Of a DNA stretch of 46,702 bases, positions 1 through 46,702 are shown piece after piece. The stretch lies in IMG/VR virus record IMGVR_UViG_2974557979_000001. The stretch is one strand, 5' to 3'. A program made the translations under genes and the position numbers. A model generated the notes under the pieces. It saw only the letters and a program-made list of their open reading frames with translations. It was not told the origin of the DNA and did no database searches. Within the stretch, counting starts at the first letter, position 1. Each line of letters opens with the position of its first letter. This DNA comes from a virus (Duplodnaviria; Heunggongvirae; Uroviricota; Caudoviricetes; Straboviridae).

Positions 1-900
1 TTAGTAATGGCTAAAACCATATGTAACATCAATCATGACTTTATAACGGCATACACGCATTTTTGCGTTATTGTAATCCACTGGGATCGCTACCACGTCA
101 GCAGGATCCACCTTTACCTGAATGACTCTACCAACACCGCCCCCGTAGTGTGGAAGGTATGATTTAGCCGCAACGTGTAGGCCAGTAGAACAGGTGCGCG
201 TTTTATCTTCGTCTACCATGTTTCGAGGCATGGAGACAGTCACACCAGGACTATTATCAAATTTGCCAGTAGCGAGATCTTTATAGTTATCGCGCACACG
301 TTTCCAGGCAAGGAAACAACCATCATCGGTCAGTTCAATGTCATTATGTACAAGGAACCCATAAAGCTGGTATACAGCATCGCGTGAAGGGTTTCGCATC
401 AACCGTTCAAAGAAGTTTACCAGGTGTTCATACGGACGATCGTTATACATTTCGCGAATGATTCGTTGAGTGATATCAGAATCAAACACTACATCTTTAT
501 ATAGAAGCTGATGACCAATGATTTTAATGTTGCCTTTGCTATAGGTTCGGATCGCTTCTTGAGTATCCAAACAAGTTACAGCACCTTTGACATCACCAGC
601 TTTCAGCATTTCATGCGCTTTCTTAAAGTTCGGATGTGTTTCACCCGCCATGAAAACGCGCCCTTCGTATACAACCGTAATGAACGATTCAGATCCGATC
701 ATACGCGGTACAGTGTCTGATACTTTAGGCTTTTGTTTTACATCCCTTTTCTTAGGGAATTCCGCTAACTTGCGGTTGATAACGCGTCCAATGGTTCGGG
801 CGCTTACGTTGAACTGTTGGGCCAGTGCTGTTTTACTTGCCCCCGTCAACCATCCATTATAGATAGCTTTCTGTTGTACTTCGTCAAGAATTTTGACCAT
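1..900 (-). CDS. rIIB: rIIB protein
   Basis: N-terminal HTH-like segment; rIIB-like C-terminal motifs (CSTGLH, DVVAIPVDYNNAKMRVCRY); directly after rIIA. Start moved to ATG 900, which overlaps the rIIA stop (TAATG). Confidence 0.95.
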   Translation of the reverse strand: MVKILDEVQQKAIYNGWLTGASKTALAQQFNVSARTIGRVINRKLAEFPKKRDVKQKPKVSDTVPRMIGSESFITVVYEGRVFMAGETHPNFKKAHEMLKAGDVKGAVTCLDTQEAIRTYSKGNIKIIGHQLLYKDVVFDSDITQRIIREMYNDRPYEHLVNFFERLMRNPSRDAVYQLYGFLVHNDIELTDDGCFLAWKRVRDNYKDLATGKFDNSPGVTVSMPRNMVDEDKTRTCSTGLHVAAKSYLPHYGGGVGRVIQVKVDPADVVAIPVDYNNAKMRVCRYKVMIDVTYGFSHY

Positions 901-3161
901 TATTTCCACCGTATTAATTTCTTAAACTCACTGAGATTCTTTTCGTTGTTGTAAATCGGACGAATTGAATAAGAATCGCTATGTTCAACAAGTGAAGCCA
1001 GTAACGGGTTTAGTGATTTAAAGATTTCCCATGCCTGATCAACACGTTTTTTCATATTGCTGCGTTTAACGCGCATTGATGCTACAGATTCACGCAGAAT
1101 CGGACAACGCGCCCTGGAAAGATTTTTACCATCTTTCTCATACCCTTCCAGACACACTATAAGTTCGAGGGTATCAACAATCTTATACAGTTTTTCATTA
1201 TATCGGTTTTTCACAATCCGATCAAGCGATACACCAAAACGGCTATACAATGCGTTTGTTTCTGTTGAGTGTTCCTTGCCAATCCATCCAGGCAAGCAAT
1301 TATCTTTCAATGCCTTTTCGGATTTAACATACTGCTTGCACAGCATATCATCAAAGCATACCAGATTTGAATCCGGGATCCACTTCCAGAGGCTGTTACG
1401 GATAGCAAACACAACAGGGATCCCAGTATGGCGCATGATACGCGATAAAGTAGATTCTTTCATTGCTGAATCCATAGACAACCTGGAATTTTCACCATCT
1501 AAGCGGCTATATTCATCAATACCATACAACCGAACACCTGGGGCTTTATCCAGTGATAAAAACTCTGATTTTGTCATAAACAGAGAAGTTTTTGCCAGAT
1601 TGCCGTTACTATCCAACTCATAACGATATACGGTCGGGGTTTTTGGGCGCGGTTCTGAATTTTTCGGTGCATATAGCGCTTTTGATTTTTCGCGATCTGC
1701 ATCATAGATCTCTTTTTCTTTTGTCATTTCACTGGTACGGAGATACACAATTTCCGATTCATCAAAATGACCTTTCCGAACGATATCATTAACAATCTCA
1801 CGCTTTGAATCACTATCGTAATATGCAACAAAGCTAACACGGCTTAGGTTATGCATTTTAGCATACCCGACGATATACGGTTTAACCGTGTTGGTATCCA
1901 CTTTTAACAGAATGAGTTTCTTCTGTTTCCACGGATAATAAATGCGTGTGATGTACTGGCGTTTGGTTGTTTCTGGCTTATACTTGCTCCAGCGGCCTCC
2001 GCTACCCGTTACCTGATACCATGCATCTTTACCGTCGTATTCGTTCGCCCAATACCCAGCAACATAATCATCATTATATTTGTTGGGTTTGATTAGTTCG
2101 CTATGGATCCAGCCAATAGAATCACCGTTGATGCGAAAATTAGCATCTTTACCAACAAAGTTTTGTACCATTGAAGGCAGAGACTGGAACCACGTCAGTT
2201 TATCACGAACGGTTTGTAACTTATCGAATTCTGATTTAACTCGATTGAAATACACCCGGCTGATTTGTTTCAGACGTTCTTTAACAATCCCTACTGTCAT
2301 TTTATCCATACTCAACTCTTCGCGAGAAGGCATGAAATCAAGTTCACCGATTGGGAAGTCAATAATATACGTATACTGGCTTTCTGTATAGCAATAGAAC
2401 ATCGAGGTATCATACAAATCTTTATCCAGAGGATAAATGATGTTACCCATGCGAGCATATACACCGCTAGTGTATGCTGATTTATGACGGATCACCCCGC
2501 TATCGTTGGTTGCTTCTTTCGGCTGATAGTTGATTTTGAGAATAGAAGCACCAACAAAGTTAGGACGAATATCAGTAAATGATTCGTATACCCTTGCTGC
2601 TTCGTTTTCCCATTCTTTGATATCTTCAACCTTAACCGGAACAGTGATAGTAACCCCGTTAGGTTCATCGCTTTCAATCTCATACAGAGGATCGCAGAAC
2701 GGTTCCCCATCATCCATATAGATTGTATATCCGCATTTGATACCGTCTTTTACAGATTCAACTGTGAACGCATCGGAATAGCAAAGCGGAGATTTGCAAC
2801 CCAGCCCCATAGAACCGATCAGGTCGTTTGAATCATTTTTGGTTGATTCGAAGTAAACGGTAAACGCATCACTAACGAAATCAGGAGACATACCGATCCC
2901 GTAGTCACGAATAACAAAACGAGGATCAACAGCAGTTGGCAACTGGACATCAAACGGGTTCTGATTTCCCGCTTCTTTGTGTCCATCGATCGCATTACAA
3001 GACAGTTCGCGAATGATTGCACGGATCTTGTATTTGTATACGGTTGAAGAAAGGATCTTATACGCTTTCTTGTTTGCACGTAGAGATAATTTGTTTCGTC
3101 CCTTGCTGGTATCTGTACCAACACGATAGATGGTTTGCGGTGTATCTTCGCGTAATTTCAT
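900..3161 (-). CDS. rIIA: rIIA protein (N-terminal GHKL/Hsp90-like ATPase domain)
   Basis: IRELSCNAID, DYGIGM and GSMGLGCKSP GHKL motifs; 753 aa; upstream of rIIB. Confidence 0.95.
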   Translation of the reverse strand: MKLREDTPQTIYRVGTDTSKGRNKLSLRANKKAYKILSSTVYKYKIRAIIRELSCNAIDGHKEAGNQNPFDVQLPTAVDPRFVIRDYGIGMSPDFVSDAFTVYFESTKNDSNDLIGSMGLGCKSPLCYSDAFTVESVKDGIKCGYTIYMDDGEPFCDPLYEIESDEPNGVTITVPVKVEDIKEWENEAARVYESFTDIRPNFVGASILKINYQPKEATNDSGVIRHKSAYTSGVYARMGNIIYPLDKDLYDTSMFYCYTESQYTYIIDFPIGELDFMPSREELSMDKMTVGIVKERLKQISRVYFNRVKSEFDKLQTVRDKLTWFQSLPSMVQNFVGKDANFRINGDSIGWIHSELIKPNKYNDDYVAGYWANEYDGKDAWYQVTGSGGRWSKYKPETTKRQYITRIYYPWKQKKLILLKVDTNTVKPYIVGYAKMHNLSRVSFVAYYDSDSKREIVNDIVRKGHFDESEIVYLRTSEMTKEKEIYDADREKSKALYAPKNSEPRPKTPTVYRYELDSNGNLAKTSLFMTKSEFLSLDKAPGVRLYGIDEYSRLDGENSRLSMDSAMKESTLSRIMRHTGIPVVFAIRNSLWKWIPDSNLVCFDDMLCKQYVKSEKALKDNCLPGWIGKEHSTETNALYSRFGVSLDRIVKNRYNEKLYKIVDTLELIVCLEGYEKDGKNLSRARCPILRESVASMRVKRSNMKKRVDQAWEIFKSLNPLLASLVEHSDSYSIRPIYNNEKNLSEFKKLIRWK

Positions 3162-3171
3162 TGTTTATTTC

Positions 3172-3408
3172 TCACTTAACATTAAAAATAACTTGGTCAC
3201 AAGAGTACTTCGTTGGCTTTTTGTTCAGGCCATATTCTACTACTTCGCAATAAGTGTCAAGGAATTTTACCAATTTTTCTTCCTCGACCTGCTGTTTCTT
3301 CATATCAAGGATACCCCACACGATAGCCCCGATAATGATAGAAAAGAACGCACAAAATCCGAATATGGTCAGATATTTTCCCAATCTAGGCGCATTATAA
3401 CGTGTCAT
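3172..3408 (-). CDS. small membrane protein, unknown function
   Basis: 78 aa ORF with one hydrophobic helix (LTIFGFCAFFSIIIGAIVWGIL); packed between neighbouring genes. Confidence 0.75.
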   Translation of the reverse strand: MTRYNAPRLGKYLTIFGFCAFFSIIIGAIVWGILDMKKQQVEEEKLVKFLDTYCEVVEYGLNKKPTKYSCDQVIFNVK

Positions 3409-3411
3409 ACC

Positions 3412-3966
3412 TTACCCCTCTTTGCGAATGTATGCAAGTTCTTCATGGGTTACTGGACGGATATACAGACGGCCTTTTGTATATGCCTTGCGCCCACTGA
3501 TCCAAATGTTTTTCATATCCTTAACACCGTTCATCACATCGTTGTAAAACTTCTTATCAGCTTTAGCCTGATAGACTTCACGGCCTTGATAATCTTTCAT
3601 GAACAAACAATAAAGGATCTCATTCTTATCAACTAGATTAGCATCCTTTGTAGTTGTTTTACTTGGTGAAGGTTTAGCACCCAGTCGCAAGGCCATAGCT
3701 TGCCACACTTTACCATGTTCATAACCTCGCCCGACAAGAGCATGAGCGATTTCGTGTAAAAGAGTGTCTAAAATATCCTCGTAGATATCTTCCGCAACAT
3801 GACGACCAGATAGTTCGATCAGTTTTTTGGTATAACTGCAACGGCCCAGAGTTTTTGTAATGCGTCCATTGATCCGGAATGTCCAACCATTACTGATCAA
3901 ACCGTGTTTTTCCATCATGGTACGCGCCCAGTGGGTTACTTCCATTGCACTACGAGTTTTCAACAT
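3412..3966 (-). CDS. SprT-like zinc metalloprotease
   Basis: TLGRC...IELS...DTLLHEIAHA...HGKVW (HExxH plus downstream H). Start reassigned to ATG 3966 behind an AAGGAG RBS. Confidence 0.85.
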   Translation of the reverse strand: MLKTRSAMEVTHWARTMMEKHGLISNGWTFRINGRITKTLGRCSYTKKLIELSGRHVAEDIYEDILDTLLHEIAHALVGRGYEHGKVWQAMALRLGAKPSPSKTTTKDANLVDKNEILYCLFMKDYQGREVYQAKADKKFYNDVMNGVKDMKNIWISGRKAYTKGRLYIRPVTHEELAYIRKEG

Positions 3967-3996
3967 TTTAGAATCTCCTTTGCTTGGTACAAAACC

Positions 3997-4035
3997 AATA
4001 TAGCAAAAAGCCCCCTGCATTGCAAGAGGCTTTGT
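3997..4035 (-). promoter_or_regulatory. sigma70-type promoter fused with terminator hairpin (PeSL-type cassette)
   Basis: TTGCAA(4025-4020)-17 bp-TATATT(4002-3997); the -35 lies inside an AAAGCC...GGCTTTTT inverted repeat just after the gene 52 stop. Confidence 0.8.
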
Positions 4036-4037
4036 AA

Positions 4038-5324
4038 TTATTTCAACTTCTTAGAAAGTTCTTTTAAATCATTGAGATACTCAATTTTAGGGGTTGTTTC
4101 TTCCCAGTATTTCAACTGTTTACGCAATTCTTCGGCTTCGTCTTCCAGCTTTTTGCTTTCGTCCGTGGTTAGATGGTAGATGTTCATAGCCACTAACATT
4201 TCGGCATGATTCTCGCAACCTATCCACGTAGACACGAATTTAACCGCTTCGCTGCGACTAAGGCCACGCAGAGAATCAGGAGATTCTACCATTTGAGCAA
4301 TAAACGCAACCTTTGCCAGTGCTTTATCTAACGCTTCCTTAGTTTCTTGGATACGCTTATTGATACGCTGTTGATATACATTCATACGAATATCAACGAA
4401 ATCCTTTAGAAGCGTTTCGGGGCGTTCATATGAGTATAATTTACCCTCAAAGATAACGTTAATGTTTGGGTTTGAATTTTCAATCAACCCGAAATCTTTC
4501 AGGATCTTTTCGCGGGTTAACCCGTTGGCATACTCTCGCTTGAGCGTTACTTCATAACGAAAATCTTCTTTCGATAGATCCTTGTAGCTAACGATAACGC
4601 CTTTTTCTTCCAGCTTGTCAAGGATTGCAATGTATTTCACACGGTCATATTTCACTGGGATCTCGGTGATCACCAATTTGGTTTTACCTTGCAATTCATA
4701 CGTGCCGTAAATTGTACCGTCTGTGATTTCACCTTTAAAGTAAGGGTATTTCAGATCCAGTGTGAAATCTTTATCATTCAGATATGCAATGCACCCGTTA
4801 ACAACCGATTTAGGATCATGAGGCGGAATGTTTGTTGCATATGCTTTTGCAATCCCGCTAAACCCGTTAACCAGTACCATCGGAATGATCGGGAGATAGT
4901 ACGCTGGCGGTACATGTTCCGGATCTTCATGAACTGGCGTTAAATCACCATCCATATAAATTGCTTTGAATATTGGCGATAGTTTACACTTGATGTAACG
5001 AGGTGCGCCAGGTTTCTTAACCAAACGGGAACCAAAGAACCCATCACGGTCGAATAACGGAATGTTATTGCACCAGTGCGCCGCCATAAGGGATAACGCT
5101 TCTTCTACAGAGGTTTCCCCGTGGTGATACCCATACATAGCAACACCGCCAGCGATAGAAGCTACTTTCTGAAATCCCGTTCCGCCCTGCATAGCAGAGT
5201 GAATAAAGAAACGGTGAACGGGTTTAAACCCGTCTACCAGGTGCGGGATCGCACGTGAATAAATCGTGTAAAGGGCAAACGTTAGCCCTTCCACCTGTAC
5301 AACATCTTTAATACTTCTTTCCAT
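4038..5324 (-). CDS. 52: DNA topoisomerase II medium subunit gp52
   Basis: DGFKPVHR, YHHGE and GAPRYI (catalytic Tyr) GyrA/ParC-like motifs. Confidence 0.96.
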   Translation of the reverse strand: MERSIKDVVQVEGLTFALYTIYSRAIPHLVDGFKPVHRFFIHSAMQGGTGFQKVASIAGGVAMYGYHHGETSVEEALSLMAAHWCNNIPLFDRDGFFGSRLVKKPGAPRYIKCKLSPIFKAIYMDGDLTPVHEDPEHVPPAYYLPIIPMVLVNGFSGIAKAYATNIPPHDPKSVVNGCIAYLNDKDFTLDLKYPYFKGEITDGTIYGTYELQGKTKLVITEIPVKYDRVKYIAILDKLEEKGVIVSYKDLSKEDFRYEVTLKREYANGLTREKILKDFGLIENSNPNINVIFEGKLYSYERPETLLKDFVDIRMNVYQQRINKRIQETKEALDKALAKVAFIAQMVESPDSLRGLSRSEAVKFVSTWIGCENHAEMLVAMNIYHLTTDESKKLEDEAEELRKQLKYWEETTPKIEYLNDLKELSKKLK

Positions 5325-7222
5325 TAGTCAACCTTAGAAAATTTGTGTTTTCCATTAACCCAATCTTTACGCGGATCAGATTCGTCGCCGAAGCATAGTT
5401 CTAACACTTCTTTGTATTCGTCGTCAAGTACAATGACATCATACTTCAACTGATCACCCAGAACACGGTCGTAATCTTCTTTGCGTAAAGAACCCAGCCC
5501 CTTGATATATCGTACATCTTTTGCTTTATCGCGGAACGGTGCAAACTCATCAAGAGAATAGAACCATTTTTCCTCGCGCCCAACTTTAGCGATAACGATC
5601 GGGGTTCGAATATATCGGATCCGTTTTTCTGCAAACAGAGAAGGCCAACGGCTAAAGAATGCAAGCAACAGGGTTAAAATGTCACCACCGTCAACGTCAG
5701 CATCGACCATGATACCGATATTATCATAAGTCATTCCGGAAGTATCACCAGGATGAATATTGAGGATAGCCATTAGCTCAAACAGTTCTTTGTTTTTGAT
5801 AATGTCTGTAAAACTCATACCCCATGTATTCAGAGGCTTACCACGTAGCGGGAAAGCGCCTTGTGTTTCTTCGTTACGGCATTCGATGAACTGACCAACA
5901 GCGGAATCACCTTCTGTCAGAAACAATGTTGTTTCTATCCCTGGAGTATCGATACCGGAAGCCGGAACGTGTTTAGCAATCTTTGCCTTTTTCGCTTTCT
6001 TTTTCGCTTTGGTGATTGCGGCGGCTTCTGCTGCTTGTTTACGAATCAGTGCGGATTCGATAATCGGGGTAATGATTTCTGGGGTATCCATAATCATTTT
6101 TGCGATCTTTTTGTAATTCAAATTCGCATGATTGTTAAACTCACCTGCTGTATTTGCCAATCGCTCTTTTGTTTGGCTATCGAATGCAGGTGCATTAAAG
6201 TTATGCAGGAATACCACAAGAGTTAAGCATTCTTTTACACGTGCTTTCGGGATCTCGATACTATGCTTTTTCTTGATCATCGGTTCAAGTTCAGAATAGA
6301 TACCATCGATCATACACTCAACATGAACACCGCCATTTTTCGTATCCAGACCGTTAACAAAGGATTTCTGTTTAAACCCGTCCTCAGTGCTCGCCAGAAT
6401 GAAGCTGAGGCGATTATTTGTCTGGACAATGGTTTTATCCCCATACATGGAAGCGTACAGCGGGAAGCGATTAGAGAGCGTTTCGCCGTTATATGTGAAT
6501 TTCACGGACGGGAAAGCAACGGCAAGGGCCATTAAGCGATCCTTAATCACTTCTTTGGTTTCTTCATCGATACCAGTTACACCAAACATAGAGAAGTCTG
6601 GAGTAAACTTAACAGTAGTACCCTGTTCTTTACTGGGGCTGGTTCGGTAATCGATGTTCTGTGCGCCGTCCGTACAGTTAATGGTTACTTTGCGTTTCCC
6701 GTTTGCAGTCTCGCCAATAAAAATCGAGCTATAACAGTTTGTCAGGAAAGAACCAACACCATTCATACCCATCGTTACGCGGTTTTTATCATCGAAGTTA
6801 GAACCTGATTTTGCCATAGTCCATGCAGCAACTGGTTTAGGAACTATTTTCCCGTCTGGGGTTTTTACATCATCCTGGGGAATACCGCGCCCATTATCAG
6901 AGATTTTAACCAGATTATGATCAATGGTTACATCAATCTTATTAGCATGTTTGAATTCAGTTCGGATCGCTTCATCAATCGAGTTATCAAGGATTTCGTT
7001 GATGATTTTAACCAACCCTTCCACGTACTCAACCTTGCGATATTGGCCCATTATGAAACGTTCATGCGCTTCTTTGTTAACCGATCCGACGTACATATTT
7101 GGACGCAACCGAATATGATCGCGATCGCTCATACAAAATGATTCGTCAACCTTTGCGCCTTTTTTGGCTGGTTGTGGTTTCTGTTCTGGTTCATCATCTG
7201 CCAGAAGAAAATCTAAACTCAT
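5324..7222 (-). CDS. 39: DNA topoisomerase II large subunit, fused gp39+gp60
   Basis: RPNMYVGS, EILDNSIDE, DNGRGIP, GMNGVGS (ATPase); TEGDSA, PLRGKPLN, DADVDG, KGLGS (TOPRIM) in one frame. Start set at ATG 7222 behind GAGG. Confidence 0.96.
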   Translation of the reverse strand: MSLDFLLADDEPEQKPQPAKKGAKVDESFCMSDRDHIRLRPNMYVGSVNKEAHERFIMGQYRKVEYVEGLVKIINEILDNSIDEAIRTEFKHANKIDVTIDHNLVKISDNGRGIPQDDVKTPDGKIVPKPVAAWTMAKSGSNFDDKNRVTMGMNGVGSFLTNCYSSIFIGETANGKRKVTINCTDGAQNIDYRTSPSKEQGTTVKFTPDFSMFGVTGIDEETKEVIKDRLMALAVAFPSVKFTYNGETLSNRFPLYASMYGDKTIVQTNNRLSFILASTEDGFKQKSFVNGLDTKNGGVHVECMIDGIYSELEPMIKKKHSIEIPKARVKECLTLVVFLHNFNAPAFDSQTKERLANTAGEFNNHANLNYKKIAKMIMDTPEIITPIIESALIRKQAAEAAAITKAKKKAKKAKIAKHVPASGIDTPGIETTLFLTEGDSAVGQFIECRNEETQGAFPLRGKPLNTWGMSFTDIIKNKELFELMAILNIHPGDTSGMTYDNIGIMVDADVDGGDILTLLLAFFSRWPSLFAEKRIRYIRTPIVIAKVGREEKWFYSLDEFAPFRDKAKDVRYIKGLGSLRKEDYDRVLGDQLKYDVIVLDDEYKEVLELCFGDESDPRKDWVNGKHKFSKVD

Positions 7223-7266
7223 ATTCACCTCTTTGTTTAATCACTGACATTATATAGGGTTCTATG

Positions 7267-7291
7267 AAAAAGAAAACCCCTTTCGGGGTTT
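7267..7291 (-). terminator. intrinsic terminator
   Basis: AAACCCC-GAAA-GGGGTTTT followed by CTTTTT on the minus strand. Confidence 0.75.
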
Positions 7292-7454
7292 ACTTGTTAT
7301 AAGGGAAACCATCACGAACCATTTGAGGTTTATCAACCGTTCGTTTTGCTTCGCCTCCGCAATCACAATCTTTCGGTGCATCACGGGTAGCAATGCTTGC
7401 CATTTTTGGAAATTCTTTATTACACTTGGTGCATTTATAGGTATAGGTAGGCAT
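7290..7454 (-). CDS. FmdB-type zinc-ribbon protein, T4 gp39.2-like (not in the ORF track)
   Basis: Hand translation: MPTYTYKCTKCNKEFPKMASIATRDAPKDCDCGGEAKRTVDKPQMVRDGFPYNK (54 aa); MPxYxYxC start and two Cys pairs; TAATG-coupled to the upstream ORF; just upstream of gene 39 as in T4. Confidence 0.85.
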   Translation of the reverse strand: MPTYTYKCTKCNKEFPKMASIATRDAPKDCDCGGEAKRTVDKPQMVRDGFPYNK

Positions 7455-7894
7455 TAATAAATCTCTTTTAAACTCAACATCTTAACTAAACGGGCTTTGT
7501 CTATGTCAAAAACACATTGACGTGCGCCCGGATACAACTTTTCAACTTCGTATACCATGCAGACGAAACCAACATGGTGCATGTACTCGCGTTCATATGC
7601 ATTGAACCAACGAGAAAGGCGCTGTATTGACTGAAAACCAAAGTATAACCCAGCCTCTTGAAAGTCTATATTATCTTTTTCAAGGTTGCGCATCAATCGA
7701 TTATCGTCATCCGGTGCTGGATGTCGGTTATCATCCATATCAATATAGATATCAGGATTCATACAGAATTGATCCAGCCATTCAGCGGTATCCATTGACA
7801 AATAACGATTGACATATGGGCCGCTTTTTGTTTGCCATTTTTCTGTACAATCATTCCAGAAAGAACAAGAAAATTCCACACGATATACGAACAT
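7454..7894 (-). CDS. hypothetical protein
   Basis: 146 aa ORF with GAGG RBS; HPAPDDD and FGFxS..WF segments look like a conserved phage family. Confidence 0.75.
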   Translation of the reverse strand: MFVYRVEFSCSFWNDCTEKWQTKSGPYVNRYLSMDTAEWLDQFCMNPDIYIDMDDNRHPAPDDDNRLMRNLEKDNIDFQEAGLYFGFQSIQRLSRWFNAYEREYMHHVGFVCMVYEVEKLYPGARQCVFDIDKARLVKMLSLKEIY

Positions 7895-7916
7895 GATATA
7901 ATCCTCACAAGTAAAC

Positions 7917-8501
7917 TCAAGGTTTACAAGTACGATACCACTTATCTAATTTTTCTGCAAGCATTTCGTTGATAATTTTTGCAATTTCGTACCGTCCGTG
8001 AGTAGTACCCAGTTCCAGGTAAATCACATCAAGTGCGCACACAATCGCATCAATACTTTCTTCAACGATATTACCGCCGCGTTGAGGCTGAATGAGACAT
8101 TCGCTGATCTCGCCAACTTCCGCTGATAGGTGATGAACCACATCACTTTTCGTGCGTTTCTTCACTTTATGTGCAATTTCGAAAAACTTATCAAGTACGA
8201 TCGTCGTTTCTTCTCGCGTTGCGGTATTCTCGGATGTTGAAGCCGTGTGTTGAACAACATATTTCGTAAAATAGCCTTCAAACACGTTGAAAGGGATCAC
8301 ATGAGGAACACCATTCAAAAACACCCCTTCTTTACAAACATAATGGATTTGGCGCGGAATAGACAAACCGCCGCTGCGTTCCAAATGCCGTTTGACGCTT
8401 GCTACAAAATCAAATTCTTTCCCGTATCCATCCAATCTACTGTTATAAGTGAGTAGACCAAAAGTAGGAACATATAGATCATTTTCTTTATACAGATTCA
8501 T
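7917..8501 (-). CDS. protein with C-terminal MazG-like NTP pyrophosphohydrolase domain
   Basis: HLSAEVGEISE...VEESIDAIVCALD matches the ExxE...EExxD all-alpha NTP-PPase pattern. Confidence 0.7.
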   Translation of the reverse strand: MNLYKENDLYVPTFGLLTYNSRLDGYGKEFDFVASVKRHLERSGGLSIPRQIHYVCKEGVFLNGVPHVIPFNVFEGYFTKYVVQHTASTSENTATREETTIVLDKFFEIAHKVKKRTKSDVVHHLSAEVGEISECLIQPQRGGNIVEESIDAIVCALDVIYLELGTTHGRYEIAKIINEMLAEKLDKWYRTCKP

Positions 8502-8766
8502 TTACAATACCTTTATGGTAGCCAAAAATATAACAATCAATCGAAGGACGTTCACCAGGGAAGTGAATGCATTGCATGATGCGTTCAGCCATTAGATCTT
8601 CTCCCATGTATACCGAAGTAGTTTCTTCGTTGTAATAGGTATCATACGACGTTTTAAGCGTCATGCCCGGAAGCCCTGCAATGTGCATGAATTTAGAATT
8701 GGTGCAAGGTTTTCCTACTTCACCGTTAACCATCAACACTGCATTAGTTTTACGTGCTTTTCTCAT
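8488..8766 (-). CDS. hypothetical protein
   Basis: Start set at ATG 8766 (ATGA overlap with the upstream stop); 92 aa. Confidence 0.7.
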   Translation of the reverse strand: MRKARKTNAVLMVNGEVGKPCTNSKFMHIAGLPGMTLKTSYDTYYNEETTSVYMGEDLMAERIMQCIHFPGERPSIDCYIFGYHKGIVNESV

Positions 8767-9359
8767 TTGAATTTCACCCCGATTTGAGATACGTTCCATT
8801 CTTTTACTTCATCAACAATATCATAATGGTTGATGTATGGTAAAGCAATTTTTAAATTACTCGCGTCTTGAATGTTGCGTAAGAAACGAGTAGGAGAAAG
8901 AAGACACAACCGCTCGGATCCGTTGTTTCCTTTAGCGGCAAATGATAGGGTTTCTCCCCCGTCAATCTTCATATCAACAGAAATCGTTTTGAATTCTGGT
9001 GCGTATGACGTGATTTTGCCGTTGTCTCTCGGCGTACTATAGAAACATACACTTTGTGGGACATTATAACGATCTGTTTCAATGTACATGTAATCGCCGT
9101 CAGTCATTCCCCACGCGGTATAAAGGGATCCGGTATAGTCACCAAAGGAATTTTTAAAATCTTCCTTCGTGGTATATCCCAGCGAGCGCAATTGCATAAG
9201 CTGGTTATGCTGTTCGATTGCGTCGGCTTTTTGTTGTTCCTGTACTTGCGCATCAATCGTTTCTTGCCAGGAATTATACGCATAGTAACCCACAACAGCG
9301 ATTACAGCCATAACCCCTACAGCTTTCCAGATTTTAGCGTCTTCGTTTTTGTTACTCAT
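8763..9359 (-). CDS. membrane-anchored protein, unknown function
   Basis: N-terminal TM helix (AVGVMAVIAVVGYYAY), a Q-rich coil, then a globular domain with two Cys; AAGGA RBS. Confidence 0.8.
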   Translation of the reverse strand: MSNKNEDAKIWKAVGVMAVIAVVGYYAYNSWQETIDAQVQEQQKADAIEQHNQLMQLRSLGYTTKEDFKNSFGDYTGSLYTAWGMTDGDYMYIETDRYNVPQSVCFYSTPRDNGKITSYAPEFKTISVDMKIDGGETLSFAAKGNNGSERLCLLSPTRFLRNIQDASNLKIALPYINHYDIVDEVKEWNVSQIGVKFK

Positions 9360-9376
9360 GCTATATTCCTTTTAAG

Positions 9377-9397
9377 AAAAAGGGCCGAAGCCCCTTT
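9377..9397 (-). terminator. intrinsic terminator with UUCG tetraloop
   Basis: GGGGC-TTCG-GCCCT followed by TTTT on the minus strand. Confidence 0.8.
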
Positions 9398-9398
9398 G

Positions 9399-9728
9399 TT
9401 AACGAAGATAAACCACATAACCGCTTTGGTCAATCGCGCGGTCTGCGTCATTGAAGATATTACCACGAATGCCTTTTGCTGGTGCTTTCCAGCTTGCAGG
9501 TTTCAGGATATTACCATCATTATCGATGAAAGCGGCAACAGAACGCTGATTGAACATTTCACCAGTTTCTTTGTTGCGAGTATCCTGAACAACGCGATGA
9601 TATTTGCGGCCTTTCTCCAGAACGAAAACAGTTTCGAAAGGAGAATCTTGGAAACGAGCGTTACGCGCTTTGTACATTGCTTCCATGAAAGGGGCTGCTT
9701 TTTCTGCGAGGATTTCGAAAGTGTTCAT
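9399..9728 (-). CDS. conserved phage hypothetical protein
   Basis: GRKYHRVV...SVAAFID..GNILKPASWKAPAK motif, recalled from many T4-like phages; own promoter and AGGAG RBS. Confidence 0.8.
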   Translation of the reverse strand: MNTFEILAEKAAPFMEAMYKARNARFQDSPFETVFVLEKGRKYHRVVQDTRNKETGEMFNQRSVAAFIDNDGNILKPASWKAPAKGIRGNIFNDADRAIDQSGYVVYLR

Positions 9729-9766
9729 GGTATATCTCCTAAAGTGTGTTTCGTTTCGATGTAAGT

Positions 9767-9795
9767 ACTATATCAAAGATGGTTATTCTATGCAA
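9767..9795 (-). promoter_or_regulatory. sigma70-type early promoter
   Basis: TTGCAT(9795-9790)-17 bp-TATAGT(9772-9767). Confidence 0.8.
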
Positions 9796-10012
9796 GGCTT
9801 TTTTCGTTATCCATCAAATATTTTAAGTGTTCTTTTAATGCAGGGAGTTCGTTCAAATGGCGTTGCTTAACTTTCTCGTACTCTTTGCGTTCCCAGTTTT
9901 CAAGATTGCTTGCCAGCGCTTCATCACAATAAGCGATCCCGCGTTCTGCATCCTGAACTTTCTGTTTCCATTGTGCAACTGCTTGTTGATAAAGAGAACC
10001 GTTAACCATCAT
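9788..10012 (-). CDS. hypothetical helical protein
   Basis: 74 aa ORF with GGGAGG RBS. Confidence 0.75.
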   Translation of the reverse strand: MMVNGSLYQQAVAQWKQKVQDAERGIAYCDEALASNLENWERKEYEKVKQRHLNELPALKEHLKYLMDNEKSLA

Positions 10013-10085
10013 AATAATTTCCTCCCTTGTTTCGATGGGGTAACTATACCAAAGCTACCCCAGAATGTTTTAACAAAAAGTGCTA

Positions 10086-10349
10086 TTAGTAGGTATCCAG
10101 TTTATACATTTTGCACCAGTTCATGAATTCTTCGAAAGTCTGAGTATTAACACGTTTTTCCTTCTTCACTTTCTTAGTGATTACAGGACGGTTAGTAAAA
10201 CGTTTTTGCATTTTCACAGTGATTGCTACTTTATCGCCCAGGTCTTCTACCTTTTCAACCAGCGCCCACTGAGAACCAATTTCAGCACCGAAAGTTAAAC
10301 CAACAATCTCACCTGCTTTAACGTGTGCTGCATATTTTACTTTAACCAT
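10086..10349 (-). CDS. hypothetical protein
   Basis: Start reassigned to ATG 10349 (MVKVKY) behind AAAGGA; 87 aa. Confidence 0.75.
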   Translation of the reverse strand: MVKVKYAAHVKAGEIVGLTFGAEIGSQWALVEKVEDLGDKVAITVKMQKRFTNRPVITKKVKKEKRVNTQTFEEFMNWCKMYKLDTY

Positions 10350-10386
10350 TTTCGTATTCCTTTCTCTGTTTCGTTTCGATGAATAC

Positions 10387-10422
10387 AAGATACCAAAAAG
10401 CCTCCCGCAATGCAAGAGGCTT
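10387..10422 (-). promoter_or_regulatory. sigma70-type promoter fused with terminator hairpin (PeSL-type cassette)
   Basis: TTGCAT(10415-10410)-17 bp-TATCTT(10392-10387); the -35 lies inside AAGCCTC...GAGGCTTTTT. Confidence 0.8.
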
Positions 10423-10437
10423 CTTTAACAAAAAGTG

Positions 10438-10740
10438 CTATTTTATTTCTTTGAGCAATTTACGGATCCCGCCGCCCTGTGTCTTATCAAAGATTTTCTT
10501 TGCATCAATAACAGAAGTGATTATGTGGTAGTTGTTCCCTTTTCCGTCAAACTCAAACTCGACCTTGTAGTCACTACGAAATTTCACAAAAACAAATTCA
10601 CCTGCAAAGTGCTTACGGAACTGTTTTTCGTTAATGTCCAACCATTCCTGTGTATCATCTAACTGATACATGCGACAAAACAGGATCGAACCCATTACAA
10701 CAACCACGACAAGGATAGCTAACGCGAATTCTGACATCAT
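10438..10740 (-). CDS. membrane-anchored hypothetical protein
   Basis: N-terminal hydrophobic helix (FALAILVVVVVMGSILF); ATGA-coupled. Confidence 0.75.
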   Translation of the reverse strand: MMSEFALAILVVVVVMGSILFCRMYQLDDTQEWLDINEKQFRKHFAGEFVFVKFRSDYKVEFEFDGKGNNYHIITSVIDAKKIFDKTQGGGIRKLLKEIK

Positions 10741-10961
10741 TTACCCCTGTTTACTGATTGACGGTGCAATGATTTAGGCACAACCGGATTTCGGTATGGT
10801 TTGACTTTATGGATCGTGGGTTCTTCCCCAACCAAATTAGGAAATTGGTTGTTCCATTCCATCGAAAATGGATAGGGCGATGACTTTAACTCTTCGATCA
10901 TACAGTTTACTAAACGGTCGCCGATTACACCCAAAGCCGCCCCAATAATCGCTATACGCAT
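10737..10961 (-). CDS. hypothetical protein
   Basis: 74 aa ORF with AGGGTGA RBS, coupled to both neighbours. Confidence 0.7.
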   Translation of the reverse strand: MRIAIIGAALGVIGDRLVNCMIEELKSSPYPFSMEWNNQFPNLVGEEPTIHKVKPYRNPVVPKSLHRQSVNRGK

Positions 10962-10964
10962 AAA

Positions 10965-11114
10965 TCACCCCTTAATTGTGTCAAGTACAGTAAACCAGTC
11001 ATGAAGCCATATCGTTGTTCTTACAGCGATATACGTTAACAAACTAATCAATGATACCGCTCCGCAAAAAGCCAGCGTAATCAACAACCGGATTTCAAAT
11101 TTAGTAAAATTCAT
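10965..11114 (-). CDS. small membrane protein
   Basis: Start reassigned to ATG 11114 behind AAGGAG; 49 aa with one TM helix. Confidence 0.7.
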   Translation of the reverse strand: MNFTKFEIRLLITLAFCGAVSLISLLTYIAVRTTIWLHDWFTVLDTIKG

Positions 11115-11137
11115 ATCAATCTCCTTTCTGAGAACCC

Positions 11138-11177
11138 AATATAACAAAAGCCCTCAACCGAAGTCAAGGGCTTTGTT
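11138..11177 (-). promoter_or_regulatory. sigma70-type promoter fused with terminator hairpin (PeSL-type cassette)
   Basis: TTGACT(11167-11162)-18 bp-TATATT(11143-11138) with extended TG; the -35 lies inside AAAGCCCT...AGGGCTTTT. Confidence 0.75.
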
Positions 11178-11459
11178 TTAAATTTTTACCAGTTTTGGCA
11201 ATCGAAGAACTATACCAGGATGGATCAGACGTGCATCCGGAATAGAATCACGGTTGATTTTGGCGATATCAGGCCAAAGTTCACCAACACCATACAGTTT
11301 CTTTGCTATAGAATATAGGCTATCACCTGGTTGCACGACATAGCGATCAGATTCAATCTTAACCAGATCCTGGTTAATGATATCATCAAAGGCTTTTGCT
11401 TTCGCTTCGTTAATCGAGTTCCCGTAGTAATGGCGATCCATAATAGTTAATGTGATCAT
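11178..11459 (-). CDS. LysM-domain protein
   Basis: YVVQPGDSLYSIAKKLYG...IAKINRDSIPDARLIHPGIVLRLP is a classic LysM signature. Confidence 0.9.
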   Translation of the reverse strand: MITLTIMDRHYYGNSINEAKAKAFDDIINQDLVKIESDRYVVQPGDSLYSIAKKLYGVGELWPDIAKINRDSIPDARLIHPGIVLRLPKLVKI

Positions 11460-12127
11460 CGTTTCTTTCCTATGCTGTTTTCGTCTGTCTCTTCTAAGGA
11501 TGGAGGTTCTTCCAGCCCCAGAGCATAACGTTTAGCATAGATTAGCATCAATGCATCTTTAGCGCAATCATGAATCGAATCATGCTGAATGAATCCATCT
11601 AACATGCCTTTACGCAGTGGACACGTGGTCACTCCGCGAGTCAGTAAACGGTTTTCAATAGCTGTACGCACATCACGGCTATTCCAGAACACGGTCGGCA
11701 TATCTTCGAACGTGTCAAGTTTCCCTGTCATAGTTCGTACAACATCGGTTAGCATAGAACGATCGAATTCAGGGCCGCGAGTATAATCGTATGACTGCCA
11801 ACGACTCACACCGTCAGCCGCTAAATCAGCAAAGAATTGTCGATGACCTTCGTACAAATCCATGTCAATATCGGAAGGGAACAAAACCCTTTGTGCTTCT
11901 TTAGATTGCTGTTTCCACCATTCGATCGTTTTTTCATCTTTGATGCGTTCTGGTTGTTTCCGGATGTCAAATTTGTACTTTCTTCCTTTAGCAATCAGTT
12001 CCTGAAAGGTAGGCGGATCATAAGGATCATCAACAAACGGAACATAGCTAAGTTCAGCTAGTTTTCCTTTTGGAAACGGGCCAATACTTTCATAATCAAA
12101 TACGAAATCTACGGGTAAATGACTCAT
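11456..12127 (-). CDS. dexA: 3'-5' exonuclease DexA
   Basis: DFVFDYES (DxE) start and HDSIHDCAKD end; located near dda as in T4. Confidence 0.9.
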   Translation of the reverse strand: MSHLPVDFVFDYESIGPFPKGKLAELSYVPFVDDPYDPPTFQELIAKGRKYKFDIRKQPERIKDEKTIEWWKQQSKEAQRVLFPSDIDMDLYEGHRQFFADLAADGVSRWQSYDYTRGPEFDRSMLTDVVRTMTGKLDTFEDMPTVFWNSRDVRTAIENRLLTRGVTTCPLRKGMLDGFIQHDSIHDCAKDALMLIYAKRYALGLEEPPSLEETDENSIGKKR

Positions 12128-12408
12128 TCGCGACCCCGCTTATACGATTCCATGAAATAGGCCAATGATAGCGCGACTTCCGGAGTAACATCAACGGATT
12201 CGATCATGCCTGGAGTTACTGCCATCATCCCGAACTGACGAAGCCCACAACGAGCAATCGATTTTTCCAGTCGGATCATGTTTTCTACAGCCTCTGTAAA
12301 ATTGTCCAGATGTTCCCAATCGTGGTAATCTTCCATTGTAGAACGATCACTTTTCAAAATCAGATCGGCAACCAATTCAGCATAAAGGCGCGGAAGGTGA
12401 ATATTCAT
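12124..12408 (-). CDS. hypothetical protein
   Basis: 94 aa ORF, ATGA-coupled to dexA. Confidence 0.75.
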   Translation of the reverse strand: MNIHLPRLYAELVADLILKSDRSTMEDYHDWEHLDNFTEAVENMIRLEKSIARCGLRQFGMMAVTPGMIESVDVTPEVALSLAYFMESYKRGRE

Positions 12409-12717
12409 TTAAAATCCCTCAAGCATGTTTTTGTTTTCACGAATGTTACGACCCATTTTCAAAGTATCAATGATCACTGCATACTCTTCAAAAGTGAATT
12501 CGATATCTTGTGAAATGTTTCCCCACGTGTAGGTCGGCCCGTTAGGACAGTATAACCCAACTTCTTTGTTTGCGTTGACAACGCAGCGCAATTTTGCAAA
12601 CAACAAATTGATATCGATAGAATTGAACCCTTCGAGATAATCAAGCCCCTCTCTACCAATACGGTCAACTTCTCGCAAAATCTTTTCTACATCTTTGACT
12701 TTAACAATAATTTTCAT
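12409..12717 (-). CDS. hypothetical protein
   Basis: 102 aa ORF with GAGG RBS. Confidence 0.75.
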   Translation of the reverse strand: MKIIVKVKDVEKILREVDRIGREGLDYLEGFNSIDINLLFAKLRCVVNANKEVGLYCPNGPTYTWGNISQDIEFTFEEYAVIIDTLKMGRNIRENKNMLEGF

Positions 12718-12726
12718 AATAACCTC

Positions 12727-12743
12727 AAAGGGCCGAAGCCCTT
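12727..12743 (-). terminator. UUCG hairpin / terminator after dda
   Basis: AAGGGC-TTCG-GCCCTTT. Confidence 0.65.
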
Positions 12744-14070
12744 AGACATAATCAACAGTGAATCGTGCGCGGGTAGTTCCTACATAAAGCAACTGCTTAC
12801 ACAATTCATAATCGGCGTATGCGTATGCATCGCGCGTATACATGTATGAATGATCATACGTGCTTCCCTGACCTTTGTGATACGTACAAACCGGAAGCGC
12901 CTTAACCGTCTGGAACTTGTTTTTGATTTGCCAGAACGAATACCAGGGGGCTTTGTATCCGGTTTCCTGTTTCATCTTCTTATACTGAAACGCGACGTAG
13001 TTCAAATAATCGCCTAAACGTTCCTGCATAACCGGATCCGCGATAACCTGAATATCCGCTTTCGTATCCTCGAACATCGATTCTGTTTTCATCAAGAAAT
13101 AATCGATTTGCACCGGATCGCATCGGTCAGCTTTGATAGTATCAGAACGCGGTATGATTTCAAGGATTTTAATTTGCTCGTTGTTGTTATAGATAACTTC
13201 AACAAACGAAACCCCATTCACACGGCCTTCTGTCACTAACGGTTCTTGCATCACAACCACTTCACCAACAATGAACGGCTGATCAGTTTTGTACAAGTGT
13301 TTGCGGATCACTGCGTTTAACTTGTCTACGTTCGCGTTAGTGTAAGCAAACATACGGTTATTGTTCAGGTCATCCGGAGTCTTAACACGGCTAAAATAAC
13401 GTCTCAGGAAGTCGCCAGCGTTTTCGTGCTTCATTACCCCCAGTTCACCATTCATGAGGGGCATTAACGGCTTACCGTCGCGTATAGCGCGTGATACCTG
13501 GATGATTGGGTTTCCTTCTGCCTGACGCATAATCTTATCCATGCGAATGACATCAAAAATTTCCTCATCAAAGAACGGTGAAAGCTCGGTGATCCCTTCG
13601 GTATTAACAGGACGGATCTGATCCTTATCACCCAATCCCAGGATCACCGCACAACTCGGAATAGTACGCTTGATGATACGGAATAGTTCTTTGTCAACCA
13701 TCGATACTTCTTCAACCACAAACACACGACATTCAGACAGATCAGCGGCCTTTTTGCCTTTTTGCTGTTCAAATACTCGTAACTCTTCGTTGGTTACGGG
13801 GCTGATTTTCAGTGCTGAGTGAATGGTCGTTGCATCCATACCTACCGCCTCAGAGAGAACGTTTTTAGCCTGGTGTGTCGGCGCTGTCAGCCAGATCCCA
13901 CTAATACCCAGTTTTTTCAATGTTTCAAACACAAATTTTACCAGAGTAGTTTTACCAACACCCGGCCCACCTGTGATAGTAGTATGGATTTTGTTTCTGA
14001 TATTTTTAATCACTCGATCATGTGCATTTTTCTGGTCTTCGCTCAGATCGTCAAAAGTTAATTCGCTCAT
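12742..14070 (-). CDS. dda: SF1B DNA helicase Dda
   Basis: GGPGVGKT Walker A, APTHQA, EEVSM, GDKDQIRPV, QAEGNPII, YVGTTRA. Confidence 0.95.
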   Translation of the reverse strand: MSELTFDDLSEDQKNAHDRVIKNIRNKIHTTITGGPGVGKTTLVKFVFETLKKLGISGIWLTAPTHQAKNVLSEAVGMDATTIHSALKISPVTNEELRVFEQQKGKKAADLSECRVFVVEEVSMVDKELFRIIKRTIPSCAVILGLGDKDQIRPVNTEGITELSPFFDEEIFDVIRMDKIMRQAEGNPIIQVSRAIRDGKPLMPLMNGELGVMKHENAGDFLRRYFSRVKTPDDLNNNRMFAYTNANVDKLNAVIRKHLYKTDQPFIVGEVVVMQEPLVTEGRVNGVSFVEVIYNNNEQIKILEIIPRSDTIKADRCDPVQIDYFLMKTESMFEDTKADIQVIADPVMQERLGDYLNYVAFQYKKMKQETGYKAPWYSFWQIKNKFQTVKALPVCTYHKGQGSTYDHSYMYTRDAYAYADYELCKQLLYVGTTRARFTVDYV

Positions 14071-14357
14071 ACTTTAATCAATACCCCTTGAATACTTGCG
14101 TGTTCAATAAACCAACGCATATCTTTCTTTTTCTTTTCGGTTACGGTTTCAACTTCTTCCTTTCGAAAGAATCGGCTAAGACCACTTTGTTTAACTGGAT
14201 TCATCTTATCATGATATTCTTTGATAATCGAATTTTTATACTCGTTAGCATCGTCCGGAGATAGAAACAACAAAGGTGTTAACTCTCCTTCCTTAATGAA
14301 GGGAATTTTAAACCCGTCTTTATCCTTACTAACGACGATATAATATTTTGTAATCAT
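14067..14357 (-). CDS. hypothetical protein (Dda.1 position)
   Basis: 96 aa ORF, ATGA-coupled to dda. Confidence 0.7.
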   Translation of the reverse strand: MITKYYIVVSKDKDGFKIPFIKEGELTPLLFLSPDDANEYKNSIIKEYHDKMNPVKQSGLSRFFRKEEVETVTEKKKKDMRWFIEHASIQGVLIKV

Positions 14358-14539
14358 TCTCGCCCCTCATAACAAACGTAGAATATTCCAACAAACCAAA
14401 ACACTGATAGTATAATCAGTAAAAGTTTTCTTTCAACGCCATTTACGTGAAACACACACCAACCGAAAAGATATGTGATCATCGCGCAAACACCATAAGA
14501 AAGAACCCCAACAGCTACTAGCGCGATGATCGGATCCAT
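14354..14539 (-). CDS. small two-TM membrane protein
   Basis: 61 aa with two hydrophobic helices; coupled on both sides. Confidence 0.7.
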   Translation of the reverse strand: MDPIIALVAVGVLSYGVCAMITYLFGWCVFHVNGVERKLLLIILSVFWFVGIFYVCYEGRE

Positions 14540-15075
14540 TAGTAGTTGTTAGCCCAACGGCGGAGGTTTTCGGCTTGTTTCAGTGCATACAGTTTGTAGA
14601 TGGTTTCCGCATCCATACCCAGCGCCAGGAATTTACACATAAAGAAATGCCACTGATCGATAAGTTCAAACAGAACTTCTAAACGATCCTCTTCACTCAG
14701 ATCCGCAAATTTAGTATTGCGCAATTCCTGGTGATTTGCTTTCCACGGTTTCCAAACACCGGATGCAGGTTTAACACCGCGAGACATTCCACCCAGAGCG
14801 GTATACAATTCGCGGGTTTCGTCGGCGATCGCGTCGTCTTGCAGTTTCAGCCAATCAAGGATTTCTCCGCAAGTTTCCAGATTATCCGGACGCGGAACCC
14901 AATGCAGGGTATCAGACAGGCTTTGCTGTGCATGGTTTTGTAAATCCAGCATGGATTGTAAAGGATCACCATTACGGGCCAGAATCTTTTGATATTCGGA
15001 ATCTACAAATTCCAGATCTTCCGGGTTAACCAGGTGCGCACATGAATTAAATACAGGAGTTTTATCAGTAGTCAT
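14539..15075 (-). CDS. 56: gp56-family dCTPase/dUTPase
   Basis: FNSCAHL, DPLQSMLDLQ, DETRELYTALGGMSRG, WKPWK and FELIDQWHF match recalled T4 gp56. Confidence 0.92.
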   Translation of the reverse strand: MTTDKTPVFNSCAHLVNPEDLEFVDSEYQKILARNGDPLQSMLDLQNHAQQSLSDTLHWVPRPDNLETCGEILDWLKLQDDAIADETRELYTALGGMSRGVKPASGVWKPWKANHQELRNTKFADLSEEDRLEVLFELIDQWHFFMCKFLALGMDAETIYKLYALKQAENLRRWANNY

Positions 15076-15082
15076 ATCAATC

Positions 15083-16108
15083 TCATTTTTTCGGTGATTT
15101 GTCCCACGACTTAAATCGAAGTTTTGCCGTGAGTCCAGAAACAGTATTATCTTTCAAATACTGCATAATTTCAAGTTTAGTTGCGCCGTCCGTTTTTATC
15201 ATTTCGTTGATATCTTTGGAAGGCCACGGGCATTTGTCCCACATTACAACCTTTTCTCCAGCCTCAATCAATTTAAAGAGGCGGTGAGTAGTATCCGGAT
15301 GACGTGCTTCATTGTCAAGAACCCAGACACGCATATTTTTATACGGAACCTCAGAAAGTGCAAGCTGTCCACCAGTGATAGCGCCAGCATTATCAACAAA
15401 CAGGCTATCTAATGGCCCCTCAAGAAGATAAACCGTTTTTAGCGGATCTATCGTATCCTGTCCGTAAATCTTAGTTGATTCCTCACAGGCTTTGATTGTG
15501 ATATATTTCGACTTAGCACCATCACGTAAAGCACGGCCCTGGAAAGATTCAATTTTACCTTTCTTATCGAAGATAGGGATCACTAATCTCGGTTCTGGTT
15601 TTGCAATCGGATAGGTATCCGGATTCACAGTATTAACCAGTTGTTGCCATTCGCGAGTAAACCACAACCGATCCCACTTGTCACGGGGGATACAACGATT
15701 CTGCACATATTTTATGATCGGATGTTCATCCGGCAAGGTATCTAACCTTTCGCAGAATTGAAGAGTAGGAATAAATTTCTTCTCTTCCTTCGGTTGTTCT
15801 GTATGCGTTGGCTTTAACGAATTGCGATCCTTAAACGATTCCATGAGATAATCACGGTAATCGTCTGGATAATATTCTTTCAGGAATACGCTAAACGGTA
15901 CACCATAACCACAGTTAAAACAACCACAATTCATATGATCACCCTTTTTAGAAGGGTAGATCCAAAATCTTTTTTTGTACTTGTCTTTCATTGAGTCGCC
16001 GCAAATAGGACAACGCGCATTGATGCTTAATGCCCCCGATTTACGAACGATTTCGCTTTGAGGCAGTGATCCCATGATTCGGGTTGCAAATTCTATATCA
16101 AGATACAT
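15083..16108 (-). CDS. 61: DNA primase gp61
   Basis: RCPICGDS...CFNC zinc finger; EGPLDSLF and DNE TOPRIM motifs; KDINEM. Confidence 0.95.
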   Translation of the reverse strand: MYLDIEFATRIMGSLPQSEIVRKSGALSINARCPICGDSMKDKYKKRFWIYPSKKGDHMNCGCFNCGYGVPFSVFLKEYYPDDYRDYLMESFKDRNSLKPTHTEQPKEEKKFIPTLQFCERLDTLPDEHPIIKYVQNRCIPRDKWDRLWFTREWQQLVNTVNPDTYPIAKPEPRLVIPIFDKKGKIESFQGRALRDGAKSKYITIKACEESTKIYGQDTIDPLKTVYLLEGPLDSLFVDNAGAITGGQLALSEVPYKNMRVWVLDNEARHPDTTHRLFKLIEAGEKVVMWDKCPWPSKDINEMIKTDGATKLEIMQYLKDNTVSGLTAKLRFKSWDKSPKK

Positions 16109-16111
16109 TTC

Positions 16112-16372
16112 TTACCTCAGTTGACTATCTTTAGATCCTCGTCGATTATACCCCGCGCTGATCATTTCGTCATGTTCTTTTTGGCATTCAATACAATAAC
16201 GGCAACCCTTCACGATAGCCCTACGTTTTTCGGGTATCGGATCCCCACAATCAAAACAATGCGTTAATGATTCTCCGTTTCTGATTTGAGAACGTGCAAA
16301 ATCTATCGCATTGTCTATTGTTGCCTGGATGGTATCTTGAACACCGTCAGCAGGGCCAAATCCAACCGCCAT
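16112..16372 (-). CDS. DksA/TraR-family C4 zinc-finger protein, YbiI-like
   Basis: CFDCGDPIPEKRR...CRYCIECQ finger; the GYNRRGSKDSQLR C-terminus matches the recalled E. coli YbiI C-terminus. Confidence 0.88.
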   Translation of the reverse strand: MAVGFGPADGVQDTIQATIDNAIDFARSQIRNGESLTHCFDCGDPIPEKRRAIVKGCRYCIECQKEHDEMISAGYNRRGSKDSQLR

Positions 16373-16402
16373 TGTAAATCCTCCTAATCAAATGATTTCA
16401 AT

Positions 16403-16431
16403 ATCATAGACTAAGAGGATTTTTCTGTCAA
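16403..16431 (-). promoter_or_regulatory. near-consensus sigma70 promoter for ybiI-like, 61 and 56
   Basis: TTGACA(16431-16426)-17 bp-TATGAT(16408-16403). Confidence 0.85.
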
Positions 16432-16646
16432 GAACTTACTTGCTTTTCTGTTCCGTCAAGCATTAACTTCCAACCACGAAATGCCTGTTTAAACGAATAA
16501 TTTATTGCAATATCAATTTTATCAGAACCTTTTCGACGATTCTGATAAACGGTCGCGTTGTCACTCATATACATGATACAAATTGGAAACCATGTATAAT
16601 CGTTAGCAGTAGCCCAGATAGTGATATTCAGCGGAGGAATTATCAT
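16428..16646 (-). CDS. hypothetical protein
   Basis: 72 aa ORF, ATGA-coupled to the upstream gene. Confidence 0.65.
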   Translation of the reverse strand: MIIPPLNITIWATANDYTWFPICIMYMSDNATVYQNRRKGSDKIDIAINYSFKQAFRGWKLMLDGTEKQVSS

Positions 16647-17131
16647 TTCTTTTTCCTTTTCCCTGCACGGGTAACGCCTAATACTTTCGGCCCGATGTTG
16701 GTTACTGCTCCAGTAGTCACACCAGAAGCAATCTTTTCTATATCGCCGCCAGAATCACCAGCGACCATATCCTCTAACATACACCCCTTATCATAATATT
16801 CTTTGAGGCGCGGAACGTTCATCATGATTTCTTCATGCTCTTGTTCTGTCAGATTGTAGCGATTGCGTAGGGTATCATATGAACTTGTTAAGTTCATAAA
16901 CCCAGTCATATACGGAACAGAATTCATTCTACGCTTGATATGGCGTACTGAACGATGAAAAGGAGAATACGCTTCTAACTCTTCTTTTGTTTTGGGGTTA
17001 CGAATTACTTCGCCTTGTCCATCAAGGATCCCCAGTTTATAAGCAGTCCATTCAGTCCAGGGCTTTTTGAGTAGCCGGATCATCCGGACGCTATATGTTA
17101 AATCCATATTTTTAACTAATTGATCACTCAT
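16643..17131 (-). CDS. conserved T4-like protein (gp61.1 family)
   Basis: IRLLKKPWTEWTAYKLGILD...YSPFHRSVR and EDMVAGDSGG...SGVTTGAVTN match recalled gp61.1-type proteins. Confidence 0.75.
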   Translation of the reverse strand: MSDQLVKNMDLTYSVRMIRLLKKPWTEWTAYKLGILDGQGEVIRNPKTKEELEAYSPFHRSVRHIKRRMNSVPYMTGFMNLTSSYDTLRNRYNLTEQEHEEIMMNVPRLKEYYDKGCMLEDMVAGDSGGDIEKIASGVTTGAVTNIGPKVLGVTRAGKRKKK

Positions 17132-17136
17132 GATTA

Positions 17137-17913
17137 TTACTCTATTGTGAAAGTGAATAAATCAGATTTGGTTTCAGGTTCAAACTCCATACAAACAACC
17201 TCGCATAGTGGTTTAACCCCTTTCCAATCCTCCAGGTAATACCCAGTATCTATACCGCATCCAGGATTCATAACGAGGCCAGTTTCATCAAGAAACTTTT
17301 TGCATTTACTTGATGTGGTGCTGTCATCTTGTCGGAAACAGTGTGTTTTCGAATACCGGAAATTTGCAGACATTTGAGGGATTATGAAAGTTCCCTGACG
17401 CGCGATCTGTGATGCACGTTCGATTACTTTATACTCAAATTCTGCCCCTGTATACTTACCCTTAAAATCAGATGTTTTGATTTTACCAAAAGGCGGATTA
17501 CTGATCGCCATATCAAACACCTGATTAAATTCAGTTGTTAAGGCGTCTCCATGCACCCAGGAGGCTTCTGGTACGATACGCTTACCTAACTCATAGTATG
17601 TGTGATTTAACTCAACACAGACGATTTCACGCGGCGTATTGTACATCATGTAATGAACCATAGCGAAAGATAACCCACCGATACCAGCACACAGGTCAAT
17701 AACACTTCCACCTGTGCAAGCATCGATTGTGAAATCGCGAGCAAGTCCAATAGGGGTAAAGAACGCCCCTAATTCAGAATTGTTTGTAAACGCGCCTTCA
17801 TGAAAGTTTTCAATAATGAACAACTTCTCTTCGTAAGTTAGCGCTTTGTCAGAGTGAACCAGATCCATTATCTGATTGTGTTTCTTGGTTTCCGCTTTCG
17901 TTAACTTTGCCAT
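17137..17913 (-). CDS. solitary amino (N6-A/N4-C) DNA methyltransferase, gamma-type motif order
   Basis: GAFFTP (motif X), DLCAGIGGL (motif I, SAM binding), ISNPPFG (motif IV). Confidence 0.85.
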   Translation of the reverse strand: MAKLTKAETKKHNQIMDLVHSDKALTYEEKLFIIENFHEGAFTNNSELGAFFTPIGLARDFTIDACTGGSVIDLCAGIGGLSFAMVHYMMYNTPREIVCVELNHTYYELGKRIVPEASWVHGDALTTEFNQVFDMAISNPPFGKIKTSDFKGKYTGAEFEYKVIERASQIARQGTFIIPQMSANFRYSKTHCFRQDDSTTSSKCKKFLDETGLVMNPGCGIDTGYYLEDWKGVKPLCEVVCMEFEPETKSDLFTFTIE

Positions 17914-18241
17914 TTTCCCAGCTATACAATAATGTTGATTCGTTAGGGTAGAATTCCCATCCGTCTACATATCCGGTTTCCCAGTCAGTAGTTTGTTCAA
18001 AACCACAGATCCATTCATATACACCAGGAGGCATTTCGACAGAATCAGGAAGCCCGATATCTTCCGCGCTGCGTCCACATTCAAAGAATGCATCATGAAT
18101 GAATGGTCGAGATAATACCGTAACATAACCTTCATCGTCAACAGCTACGATCCAGCGCGAACTGTGAGGACTATCGAACTTCGGTTCTTCTTCGTCTGCG
18201 TCAGCTTGCATTTCTGCCTTACAAAAATCTAAATTTATCAT
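17849..18241 (-). CDS. acidic hypothetical protein
   Basis: 130 aa; ATGA-coupled upstream; the last 65 nt overlap the MTase start in another frame. Confidence 0.7.
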   Translation of the reverse strand: MINLDFCKAEMQADADEEEPKFDSPHSSRWIVAVDDEGYVTVLSRPFIHDAFFECGRSAEDIGLPDSVEMPPGVYEWICGFEQTTDWETGYVDGWEFYPNESTLLYSWENGKVNESGNQETQSDNGSGSL

Positions 18242-18474
18242 TTCAAACCCTCTTTAACACCCTCTTTCATGGCTTTCCAGGTAGAACCTGCTTCACCATT
18301 CAGGGCGGCGAATACAAATAGTAAGATAGCAAGGACAAGATTCACACCAGCAATCACCATGATTTTGCTATACACGAAAATGTAAGGCATTGCCACCACC
18401 CACCAACTAAAAGAATTACCAGTTACGATGTTGAGTGCTGCAAGTAAGAAAGTGATAACGAATGCGATTTTCAT
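18238..18474 (-). CDS. small membrane protein with SWxxV..P motif
   Basis: Start reassigned to ATG 18474 behind AAGGAGG; FSWWVVAMP between hydrophobic helices. Confidence 0.75.
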   Translation of the reverse strand: MKIAFVITFLLAALNIVTGNSFSWWVVAMPYIFVYSKIMVIAGVNLVLAILLFVFAALNGEAGSTWKAMKEGVKEGLK

Positions 18475-18496
18475 AATGTCCTCCTTTGTTATGATT

Positions 18497-18525
18497 AAGG
18501 TATCATCTTTTTTGAAAGAATGCAA
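18497..18525 (-). promoter_or_regulatory. sigma70-type promoter
   Basis: TTGCAT(18525-18520)-17 bp-TACCTT(18502-18497) with extended TG. Confidence 0.7.
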
Positions 18526-18538
18526 TACCTATAGATAC

Positions 18539-18560
18539 AAAAAAGCCCCGAAAGGGGCTT
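18539..18560 (-). terminator. intrinsic terminator
   Basis: AAGCCCC-TTTC-GGGGCTT followed by TTTT on the minus strand. Confidence 0.8.
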
Positions 18561-18566
18561 AATTTT

Positions 18567-18821
18567 TTATGCGTTATTGATGAGATACCGAAGAACGTTT
18601 TTCGCTTGTTCCTCATTACAACCAACTTTGAAACCGGGTTCGATAGGGAGGAAGTTCCAGAGAAAATCAACACTTCCTTCAACGTCATCTTTGCCTTTTT
18701 CCAGCATCGCTAACAGCAAACCTTTGTTTTTGATGCTGTTTACGATTGCGTCAAAATAACCATCGCTGAAATCAACATTCGGGTTCAGCATTTCGTTGTA
18801 AGGGTTGTTGAATACGTTCAT
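18567..18821 (-). CDS. hypothetical protein
   Basis: 84 aa ORF with AAGGAG RBS and its own promoter. Confidence 0.75.
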   Translation of the reverse strand: MNVFNNPYNEMLNPNVDFSDGYFDAIVNSIKNKGLLLAMLEKGKDDVEGSVDFLWNFLPIEPGFKVGCNEEQAKNVLRYLINNA

Positions 18822-18865
18822 TTTGAATCTCCTTTGTTTAACTCAGTATCTTGTCTACGTGAGTT

Positions 18866-18893
18866 ATATTACCACAATGGAGATTCAGGTCAA
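18866..18893 (-). promoter_or_regulatory. sigma70-type promoter, 16-bp spacer
   Basis: TTGACC(18893-18888)-16 bp-TAATAT(18871-18866) with extended TG. Confidence 0.65.
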
Positions 18894-18900
18894 TACCTTT

Positions 18901-19170
18901 TTACGATTTTTTGAAAAGTTTTTCGTATTTGGCTTTTACCCAGCGATACATATCTTCGGCCTTGTCACTGGCAATCAGTGAGAACAGCAGATAGATCGCA
19001 ACACCCACCAACACAACGCCTACTACAATGTAGACGGGTAATAGAACTGGGAAGAGAACCCAGAACCATGACATATGCGAGAAGCCAAATACTTTAGCCG
19101 CTGCAAAAATCAGTGTCAGTCCAGTCAGAAGTTTGATAGCCGGAATCGGAATCGTTATAGTCTTAGTCAT
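18901..19170 (-). CDS. small membrane protein with SWxWV..P motif
   Basis: LTLIFAAAKVFGFSHMSWFWVLFP followed by a long hydrophobic helix. Confidence 0.78.
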   Translation of the reverse strand: MTKTITIPIPAIKLLTGLTLIFAAAKVFGFSHMSWFWVLFPVLLPVYIVVGVVLVGVAIYLLFSLIASDKAEDMYRWVKAKYEKLFKKS

Positions 19171-19213
19171 TTCATTACCTTACATTCTTTATGGGGCTAT
19201 TCGCCCCAGTCAA

Positions 19214-20650
19214 TTAAAATTGAATGTCAGATTTTGCAATCTGTGCCATTTTTTCACGTCGGGTAGATTCAGCCTGTTTAATCATCGGGCCTTGTGTCTG
19301 TTCTACTGTTTTAGGCATAGTGTTGCCGTGGTAGTCAGATTTAAACCCGTATTCGCTGTTGTCGGTATCCATCCAGCGCTGATTACCTTTTCGAACTTCC
19401 AACTTGAACTTGTTGAAAGTGTTCTTATCGCCATAACGGGATTTGATTTGCTTGAACAGTTGCATACCCTGATCAGCTAACTCTTCCGTCTCGATTACAG
19501 CTAACATAAAATCAGCCGTAGCAGGTAAACCAGCGGATTCCGCAACATCACCCATACTCACATCCGAACTATCCCATGCAGAACGCCCAACCTGTGCGCC
19601 TGTCCACATCACGGTATTAGTTTCAACAGCAAGACCGCGTAGTTCTTCGGCAATTGCTTTAACCAGAATATAGGTATTTTCAGCACCTTTAACACGGGTT
19701 GAAGTACAGATCCCCAGGTAATCGACAATGATCACATCCGGCACAAACTGTTTCTTCAATTTAAGCTCTTTCACAAGCGCTCTAAAGTGGTTTGCACCTG
19801 CACCCGATGTAGGGTACTGCTTGACCACCAAACGCCCAACCTTACCCGCTTTAAGGCGCTCCATTTTGTTCTTATAGTCTGCGTATGTAATGTTACCTTC
19901 GTCGATGTCATCCATAGTCACATCAAGAAGGTTAGCATCGATACGCTTAGAGCAAACATGCTCTGCCATTTCCATAGAAATGTAAAGAACGTTTTTACCC
20001 TGTTGCAGATAATCAGCCGCAAGAGAACATAAGCCCAGTGATTTACCAACGTTAACACCAGCCATGATGATATTCAGTGTACCACGTTCCGCGCCGCCTT
20101 TGGTGATTGCGTTCAGGATCGGGATACCAAACGGAATTTTCATCGCCTTCGATTGGTAAAGCATCCACCGTTTTTCATAATCTTCGAAATAGTCATGACC
20201 TACCGAACTATCGAATGAAATTGCTAATGCTTCCTCCATGATTTCAGGGATAGCCCCAACACCAGGAAGTTTCTTGTTCTGTTCTGCCAGTGGTTTTTCT
20301 GCGTTCGCCTGGATTTCGATTGCACGAGAAAGAGCACGATACATTGCTTTGTCTTTGCAATATGTTTCCGTTTCCTTCATTAGCCAATCTAAATCTTCTG
20401 GCGCATTTTTCAGCGACTGAATCGCCTTTTTCGTGTCTTCGTAGACTACATCACTTAGATTTCGTTTGTCAAGCGCAACCTCTAAAGCAGTTTTTGACGG
20501 AATGCCGTTGAATTCCTGTACATGTTTATCAATGAGGTCAAACAAAACTTGTGCATTGCCTTCAAAATATTCCTTTTTCAGATGAGGCCATGCTTGGACA
20601 AAATATGTCCCGTTATAAATCAGGTTAGAAAATATTGTATCAACGATCAT
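19214..20650 (-). CDS. 41: replicative DNA helicase gp41
   Basis: AGVNVGKS Walker A, ISMEM, VDYLGIC, ESAGLPATADF, KSRYGD. Confidence 0.96.
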   Translation of the reverse strand: MIVDTIFSNLIYNGTYFVQAWPHLKKEYFEGNAQVLFDLIDKHVQEFNGIPSKTALEVALDKRNLSDVVYEDTKKAIQSLKNAPEDLDWLMKETETYCKDKAMYRALSRAIEIQANAEKPLAEQNKKLPGVGAIPEIMEEALAISFDSSVGHDYFEDYEKRWMLYQSKAMKIPFGIPILNAITKGGAERGTLNIIMAGVNVGKSLGLCSLAADYLQQGKNVLYISMEMAEHVCSKRIDANLLDVTMDDIDEGNITYADYKNKMERLKAGKVGRLVVKQYPTSGAGANHFRALVKELKLKKQFVPDVIIVDYLGICTSTRVKGAENTYILVKAIAEELRGLAVETNTVMWTGAQVGRSAWDSSDVSMGDVAESAGLPATADFMLAVIETEELADQGMQLFKQIKSRYGDKNTFNKFKLEVRKGNQRWMDTDNSEYGFKSDYHGNTMPKTVEQTQGPMIKQAESTRREKMAQIAKSDIQF

Positions 20651-20659
20651 TGTATTGCC

Positions 20660-20980
20660 TTATACCAGGTTGCTGAACATCATGAAAAAGTTGTAAACCT
20701 TTTGTTTGAATACATCCCATAATGTCAGCTTAGGCTTTGGGACAACTGAACCCTTTTCAAGCTCTTTAATCTGTGCATAAATTGCATCATGCACCAGCGG
20801 GATCAACGCTTCTTTGTCTTCGTCTGGGGTACTGAATTCTACTTTCAGACCATGATCCCAAAACACCTTATGAATATAAACCAGATGCGCAACACCTTTT
20901 TCATCGTTAATCAGAAGTTCCTGAATAACATCTTTCATCGCTTCATCAATATAATTCTTTGCTTTGCTCTCGATATCCAT
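20660..20980 (-). CDS. 40: head vertex assembly chaperone gp40
   Basis: VIQELLI...HLVYIH...VEFST...LVHDAIYAQI; located between uvsX and 41. Confidence 0.85.
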   Translation of the reverse strand: MDIESKAKNYIDEAMKDVIQELLINDEKGVAHLVYIHKVFWDHGLKVEFSTPDEDKEALIPLVHDAIYAQIKELEKGSVVPKPKLTLWDVFKQKVYNFFMMFSNLV

Positions 20981-21017
20981 ACATTGCCTCGGTTATGGGG
21001 CCGAAGCCCCATAGTTT

Positions 21018-22175
21018 TTATAAAATTTCGTTGTCTTCTTCGATATCATCAAATGATTCTGGGATATCGTCATCATCCAGATCAGGATCTGGGATGCTAT
21101 CAGTGCTGTATAAATCTTCCAGCGCGGAACCATCACTGATTTCACGATCAGGGATCTTATACTTTTCTTCGATAGCTTTCAAGAATGGTTGATGAGTAAA
21201 CAGAGGACGCCAGAATTCAACGCTATTTGTTTCTGACTCACGCCATTTCTTTTCTTCAACTTCGAGTTCGCCAGTCTCGGTATTCAGGAAAGCACGGTTG
21301 CGCCAGCCTTTGGTTACGGTCTGTACAAAGTTCATTTCCATTGCCAGATCCAGAAGGCCAGAATACATACTAATACCGCCTTCATAGGTAACATGCAGCG
21401 GGAATTTTGATTTCTCTTTCACGAATCGAGATTTTTCGATGTTCATGATGAAATCATAACCCACTACCTCAGTACCTTCTTTCACCTGTTGTTTACCCAG
21501 GATGATCGCGGTATCAGCGGAATACATTAAACCAGTACCACCGGAAATAACTTTCTTGCTGTACATTTCTTGTGTGTCATAGGTATGACAGATACAAACC
21601 ATCGGGATATCCAGGTCAGCCAAATAAGGCGTAACCATACGGAACATACCTTTTAATGCTTTTGCTCGCGTCATATCCTGTTTATCGTTATCAGACAGCG
21701 CGTCAGCAAGTTCTTTTTTACTTGCCGTGTTGCCTACTGAGTCAACGAATACAATCACCTTATCACCGCGTTCAAGCGCGTTAAGCTGGCTTACAACGTC
21801 ATTACGCAACTGCTCGACCGTCGTGATACGAGTATACACAACACGATCCGGATCAACACCCATTGATTTCAGATAGGATTTAGTAACACCTTTTTCTGAA
21901 TCGTAGAACAGGCACACAGCATCTTCATACGTTTTGAGATAAGCCGCTACAGTCAGCAAACCTAAGTTGGATTTGAAGTGTTTGGACGGGCCAGCGAAAA
22001 GGGTAAGACCAGAAGTTAGGCCACCGTTAAACGCACCGGACAACGCCAGATTCAGAATCGGCACACGGGTTCGCGTGATGGTAATATTGTTGAATACGTC
22101 GCTTTCAGAAAGTACAGATGCAGTTTGGCTATTCGAGTTTTTGATCAGTTTTTTTAGTAGTGCTTTGTTTGACAT
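21018..22175 (-). CDS. uvsX: RecA-like recombinase UvsX
   Basis: AGPSKHFKS P-loop, DSE, DSVGN, GGTGLMYSAD; acidic C-terminal tail. Confidence 0.96.
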   Translation of the reverse strand: MSNKALLKKLIKNSNSQTASVLSESDVFNNITITRTRVPILNLALSGAFNGGLTSGLTLFAGPSKHFKSNLGLLTVAAYLKTYEDAVCLFYDSEKGVTKSYLKSMGVDPDRVVYTRITTVEQLRNDVVSQLNALERGDKVIVFVDSVGNTASKKELADALSDNDKQDMTRAKALKGMFRMVTPYLADLDIPMVCICHTYDTQEMYSKKVISGGTGLMYSADTAIILGKQQVKEGTEVVGYDFIMNIEKSRFVKEKSKFPLHVTYEGGISMYSGLLDLAMEMNFVQTVTKGWRNRAFLNTETGELEVEEKKWRESETNSVEFWRPLFTHQPFLKAIEEKYKIPDREISDGSALEDLYSTDSIPDPDLDDDDIPESFDDIEEDNEIL

Positions 22176-22226
22176 TTAATTTTTCCGATTTATTCATTCT
22201 CATTCTATATATCTCACTAGTTAATG

Positions 22227-22242
22227 AAAGGGGCCGAAGCCC
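22227..22242 (-). terminator. UUCG hairpin / terminator after gene 43
   Basis: AGGGC-TTCG-GCCCTTT. Confidence 0.7.
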
Positions 22243-22249
22243 CTAGAGT

Positions 22250-24949
22250 TTACCAGTCACCGAACAGGTCGTTTAAACTGGCACGTTTTTCATAATCAAT
22301 TTTACATACTTCCGTGATATTAGTCAATGGACTAATAACATGTTTTTCAAACATACCCGGATAATCTACCCATGCCAGAATATCACTTTCGATCTCTGAC
22401 GGTAGTTTATTTCCGGATTGCCACGCGATGCAATCGGCTTGCCACGGGTTTTTATCCCTTAGTGGTAGAACCATTACCTTTTCACCTTCCATGATTGGCG
22501 TAACACCATCAATACCAGCAGTGAAACGGTTAAAGAACAGCACCCCTTTAATATGGTTTGGTGTTCCCTTGATTGGATAGCCAGCCCCATCACGATATTT
22601 CGAAATGTTGTTAGCAGATGATACACCAGCAATTTCCCTGTAGTCAAGTTCCTTATATTCTTCTTCGAACTTTTTATAATGTTCGTGCAAAGATAATTCA
22701 CCTTCTTGCAGGATACGGCGGATCGCTTCTTTCAGGAATACTTTCACAGAGGTCGGAGTACTCGATCGCTGTGTTTCCATACCCATGATTTTCAGTTTCG
22801 GTTTTTCATAGCGGGTTCCTTCGGAGTCCCACACGTTAGCCGCATATCGTTTTTTAGCAGTCCAGAAACTTCCCAACCCTTCGGAACCCAACGGAGGCCC
22901 AGAAATGATTTCACGATCCATAAACATCAGGTGTTCCACGTTGTTCATGTATTCGCAAAGTTCACGATACCCTTTATCGATCATCGGTTCCATTCTTTCT
23001 TTAGCAAAGCGATCCAGGAAGTCAACCCAATGGTTATTATCCTTAAATTTAGCCTCACCACCAACTTTTGCAATCACGTTATCCATGCAAACATAAATGG
23101 AGTCAGTGTCACAGTACCGAACATATGCATGATCCGTAGTACCGCACAGGTCGTTAAGGTATTCGTTTACCTTACGTTCAATCCACTGGATAGCCAACTG
23201 CCCGAACATGGTGATCGCGCTGGCGTTTCGCAGATCGAAGTATCGGAAATGTTCATTACCCAACGCACCATAAAGGGAGTTGATAGAAATCTTACGGTTA
23301 AGCTGTGCTGTGTTCGCTTGTGCGATCTTCTTCTCACACACGCGCTTAACTGCTTTAAGCATTTGTTTTGTAAGAGTTTTCAGAACTGCTTTCGATTCAT
23401 CACTGAAATCTGTATAGAAATCAAAGTCAGGATCGAACATTTGGTTATGTGCGTCTGTTAAGTGTTCGAGTTCGTGCTTGATGAGTTCAAGATTTCGCTC
23501 ACCCGCCATCATTCTTTTTTTCCACATCTTACGCTGATCAAATACTTTCTTGATCTCTACTGGGATCACGCCTTTGATATCACGGCGGAACATCCACCCG
23601 TTAGGAGAACAGCTAAATTCATCGCTAGGGCGCGGCGCGGTCTTATTAATATACTCTTCAAGAGCACGTACCGCAAAACTTCCCATAATCGTTTCAGGGC
23701 TTATATTCACCTGTCGGATGATGGAAGGGTACAGGCTTGTTAAGTCAAACGATACCATGTATTTGTAAGGCCCAGGAACTGGATCCTTCACAAATGCCCC
23801 AGGGTAAGGGGTTTTAGTATGGCGTCTGTTTTCCGGAATAACAACCTTATCTTCACGCAGAGAGTTATAAATGATCGCGTCCCACGTTTTCAGCGGAGAC
23901 ATAACCCCTGGGAAGTTAATTTTTGCATAGTACGCTACAGACAGAACCAGTTCAATAAAGTTTCGTTTACCGTCGATATCAAGTACGCGGATAACGTCAA
24001 CAATGTTGTACGTGATGTACAGTTGGTGATCGCGCTGGCGTAGTTCAGACAGGGAACCTTCATACTCAACTTTATTTTTACCAGTTTCGTATTCCGCGAT
24101 CGCGTCCAGACGGTAAGACGGTTGCGGGGTAAAGCTGAATTTCTTATACAGCGCCATACCATCCATTTGAGCAACGCCGAAAATATCATATCCTAATTGT
24201 TCGTTGCCGTAAGCGTCAGTAGTGGTTCTGGCGGTTACTTTACCAAATGGGCTAAAATGCCTTACCACGTTTTGACCGAAAATGTTCAGGTATCGCGTGA
24301 TGATATATGCAATATCGAATTTGTCAGAGTTCCATCCGGTTACAATAACAGGGGTTCGCTCTTTCCAATCTTTGATATACGCAGACAATAACGACTTCTC
24401 GGTCTGGAAAGACCGATAAACAATTTTGTTTAAATCTTCTTCGCTAATGTCTTTGCGATCAACGTTTTCCGCGCACCATTCCGCAAGGCCACCATCAACC
24501 AGATCGTATACATAGAATTTATCTTCAATGCTATCGTAATGGGTGATCGCATCGATTGGATATTTTGCTTCACGCGGATCCGGAAATTCTGGGGCGGTCA
24601 CCTCGATATCGATAGAAGCAATACGAATATGTTCGCGGTTGTATTCAATTTCATTCCGGTACATGTCAGAAATGTAAGCCAGTCGGTAATCATCCATACC
24701 TAGCGCTTCCATCCCAACATCGCGCATACGTTGCATCCAGTTTTTAGCTTCTTTGATGCTGTCAAACTGTTTTTTGAGGCAAGGCTTGCCGTAAATGTCT
24801 TTGTATGGGGTTTCTACGCCATTCATAGCGTGTTGATACATTACGGGCGCATATTTCGTCTTACGTACCTGTTCGGTGCCGTTAGAGTCAACGAAGCGCT
24901 CATAAATGGTATCTCCCATTTGTTCAACTGATAGGTAAAATTCATTCAT
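22250..24949 (-). CDS. 43: family B DNA polymerase gp43 (unsplit)
   Basis: DIE exonuclease motif, SFDLTSLYPS, KISINSLYG, YCDTDS, KKRY; 899 aa. Confidence 0.97.
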   Translation of the reverse strand: MNEFYLSVEQMGDTIYERFVDSNGTEQVRKTKYAPVMYQHAMNGVETPYKDIYGKPCLKKQFDSIKEAKNWMQRMRDVGMEALGMDDYRLAYISDMYRNEIEYNREHIRIASIDIEVTAPEFPDPREAKYPIDAITHYDSIEDKFYVYDLVDGGLAEWCAENVDRKDISEEDLNKIVYRSFQTEKSLLSAYIKDWKERTPVIVTGWNSDKFDIAYIITRYLNIFGQNVVRHFSPFGKVTARTTTDAYGNEQLGYDIFGVAQMDGMALYKKFSFTPQPSYRLDAIAEYETGKNKVEYEGSLSELRQRDHQLYITYNIVDVIRVLDIDGKRNFIELVLSVAYYAKINFPGVMSPLKTWDAIIYNSLREDKVVIPENRRHTKTPYPGAFVKDPVPGPYKYMVSFDLTSLYPSIIRQVNISPETIMGSFAVRALEEYINKTAPRPSDEFSCSPNGWMFRRDIKGVIPVEIKKVFDQRKMWKKRMMAGERNLELIKHELEHLTDAHNQMFDPDFDFYTDFSDESKAVLKTLTKQMLKAVKRVCEKKIAQANTAQLNRKISINSLYGALGNEHFRYFDLRNASAITMFGQLAIQWIERKVNEYLNDLCGTTDHAYVRYCDTDSIYVCMDNVIAKVGGEAKFKDNNHWVDFLDRFAKERMEPMIDKGYRELCEYMNNVEHLMFMDREIISGPPLGSEGLGSFWTAKKRYAANVWDSEGTRYEKPKLKIMGMETQRSSTPTSVKVFLKEAIRRILQEGELSLHEHYKKFEEEYKELDYREIAGVSSANNISKYRDGAGYPIKGTPNHIKGVLFFNRFTAGIDGVTPIMEGEKVMVLPLRDKNPWQADCIAWQSGNKLPSEIESDILAWVDYPGMFEKHVISPLTNITEVCKIDYEKRASLNDLFGDW

Positions 24950-24982
24950 TGGATCTTGTCTTCTCCATTAATATAATGTTCC

Positions 24983-25010
24983 ATTGTAACACCACCTACA
25001 ACAAATTCAA
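24983..25010 (-). promoter_or_regulatory. promoter for gene 43, 16-bp spacer
   Basis: TTGAAT(25010-25005)-16 bp-TACAAT(24988-24983) with extended TG. Confidence 0.65.
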
Positions 25011-25325
25011 GTTTACTCGATGTTCTAAAACCAACAAACCTTCTGCTAACAAGTCACGGATCTTTCTCAGTTGAACAAGCTGGCGTTCAAGTTTAAACCC
25101 ATCGAATAACATGCTGAAAATACTGGAATTTATACTATGATACTTTGCTTCTGCAATGCCCTGGTTAACCATCATAATAGCTTTGTTAACCAGTAGTTTC
25201 CTTTCCGCTACTGTATGTTCATCCAGTTGACAGGTTGCAAGGGAAACCAGATCATCATAAGCACGTTGATCAATAACGTTATCAATACGGGCCGCGAAAA
25301 TTTTATTCATGTAAGTGCGGATCAT
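24996..25325 (-). CDS. hypothetical protein
   Basis: 109 aa ORF, ATGA-coupled. Confidence 0.7.
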   Translation of the reverse strand: MIRTYMNKIFAARIDNVIDQRAYDDLVSLATCQLDEHTVAERKLLVNKAIMMVNQGIAEAKYHSINSSIFSMLFDGFKLERQLVQLRKIRDLLAEGLLVLEHRVNLNLL

Positions 25326-25609
25326 TGCGCGTCCTCCATTCTTTTCATAAAGACTTCTTTTGCTTGTTGGATCAAGTCCAGAGATTTTTTAATACGCTCA
25401 TAGAAATGAGTGGTTTCAACTTGATTGCATAACAATGTGTACTCTGAAATGTTACGATCGTAAAATCCAGGAAAGTAGTGTTGTGCATAGCTGTAAGTGC
25501 GGGTATCTGACAGATTGCAAGTTAACGATAACAAGATGTCATCTTTTACAATCGGGATGATCAAAGTTTCGTTGGATTTGATTGAATCCATGATTTCGTT
25601 AATAGTCAT
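25322..25609 (-). CDS. hypothetical protein
   Basis: 95 aa ORF with GAGGG RBS, directly after a promoter cassette. Confidence 0.75.
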   Translation of the reverse strand: MTINEIMDSIKSNETLIIPIVKDDILLSLTCNLSDTRTYSYAQHYFPGFYDRNISEYTLLCNQVETTHFYERIKKSLDLIQQAKEVFMKRMEDAQ

Positions 25610-25637
25610 AATATATCCCTCTCAATGGTGTACACCT

Positions 25638-25676
25638 AATATAACAAAGCCCTTGCACGAATGCAAGGGCTTTTTG
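25638..25676 (-). promoter_or_regulatory. sigma70-type promoter fused with terminator hairpin (PeSL-type cassette)
   Basis: TTGCAT(25666-25661)-17 bp-TATATT(25643-25638); the -35 lies in the perfect stem AAAGCCCTTGCA-TTCG-TGCAAGGGCTTT. Confidence 0.85.
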
Positions 25677-25677
25677 A

Positions 25678-26040
25678 TTAGTGACCGATCCGGTACTTGT
25701 ACTTGAGGATCCAATCTGCTTTTTGCGAGTGAGTCAGTACGCGGAAGTTGTTTTCTTCTGCAAACTTCAACCCAGTGGTTACAATCTTAACCATGCCCCA
25801 CTCTTCGAGAAGTCGCGCAATGTTGTTCCGGCGTAGTTCGTCTTCTTCCGTCATATCGACTTGACGACCATCAAGTTTCAACAGTTCTTTAAAATGCACG
25901 ATAAAATACTTACCTTGCTTTTTCAGAATGTGGCACGATTGCCAGAGCATTTTCTTTTTGTTGTTCGCAATACCAATACGGGTTAGCGTTTCACGGATCT
26001 TTAAAAAAGAATCGTCGCTGATTAGTTGAATTTCTAACAT
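25678..26040 (-). CDS. regA: translational repressor RegA
   Basis: DSFLKIRETLTRIGIAN...QSCHILKKQGKYFIVHFKELL..DG. Confidence 0.96.
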   Translation of the reverse strand: MLEIQLISDDSFLKIRETLTRIGIANNKKKMLWQSCHILKKQGKYFIVHFKELLKLDGRQVDMTEEDELRRNNIARLLEEWGMVKIVTTGLKFAEENNFRVLTHSQKADWILKYKYRIGH

Positions 26041-26043
26041 ACA

Positions 26044-26607
26044 TCACCATTGTTTAATCAATTTTTCCAATTTCTTTTGTTCAGCTTTGTTTTTCACAAT
26101 ACCCAACAAAGACAGAGCGACCTTTGCGTGTTTTCTTTTCCAATCCTCGAACATTCCGAGGTCTTTAAGTTCCTGCAAATATTCCATCGCTGTACGTGTA
26201 TTTACACTGTATTTTTCGCGAAGGATTTCGATAATAATTTTCTCTTCAAAATCTTCCGATAGTTTAGCCCATGCACCGAAGCGTTTAGCCTTCCTAACAG
26301 AGTTGAGATAATAGTTATAGTGCATTTGGTCAGAGATACTACCGCCTACCAGATTCATCACATAAGCGTTATATATCGTGTCTATGTGCTGGCTCATTGC
26401 GTTGTCTACAAAGTACTTATCATACACATCATCGATAACCAACGGAGTTTTACCGTTGTTGATTTCGTCTATGATGTTAAACAAGGTGTTTTCTTTATCC
26501 TTGCCGTACTCTTTGACCAGTTCTTCAACCTTATCCCAATCTTTAGAAAGCCAAGCGGATTCATGCGGGGATAACTCTTCTTCATCCAGAAATTCCGCCA
26601 GGCTCAT
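26044..26607 (-). CDS. 62: clamp loader small subunit gp62
   Basis: 187 aa; SDQMHYNYYLNSVRK..RFG.WAK; between 44 and regA. Confidence 0.93.
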   Translation of the reverse strand: MSLAEFLDEEELSPHESAWLSKDWDKVEELVKEYGKDKENTLFNIIDEINNGKTPLVIDDVYDKYFVDNAMSQHIDTIYNAYVMNLVGGSISDQMHYNYYLNSVRKAKRFGAWAKLSEDFEEKIIIEILREKYSVNTRTAMEYLQELKDLGMFEDWKRKHAKVALSLLGIVKNKAEQKKLEKLIKQW

Positions 26608-26609
26608 GA

Positions 26610-27608
26610 TTACGCCTCCCAGACCATAGAAAGCATCAGGTTCATCAACAGATATTGCAGATGAATTTCTTTATTCATCGCCAGCCCGTATTGCGCGTTG
26701 TTTTCGCCTACAATCTGGATCAGTGCGATTTTCGAATCCTGATTCACGATAGGGTAAATCGTATCAGTCAATTTTCCGATAAAGGTATCGTATTCTGACG
26801 CATATTTAATAACCTCAGAGCGCAACCCTTTATAGTTCTTTTCTTTCAACAGGGTAATGATATGAGACACATCAGAACCAACTATCTCATTTAGGATCCC
26901 CGCATCAATTTCACCACGTTTCGAGTAGAACCCGATCGCTTTGATAATAGAACGCGCATCCGGATAATGCTCTTTAACAAACGCTGCAATGACTTTAGGA
27001 TCATACTTGATATTCTCGATTTCAAGGATACCGAAACAACGCTTGATTAACTGTTTCATCAGTTCGATACGTTCAGCATCAGACGGAACACCGAATTTAA
27101 CAGGAGGACAACGAGAAAGCAGAGCACTATGCACACCGTTAATGTTGTTCGCTGTTACAATGACAGAAACGTTTTTACTGTATGCTTCGATAAAGCTACG
27201 TAAGTGTTTCTGTGCTTCCGCCATACCAGAACGATCGAATTCATCAATGATGATAATCTTTCCGCCTGGTTTTTGCGTCATTGATGAAGCAAAACGATCC
27301 AATTCATTACGAATGAAGTTTACACCACAGTTCGAACCGTTGACAAAGAACACCTCAGCATCAACCTCACGGGCCAACACAAGCGCTAGGGTCGTTTTAC
27401 CAGTACCAGGGGAATCAGATACAAGGGTCATATTCTCAACGCGCCCAGATTTGATTATGCCCCGCATAGCGGCTTTGTCACCAGAAGGTAAAATACACTC
27501 TTCAATTGTTGTTGGGCGATAGCGCTGATCCCATGCAAATTCATCAGGAGATCGAGAAATTTTACCGTATTTGGTTTCGATGATTTCAATATTTTCACTA
27601 AGTTCCAT
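26610..27608 (-). CDS. 44: clamp loader AAA+ subunit gp44
   Basis: YRPTTIEECILP, SPGTGKTT, IIDEFD, SRC motif. Confidence 0.96.
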   Translation of the reverse strand: MELSENIEIIETKYGKISRSPDEFAWDQRYRPTTIEECILPSGDKAAMRGIIKSGRVENMTLVSDSPGTGKTTLALVLAREVDAEVFFVNGSNCGVNFIRNELDRFASSMTQKPGGKIIIIDEFDRSGMAEAQKHLRSFIEAYSKNVSVIVTANNINGVHSALLSRCPPVKFGVPSDAERIELMKQLIKRCFGILEIENIKYDPKVIAAFVKEHYPDARSIIKAIGFYSKRGEIDAGILNEIVGSDVSHIITLLKEKNYKGLRSEVIKYASEYDTFIGKLTDTIYPIVNQDSKIALIQIVGENNAQYGLAMNKEIHLQYLLMNLMLSMVWEA

Positions 27609-27633
27609 AATATACCTTCAAAATAAATGGTGT

Positions 27634-27657
27634 AAAAGAAAGGGGCCGTAGCCCCTT
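27634..27657 (-). terminator. intrinsic terminator after gene 45
   Basis: AAGGGGC-TACG-GCCCCTT followed by TCTTTT. Confidence 0.7.
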
Positions 27658-27666
27658 AAAACTATC

Positions 27667-28332
27667 TTACTTGAATGTGCTACTTGCTTCAAGTACTACG
27701 ACGTAAGCAACGCCGTTATCAGAAGAGAATTTTGCGGCCCCTTTGGAGGAAATCTCTACTTTGTAATCGCTGTTGATGAACTGCATGTTATCAATCTTCA
27801 TATCAAAATTGAAAACATTGTCGCCTTCATACTCACCGACTTCAACAGAGAAAGTTGATTGACTTTCTTTGCTTTTCGCGGTGATGACCAGTTTACCATC
27901 AATCGGTTCAACGGACAGGTCGGTCAGTTTCATCATGCGAGACGCTTTGATCAGTTTTTCGAAATCGTTAGCCGTAATCTGGAAAATCAGATCTGCTACT
28001 GGCATAACCAGACGTTTTTTCGGTTTCGGGATCGTGGTTGCGTCTGCTGAACGTTCGATGATCTTCATCTTGTCACCGCGAATCACGATTTCACCAGTGG
28101 AAATATCGTGAGTGATTTCCGCGTCAGTGCCGACGATGTTCAGCATGTTCAGGAATGAGTTGAGATCGTAGATACCAACATCTTCATCAATCACATCAGC
28201 AATTTCAGCTTCTGCGTATACAACGCTGTTGATTGATTTCGTCATGATGAATGAACCTTTGGTCAGCATGATCGAAGAGTTGATTTGAGAAAAGTTTTTC
28301 AGGATATCAATAGTTTGTTTAGAGAATTTCAT
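27667..28332 (-). CDS. 45: sliding clamp gp45
   Basis: MKFSKQTIDILKNFSQINSSI...YAEAEIAD...IYDLNSFL; 221 aa; synteny. Confidence 0.95.
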   Translation of the reverse strand: MKFSKQTIDILKNFSQINSSIMLTKGSFIMTKSINSVVYAEAEIADVIDEDVGIYDLNSFLNMLNIVGTDAEITHDISTGEIVIRGDKMKIIERSADATTIPKPKKRLVMPVADLIFQITANDFEKLIKASRMMKLTDLSVEPIDGKLVITAKSKESQSTFSVEVGEYEGDNVFNFDMKIDNMQFINSDYKVEISSKGAAKFSSDNGVAYVVVLEASSTFK

Positions 28333-28358
28333 ATTCAGCCTTTAGTTTTCAATAAGTG

Positions 28359-28628
28359 TTACTTAATAAGTGATTTTACAACGGTTTCCGCTGCTGTGTC
28401 AAGCATATCAGCCATTTCTTTAACGGTTGTACGCTTAGGATCTTCGCGGCGTTCGCTGGTAAGTTTACGATGTTCCGCAACCACTTTTTCATCAATGTCA
28501 CGATAATGTTTAAAACGTTCCTCTTGAGGCATAGCTTTAAACAGTTCTTTTGTTTCGTCCGAGAGTTTAGCAACCCAGGATTTACGGACGCGGTTCATGT
28601 AGTCAACAAAAACATTACTTTCATTCAT
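28359..28628 (-). CDS. rpbA: RNA polymerase-binding protein RpbA
   Basis: NRVRKSWVAKLSD...HYRDIDEKV resembles recalled T4 RpbA (NKIRRAWVLSLSD...YYEAIDREV); directly upstream of 45. Confidence 0.75.
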   Translation of the reverse strand: MNESNVFVDYMNRVRKSWVAKLSDETKELFKAMPQEERFKHYRDIDEKVVAEHRKLTSERREDPKRTTVKEMADMLDTAAETVVKSLIK

Positions 28629-28683
28629 ATATTTCTTCTCTAACTTAGAATTCTTTGAGTGGGGGCCGAAGCCCCCGCTTGTA

Positions 28684-29655
28684 TTACATGTCTAACAGTT
28701 TATCCAGGTCGTCATCACCGGAGGTATCAGAATCATCCAGGTCGAACGGTACGCCGTCATCTTCGCCTACCGGAACCGATGCAACACCACCAGATGATTT
28801 CACATCAGATGTCTGATTGTCAAACTTAGCCATTTCGTTATCGAAGTTGCTCAGTTCGCTATCAAGGTCAGCGGAAGCGCTGGAACCAGCAGAACCGATC
28901 GAACTACCCATAACTTTATTGAAGCGAGTGGTCAGGTCAGCCAGCGGTTTAAATTCGCTTTCAGCGGTAATCGGGCGGAGATCGCTCATACCTTCGAAAA
29001 TTGCTTTCTGAACTTCTTCATCGTCGATGTTTTTGATCTTAGCCGGAACACCAAACGAACTATCGTCATAGTTAGGCCAATCACCAACTTTTTTCGCTTT
29101 CAGGGTGAAGTTAGCACCATCAAACGGACAGGTTACAGCAATACCCGGTTCATCAAGTTCTGGATTACCGTTAATTGCGGCGGTGATCTTGTCCATGATT
29201 TTCTTACCGAAGCGGTATTTGAACACCTTACCTTCGTTTTCTGGAGCGCCTGGGTCTTTAACGATCAGGACGTTAGCCCAGAAACTTTGTTTACGACCGA
29301 TCTGGCTCAGTAGCTTATCTTCTGGCCCGTTTTTGTTGGCTTTAGCCTTCTCATACAGATCGTTTTCGGAAATGTACTTACATGCAGGACAGCCGTCATA
29401 ATCGCCGTGGGTAGAGGAACAGTTCTCAATGTACCACTGGTTGTTTTTCTTGAAAGAGTGGCTCACGATACGGACGAACGCCAGTTCATCATCGGAACGT
29501 GCTGGGAGGAATCGAATAACGGCGGAACCGTTTTTCTGTGCGTCCAGGGTCAGTTTCCATTCTTTCTCATCTTTCTGGAAGCCGGAACCACCTTTCAGAT
29601 TTGCTACCTGTGCCTGGAGTTTAGCGGGATCTTGACGTTTAAAAATGCTGCTCAT
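28684..29655 (-). CDS. 32: single-stranded DNA binding protein gp32
   Basis: IFKRQDP N-terminus; WKL...AVIRFLP; H/C zinc site (ENCSSTHGDYDGCPAC); acidic tail. Confidence 0.96.
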   Translation of the reverse strand: MSSIFKRQDPAKLQAQVANLKGGSGFQKDEKEWKLTLDAQKNGSAVIRFLPARSDDELAFVRIVSHSFKKNNQWYIENCSSTHGDYDGCPACKYISENDLYEKAKANKNGPEDKLLSQIGRKQSFWANVLIVKDPGAPENEGKVFKYRFGKKIMDKITAAINGNPELDEPGIAVTCPFDGANFTLKAKKVGDWPNYDDSSFGVPAKIKNIDDEEVQKAIFEGMSDLRPITAESEFKPLADLTTRFNKVMGSSIGSAGSSASADLDSELSNFDNEMAKFDNQTSDVKSSGGVASVPVGEDDGVPFDLDDSDTSGDDDLDKLLDM

Positions 29656-29670
29656 ATTCTGTTTTCTCGT

Positions 29671-30330
29671 TTAGTTTAGTTTGATTAACGTTTGTTTCAT
29701 TAAGTTTCGATATTTTATGATATCTTTTTCAGTAAGGTCAAATATTTTTCTGTATGCCTTTAACTTAATGCTAAAGTCAGACCAAATAATATCATCAGCT
29801 ACTTGATCGTGTTTATTTATGATACCTAAAAATGAGTCAAAAATCAAAAACGATTCGTAAGATATCACATTTGACAGGACAAGTTTGCTTATGTAGGACG
29901 TTGATGATTTTTCGCTGTACTTAAACACCAGAGACACGGGGATCTCTTTCATTTTGGCGAATTCGTACACGTTTTTAACGTCATCCACAAACACGTTATC
30001 TAGTCTTTGTAACTTTCCTATGTACTGCCTGTAAAAGACAATACTATCTTCATCAACATCGCCTACCCAGAAATCAGGATTGGCTACGAAGTTGGAGAGG
30101 AATATAAAATAGATTTCTTTGAATGTAAAGCGTTGAGCTAATTTTACAAAGAAATATCTATCCTTTCGCTTGTTAAAGGCGTTTTCACTAACTTTGATCT
30201 GCCAGTTGTATTGAAGGACATCAAAACGCCCCTGGAAATGAGTTTTCATCGCCAGATATAACTTGTATACAGACAAAGGCACAAGCCGTGAATTCGCCTC
30301 GCTATCAGCAAACGGAGCTTTGAATCTCAC
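29671..30330 (-). CDS. 59: helicase loader gp59
   Basis: SVYKLYLAMKTHFQGRFDVLQYNW...RKDRYFFVKL; 219 aa; between 33 and 32. Confidence 0.93.
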   Translation of the reverse strand: MRFKAPFADSEANSRLVPLSVYKLYLAMKTHFQGRFDVLQYNWQIKVSENAFNKRKDRYFFVKLAQRFTFKEIYFIFLSNFVANPDFWVGDVDEDSIVFYRQYIGKLQRLDNVFVDDVKNVYEFAKMKEIPVSLVFKYSEKSSTSYISKLVLSNVISYESFLIFDSFLGIINKHDQVADDIIWSDFSIKLKAYRKIFDLTEKDIIKYRNLMKQTLIKLN

Positions 30331-30572
30331 ATGAAGCCGTCCAGAGTGGTTGATGAACTATGTTCAAGCGCAACCGATGGGCGAAGCATGTTTCCTTTGA
30401 TCGCTTCGTCGCTAATCTTATCAAGGATCGCGCGAGGAACCGTTTTATTCAGCATCGCATAATCAATAGAATTTTCATCCATCCATTGTAGCGTTGCTTC
30501 CATGTAGGTTGCCCCCTCAGAGGCAACCAGATTTTCGATATACAAACCGACTTCGGTCTTATTTCCGATCAT
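30327..30572 (-). CDS. 33: late transcription co-activator gp33
   Basis: IENLV..EGATYMEATLQWMDENSID...LRPS; clamp-binding-like C-terminus TLDGFM. Confidence 0.9.
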   Translation of the reverse strand: MIGNKTEVGLYIENLVASEGATYMEATLQWMDENSIDYAMLNKTVPRAILDKISDEAIKGNMLRPSVALEHSSSTTLDGFM

Positions 30573-30575
30573 GCT

Positions 30576-30839
30576 TTACGCCTTATCGATCATATCATAC
30601 AGTTCGATCAGTTCGTTGTTTTCTTCTTCGAAAGCGGTACGGGCCTGTTCGTGATACAGTTTGAACAGTTTCCCGAAGGTTTTTCCATCGATACCGAAAT
30701 CAGTTTTTGCTTTGGATTTGATATCCTTGAACGTACCGTTGAAGATCTCAACTTGAGTTTTCACGTTGGATGCTTCTTTGATCAGTTCTTTTACCTGTTT
30801 TGCTACATCAGGGTTTGTTTGTAAAAATTCTACACTCAT
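30576..30839 (-). CDS. dsbA: dsDNA binding protein DsbA
   Basis: LIKEASNVK...AKTDFGIDGKTFGKLFKLYH; between rnh and 33. Confidence 0.9.
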   Translation of the reverse strand: MSVEFLQTNPDVAKQVKELIKEASNVKTQVEIFNGTFKDIKSKAKTDFGIDGKTFGKLFKLYHEQARTAFEEENNELIELYDMIDKA

Positions 30840-30848
30840 TTTGTTACC

Positions 30849-31784
30849 TCAAAAATCACTCAGTTTTTCGAACATACGGGAAAGTTTGTTATCCATGAAG
30901 TAACGTTCCATTTTGGCTTTACTTCCGGATTTTGGAGTATTATACGCTTCAATAATCGAATTTTCAATATCTTTTGGTATAAATTCGAAATCGCGTAGTT
31001 CCTCATTTTCTTTGTAACGTGCGGCCCATTCAGGGGTCATCAATGTTGTCGGATCGTCTGCCTCCAGCCATGCCTCTAACTCAGAGGATTTTACCGCTGG
31101 GGCGCGTTCACCTTCAACCTTCGTCACAATATAATCATTTCTAATTTTAATGCAAGCGATACTATCTTTTTTATCGCCTTTGATATTTTTGTATCGCAGA
31201 TCGTTACGTGGCGAACCGTACTTAGGCGTTACCCATTTTTTCTGGGGAGGCGACCATTGACGAACACCGTTATATTTCTGTAGTTGTGTAAAGTCGCTAT
31301 CAGCAGAAACCACTAATACTCGTCTACCTTCACCAACAGCTTTTTTCGTAACAACAGCAATTATATCATCAGCTTCCGCGAATTCAACCTTTAATCCGAG
31401 ATAAGGCATATTCTGACGGATTTCTTCGAACACAGGATTAAGGAAGTTGTTCAGACGATCCCAATCCCATTCTGATTCTTCGTGTTCGATCTGACGACGT
31501 TTTTTGTAGTACCAGGCTTTTTGCCTACGCCAGTAATTTCTGTCATCGAAGGCAATCACGATTTCTGGATACTCACCTTTAAATTTTACAACGTTAAACC
31601 GTAAAGTGTCAAGCACCAGATGACGAATCATTTCGATCGTGATGGATGCTTGTTCCTTTGGTTTGAAGTTGTTCATCAGTGTAGCGATGGAAATGTTAGA
31701 GATATCGATGACCATAGTATCATCGGGTTCCCCTTCATCTTGCATCAGCTTGTTCAAGTTAAACATGCTTGCAAAACTGCTCAT
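30849..31784 (-). CDS. rnh: RNase H / 5'-3' exonuclease (FEN1 family)
   Basis: IDISNI, WRRQKAWYYKKRR, EADDII, SADSDFTQL, KGDKKD. Confidence 0.95.
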   Translation of the reverse strand: MSSFASMFNLNKLMQDEGEPDDTMVIDISNISIATLMNNFKPKEQASITIEMIRHLVLDTLRFNVVKFKGEYPEIVIAFDDRNYWRRQKAWYYKKRRQIEHEESEWDWDRLNNFLNPVFEEIRQNMPYLGLKVEFAEADDIIAVVTKKAVGEGRRVLVVSADSDFTQLQKYNGVRQWSPPQKKWVTPKYGSPRNDLRYKNIKGDKKDSIACIKIRNDYIVTKVEGERAPAVKSSELEAWLEADDPTTLMTPEWAARYKENEELRDFEFIPKDIENSIIEAYNTPKSGSKAKMERYFMDNKLSRMFEKLSDF

Positions 31785-31814
31785 ACATACCTCAATTTTT
31801 CAAAGAACGGGGTT

Positions 31815-31842
31815 ATTGTAGTAACTTACGAAATGAAGTCAA
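31815..31842 (-). promoter_or_regulatory. leftward promoter of the rnh-32 block, 16-bp spacer
   Basis: TTGACT(31842-31837)-16 bp-TACAAT(31820-31815). Confidence 0.7.
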
Positions 31843-31860
31843 TACAAAAGACCATAAAAA

Positions 31861-32010
31861 TTTTGATCAATAATACTTGATCTGATCAAATTTATGATCT
31901 ATAATTTATTAATTAATAATTATTTTACTACAATGATCATTGTAGGTCAAGTACTAAAATCAATAAATTTTATATAATTTAGATCTGATCTATAGATCAT
32001 TAGATCTACT
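31861..32010. other. AT-rich, GATC-dense palindromic element (candidate replication origin or methylation-sensitive control region)
   Basis: Nine GATC sites in 31865-32006; about 81% AT over 31861-32040; a 28-bp pure A/T run; several perfect palindromes; non-coding between divergent promoters. Confidence 0.55.
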
Positions 32011-32037
32011 TTAACCTTAAATAATATAGAATGAAAT

Positions 32038-32065
32038 TTGATTTTGTCTACAGTTATTATATAAT
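32038..32065 (+). promoter_or_regulatory. rightward promoter for gene 55, 16-bp spacer
   Basis: TTGATT(32038-32043)-16 bp-TATAAT(32060-32065), followed by a GAGG RBS. Confidence 0.7.
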
Positions 32066-32088
32066 ATTCTTAACTTCAAAGAGGAAAT

Positions 32089-32616
32089 ATGAATACTATG
32101 ACTAAAGAAACAACCAATATCTACGCAGACAATGAAAAATTATACCCTATCCTCTGTGCATGGAAAAAGCAAATCGCCGAAACAGGTGATCGCAAAATGC
32201 CTAATGAGTTGGGGGCTGCTATTATGGATATTGCAAACGGGCTATCACGTCGTTACAACTTCAACCGTTATTCCGAAGATTGGAAAATGGATATGATCGA
32301 TGACGGAATTTCCGCTGCAATCTCAGGACTGCATAACTTCGATGAAACTCGTTATACCAACGTTTACGGTTACATTAACAAAGCATGTTGGCAAGCATTC
32401 GTAACACGTATTCTGTACGAGAAAAAAGAGAACGCGAAGAAATATAAATTCTTCCTTGAGCACGTTTACGACTGCGAAGATTCAGATATGGTTAGTATTG
32501 CAGACGAAGGTTTCATTCAAGATCTACATGACAAACTATCTCAGTACGAGGCTTCCGCCACCAAAACCAAAGACAAGGAAGCGGAAGTATTCCCAACATT
32601 GGAAGATTTTCTATGA
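32089..32616 (+). CDS. 55: late sigma factor gp55
   Basis: YADNEKLY...LGAAIMDIANGLSRRYNFNRYSEDWKMDMIDDG...NFDE; C-terminal TLEDFL. Confidence 0.94.
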   Translation: MNTMTKETTNIYADNEKLYPILCAWKKQIAETGDRKMPNELGAAIMDIANGLSRRYNFNRYSEDWKMDMIDDGISAAISGLHNFDETRYTNVYGYINKACWQAFVTRILYEKKENAKKYKFFLEHVYDCEDSDMVSIADEGFIQDLHDKLSQYEASATKTKDKEAEVFPTLEDFL

Positions 32617-32828
32617 AAGCAATAATTGACTTAAACAAAATATTAACTGATATCGATTACGAAATTGACTTGCTACCCTACTTCGTAAAATTAGAGTTGC
32701 AAAACGTGGGAATCCCGGTTATCATCGATCCAACTGACGTAAGAAACCCCGATTTCGAAGTAGAAGAAGGGGTTTTGTCTTATATGATAAACGCCGAAAC
32801 TATGATCATGGAGATCACTTATGATTGA
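32613..32828 (+). CDS. conserved protein (a-gt.5-like)
   Basis: DLLPYFVKLEL..VGIPVIIDP; position after 55. Confidence 0.7.
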   Translation: MKAIIDLNKILTDIDYEIDLLPYFVKLELQNVGIPVIIDPTDVRNPDFEVEEGVLSYMINAETMIMEITYD

Positions 32829-33147
32829 TGAAGAGAAAGAAGTACTAACCAGTGTGGAAGAAGTGGATCCAGAAGAGGAAATTCAACAAAAGATCCAGGC
32901 ACGTGTAGAAGCCGACGCATTGAAGCGAGCACAAAAATTCATTAAGAAGAACCGGACTGAGATCAAACGCCTCCGTAGACACGCAGAGGAAGCCCTATTC
33001 AGGGGTAATAAGGTTCAGTATGTGTATGCGGTTAAGAAACTTCGTGATATGCTCAAACAGCCGTATACAGAGGATTTCATTGATACGATGTGGAACACTT
33101 CACTAGCATCAATTCGAAATATCGTAGCTTCACAACAGAAGCACTAA
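32821..33147 (+). CDS. conserved protein (a-gt.4-like)
   Basis: KKNRTEIKRLRRHAE...YAVKKLRDMLKQP; position between 55 and 47. Confidence 0.75.
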   Translation: MIDEEKEVLTSVEEVDPEEEIQQKIQARVEADALKRAQKFIKKNRTEIKRLRRHAEEALFRGNKVQYVYAVKKLRDMLKQPYTEDFIDTMWNTSLASIRNIVASQQKH

Positions 33148-33183
33148 CAAACAAGTAGCCCCGAAAGGGGCTATGAGGGTCTT

Positions 33184-34230
33184 ATGAGAAAGTACTTAAT
33201 GATCGGGGATACTCACGCTGGCTTGCGTCAGGACAACCCCTGGAATGAAGAAAACCTATACAATGTATTCGTACAAATCGTAGAACACTGCAAAGCAAAC
33301 GGCATTACCGAGGCTTTCCATGCTGGTGATTTCTTTGATGTGCGCAAGGCCACCACACAAACCACGATGAAATTCATTCGTGAACGTATTGTGCCACTAC
33401 TGGAAGAAGCCGGATTACATATCTATGTTCTGGTTGGGAACCACGATTGCCAGTTTAAAGACAAGATCCGCCCTAACTCACCGCGAGAGATTCTTGATCA
33501 GTATGATTGCTTTACTGTTGTTGATGAACCGATGACAGTAAATCTTGATACTTCTCCGCTACAATCAATCGATTTGATCCCGTGGATTTGTCAAGAAAAC
33601 ACCCAGCAGATTTTTGATTTCATCAAAAAGTCAAAATCTCAATACTGCTTAGGACACTTTGAACTGTCCGGATACTATTTCTATAAGAACAGTAAAGCGG
33701 ATCATGGTCTTGAACCTGATTTCTTAAAGAAATATGAAATCGTGTATTCAGGCCACTATCATCACGCTAACGAAGGCGCTAACGTTTTCTATATCGGTAC
33801 ACCGCTTACCATGAGCGCTAACGATGAGGACGAAACCAGGGGCTTCTATGAGCTATCTTATGGCGACGGTAAACGTGAATTAACTTTCATTGCTAACCCA
33901 GTATGCCACCATCGCCGGATAACCTATCCGGATCAAAAAGATGTTGATGTTGCTGATTACAAAAATTGCTCTGTTCGTTTGATTGTACGCGAAGTTGATA
34001 ACGATTTGCCTAAGTTTCAAACAAAACTGGAAGAAACAGTTTATGAGATGAACATTGTCGATCGTGTGATCACTGATTCAGAAGTTGATACTGACTTTGA
34101 AATCAAAAGCGTATCTGGATTGATTAGTGAGTACATCAACAACATGCAGATCACTCCAGAAGAAAAGACCGAAGTATCTGCAATAATGAGTGCATTGTAT
34201 GCAGAGGTTACGAGTAATGGAAATAGTTGA
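33184..34230 (+). CDS. 47: Mre11/SbcD-like recombination nuclease gp47
   Basis: GDTH, GDFFD, GNHD and SGHYH phosphoesterase motifs. Confidence 0.95.
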   Translation: MRKYLMIGDTHAGLRQDNPWNEENLYNVFVQIVEHCKANGITEAFHAGDFFDVRKATTQTTMKFIRERIVPLLEEAGLHIYVLVGNHDCQFKDKIRPNSPREILDQYDCFTVVDEPMTVNLDTSPLQSIDLIPWICQENTQQIFDFIKKSKSQYCLGHFELSGYYFYKNSKADHGLEPDFLKKYEIVYSGHYHHANEGANVFYIGTPLTMSANDEDETRGFYELSYGDGKRELTFIANPVCHHRRITYPDQKDVDVADYKNCSVRLIVREVDNDLPKFQTKLEETVYEMNIVDRVITDSEVDTDFEIKSVSGLISEYINNMQITPEEKTEVSAIMSALYAEVTSNGNS

Positions 34231-34504
34231 TTACGTTAATATTTTAAACGAAGAAGGGCGATATAAAGCCCTTTATAAAATGTTTGGATTTGATGTGATT
34301 GTTGCAGTACAGCAGGATTCCTATAATGAGTATGTGTCATTGGGGTTCACTCTGATTAAAGACAACTATCACGAAACAAAGGTTTGGACATTTACTGTCC
34401 TGAATAGCATGGATGAAGATTCCGTGATATACTGCTTTGATAGCACGATTACAAACATGATTAGTGATATATCCCAAAGGATAATTGATGAAACTCAAAT
34501 TTAA
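34217..34504 (+). CDS. hypothetical protein between 47 and 46
   Basis: Start reassigned to ATG 34217 behind GAGG; 95 aa. Confidence 0.65.
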   Translation: MEIVDYVNILNEEGRYKALYKMFGFDVIVAVQQDSYNEYVSLGFTLIKDNYHETKVWTFTVLNSMDEDSVIYCFDSTITNMISDISQRIIDETQI

Positions 34505-36185
34505 AACATTGACTTATCAAAATATCTTGTCGGTTGGTAACGTACCGATCGTCATTGATTTTGATTCAGCAAAGAAAACCCTCATTACGGGTAAAAACGG
34601 CGGTGGTAAATCCACCATGATCGAAGCGCTTACATATGCTCTCTTTGGTAAGTCATTTCGCGATCTGAAAGTCGGGCAACTGGTGAACAGTATCAACAAG
34701 AAAAAATGTCTGGTTGAACTGTTGATCGAATACGGCAATGATGAATATAAAATCATCCGTGGACAAAAGCCGAAAGTATTTGAGATCTGGAAGAATGGCG
34801 AAAAACTGCCGGAAGATTCAGCCGCTGGTGATTATCAGTCACAGCTTGAATCAATGTTGAATATTAACCTGGTGGGCTTTAAACAGGTTATCGTTCTGGG
34901 TACTGCTGGTTATGTACCTTTCATGGAACTAAAAACACCAGATCGCCGTAAACTGGTTGAAGATTTGTTGTCTTTGTCTATCATCAGTGAAATGGACAAA
35001 CTGAACAAATCATACATCCGTGGTGTTAACCGTGAACTGGATACGCTTTCAATGCAGATTGGACACGTACAACAGCAGATCGCAACACATCAAAAGTTCA
35101 TTGACGAACAACGGGCAAAAGCAAATCAGAATACGGCGCGTTACCAGGATATCTACGATTCCCATGTAGAAACAGCAAAACAAATCAAAGCACAATTGGT
35201 CGAACTGCAAAGCCAGATCGCAGAATGTGTGATCAATGGTGAAGACCAAACAGCAAATATTCAAAAATTGCGTGATGGTTATACGCGGCTCTCAATGAAC
35301 GTAGAACAGTTGCAACGTCTTGAGGTGATGTATCGCAAGGGTGGCGAATGTCCGGCCTGTAAACAGCCAATTAGCCCCACTCCTGAACGCATGGAAGAAA
35401 TTGCCGAGAACATTAAAAATGGTACTCAGAAACTTACGCTGATTAAGAACAAGCAAGATCAGCTACAGAAAATCATGGATGATTTACTAACACAACAACG
35501 TACACTAAATGGGCTGAAATCCAAATACGAATCACTACGCGGTACACTTCAAAATGAAGTTGCAGCGGCTAAACGTGTTCGGGCTATCATGGATAAAGCA
35601 CAGGAAGACGTGGTGATCGACGAATCCCCAGTTGAAAAACTCCGTGAAGATGAAAAGGAACTTGATTCTAAACGTTCTGGATTTGTCAAGGAAAAATATT
35701 TTAGAGGTATTGTTACGGATCTGCTGAAAGATTCCGGCGTTAAAGCGAGCATCGTTAAACGTTATATTCCTTACTTCAATAAACAGATTGCGTACTATCT
35801 GGATCTGTTGGGTGCTGATTATCAGTTCACTCTGGATGACGAATTTAACGAATCGATTAAATCGCTGGGTCGTAATGATTTTAGTTACGCATCGTTCAGT
35901 CAAGGCGAAAGAGCACGTATTAACCTTGCGTTGCTTATGACGTGGCGTGATGTAACCAGTAAAATTTCTGGTGTTGATTTATCTCTCCTGATTCTTGATG
36001 AAATTTTTGATGGTGCAATGGATCGTGAAGGTGGGTTTGCTGTGAGAAAATTACTTGATGATATTGAAGGTAATGTTATAGTTATCAGTCATCAAGAACT
36101 GGATCCGCAAGATTTCAACAGGCATATTACTATGGCTAAAGTTGGTCGATTTACTAAATGTACGATTGTAAACAATGATTACTAA
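34485..36185 (+). CDS. 46: Rad50/SbcC-like recombination ATPase gp46
   Basis: GKNGGGKST Walker A, coiled coil with CPAC hook, FSQGE signature, LILDEIFD, ISH. Confidence 0.96.
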   Translation: MMKLKFKTLTYQNILSVGNVPIVIDFDSAKKTLITGKNGGGKSTMIEALTYALFGKSFRDLKVGQLVNSINKKKCLVELLIEYGNDEYKIIRGQKPKVFEIWKNGEKLPEDSAAGDYQSQLESMLNINLVGFKQVIVLGTAGYVPFMELKTPDRRKLVEDLLSLSIISEMDKLNKSYIRGVNRELDTLSMQIGHVQQQIATHQKFIDEQRAKANQNTARYQDIYDSHVETAKQIKAQLVELQSQIAECVINGEDQTANIQKLRDGYTRLSMNVEQLQRLEVMYRKGGECPACKQPISPTPERMEEIAENIKNGTQKLTLIKNKQDQLQKIMDDLLTQQRTLNGLKSKYESLRGTLQNEVAAAKRVRAIMDKAQEDVVIDESPVEKLREDEKELDSKRSGFVKEKYFRGIVTDLLKDSGVKASIVKRYIPYFNKQIAYYLDLLGADYQFTLDDEFNESIKSLGRNDFSYASFSQGERARINLALLMTWRDVTSKISGVDLSLLILDEIFDGAMDREGGFAVRKLLDDIEGNVIVISHQELDPQDFNRHITMAKVGRFTKCTIVNNDY

Positions 36186-36729
36186 AAAATGGGACGACGA
36201 ATTTCAAGCCGAGATTCGTCGTCGGTTTTACCATGTAGGCGGGATTTTGTATCATAAAACAGAGAGTAGACCAACGGTGTCTGTTCCTGCTGGTTACTAT
36301 TTTAAACCCGGTGATGTGGTAAAATTCAATAAAACGAGAAAAAAGAATCCGTACTTACAGATTTGTATGAGGTATGAAGGGAAATCTAACTATCTGTACG
36401 TGCATAGAGTTGTCTGGTTTTTAGAATACGGGTATCAAGTTGATCTTATTGACCATATTGATATGAATCCATTCAATAACGATCCTTCTAACCTACGAGA
36501 AGCCACGACGCAACAAAATCACTACAATAAAAAAGGAAAATCTAACACATCCTCAATATATAAAGGTGTATCATGGGATAAACCAACTTGTAAATGGAAA
36601 GTTGGTATACAATACAATAGGAAAAAGATCCATTTAGGATATTTTGACGATGAAATAGAAGCTGCAAAGGCATATGATGCTAAAGCTATAGAAATCAGCG
36701 GAAAATACGCGAGGTTGAACTTTTCATGA
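36175..36729 (+). mobile_element. free-standing HNH homing endonuclease with C-terminal AP2 domain
   Basis: HRVVW...IDHIDMNPFNNDPSNLREAT..QN (HNH); YKGVSW...WKVGIQ...IHLGYFDDEIEAAKAYD (AP2); AT-richer than its flanks; overlaps the end of 46. Confidence 0.9.
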
Positions 36730-36923
36730 ATATGTTAGAAAAATCTTTTGAATTAGAAACCGCTCTGGAAATAGAGCGGTTTTATCTCCACAACAATTTT
36801 CTTGAAGAAAAACATATAGTTACTATGAAAGATGTTGAGGAAGCATTCAAAGATAACCCTATAGAGTTGACGCGAATCAAGAACAACAAAAGTTCTGTTT
36901 GGTTCCTCGAAAAAATCTATTGA
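36726..36923 (+). CDS. small protein, probable gp45.2 homologue
   Basis: 65 aa at the position following 46; weak resemblance to recalled T4 45.2. Confidence 0.55.
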   Translation: MNMLEKSFELETALEIERFYLHNNFLEEKHIVTMKDVEEAFKDNPIELTRIKNNKSSVWFLEKIY

Positions 36924-36980
36924 CCGAAATCCATAAATACAGTAAAGTAGCCCATGTAACGAAACGTGGGCTTTGTTTTT
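36920..36980 (+). promoter_or_regulatory. promoter with terminator hairpin overlapping +1
   Basis: TTGACC(36920-25)-17 bp-TAAAGT(36943-48); then a 9-bp stem 36949-57/36964-72 and TTGTTTTT. Confidence 0.7.
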
Positions 36981-36996
36981 ATTTGAGGAACAATAA

Positions 36997-38706
36997 ATGA
37001 TCACTGAATCCAAAATGACTTATCAGGAAGCACTGAAAGTTTTGGGCGCAACTGGTAGCGAAACCAGCGCCGAAATGTCCAGACTCTTCAAACGCGCATC
37101 CTTACGCAATCACCCCGACCGTGGTGGTAGCAATGAATTAATGCAGAAAATTAACCAGGCTTACGACGTAGTTACAAAAACTGGGCCTAGTGGCGCACGT
37201 TCTGAGACTGCTGGTGATGTTCGCGCACGTTATGCACGTCAAAAGAAAGAATGGGAAGAAAAAGTTGATGCTTACTTTGTAGTGGCGAAAAACTATTTCA
37301 GCACCAAATTTAACGCACAGGAATTTGCGGAATACTTCACCAAATACACTGGATTGCCTACCACTTTCAAACAGGAAGTAACAAAAGGTAGTCACGGTGT
37401 TTATGCTTCGTTCCGTTTCACTTCTGGTGATGCTTACTTTGATTTCGGTTTCAACTGCACCCCTCCGAATGGACAAGGGTTAGCCGCTCCGGATTCATCT
37501 GCACTGGGTAACGTTTCTGTTAGTACCTTTGTACTGGTTGGAACTAAAAAACATAAAATGGCAAGCCGTGATTATCAATGGGGCAAAAACCCAGATAAGA
37601 TCACTCCGGAAAGCCTGTTCCCGTCTAAAAAACTGGAAAGCATTTTCAGTCCTGTACAGAAAAATATCAAATACAAACGTGCTGATTACCTTGCATCATT
37701 CCGTAAGCTGTTAGGCGCTGACATTAGCGGAAACGATATCTTTGTTGAAGTTGGTACACTGAAAGTTCGTTTCTATCGTCATGTAATGATGCGTAAAGGT
37801 GCGTATGTGTTTAGCGCGGTGTATGATCCTGCTGTATCTAAGTATCGTCCGGCTGCACAACTTCGCGGAACTATGTTAGAAGACGAGGACGGCGCTTGCC
37901 TGGATATGATCGTTGATACGTTCAAAGAGTTGCAGAAACTGAAACCGAGTGTTCAAGGCGTTGTGAACGCGATCGATAAGATGAACGCAGAGTTTGCAGC
38001 GGGACATCGTTCAGCATCTTTTGTTAAACGTGTAGCTGCTCAGGAAGCCGCGCCGAAGCCAGAAGAGAAGCCAAAACGCACTGTTAATCGTATCGGTAAA
38101 GAGGAATACTTCGCAGCACTAAAAGATATTGGTGCTCGTGTAATGCCTACCAGCGGTTATGTTGAATTTGATAACGGCGCTGGTGTTACTATCAACTTCA
38201 AGCGTATTGTTGTAAACCGTAAAGCATACTACTCATTCAGTAGCTTTGATTTCATGTACTCTGGTCAGAAACACATTGAGTGGCTGAAAGGAATCGATAT
38301 CGCAGAAGATACCAAAGGCGCAAGCATTAGCCTACTCACTGATACTCTGAAATCTTTACGTGGGATCTCTGACTGGAACACTGTTAAGAGCGCTTTAGAT
38401 CAAATGAATTCTAACTTCAAGGCGGGTAAATTCTCCGCACCTCATGTGAAGAAGGAAGCAGAGCAAAAAGCACCTAAACAGAAAGACGAAATCGGCGCAC
38501 AGCCTACCAAACCACAGGCGGCTAAGAAAGATACACCGGAAGTGGAAAAATCACAGGCTGTTCATGCAGCACGTGAGAAAGCGAATATGAACAACACTAT
38601 TCGTAAAATGATGACTATGTTAGTCAAAGCACAGCGCAAAGACACTCCGGAAGATATCAAGAAGGAAGTTGATGCAGCAATTCAATTGTGGCGCTTGACT
38701 TACTAA
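36997..38706 (+). CDS. J-domain (DnaJ-like) protein, Rki-like, with a duplicated C-terminal domain
   Basis: ALKVLG...KRASLRNHPDRGG...MQKINQAYD is a J-domain (HPD at nt 37111-37119); internal repeat at about aa 225-355 and 365-495. Confidence 0.88.
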   Translation: MITESKMTYQEALKVLGATGSETSAEMSRLFKRASLRNHPDRGGSNELMQKINQAYDVVTKTGPSGARSETAGDVRARYARQKKEWEEKVDAYFVVAKNYFSTKFNAQEFAEYFTKYTGLPTTFKQEVTKGSHGVYASFRFTSGDAYFDFGFNCTPPNGQGLAAPDSSALGNVSVSTFVLVGTKKHKMASRDYQWGKNPDKITPESLFPSKKLESIFSPVQKNIKYKRADYLASFRKLLGADISGNDIFVEVGTLKVRFYRHVMMRKGAYVFSAVYDPAVSKYRPAAQLRGTMLEDEDGACLDMIVDTFKELQKLKPSVQGVVNAIDKMNAEFAAGHRSASFVKRVAAQEAAPKPEEKPKRTVNRIGKEEYFAALKDIGARVMPTSGYVEFDNGAGVTINFKRIVVNRKAYYSFSSFDFMYSGQKHIEWLKGIDIAEDTKGASISLLTDTLKSLRGISDWNTVKSALDQMNSNFKAGKFSAPHVKKEAEQKAPKQKDEIGAQPTKPQAAKKDTPEVEKSQAVHAAREKANMNNTIRKMMTMLVKAQRKDTPEDIKKEVDAAIQLWRLTY

Positions 38707-38749
38707 TCAAATGAACTATAATGGGAACTGTTAACGCAGTTCCCTTTTT
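38695..38749 (+). promoter_or_regulatory. promoter with terminator hairpin overlapping +1
   Basis: TTGACT(38695-700)-16 bp-TATAAT(38717-22); then GGGAACTG-TTAACG-CAGTTCCC-TTTTT. Confidence 0.78.
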
Positions 38750-38765
38750 ATTTGAGGAAAATATT

Positions 38766-39056
38766 ATGAGTTGTCCAACATGGTTACGTTTGGAAAATCT
38801 GAAAGAAGGTACACAAAAACGGATTTATATTAATCTTGGTTGGGTTCCTCCTACCGATTTTCAAATGGCTGAGATTTTAATCAATGCTGTTAAAGAAGTA
38901 AGCGACACTTACGAATGGGAAAGGCTCTATTTTCCTTTGATTGGTTTGTATATGACGCGAAATAAATTTGAAGAAATGAAACTTGCTGTTATTCGCGCTA
39001 CGATTATTAATTCCCAACAAAGATTTACTTTGAAAAATGCATGGAGTTCTGAATGA
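38766..39056 (+). CDS. hypothetical protein
   Basis: Start reassigned to ATG 38766 behind GAGGA; 96 aa. Confidence 0.75.
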   Translation: MSCPTWLRLENLKEGTQKRIYINLGWVPPTDFQMAEILINAVKEVSDTYEWERLYFPLIGLYMTRNKFEEMKLAVIRATIINSQQRFTLKNAWSSE

Positions 39057-39283
39057 TTATTCAAGTATCTGTACAGGGTGACACTCTGACTGTCACCGAA
39101 TCCATCAATACCGCTCTTGCTGTATGTCGTGACCATATCTCACAAAATCCTCCAGTGACTGAGATCCTGGAAATTGATGTTTGGGATCAGATTGGGATGA
39201 TCGACGCATCATATGGATTTACCCCGCGAGATGAAGAACTATCTCGTATCGAATCATGGCTGAATGAACAGGAAACGGAATGA
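39053..39283 (+). CDS. acidic hypothetical protein
   Basis: 76 aa, ATGA-coupled. Confidence 0.7.
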   Translation: MIIQVSVQGDTLTVTESINTALAVCRDHISQNPPVTEILEIDVWDQIGMIDASYGFTPRDEELSRIESWLNEQETE

Positions 39284-39537
39284 AACTCCCTAAGAACACA
39301 ACACTACTAACCCGCGAAAAACTTCACTCTGTTGATTGGTGTCCTCTGGATATCATGATTTTTGATATTGAATCTCGCGTGATCAATGCAAAATATCAGG
39401 GGTGTAGTATTTTCTCTGTTGAATTCGAGAAGATTCGCGGATATGATGAGAAGTACAAAGAAAAACTGAAAGTTATGATTGAAGCATTAGGCTATATTGT
39501 AACTGTTGAAGACAACAAAATGTGGATCGCAATATGA
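39280..39537 (+). CDS. hypothetical protein
   Basis: 85 aa, ATGA-coupled on both sides. Confidence 0.7.
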   Translation: MKLPKNTTLLTREKLHSVDWCPLDIMIFDIESRVINAKYQGCSIFSVEFEKIRGYDEKYKEKLKVMIEALGYIVTVEDNKMWIAI

Positions 39538-40112
39538 GTATAGTAAAAGCGGTGTTTGCGCTGGGGCATGATATCTACCACGATGATTTCGCTTTTGGAT
39601 ATCAGCAAGGCTTGCCGTGGGGCCACTGTAAAGAAGATTTACAGAACTTCAAAGAAGAAACCGCCGATAGCGTTCTGATTATGGGTGCAAATACGTTTAC
39701 CTCTCTTCCGGGTAAATTGCCTGGTAGAATTCATTGCGTTCTGTCTGGTTCCGGTAGTTTTTTGAAAACCAAAAAAGGCGAGGTTGCTGATTACGTGATC
39801 CACGGTGGCGGGTTGTCTGCTGCTATTGGTACAATGCAAGCAACACACCCAGATAAAAATGTGTGTGTCATTGGTGGTAAGGGGTTGCTTTTAGATTCAA
39901 TCAATAATAAAATGGTTGATGAAGTAGTTTTGACACACATTTACGGACATGATGTATATAATGCCCCCGCATTTAAACGCGATGTTTCGTTTACTGCTTC
40001 TGAATTGGGTGATGCATTGTTAAAATATGAATTTTCTGATTTCGAAACTCAGTACATCAAAGAACATGAACGCATTGAAAAAATCATAGTCGATCGATAT
40101 AAAAAGGTATAA
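39534..40112 (+). CDS. frd: dihydrofolate reductase
   Basis: GLPWG...DLQNFK...IMGANTFTSLPGKLPGR...VIGG; start set at ATG 39534 (ATGA coupling). Confidence 0.93.
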   Translation: MSIVKAVFALGHDIYHDDFAFGYQQGLPWGHCKEDLQNFKEETADSVLIMGANTFTSLPGKLPGRIHCVLSGSGSFLKTKKGEVADYVIHGGGLSAAIGTMQATHPDKNVCVIGGKGLLLDSINNKMVDEVVLTHIYGHDVYNAPAFKRDVSFTASELGDALLKYEFSDFETQYIKEHERIEKIIVDRYKKV

Positions 40113-40113
40113 A

Positions 40114-40989
40114 ATGAAACAGTATCTGGATATTATTAAACTTGTACTTGATAACGGTGTTGAATCAACCGATCGCACTGGTGTAGGTACTATTCGTATT
40201 TTCGGCGCACAAGCCCGATGGGATCTAAACAGAGGTTTCCCCGCAACTACCTGTAAAAAACTATTCTTCAAACCGTGCAAGCATGAATTGCAATGGTTCC
40301 TGTCCGGTTCAACCAACGTTGAAGAACTTCGCCGGATGACCTGGGGTGAAAATAGCGATAAGCGCACAATCTGGGATGATAACTATGAAAAACAAGCTAT
40401 TGATTTAGGATATGATTCTGGTTATCTGGGGCCAATCTACGGTCATCAATGGCGTTCGTTTGGTTCTCTTTATGGGGATGATGATAGTTATTATGGCGGT
40501 AGTGGTGTTGACCAGATAGCAAAAGTCATTGAACAACTGAAATCAACCCCAGACGATCGTGGGATCATCGTTTCGGCATGGAACCCCGTTGATCTTGATG
40601 ATATGGCATTGCGTCCGTGTCACTGTTTCTTTCAGTTCGTTGTAATCAACGGTAAACTGTCTCTACAGTGGTATCAGCGTTCAGTTGATGTCTTCTTAGG
40701 GTTGCCGTTCAATATCGCCTCCTATGCTCTCCTGACGCATATTATCGCTGATATTTGCGGGTACGAAGTGGGCGATCTGGTTTGGACTGGTGGTGATGTC
40801 CATATCTATAAAAATGCGGTTGAACAAGCAAAAGAACTTTTACAGCCTAACCGTTCACCAATGCCATTACCGATTCTAAAAATGCCGAAGGTAAATAGCT
40901 TACTTGATTTAGATCAAGAATTCTTTGACTCGATAACCTTAGAAGGGTATCATAATCACGGCTCTCTAAAAGCTGAAATGGCAGTATGA
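40114..40989 (+). CDS. td: thymidylate synthase (intronless)
   Basis: DRTGVGT, LGPIYGHQWR, ALRPCH, YQRSVDVFLGLPFNIASY, HIY. Confidence 0.97.
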   Translation: MKQYLDIIKLVLDNGVESTDRTGVGTIRIFGAQARWDLNRGFPATTCKKLFFKPCKHELQWFLSGSTNVEELRRMTWGENSDKRTIWDDNYEKQAIDLGYDSGYLGPIYGHQWRSFGSLYGDDDSYYGGSGVDQIAKVIEQLKSTPDDRGIIVSAWNPVDLDDMALRPCHCFFQFVVINGKLSLQWYQRSVDVFLGLPFNIASYALLTHIIADICGYEVGDLVWTGGDVHIYKNAVEQAKELLQPNRSPMPLPILKMPKVNSLLDLDQEFFDSITLEGYHNHGSLKAEMAV

Positions 40990-40994
40990 AAAAT

Positions 40995-41014
40995 GGGGCT
41001 TCGGCCCCTTTCTT
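40995..41014 (+). terminator. UUCG hairpin / terminator between td and nrdA
   Basis: GGGGC-TTCG-GCCCC followed by TTTCTT. Confidence 0.65.
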
Positions 41015-41028
41015 AACAAGGTAAGAGA

Positions 41029-43281
41029 ATGAATGACATTAAAGTAGTAGTAAAATCCTCTGGTGTACGCCAGCCGTTTGACAAAGAAAAAATATACAAA
41101 GTGCTCAAGTGGGCCTGTGATGGTCATAATATCGATGTTCGTGCATTCCTTGAAAATGTATTAGAACTGATCCGCGATGGTATGACTACCAAACAAATTC
41201 AACGTATCGCTATCAAGTATGCAGCAGATCATATTTCTGTTAAAGAACCGGATTGGCAATACGTAGCATCGAATCTTGAAATGTTTGCATTGCGTAAAGA
41301 CGTTTACGGTCAGTTCGATCCTATCCCGTTCTACGATCACATCGTTAAAATGGTTGAAGCGGGGAAATACGATAAAGAGATCCTGGAAAAATACAGCAAG
41401 CAAGATATTCAAGTTTTCGAACGTGCAATTGATCATGATAAGGATTTTGAATTTTCGTATGCTGGTTCCCAACAGTTAATCGGGAAATATCTGGTTCAGG
41501 ATCGCGATACTGGCGAAATCTTTGAAACCCCTCAGTATGCGTTTATGCTTATTGCGATGTGTCTGCATCAGGAAGAAACTGGGTTAGCACAGGTTACGCA
41601 TATCGTTGATTTTTATAACGCAATTTCCGATCGCAAACTGTCTCTACCGACTCCAATTATGGCGGGTGTACGTACTCCTACGCGCCAGTTCTCCAGTTGT
41701 GTAGTAATTGAATCGGGTGATTCTCTTGGTTCTCTTAACGCTGTAACCTCTGCGATCGTGAAGTATATTTCACAACGTGCTGGTATTGGGGTTAACGCGG
41801 GACATATTCGCGCAATGGGTTCTAAAATCCGTGGTGGTGAAGCTGTTCATACTGGTGTGATTCCTTTCTGGAAACATATTCAAACCGCTGTTAAATCCTG
41901 TTCACAGGGTGGCGTTCGTGGTGGTGCTGCAACACTGTATTATCCTTTCTGGCATCTGGAAGTTGAAAACCTTCTGGTGTTGAAGAACAACAAAGGCGTA
42001 GAAGAAAACCGCGTTCGTCATCTTGATTATGGTGTACAGCTTAACCAGTTGATGTATAAACGCTTAATGAATCGTGATTACATTACGCTGTTTAGTCCGG
42101 ATGTTGCTAACGATCGTCTGTATGATCTGTTCTATGAAGCTGATCAGACTGCATTTGAAGAACTGTATGAAAGCCTGGAAAAAGATCCAACTGTTCGTAA
42201 GAAACGCATCAAAGCGGTTGACCTGTTCCAACTTTTAGCACAGGAACGCGCACAGACAGGACGCAAATACATTTTCAACACTCATCACGTCAACCAACAG
42301 GGTAGTTTTACGGTTCCTGTCCGTATGTCTAACCTGTGTTGTGAGATTGCGATCCCAACGTCGCCGCTGGATGACGATGATAAAATGGCTGGTGAAATCG
42401 GATTGTGTACGCTAATGGCTATCGTTCTGGATAACGCTGATATCAGCGAATTCCCGAAACTCACGCGTATTGCAGTACGTGCGCTTGATAACCTGTTGGA
42501 TTACCAGAACTACCCTGTAAAAGCCGCTCTGAAAGCTAAACAGCGCCGTTCTCTGGGTGTTGGTATCACCAACTATGCATCATGGTTAGCGAGCAACTAT
42601 TGCGACTACTCAGAAGCGTATACAGACAAAGTTCATGAGTTAATGGAAGCGTTTCAGTTTAACCTTCTCGTTGCTTCTATGGAACTGGCGAAAGAACGTG
42701 GTGCATGTGGATTGTACAACGATACCAAATACGCTCGCGGGTTACTGCCTATCGATTGGTATTGCAAAACCGTTGATGAACTGGTAGCACCTGTTTATAA
42801 TTGCGATTGGGAATGGTTACGTAGTCAGATTAAGAAATACGGCTTGCGCAACTCTACTCTTTCTGCTTTAATGCCTTGTGAAAGTAGTTCACAGGTTAGT
42901 AACTCTACCAACGGGATCGAACCTCCGCGCGGTTTAGTGAGTATCAAATCTTCGAAAGAAGGACACTATAACCAGGTTGTGCCTAACCAGAATAACCAGA
43001 TTGATTTCTATGATCTGCTCTGGGATATGGCTAAACGCGGTAACAAAGGGTATCTGTCTCATGTAGCAGTTATGCAGAAGTTTGTCGATCAGTCTATTTC
43101 TGCAAACACCAACTATGACCCGGCAAACTATGAAGACGGGAAAGTTAAAACAGAAGACATTATTGATGATCTGCTGTATGCTAACTACTACGGTGTTAAA
43201 ACTCTATACTATCATAATACGCGTGATGGTGCTGGTGATGAAGAAGAAGCCGCAGAAGATTGCGCGGGTTGTAAGATTTGA
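41029..43281 (+). CDS. nrdA: class Ia ribonucleotide reductase alpha subunit
   Basis: ATP-cone start, PTPIMAG, FSSCV, QGGVRGG, SNLCCEI, PCESSSQ, TLYY, C-terminal CAGC. Confidence 0.97.
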   Translation: MNDIKVVVKSSGVRQPFDKEKIYKVLKWACDGHNIDVRAFLENVLELIRDGMTTKQIQRIAIKYAADHISVKEPDWQYVASNLEMFALRKDVYGQFDPIPFYDHIVKMVEAGKYDKEILEKYSKQDIQVFERAIDHDKDFEFSYAGSQQLIGKYLVQDRDTGEIFETPQYAFMLIAMCLHQEETGLAQVTHIVDFYNAISDRKLSLPTPIMAGVRTPTRQFSSCVVIESGDSLGSLNAVTSAIVKYISQRAGIGVNAGHIRAMGSKIRGGEAVHTGVIPFWKHIQTAVKSCSQGGVRGGAATLYYPFWHLEVENLLVLKNNKGVEENRVRHLDYGVQLNQLMYKRLMNRDYITLFSPDVANDRLYDLFYEADQTAFEELYESLEKDPTVRKKRIKAVDLFQLLAQERAQTGRKYIFNTHHVNQQGSFTVPVRMSNLCCEIAIPTSPLDDDDKMAGEIGLCTLMAIVLDNADISEFPKLTRIAVRALDNLLDYQNYPVKAALKAKQRRSLGVGITNYASWLASNYCDYSEAYTDKVHELMEAFQFNLLVASMELAKERGACGLYNDTKYARGLLPIDWYCKTVDELVAPVYNCDWEWLRSQIKKYGLRNSTLSALMPCESSSQVSNSTNGIEPPRGLVSIKSSKEGHYNQVVPNQNNQIDFYDLLWDMAKRGNKGYLSHVAVMQKFVDQSISANTNYDPANYEDGKVKTEDIIDDLLYANYYGVKTLYYHNTRDGAGDEEEAAEDCAGCKI

Positions 43282-43286
43282 TTAAT

Positions 43287-43305
43287 GCCCCTTCGGGGGC
43301 TTTTT
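43287..43305 (+). terminator. intrinsic terminator / attenuator between nrdA and nrdB
   Basis: GCCCC-TTCG-GGGGC followed by TTTTT. Confidence 0.7.
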
Positions 43306-43317
43306 AAAGGTAAAGAC

Positions 43318-44493
43318 ATGTTAACAGTAATGAATACAAACCCAGATCATAACCACTTAGAACAACCTATGTTTTTTGGTGAAGATACTGGTGTTGCACG
43401 TTATGAATCGCAGAAACACAAAGTTTTCGAAAGCCTGACGCAAAAACAGCTTTCTTTCTTCTGGCGTCCGGAAGAAGTCGATCTGTCTACTGACCGTATG
43501 CAGTATGCAAAACTTCCTGAACATGAAAAAATCATTTTCGATTCTAACCTACAGTATCAAACCCTGTTAGATACTATTCAGGGACGTGGGCCTAACCTCG
43601 CATTTTTGCCAATTGCATCCGATGTGAGCATGGAAACCTGGATCGAAACGTGGGCGTTTAGTGAAACCATCCACAGCCGTAGTTACACGCATATTCAACG
43701 TAACTTGCACATTGATCCTTCTGTACAGTTCGACCAAATCCTTCGCAATGAAGCGATTATGAAACGTTCCGCATCAATGACACGGTATTATGATACTCTG
43801 ATTGATGAATGTCATAAGCTGAAAACTATCATGATGCTACAGGAACAGGTTAGCGGCTATAAACCAAATGATCCGGCTGTCGTGTATTATAACGAGCAAT
43901 ACACTAAACAGGCCACTAAGTGCAAAGAAGCACTGTACCTTTGTATGCACGCTGTGAACGCTCTGGAAGCGATCCGTTTCTATGTGTCGTTTAGTTTCAC
44001 CTTTAATTTTGCTGAACAAGGCAAAATGGAAGGCAACGCGAAAATTATGCGCCTGATTGCGCGTGATGAAGCATTGCATCAGAAAGGTACTCAGAGTAAA
44101 ATCCGTTTGTGGCAAATGGGTAAAGATGATCCAGAAATGGTTGAAATCTCCCGTAGGCTGAAAAAAGAAGCAACGGCTATCTTCCTGGAAGTATATGAAC
44201 AGGAAAAAGAATGGGCTGAACATTTATTCTCTGTTGGTGATGTAGAAGGTGTATCGCTGAAAAGCACTATCGCTTATATTGAACACCTTACAGATCAGCG
44301 TATGCGAGCGGTAGGGCTTGATTCGCCATTCACCCCGATCCCTAACCCGTATCCGTGGATGAATAAATGGCTCAAAAGTGATAACGTACAGGTTGCCCCG
44401 CAAGAGGTTGAAGTAAGTTCTTACCTCGTCGGAAACTTGAATACTGAAATCAGTGATGAAGCGTATGCAAAATGGGCCAGCAAATACGCGTGA
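43318..44493 (+). CDS. nrdB: class Ia ribonucleotide reductase beta subunit (intronless)
   Basis: FFWRPEE, QTLLD, ETIHSRSY (radical Tyr), EAIRFYVSF, RDEALH, PQEVEVSSY; start set at ATG 43318. Confidence 0.96.
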   Translation: MLTVMNTNPDHNHLEQPMFFGEDTGVARYESQKHKVFESLTQKQLSFFWRPEEVDLSTDRMQYAKLPEHEKIIFDSNLQYQTLLDTIQGRGPNLAFLPIASDVSMETWIETWAFSETIHSRSYTHIQRNLHIDPSVQFDQILRNEAIMKRSASMTRYYDTLIDECHKLKTIMMLQEQVSGYKPNDPAVVYYNEQYTKQATKCKEALYLCMHAVNALEAIRFYVSFSFTFNFAEQGKMEGNAKIMRLIARDEALHQKGTQSKIRLWQMGKDDPEMVEISRRLKKEATAIFLEVYEQEKEWAEHLFSVGDVEGVSLKSTIAYIEHLTDQRMRAVGLDSPFTPIPNPYPWMNKWLKSDNVQVAPQEVEVSSYLVGNLNTEISDEAYAKWASKYA

Positions 44494-44785
44494 TTGTCGG
44501 GTAGTAAACAAGTACAAAACTGATTGGGATGTCGATATTCAAAGAGGTACGAAGTTCGGCAACCCTTATCACACAGGAACCAGGGGAGAAAACATTTTAG
44601 CGTTTATCCCCTGGTTCCAGAACCAGGTTCGTACTGGGGCGATCACGATTGAAGAATTGAAAGAACTTGATGGAAAGAGGCTTGGTTGTACCTGTGCGCC
44701 TCTTCCCTGTCACGGTGATTACATCGCGCATGTGGTTAATGTTTTGTGTGGTAAGAAAAGATCACTTGACTTTTTGGATATATAA
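44453..44785 (+). CDS. DUF4326-like protein
   Basis: RGTKFGNPY...LKELDGKRLGCTCAPLPCHGD. The start is uncertain because all in-frame starts (44453, 44456, 44465) overlap the nrdB 3' end. Confidence 0.75.
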   Translation: MMKRMQNGPANTRDCRVVNKYKTDWDVDIQRGTKFGNPYHTGTRGENILAFIPWFQNQVRTGAITIEELKELDGKRLGCTCAPLPCHGDYIAHVVNVLCGKKRSLDFLDI

Positions 44786-44788
44786 TGT

Positions 44789-45154
44789 ATGAAATCTGAA
44801 TTCAACTTAACCCTTGATAAATGTGGTCGCATCGATCGAAGTTTTGTTAAGTGTGGTGAACTTAGGCATTGTGTTTATTTTATTGCAATTAACGATGAAA
44901 TAGTATATGTTGGTAAGTGTAGGGATATGTGGAAGCGTTTAGACACATATCGCAATGCAAAGTATTGGAGAGAAGCCAACCCCAGCAACATCTTAAAAAC
45001 ATGTCGATTGGAAATGGCTATCAAAAAACGAAAAACTGTGAAACTTATCGTGACTACTCACGATGAAAATACATATCATGATTATGAAATCAACATGATA
45101 CGAAAATACAACCCTGAATGGAATAAACAGCACTATGACAAAGGCACAAACTAA
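44789..45154 (+). CDS. denA: GIY-YIG endonuclease II
   Basis: VYFIAINDEIVYVGK...KRL..YR...E..MIRKYNPEWNKQH matches recalled T4 EndoII; directly upstream of rnlA. Confidence 0.85.
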   Translation: MKSEFNLTLDKCGRIDRSFVKCGELRHCVYFIAINDEIVYVGKCRDMWKRLDTYRNAKYWREANPSNILKTCRLEMAIKKRKTVKLIVTTHDENTYHDYEINMIRKYNPEWNKQHYDKGTN

Positions 45155-46292
45155 AATTATCAATACCCTTTACAAACAACTCATGCAGTTGTGTGGTGAA
45201 TCCGAAACATTTTTCTTCGTTGATCAAGTAACCGTGATGGGTACACCTGTTCGAATCTTTAACTATCGCATGGCCTCATATACAGACTGGCTAAAGCCTG
45301 GTGCTCTGGAATGTCGCGGTATCATGTTTGAAATGGATGGAGATACCCCCGTATCAATCATCAGCCGCCCTATGGAGAAGTTTTTTAACTATGCCGAGGT
45401 AAAGGCATGGGAAGCGCTTAACGAGTCTCCTATTGAATTAGGCGAAGTTTTAGACGTGATGATTAAAGAAGATGGTTCCTTGATCTCAACTTTCCTTGAC
45501 GGTGGATTTCTGGCGGTCAAGTCTAAAGGTTCGGTTAAATCAGAACAAGCTATGGATGCGCACAGCGTGTTAATGGCAAATCGTGAATTGCTGACCCGCT
45601 TAACTGAGATCGCTAAAGAAAACTATACGGTGAACATGGAATACGTTTCCCCGAAAAACCGTATTGTCGTTGGTTATGATTCTCCTGATCTGCGTATCCT
45701 GAACGTTCGTCACAACATCACGGGTGAATACATCCCTTATGATGAACTCTTTGCTGACGCGCTGTTACGTGCGTATCTGGTTAAGCGTGAGAATATCGAA
45801 GTACTGGATCTGGATGCATTCGCAAAAGAAGCATATCAGAATGAAGGATTCGAAGGCTATGTTGTTCTGACAACGAAAGGGTTTGTAAAAATCAAAACAA
45901 ACTGGTATGTCAACCTGCATCGCACAAAAGATAGCATCACCAACAATAAGGATCTTTTCCTAAATATTGTTGAGAATACGGTCGATGACCTGAAACAGCT
46001 ATTCAGTTCGGATCTGGTCTCTCTGAAAAAGATTGACGATTTCGAAAAACTTTTCCTTGATAGTCTCAATCGTTTGAGTGCAAAAGCATTCAAAGCTATT
46101 GAAGATAACAAAGGGAAATCGCGTAAAGATTTTGCTATCAGTCTAAGCGCGGATTTGTCAAACGACGGTCGGATCATCTTCGGGCCTCTTATGAAGTATT
46201 TCGAAGAAACCGATCCGCAAAAACTGGTCGACCGCATCATTGAAATGATGGTTAAAAATTACGACCAGTTCATTCCTGAACAATATAAATGA
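45135..46292 (+). CDS. rnlA: RNA ligase 1
   Basis: FNYRMASY, ALECRGIMFE, RPMEKFFN, KEDGSL (adenylated Lys), EGFEGYV, KIKTNWY. Confidence 0.95.
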   Translation: MTKAQTKIINTLYKQLMQLCGESETFFFVDQVTVMGTPVRIFNYRMASYTDWLKPGALECRGIMFEMDGDTPVSIISRPMEKFFNYAEVKAWEALNESPIELGEVLDVMIKEDGSLISTFLDGGFLAVKSKGSVKSEQAMDAHSVLMANRELLTRLTEIAKENYTVNMEYVSPKNRIVVGYDSPDLRILNVRHNITGEYIPYDELFADALLRAYLVKRENIEVLDLDAFAKEAYQNEGFEGYVVLTTKGFVKIKTNWYVNLHRTKDSITNNKDLFLNIVENTVDDLKQLFSSDLVSLKKIDDFEKLFLDSLNRLSAKAFKAIEDNKGKSRKDFAISLSADLSNDGRIIFGPLMKYFEETDPQKLVDRIIEMMVKNYDQFIPEQYK

Positions 46293-46300
46293 GGTTCATA

Positions 46301-46612
46301 ATGCCTAAGATATCATCTTGGGTATGGCCTGTAATCGTGGGGCTATCTTTGATAGCCCTTTTTTACATTGCAGTCGATACCAAAATTGAAAATGCATCAT
46401 TACGCAAGGATATAAAATCTTTGCAAGACGATGTGAAGAAAGTAAAAGAGACAAATACAAGCAATACTGTGATCTATGTCGAACAAAAAGGTAAGGATCA
46501 GCAGTTGGTCAAGGATGCCGGACGTAAAGATCTGCTGTTTAAAAAACCAGGACTGATCGAAATCAAGATCAACAAGTCCTTCGAAGAGTATATGGCGGAA
46601 TACGACAAATGA
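46301..46612 (+). CDS. inner-membrane spanin (Rz-like, pseT.3 position)
   Basis: N-terminal TM helix, coiled coil, KPGLIEIKINKSF C-terminus; start probably ATG 46301 behind GAGG. Confidence 0.85.
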   Translation: MPKISSWVWPVIVGLSLIALFYIAVDTKIENASLRKDIKSLQDDVKKVKETNTSNTVIYVEQKGKDQQLVKDAGRKDLLFKKPGLIEIKINKSFEEYMAEYDK

Positions 46613-46702
46613 AAATTGCAACGTTAGCCCTTGTTCTGGGCGTTCTGTTGGTCGGGTGTGCTGAGAAGCCCCCAGAAAAGATTTTTCCTACGCTCCCCGC
46701 TA
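46609..46702 (+). CDS. outer-membrane spanin lipoprotein (Rz1-like, pseT.2 position), truncated by the window end
   Basis: Hand translation MKIATLALVLGVLLVGCAEKPPEKIFPTLPA: signal peptide with LVGC lipobox, then Pro-rich; ATGA overlap with the i-spanin. Confidence 0.85.
   Translation, partial: MKIATLALVLGVLLVGCAEKPPEKIFPTLPA

Follow-up and report, generated by a model that had tools for sequence, protein, structure and literature searches.

A candidate sliding-clamp-binding motif at the N-terminus of the topoisomerase II large subunit in RB43/RB16/KP15-like phages

The large subunit of the type II topoisomerase encoded by a phage of the Straboviridae opens with the heptad MSLDFLL, which the original prediction read as a possible docking motif for the gp45 sliding clamp. 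Does this peptide belong to the translated enzyme, is it maintained in relatives, and is gp45 the partner that best accounts for it? We addressed these questions in a window of 46,702 nucleotides (IMG/VR record IMGVR_UViG_2974557979_000001), the source of which is a KP15/Miro-like Slopekvirus. Topoisomerase II mutants of the T4 family show a classic DNA-delay phenotype and, to our knowledge, no physical contact so far explains how the enzyme is recruited to replicating DNA.

The large-subunit gene and its start site

The locus comprises the following features (window positions).
4038..5324, minus strand: gp52-like topoisomerase II DNA-cleavage subunit, the partner of the large subunit (phrog_551, E = 3e-181; annotated in NC_041981)
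5324..7222, minus strand: gene for the 632-aa topoisomerase II large subunit, a gp39+60 fusion (phrog_543, E = 1.8e-251; Pfam; PDB 8ylu/8yo3)
7085..7147, minus strand: codons 26-46, start of the conserved N-terminal strap and GHKL ATPase core, DESFCMSDRDHIRLRPNMYVG (aligns to solved T-even topoisomerase II from its residue 7 onward, 8ylu; kept in all homologues)
7148..7201, minus strand: codons 8-25, flexible acidic/Pro/Lys linker, ADDEPEQKPQPAKKGAKV (drift, length, and composition; coil in AlphaFold2)
7202..7222, minus strand: codons 1-7, candidate N-terminal sliding-clamp-binding motif MSLDFLL (conservation, and match to T4 gp43 SLDFLF, gp33 TLDFLL, and ligase LDFLF)
7228..7231, minus strand: Shine-Dalgarno GAGG, 5 nt 5' of the ATG at 7222 (sequence; RBS annotated in NC_041981)
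7274..7291, minus strand: intrinsic terminator of the upstream gene, where the preceding transcription unit closes some 50 nt short of the topoisomerase start (found in the sequence; annotated in NC_041981)

The large subunit is a type IIA topoisomerase of the T4 gp39/gp60 type, with a GHKL ATPase, a transducer, and a TOPRIM domain, and its gp52 partner adjoins it. The precomputed Pfam assignments were HATPase_c (PF02518), DNA_gyraseB (PF00204), Toprim (PF01751), and TOPRIM_C (PF16898). Residues 29-626 align to the solved T-even topoisomerase II 8ylu (E = 6e-196).

Translation of the minus-strand ORF 5324-7222 yields MSLDFLL-ADDEPEQKPQPAKKGAKV-DESFCMSDRDHIRLRPNMYVG..., and the N-terminal peptide carrying the candidate motif reads SLDFLLADDEPE. 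The predicted start at 7222 is borne out by its Shine-Dalgarno sequence and by the annotation of Klebsiella phage Miro (NC_041981), which places an RBS and the start at the equivalent ATG. The AAAGAGGTGAAT-ATG context is common to RB43, RB16, Lw1, CfP1, and Karam-like relatives. A start downstream of the motif had been named as a possible objection. The sole downstream in-frame Met is residue 31, which is Leu in almost all relatives, so translation cannot begin below the motif in them, and the objection falls away. From the upstream terminator to the ATG, a sigma-70 scan detected no promoter-like site on the topoisomerase strand. This null result carries no information, since the early and middle promoters of phages need not resemble sigma-70 sites.

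Clamp motifs in the phage and in T4-like genomes

The clamp and its expected partners are encoded at the following positions of the window.
22262..22279, minus strand: gp43 (DNA polymerase), clamp motif SLNDLF near the C-terminus, with only GDW before the stop (sequence)
26587..26607, minus strand: gp62 clamp-loader small subunit, N-terminal MSLAEFL, followed by DEEE (sequence; the equivalent in contig G002 is MSLDFLLGEDD)
27667..28332, minus strand: gp45 sliding clamp, to which the tag is proposed to dock (phrog_223, E = 1e-75; PDB 1czd/1b77, E = 1e-46)
30330..30347, minus strand: gp33, C-terminal TLDGFM (phrog_254)
31743..31760, minus strand: RNase H, N-terminal NLNKLM at residues 9-14, followed by QDEGE (sequence)
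32596..32613, plus strand: gp55 late sigma factor, C-terminal TLEDFL (phrog_234)

All five of the related terminal motifs that the original prediction had listed, in gp43, gp55, gp33, gp62, and RNase H, are thus present. The T4 motifs it had cited are also right; a T4-like genome carries SLDFLFG in gp43, TLDFLL in gp33, and SLDFLYEAND in gp55, and the papers agree. The topoisomerase hexad SLDFLL fits the T4 consensus (S/T)LDFL(F/L/Y), with the general form (S/T)-L-x-x-hydrophobic-hydrophobic, and is identical to the T4-like gp33 hexad at five of six positions. The canonical partners of the window phage itself use looser variants (SLNDLF, TLEDFL, and TLDGFM), an observation that counts against reading SLDFLL as a clamp motif.

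A counterpart was found in gp62, whose N-terminus reads MSLDFLLGEDD in G002, MSLAEFLDEEE here, and MSLAAFLDEDE in RB43. The gp62 and topoisomerase N-termini share a heptad-plus-acidic pattern, and the first seven residues of G002 gp62 are identical to those of the topoisomerase. The T4 gp62 N-terminus is a shortened version, MSLFEDD. The A domain of gp62 occupies the canonical clamp pocket (PMC3331839), and its first residues may be the part that enters it. The pocket itself appears largely preserved in the gp45 of the window, with K32, Y39, L108, M110, a Lys aligned to RB69 K204, and V211, compared with R32, Y39, I107, F109, K204, and V217 in RB69. Of the seven pocket residues of RB69, six are identical or conservatively substituted here. 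The seventh, Trp199, aligns to a loop shortened by three residues, a point against the proposed docking.

In KP15, the nearest genome compared, the pattern [STN]Lxx[LFM][LFMY] has a frequency of 5.1e-4 per residue. At protein termini it was observed seven times, against an expectation of 1.13 (Poisson p = 1.8e-4), namely in gp43, gp33, gp55, gp62, the topoisomerase, the Dam methylase, and one doubtful ORF. The same census of a T4-like genome returned the known gp45 binders gp43, gp33, and gp55, together with one 114-aa ORF. Terminal motifs in these whole-genome censuses mark almost only clamp partners (gp43, gp33, gp55, and gp62), plus the topoisomerase and Dam. Two candidates were set aside. 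A 140-aa KP15 protein starting with MKNLQKLF (phrog_6955) fits the loose pattern, has no further support, and is regarded as doubtful. The apparent N-terminal MLNDLF of the Dam methylase on the G002 contig is internal, as translation truly starts 18 codons further upstream, at a site preceded by an RBS of its own.

On this evidence, residues 2-7 (SLDFLL) are probably a gp45-binding motif at the tip of an unstructured linker some 18 residues long, which would make the topoisomerase a new gp45 client. Since the conserved peptide on its floppy linker matches the clamp hook of other phage proteins, a tether between the enzyme and the replication machinery is probable.

An unlikely alternative, though the strongest of those we weighed, is that the peptide docks on another replisome hub, for example by mimicking the acidic C-terminal tail of gp32, or binds some other phage or host protein. 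The gp32 tail binds gp43, gp59, RNase H, and others. In this phage it ends in DDDLDKLLDM, an L-D-x-L-L sequence amid acidic residues comparable to MSLDFLLADDE in the topoisomerase. We know of no gp45 binding by the gp32 C-terminus, and the pattern is therefore not unique to clamp clients, which counts against a gp45 tether. In the reviews cited here, moreover, bacterial topoisomerases are brought to replicated DNA through SMC, SeqA, or SSB hubs and not through the sliding clamp (Topo IV with MukB/SeqA and Topo III with SSB; PMC11253446, PMC13220808); the phage case would resemble them in its use of a protein hub. However, position 1 of the motif is S/T/N/M, as in clamp motifs, whereas it is Asp in the gp32 tail. 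The near-identity of the hexad to T4-like gp33, its identity to the G002 gp62 N-terminus, and a census pattern that singles out clamp partners likewise favor gp45.

Conservation, linker, and phylogeny of the N-terminal extension

The alignment of relatives that had been suggested as a check gave the anticipated outcome, a motif that is kept while the linker drifts. Pairwise identity among tag-bearing relatives was 0.65 in the motif, 0.17 in the linker, and 0.60 in the adjacent core; between the two subclades described below, the corresponding values were 0.55, 0.13, and 0.37. The terminal pattern x-L-D-x-(L/I)-hydrophobic is kept in all 26 aligned tag-bearing relatives, with Leu3 in 26/26, Asp4 in 25/26, L/I at position 6 in 26/26, and a hydrophobic residue at position 7 in 24/26. 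The predicted acidic/Pro/Lys linker (Asp/Glu/Pro/Lys) between MSLDFLL and the core is present and spans 18 residues here; across the tag-bearing relatives it is 9-27 residues long, and 68% of its residues are E, K, P, V, or D. The AlphaFold2 model has a mean pLDDT of 56-71 over residues 1-30 of the large subunit, a low confidence. Residues 1-20 (pLDDT 56-60) are modelled as coil, with a one-turn helix at residues 4-6.

These data also bear on whether the extension could be an elongated N-terminal strap acting within the enzyme, docking on the partner ATPase protomer or the transducer and tuning ATP-gate dimerisation. In type IIA topoisomerases, the N-terminal strap crosses to the other GHKL protomer, as seen in GyrB and topoisomerase II structures, and the peptide lies directly N-terminal to this strap. 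We nevertheless consider this explanation improbable, given that the linker of 9-27 residues is unconserved and spacer-like in composition, that the AlphaFold2 model, of the monomer only, leaves the motif unpacked against the ATPase domain, and that an identical heptad stands on the unrelated gp62 of G002. Least credible is the idea that the first codons are kept for an mRNA or translation-initiation reason, or as a neutral relic encoding a peptide devoid of binding function; the Shine-Dalgarno and early-codon context is near-identical among close relatives, but the motif contains synonymous changes (TTT/TTC at Phe5 and CTT/TTA at Leu6), the distant members L023 and L003 keep an equivalent peptide pattern with different codons and upstream sequence, and the neighbouring linker codons drift freely.

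Of 269 topoisomerase homologues, 33 combine an extension of at least 15 residues with a looser N-terminal pattern, in which M and at most two further residues precede L-[DEN]-x-[LI]. With a separate core pattern, the same 269 homologues gave 23 N-terminal matches versus two internal ones, both weak. The terminal tag has been conserved, and chance does not explain where it sits. The tag-bearing enzymes form two strongly supported subclades (SH-aLRT 98-99), one RB43/RB16/KP15-like and one metagenomic, which group together. All of them may descend from one gain, which counts against the clamp-binding reading. C-terminal clamp-type peptides were limited to two weak cases (P0257, ...SSFDLFLV, and P0264), and nothing in the C-termini or interiors of the 269 homologues points to another topoisomerase-clamp tag of independent origin.

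The T-even, Aeromonas-phage, and KVP40-type enzymes have no extension, and their upstream frames are closed, so that the T-even and KVP40-type enzymes truly lack it. T4-type gp39, described in the original prediction as having no such extension, indeed begins MIKNEIKILSD..., and in alignments to the solved T-even topoisomerase II chains the first matched query residue is 29. A loss of the tag in KVP40 was considered; KVP40 lies outside the tag-bearing subclades, and hence no loss needs to be assumed. That T4, the best-studied relative, does without the tag is an observation against a clamp-binding role.

A putative gp45 tether among known clamp clients

The known gp45-binding motifs sit on linkers at protein termini (PMC7892883). 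A T4 ligase-loop peptide containing LDFLF binds gp45 with a Kd of about 10.7 uM, with L231, F233, L234, and F235 in the pocket (PMC6212786), and the gp33 and gp55 motifs are described as engaging this hydrophobic patch as well (PMC6212786, PMC7892883). Like the topoisomerase, T4/RB69 gp43, gp33, and gp55 and the T4 ligase present an (S/T)-L-D-F-L-hydrophobic core on a flexible segment. They differ in that the motif is C-terminal in gp43, gp33, and gp55 and in an internal loop in the ligase, versus N-terminal in the topoisomerase, and in that gp45 binding is experimental for them and predicted for the topoisomerase.

T4 RNase H, the only documented N-terminal gp45 client, binds through an N-terminal PIP motif, and removal of the peptide abolishes binding (PMC3012046). 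As in the topoisomerase, a hydrophobic motif at the extreme N-terminus is followed by acidic residues (MDLEMMLDED in a T4-like genome). RNase H is, however, a FEN-1-type nuclease with the peptide directly on its fold, unlike the 18-residue spacer of the topoisomerase. The N-terminal heptad and acidic run of gp62 provide a further likeness.

By analogy with these clients, Leu3, Phe5, Leu6, and Leu7 would insert into the hydrophobic pocket of a gp45 subunit, much as do the T4 ligase loop, the gp43, gp33, and gp55 tails, and the reported RNase H N-terminus, while the flanking Asp/Glu residues could contact the basic pocket rim. Two such tags would be present at the ATP gate of the (gp39+60)2(gp52)2 enzyme, and one DNA-loaded trimeric clamp could therefore be held bivalently, a stoichiometry that we infer. 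Such a tether might concentrate the topoisomerase on freshly replicated DNA, at fork clamps and at clamps left on the lagging strand, where the enzyme would presumably remove supercoils and precatenanes. Equally possibly, the tag might place it at clamp-activated late transcription complexes.

A review table includes topoisomerase II alpha among the replication proteins that interact with PCNA (PMC9690074), an analogous link between a type II topoisomerase and a clamp. The eukaryotic case differs in its clamp, its motif (Qxx[LIM]xx[FY][FY]), and its single-chain enzyme, and the tags are unrelated in sequence. For phage or bacterial topoisomerases, we found no link to the sliding clamp (gp45) in the searchable literature, in keeping with the original prediction that none had been described for T4-like phages.

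A broader but tentative reading, which we hold as possible and rather less likely than the tether itself, is that gp45 serves as a general tool-belt in the RB43/RB16/KP15-like phages and their sister metagenomic lineage, and that enzymes working on newly synthesised DNA have had a portable address peptide grafted to their termini. The proposed recipients are topoisomerase II (at the N-terminus), the Dam methylase, a DUF4326 protein (SLDFLDI), and, in a relative, a 5-hmdU-kinase-like enzyme; the KP15 Dam methylase has a 14-residue C-terminal extension with the last residues TLDDLM. Topoisomerase II might then be a physically coupled component of the replisome, its ATP gate held, possibly bivalently, beside the clamp-encircled duplex, and would clear supercoils and precatenanes during copying. 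As a type II topoisomerase coupled to a clamp outside eukaryotes, it would have no precedent in the searchable literature.

If the clamp-binding reading holds, the tag would provide a simple, testable mechanism for bringing topoisomerase II to replicating DNA, and a type II topoisomerase would be added to the proteins served by the clamp of a prokaryotic virus, in parallel to the listing of topoisomerase II alpha with PCNA in eukaryotes. The phages concerned form a large, therapeutically used group infecting Klebsiella, Enterobacter, Citrobacter, and Escherichia, and 173 phage records contain this region. T4 and KVP40, without the tag, and RB43 and KP15, with it, offer a natural comparison. 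The finding would also support the view of the terminal LDFL-type peptide as a movable address label, by which new clamp clients may be predicted from sequence alone.

The extended N-terminus of the topoisomerase

Over the 600 bases around the tag, Klebsiella phage Miro and three ER-series Klebsiella phages matched at 100% identity, and KP15 and other Slopekvirus records (family Straboviridae) at 99.8%; in total, 173 phage records matched this stretch. The coordinates of NC_041981 coincide with those of the window, and its annotation provides the following features:

5324-7222, minus strand, "DNA topoisomerase II large subunit, T4 gp39-like"
7228-7231, minus strand, RBS of the topoisomerase large subunit

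The ORF encodes a 632-residue GHKL-transducer-TOPRIM protein, which reads MSLDFLL, followed by ADDEPEQKPQPAKKGAKV, DESFCMSDRDHIRLRPNMYVG and the remainder. In the alignments with the solved T-even topoisomerase II chains (8ylu and 8yo3; E = 6e-196), their residue 7 pairs with query residue 29, indicating that the window enzyme carries about 22-25 residues more than the T4-type subunit, which begins MIKNEIKILSD. T4 gp39 thus lacks the extension, as originally predicted. In an AlphaFold2 model based on a 20-sequence alignment, the ATPase domain had a mean pLDDT of 85.8. The values were lower over residues 1-20 (56-60) and residues 21-30 (71), where the only helical element is a single turn at residues 4-6.

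The sequence GAGG lies 5 nt 5' of the ATG, and the AAAGAGGTGAAT-ATG context is common to RB43, RB16, Lw1, CfP1, and the Karam-like phages. Residue 31, the only in-frame Met downstream of the start, is Leu in almost all relatives, leaving them no usable later Met. Furthermore, the motif codons vary synonymously among relatives (TTT/TTC, CTT/TTA). These observations indicated that the annotated start is sound, and the RBS-backed MSLDFLL start of the original prediction was upheld.

This ORF, counted with its stop codon, runs to base 5324, where the gp52 ORF (4038-5324) begins; the single-base overlap suggests that the two subunits are translationally coupled. The homologue from Morganella phage vB_Mm5 (P0023, 1074 aa) is an apparent one-polypeptide fusion of the large subunit with a gp52-type DNA_topoisoIV domain (PF00521), resembling eukaryotic topo II, and still begins MSLEFLF. 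Six other homologues (P0124, P0128, P0130, P0132, P0142, and P0143; 659-703 aa) matched in two stretches with additional residues near query 490-500, suggesting a recurrent insertion hotspot at the T4 gp39/gp60 split point.

Conservation and distribution of the tag

Among 269 homologues from two database searches, 33 carry the tag at the start of an extension of at least 15 residues. Its variants include MSLDFL(L/M), MNLDFLM, MNLDSLF, MSLEFLF, MTLDALF, MLDFLF, and MLDKLF, together with MLDKIL, MLDQIL, MLDEIL, MSLDFLN, MLDFLY, and MLDFLD. In an alignment of 26 sequences, Leu3 is invariant, Asp4 occurs in 25, position 6 is L/I in all 26, and position 7 is hydrophobic in 24. Positions 8-10 are mostly Asp/Glu, and the E/K/P/V/D-rich spacer after the tag spans 9-27 residues. 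Pairwise identity averaged 0.65 over the motif and 0.60 over the neighbouring strap/core, against 0.17 over the spacer, the conserved motif and drifting linker that had been anticipated for a functional tag. One distant large subunit (P0257, 32% identity) ends in ...KRKDMLKGSSFDLFLV, a possible clamp-type tail seen in this single case.

Topoisomerase trees, inferred by quick searches with the N-terminal region excluded and containing some long branches, placed the tag-bearing enzymes in two strongly supported subclades. Subclade A comprises KP15/Miro, Karam-like Enterobacter phages, RB43/RB16/Lw1/CfP1, Pantoea Phynn, Pectobacterium POP12, and Morganella vB_Mm5, and subclade B is exclusively metagenomic, with contigs G002 and L003 among its members. 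The two join with SH-aLRT values of 96 in one tree and 87 in the other; their sister group consists of the tag-less T-even and Aeromonas-phage enzymes, with KVP40 outside. Between the subclades, identity was 0.55 for the motif, 0.13 for the spacer, and 0.37 for the strap/core. Two or three state changes would suffice to explain the history of the tag, which may have a single origin, and its recurrence among relatives is therefore not independent evidence.

The tag was present in 8 of 80 IMG/VR loci (L004-L010 and L023). In the remaining 72, the frame 5' of the core is closed within at most 34 codons and encodes no such peptide, indicating that the absence is real and not a gene-calling artefact. 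The gp39 of KVP40 begins MSKQDNFQILSD, straight after the upstream gene.

Clamp-type peptides in the phage and its relatives

T4 gp43 ends in EKASLDFLFG, and the T4 ligase loop EPEGLDFLFD binds gp45 with a Kd of about 10.7 uM, inserting Leu231, Phe233, Leu234, and Phe235 into the hydrophobic pocket (PMC6212786). The topoisomerase counterparts are Leu3, Phe5, Leu6, and Leu7, so that its sequence agrees with that of peptides for which gp45 binding has been established by experiment. In gp33 and gp55, the motif is attached via a linker (PMC7892883). T4 RNase H bears an N-terminal PIP motif, the removal of which abolishes clamp binding (PMC3012046), providing a precedent for the N-terminal location of the tag. 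The window encodes the clamp and all of the partner motifs that had been listed for it:

27667-28332, gp45 sliding clamp, encoded by the same phage
22262-22279, gp43 tail, ...SLNDLFGDW
gp62 N-terminus, MSLAEFL
gp33 C-terminus, ...TLDGFM
gp55 C-terminus, ...TLEDFL
RNase H, NLNKLM at residues 9-14

At the RB69 pocket positions (listed in PMC3012046), the window gp45 has K32, Y39, L108, M110, Lys at K204, and V211, and the loop at the RB69 Trp199 position is three residues shorter. RNase H (30849-31784, minus strand) is called from MSSFASMFNLNKLM, and its T4-like counterpart reads MDLEMMLDED; the start may be mis-assigned, and initiation at Met7 (MFNLNKLM) would place the clamp motif nearer the N-terminus. 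A DUF4326 protein (44453-44785, plus strand; PF14216, E = 1.6e-18; phrog_464) ends in ...GKKRSLDFLDI (tail 44762-44782), sharing the SLDFL core with the topoisomerase.

A census of terminal matches to [STN]Lxx[LFM][LFMY] (frequency about 5e-4 per residue) covered three assembled whole phage records with crude gene calling. The T4-like genome yielded gp43, gp33, gp55, and one unidentified 114-aa ORF. KP15, the record nearest the window, yielded seven matches against 1.13 expected (Poisson p = 1.8e-4): gp43, gp33, gp55, gp62, the topoisomerase, a D12-class Dam methylase, and one doubtful small ORF. This Dam is an N6-adenine DNA methyltransferase (PF02086, E = 2e-20; L109:18189-18914, equivalent to 151189-151914 of the KP15 record G001, plus strand). 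Its 14-residue C-terminal extension, ending in ...YPETLDDLM, is a candidate clamp-binding tail, reminiscent of DNMT1-PCNA; the G002 homologue lacks the extension.

In G002, gp62 begins MSLDFLLGEDD, a heptad identical to that of the window topoisomerase, and the topoisomerase begins MSLSFLLDEQEE. The gp62 N-termini of RB43 and KVP40 are MSLAAFLDEDE and MDIFELL, respectively. The gp62 A domain occupies the canonical clamp pocket (PMC3331839), and we infer that its first residues serve as the pocket plug. In L003, gp43 ends in DLSFLFG and the topoisomerase begins MLDKLF. A 721-aa 5-hmdU-DNA-kinase-like protein of this contig (19129-21294, plus strand; helical domain PF18723) ends in ...GGLTDLFGI, resembling its gp43 tail (...NDLSFLFG). 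These comparisons thus indicate that terminal peptides of the SLDFLL type mark proteins working on DNA with the clamp.

Binding of the tag to another hub, with a receptor different from gp45, appears unlikely but deserves some weight: gp32 (28684-29655, minus strand) ends in ...SGDDDLDKLLDM, a clamp-motif-like acidic L-D-x-L-L peptide, and this tail (DDDLDKLLDM) indicates that such peptides also occur on proteins other than clamp clients. It cautions against motif-only predictions and may represent an alternative receptor class. An elongated intramolecular strap is less probable still, as the spacer varies in length and gp62 bears the same heptad. That the tag codons are a relic, or are kept by a nucleotide-level constraint, is very unlikely, given the synonymous changes in the motif codons and the different codons with which distant members specify the peptide.

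Proposed tethering of the topoisomerase to the clamp

Topo II alpha appears among the PCNA partners in a review listing (PMC9690074), and bacterial Topo IV and Topo III have been linked to MukB/SeqA and SSB, respectively. Our literature searches found no phage topoisomerase-gp45 link, in agreement with the original prediction that such a link was not known for T4-like phages. A structural study of T-even topoisomerase II from 2024 (PMC11461880) mentions neither gp45, the replisome, nor an N-terminal strap, and the word "clamp" appears only in its bibliography, in the entry for a clamp-loader paper. Set against the known links, the topoisomerase is therefore a probable new gp45 client within a known kind of clamp-client system.

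Ser2 is probably the first residue of the mature large subunit, since the initiator Met tends to be removed when the residue after it is small. A spacer of ~18 residues would then hold SLDFLL above the N-terminal strap of the ATPase gate. As the holoenzyme would present two tags, one per large subunit, to the three pockets of gp45, bivalent capture of one DNA-loaded clamp appears geometrically plausible. Such tethering would raise the local topoisomerase concentration on just-replicated DNA, or at clamp-activated late transcription complexes.
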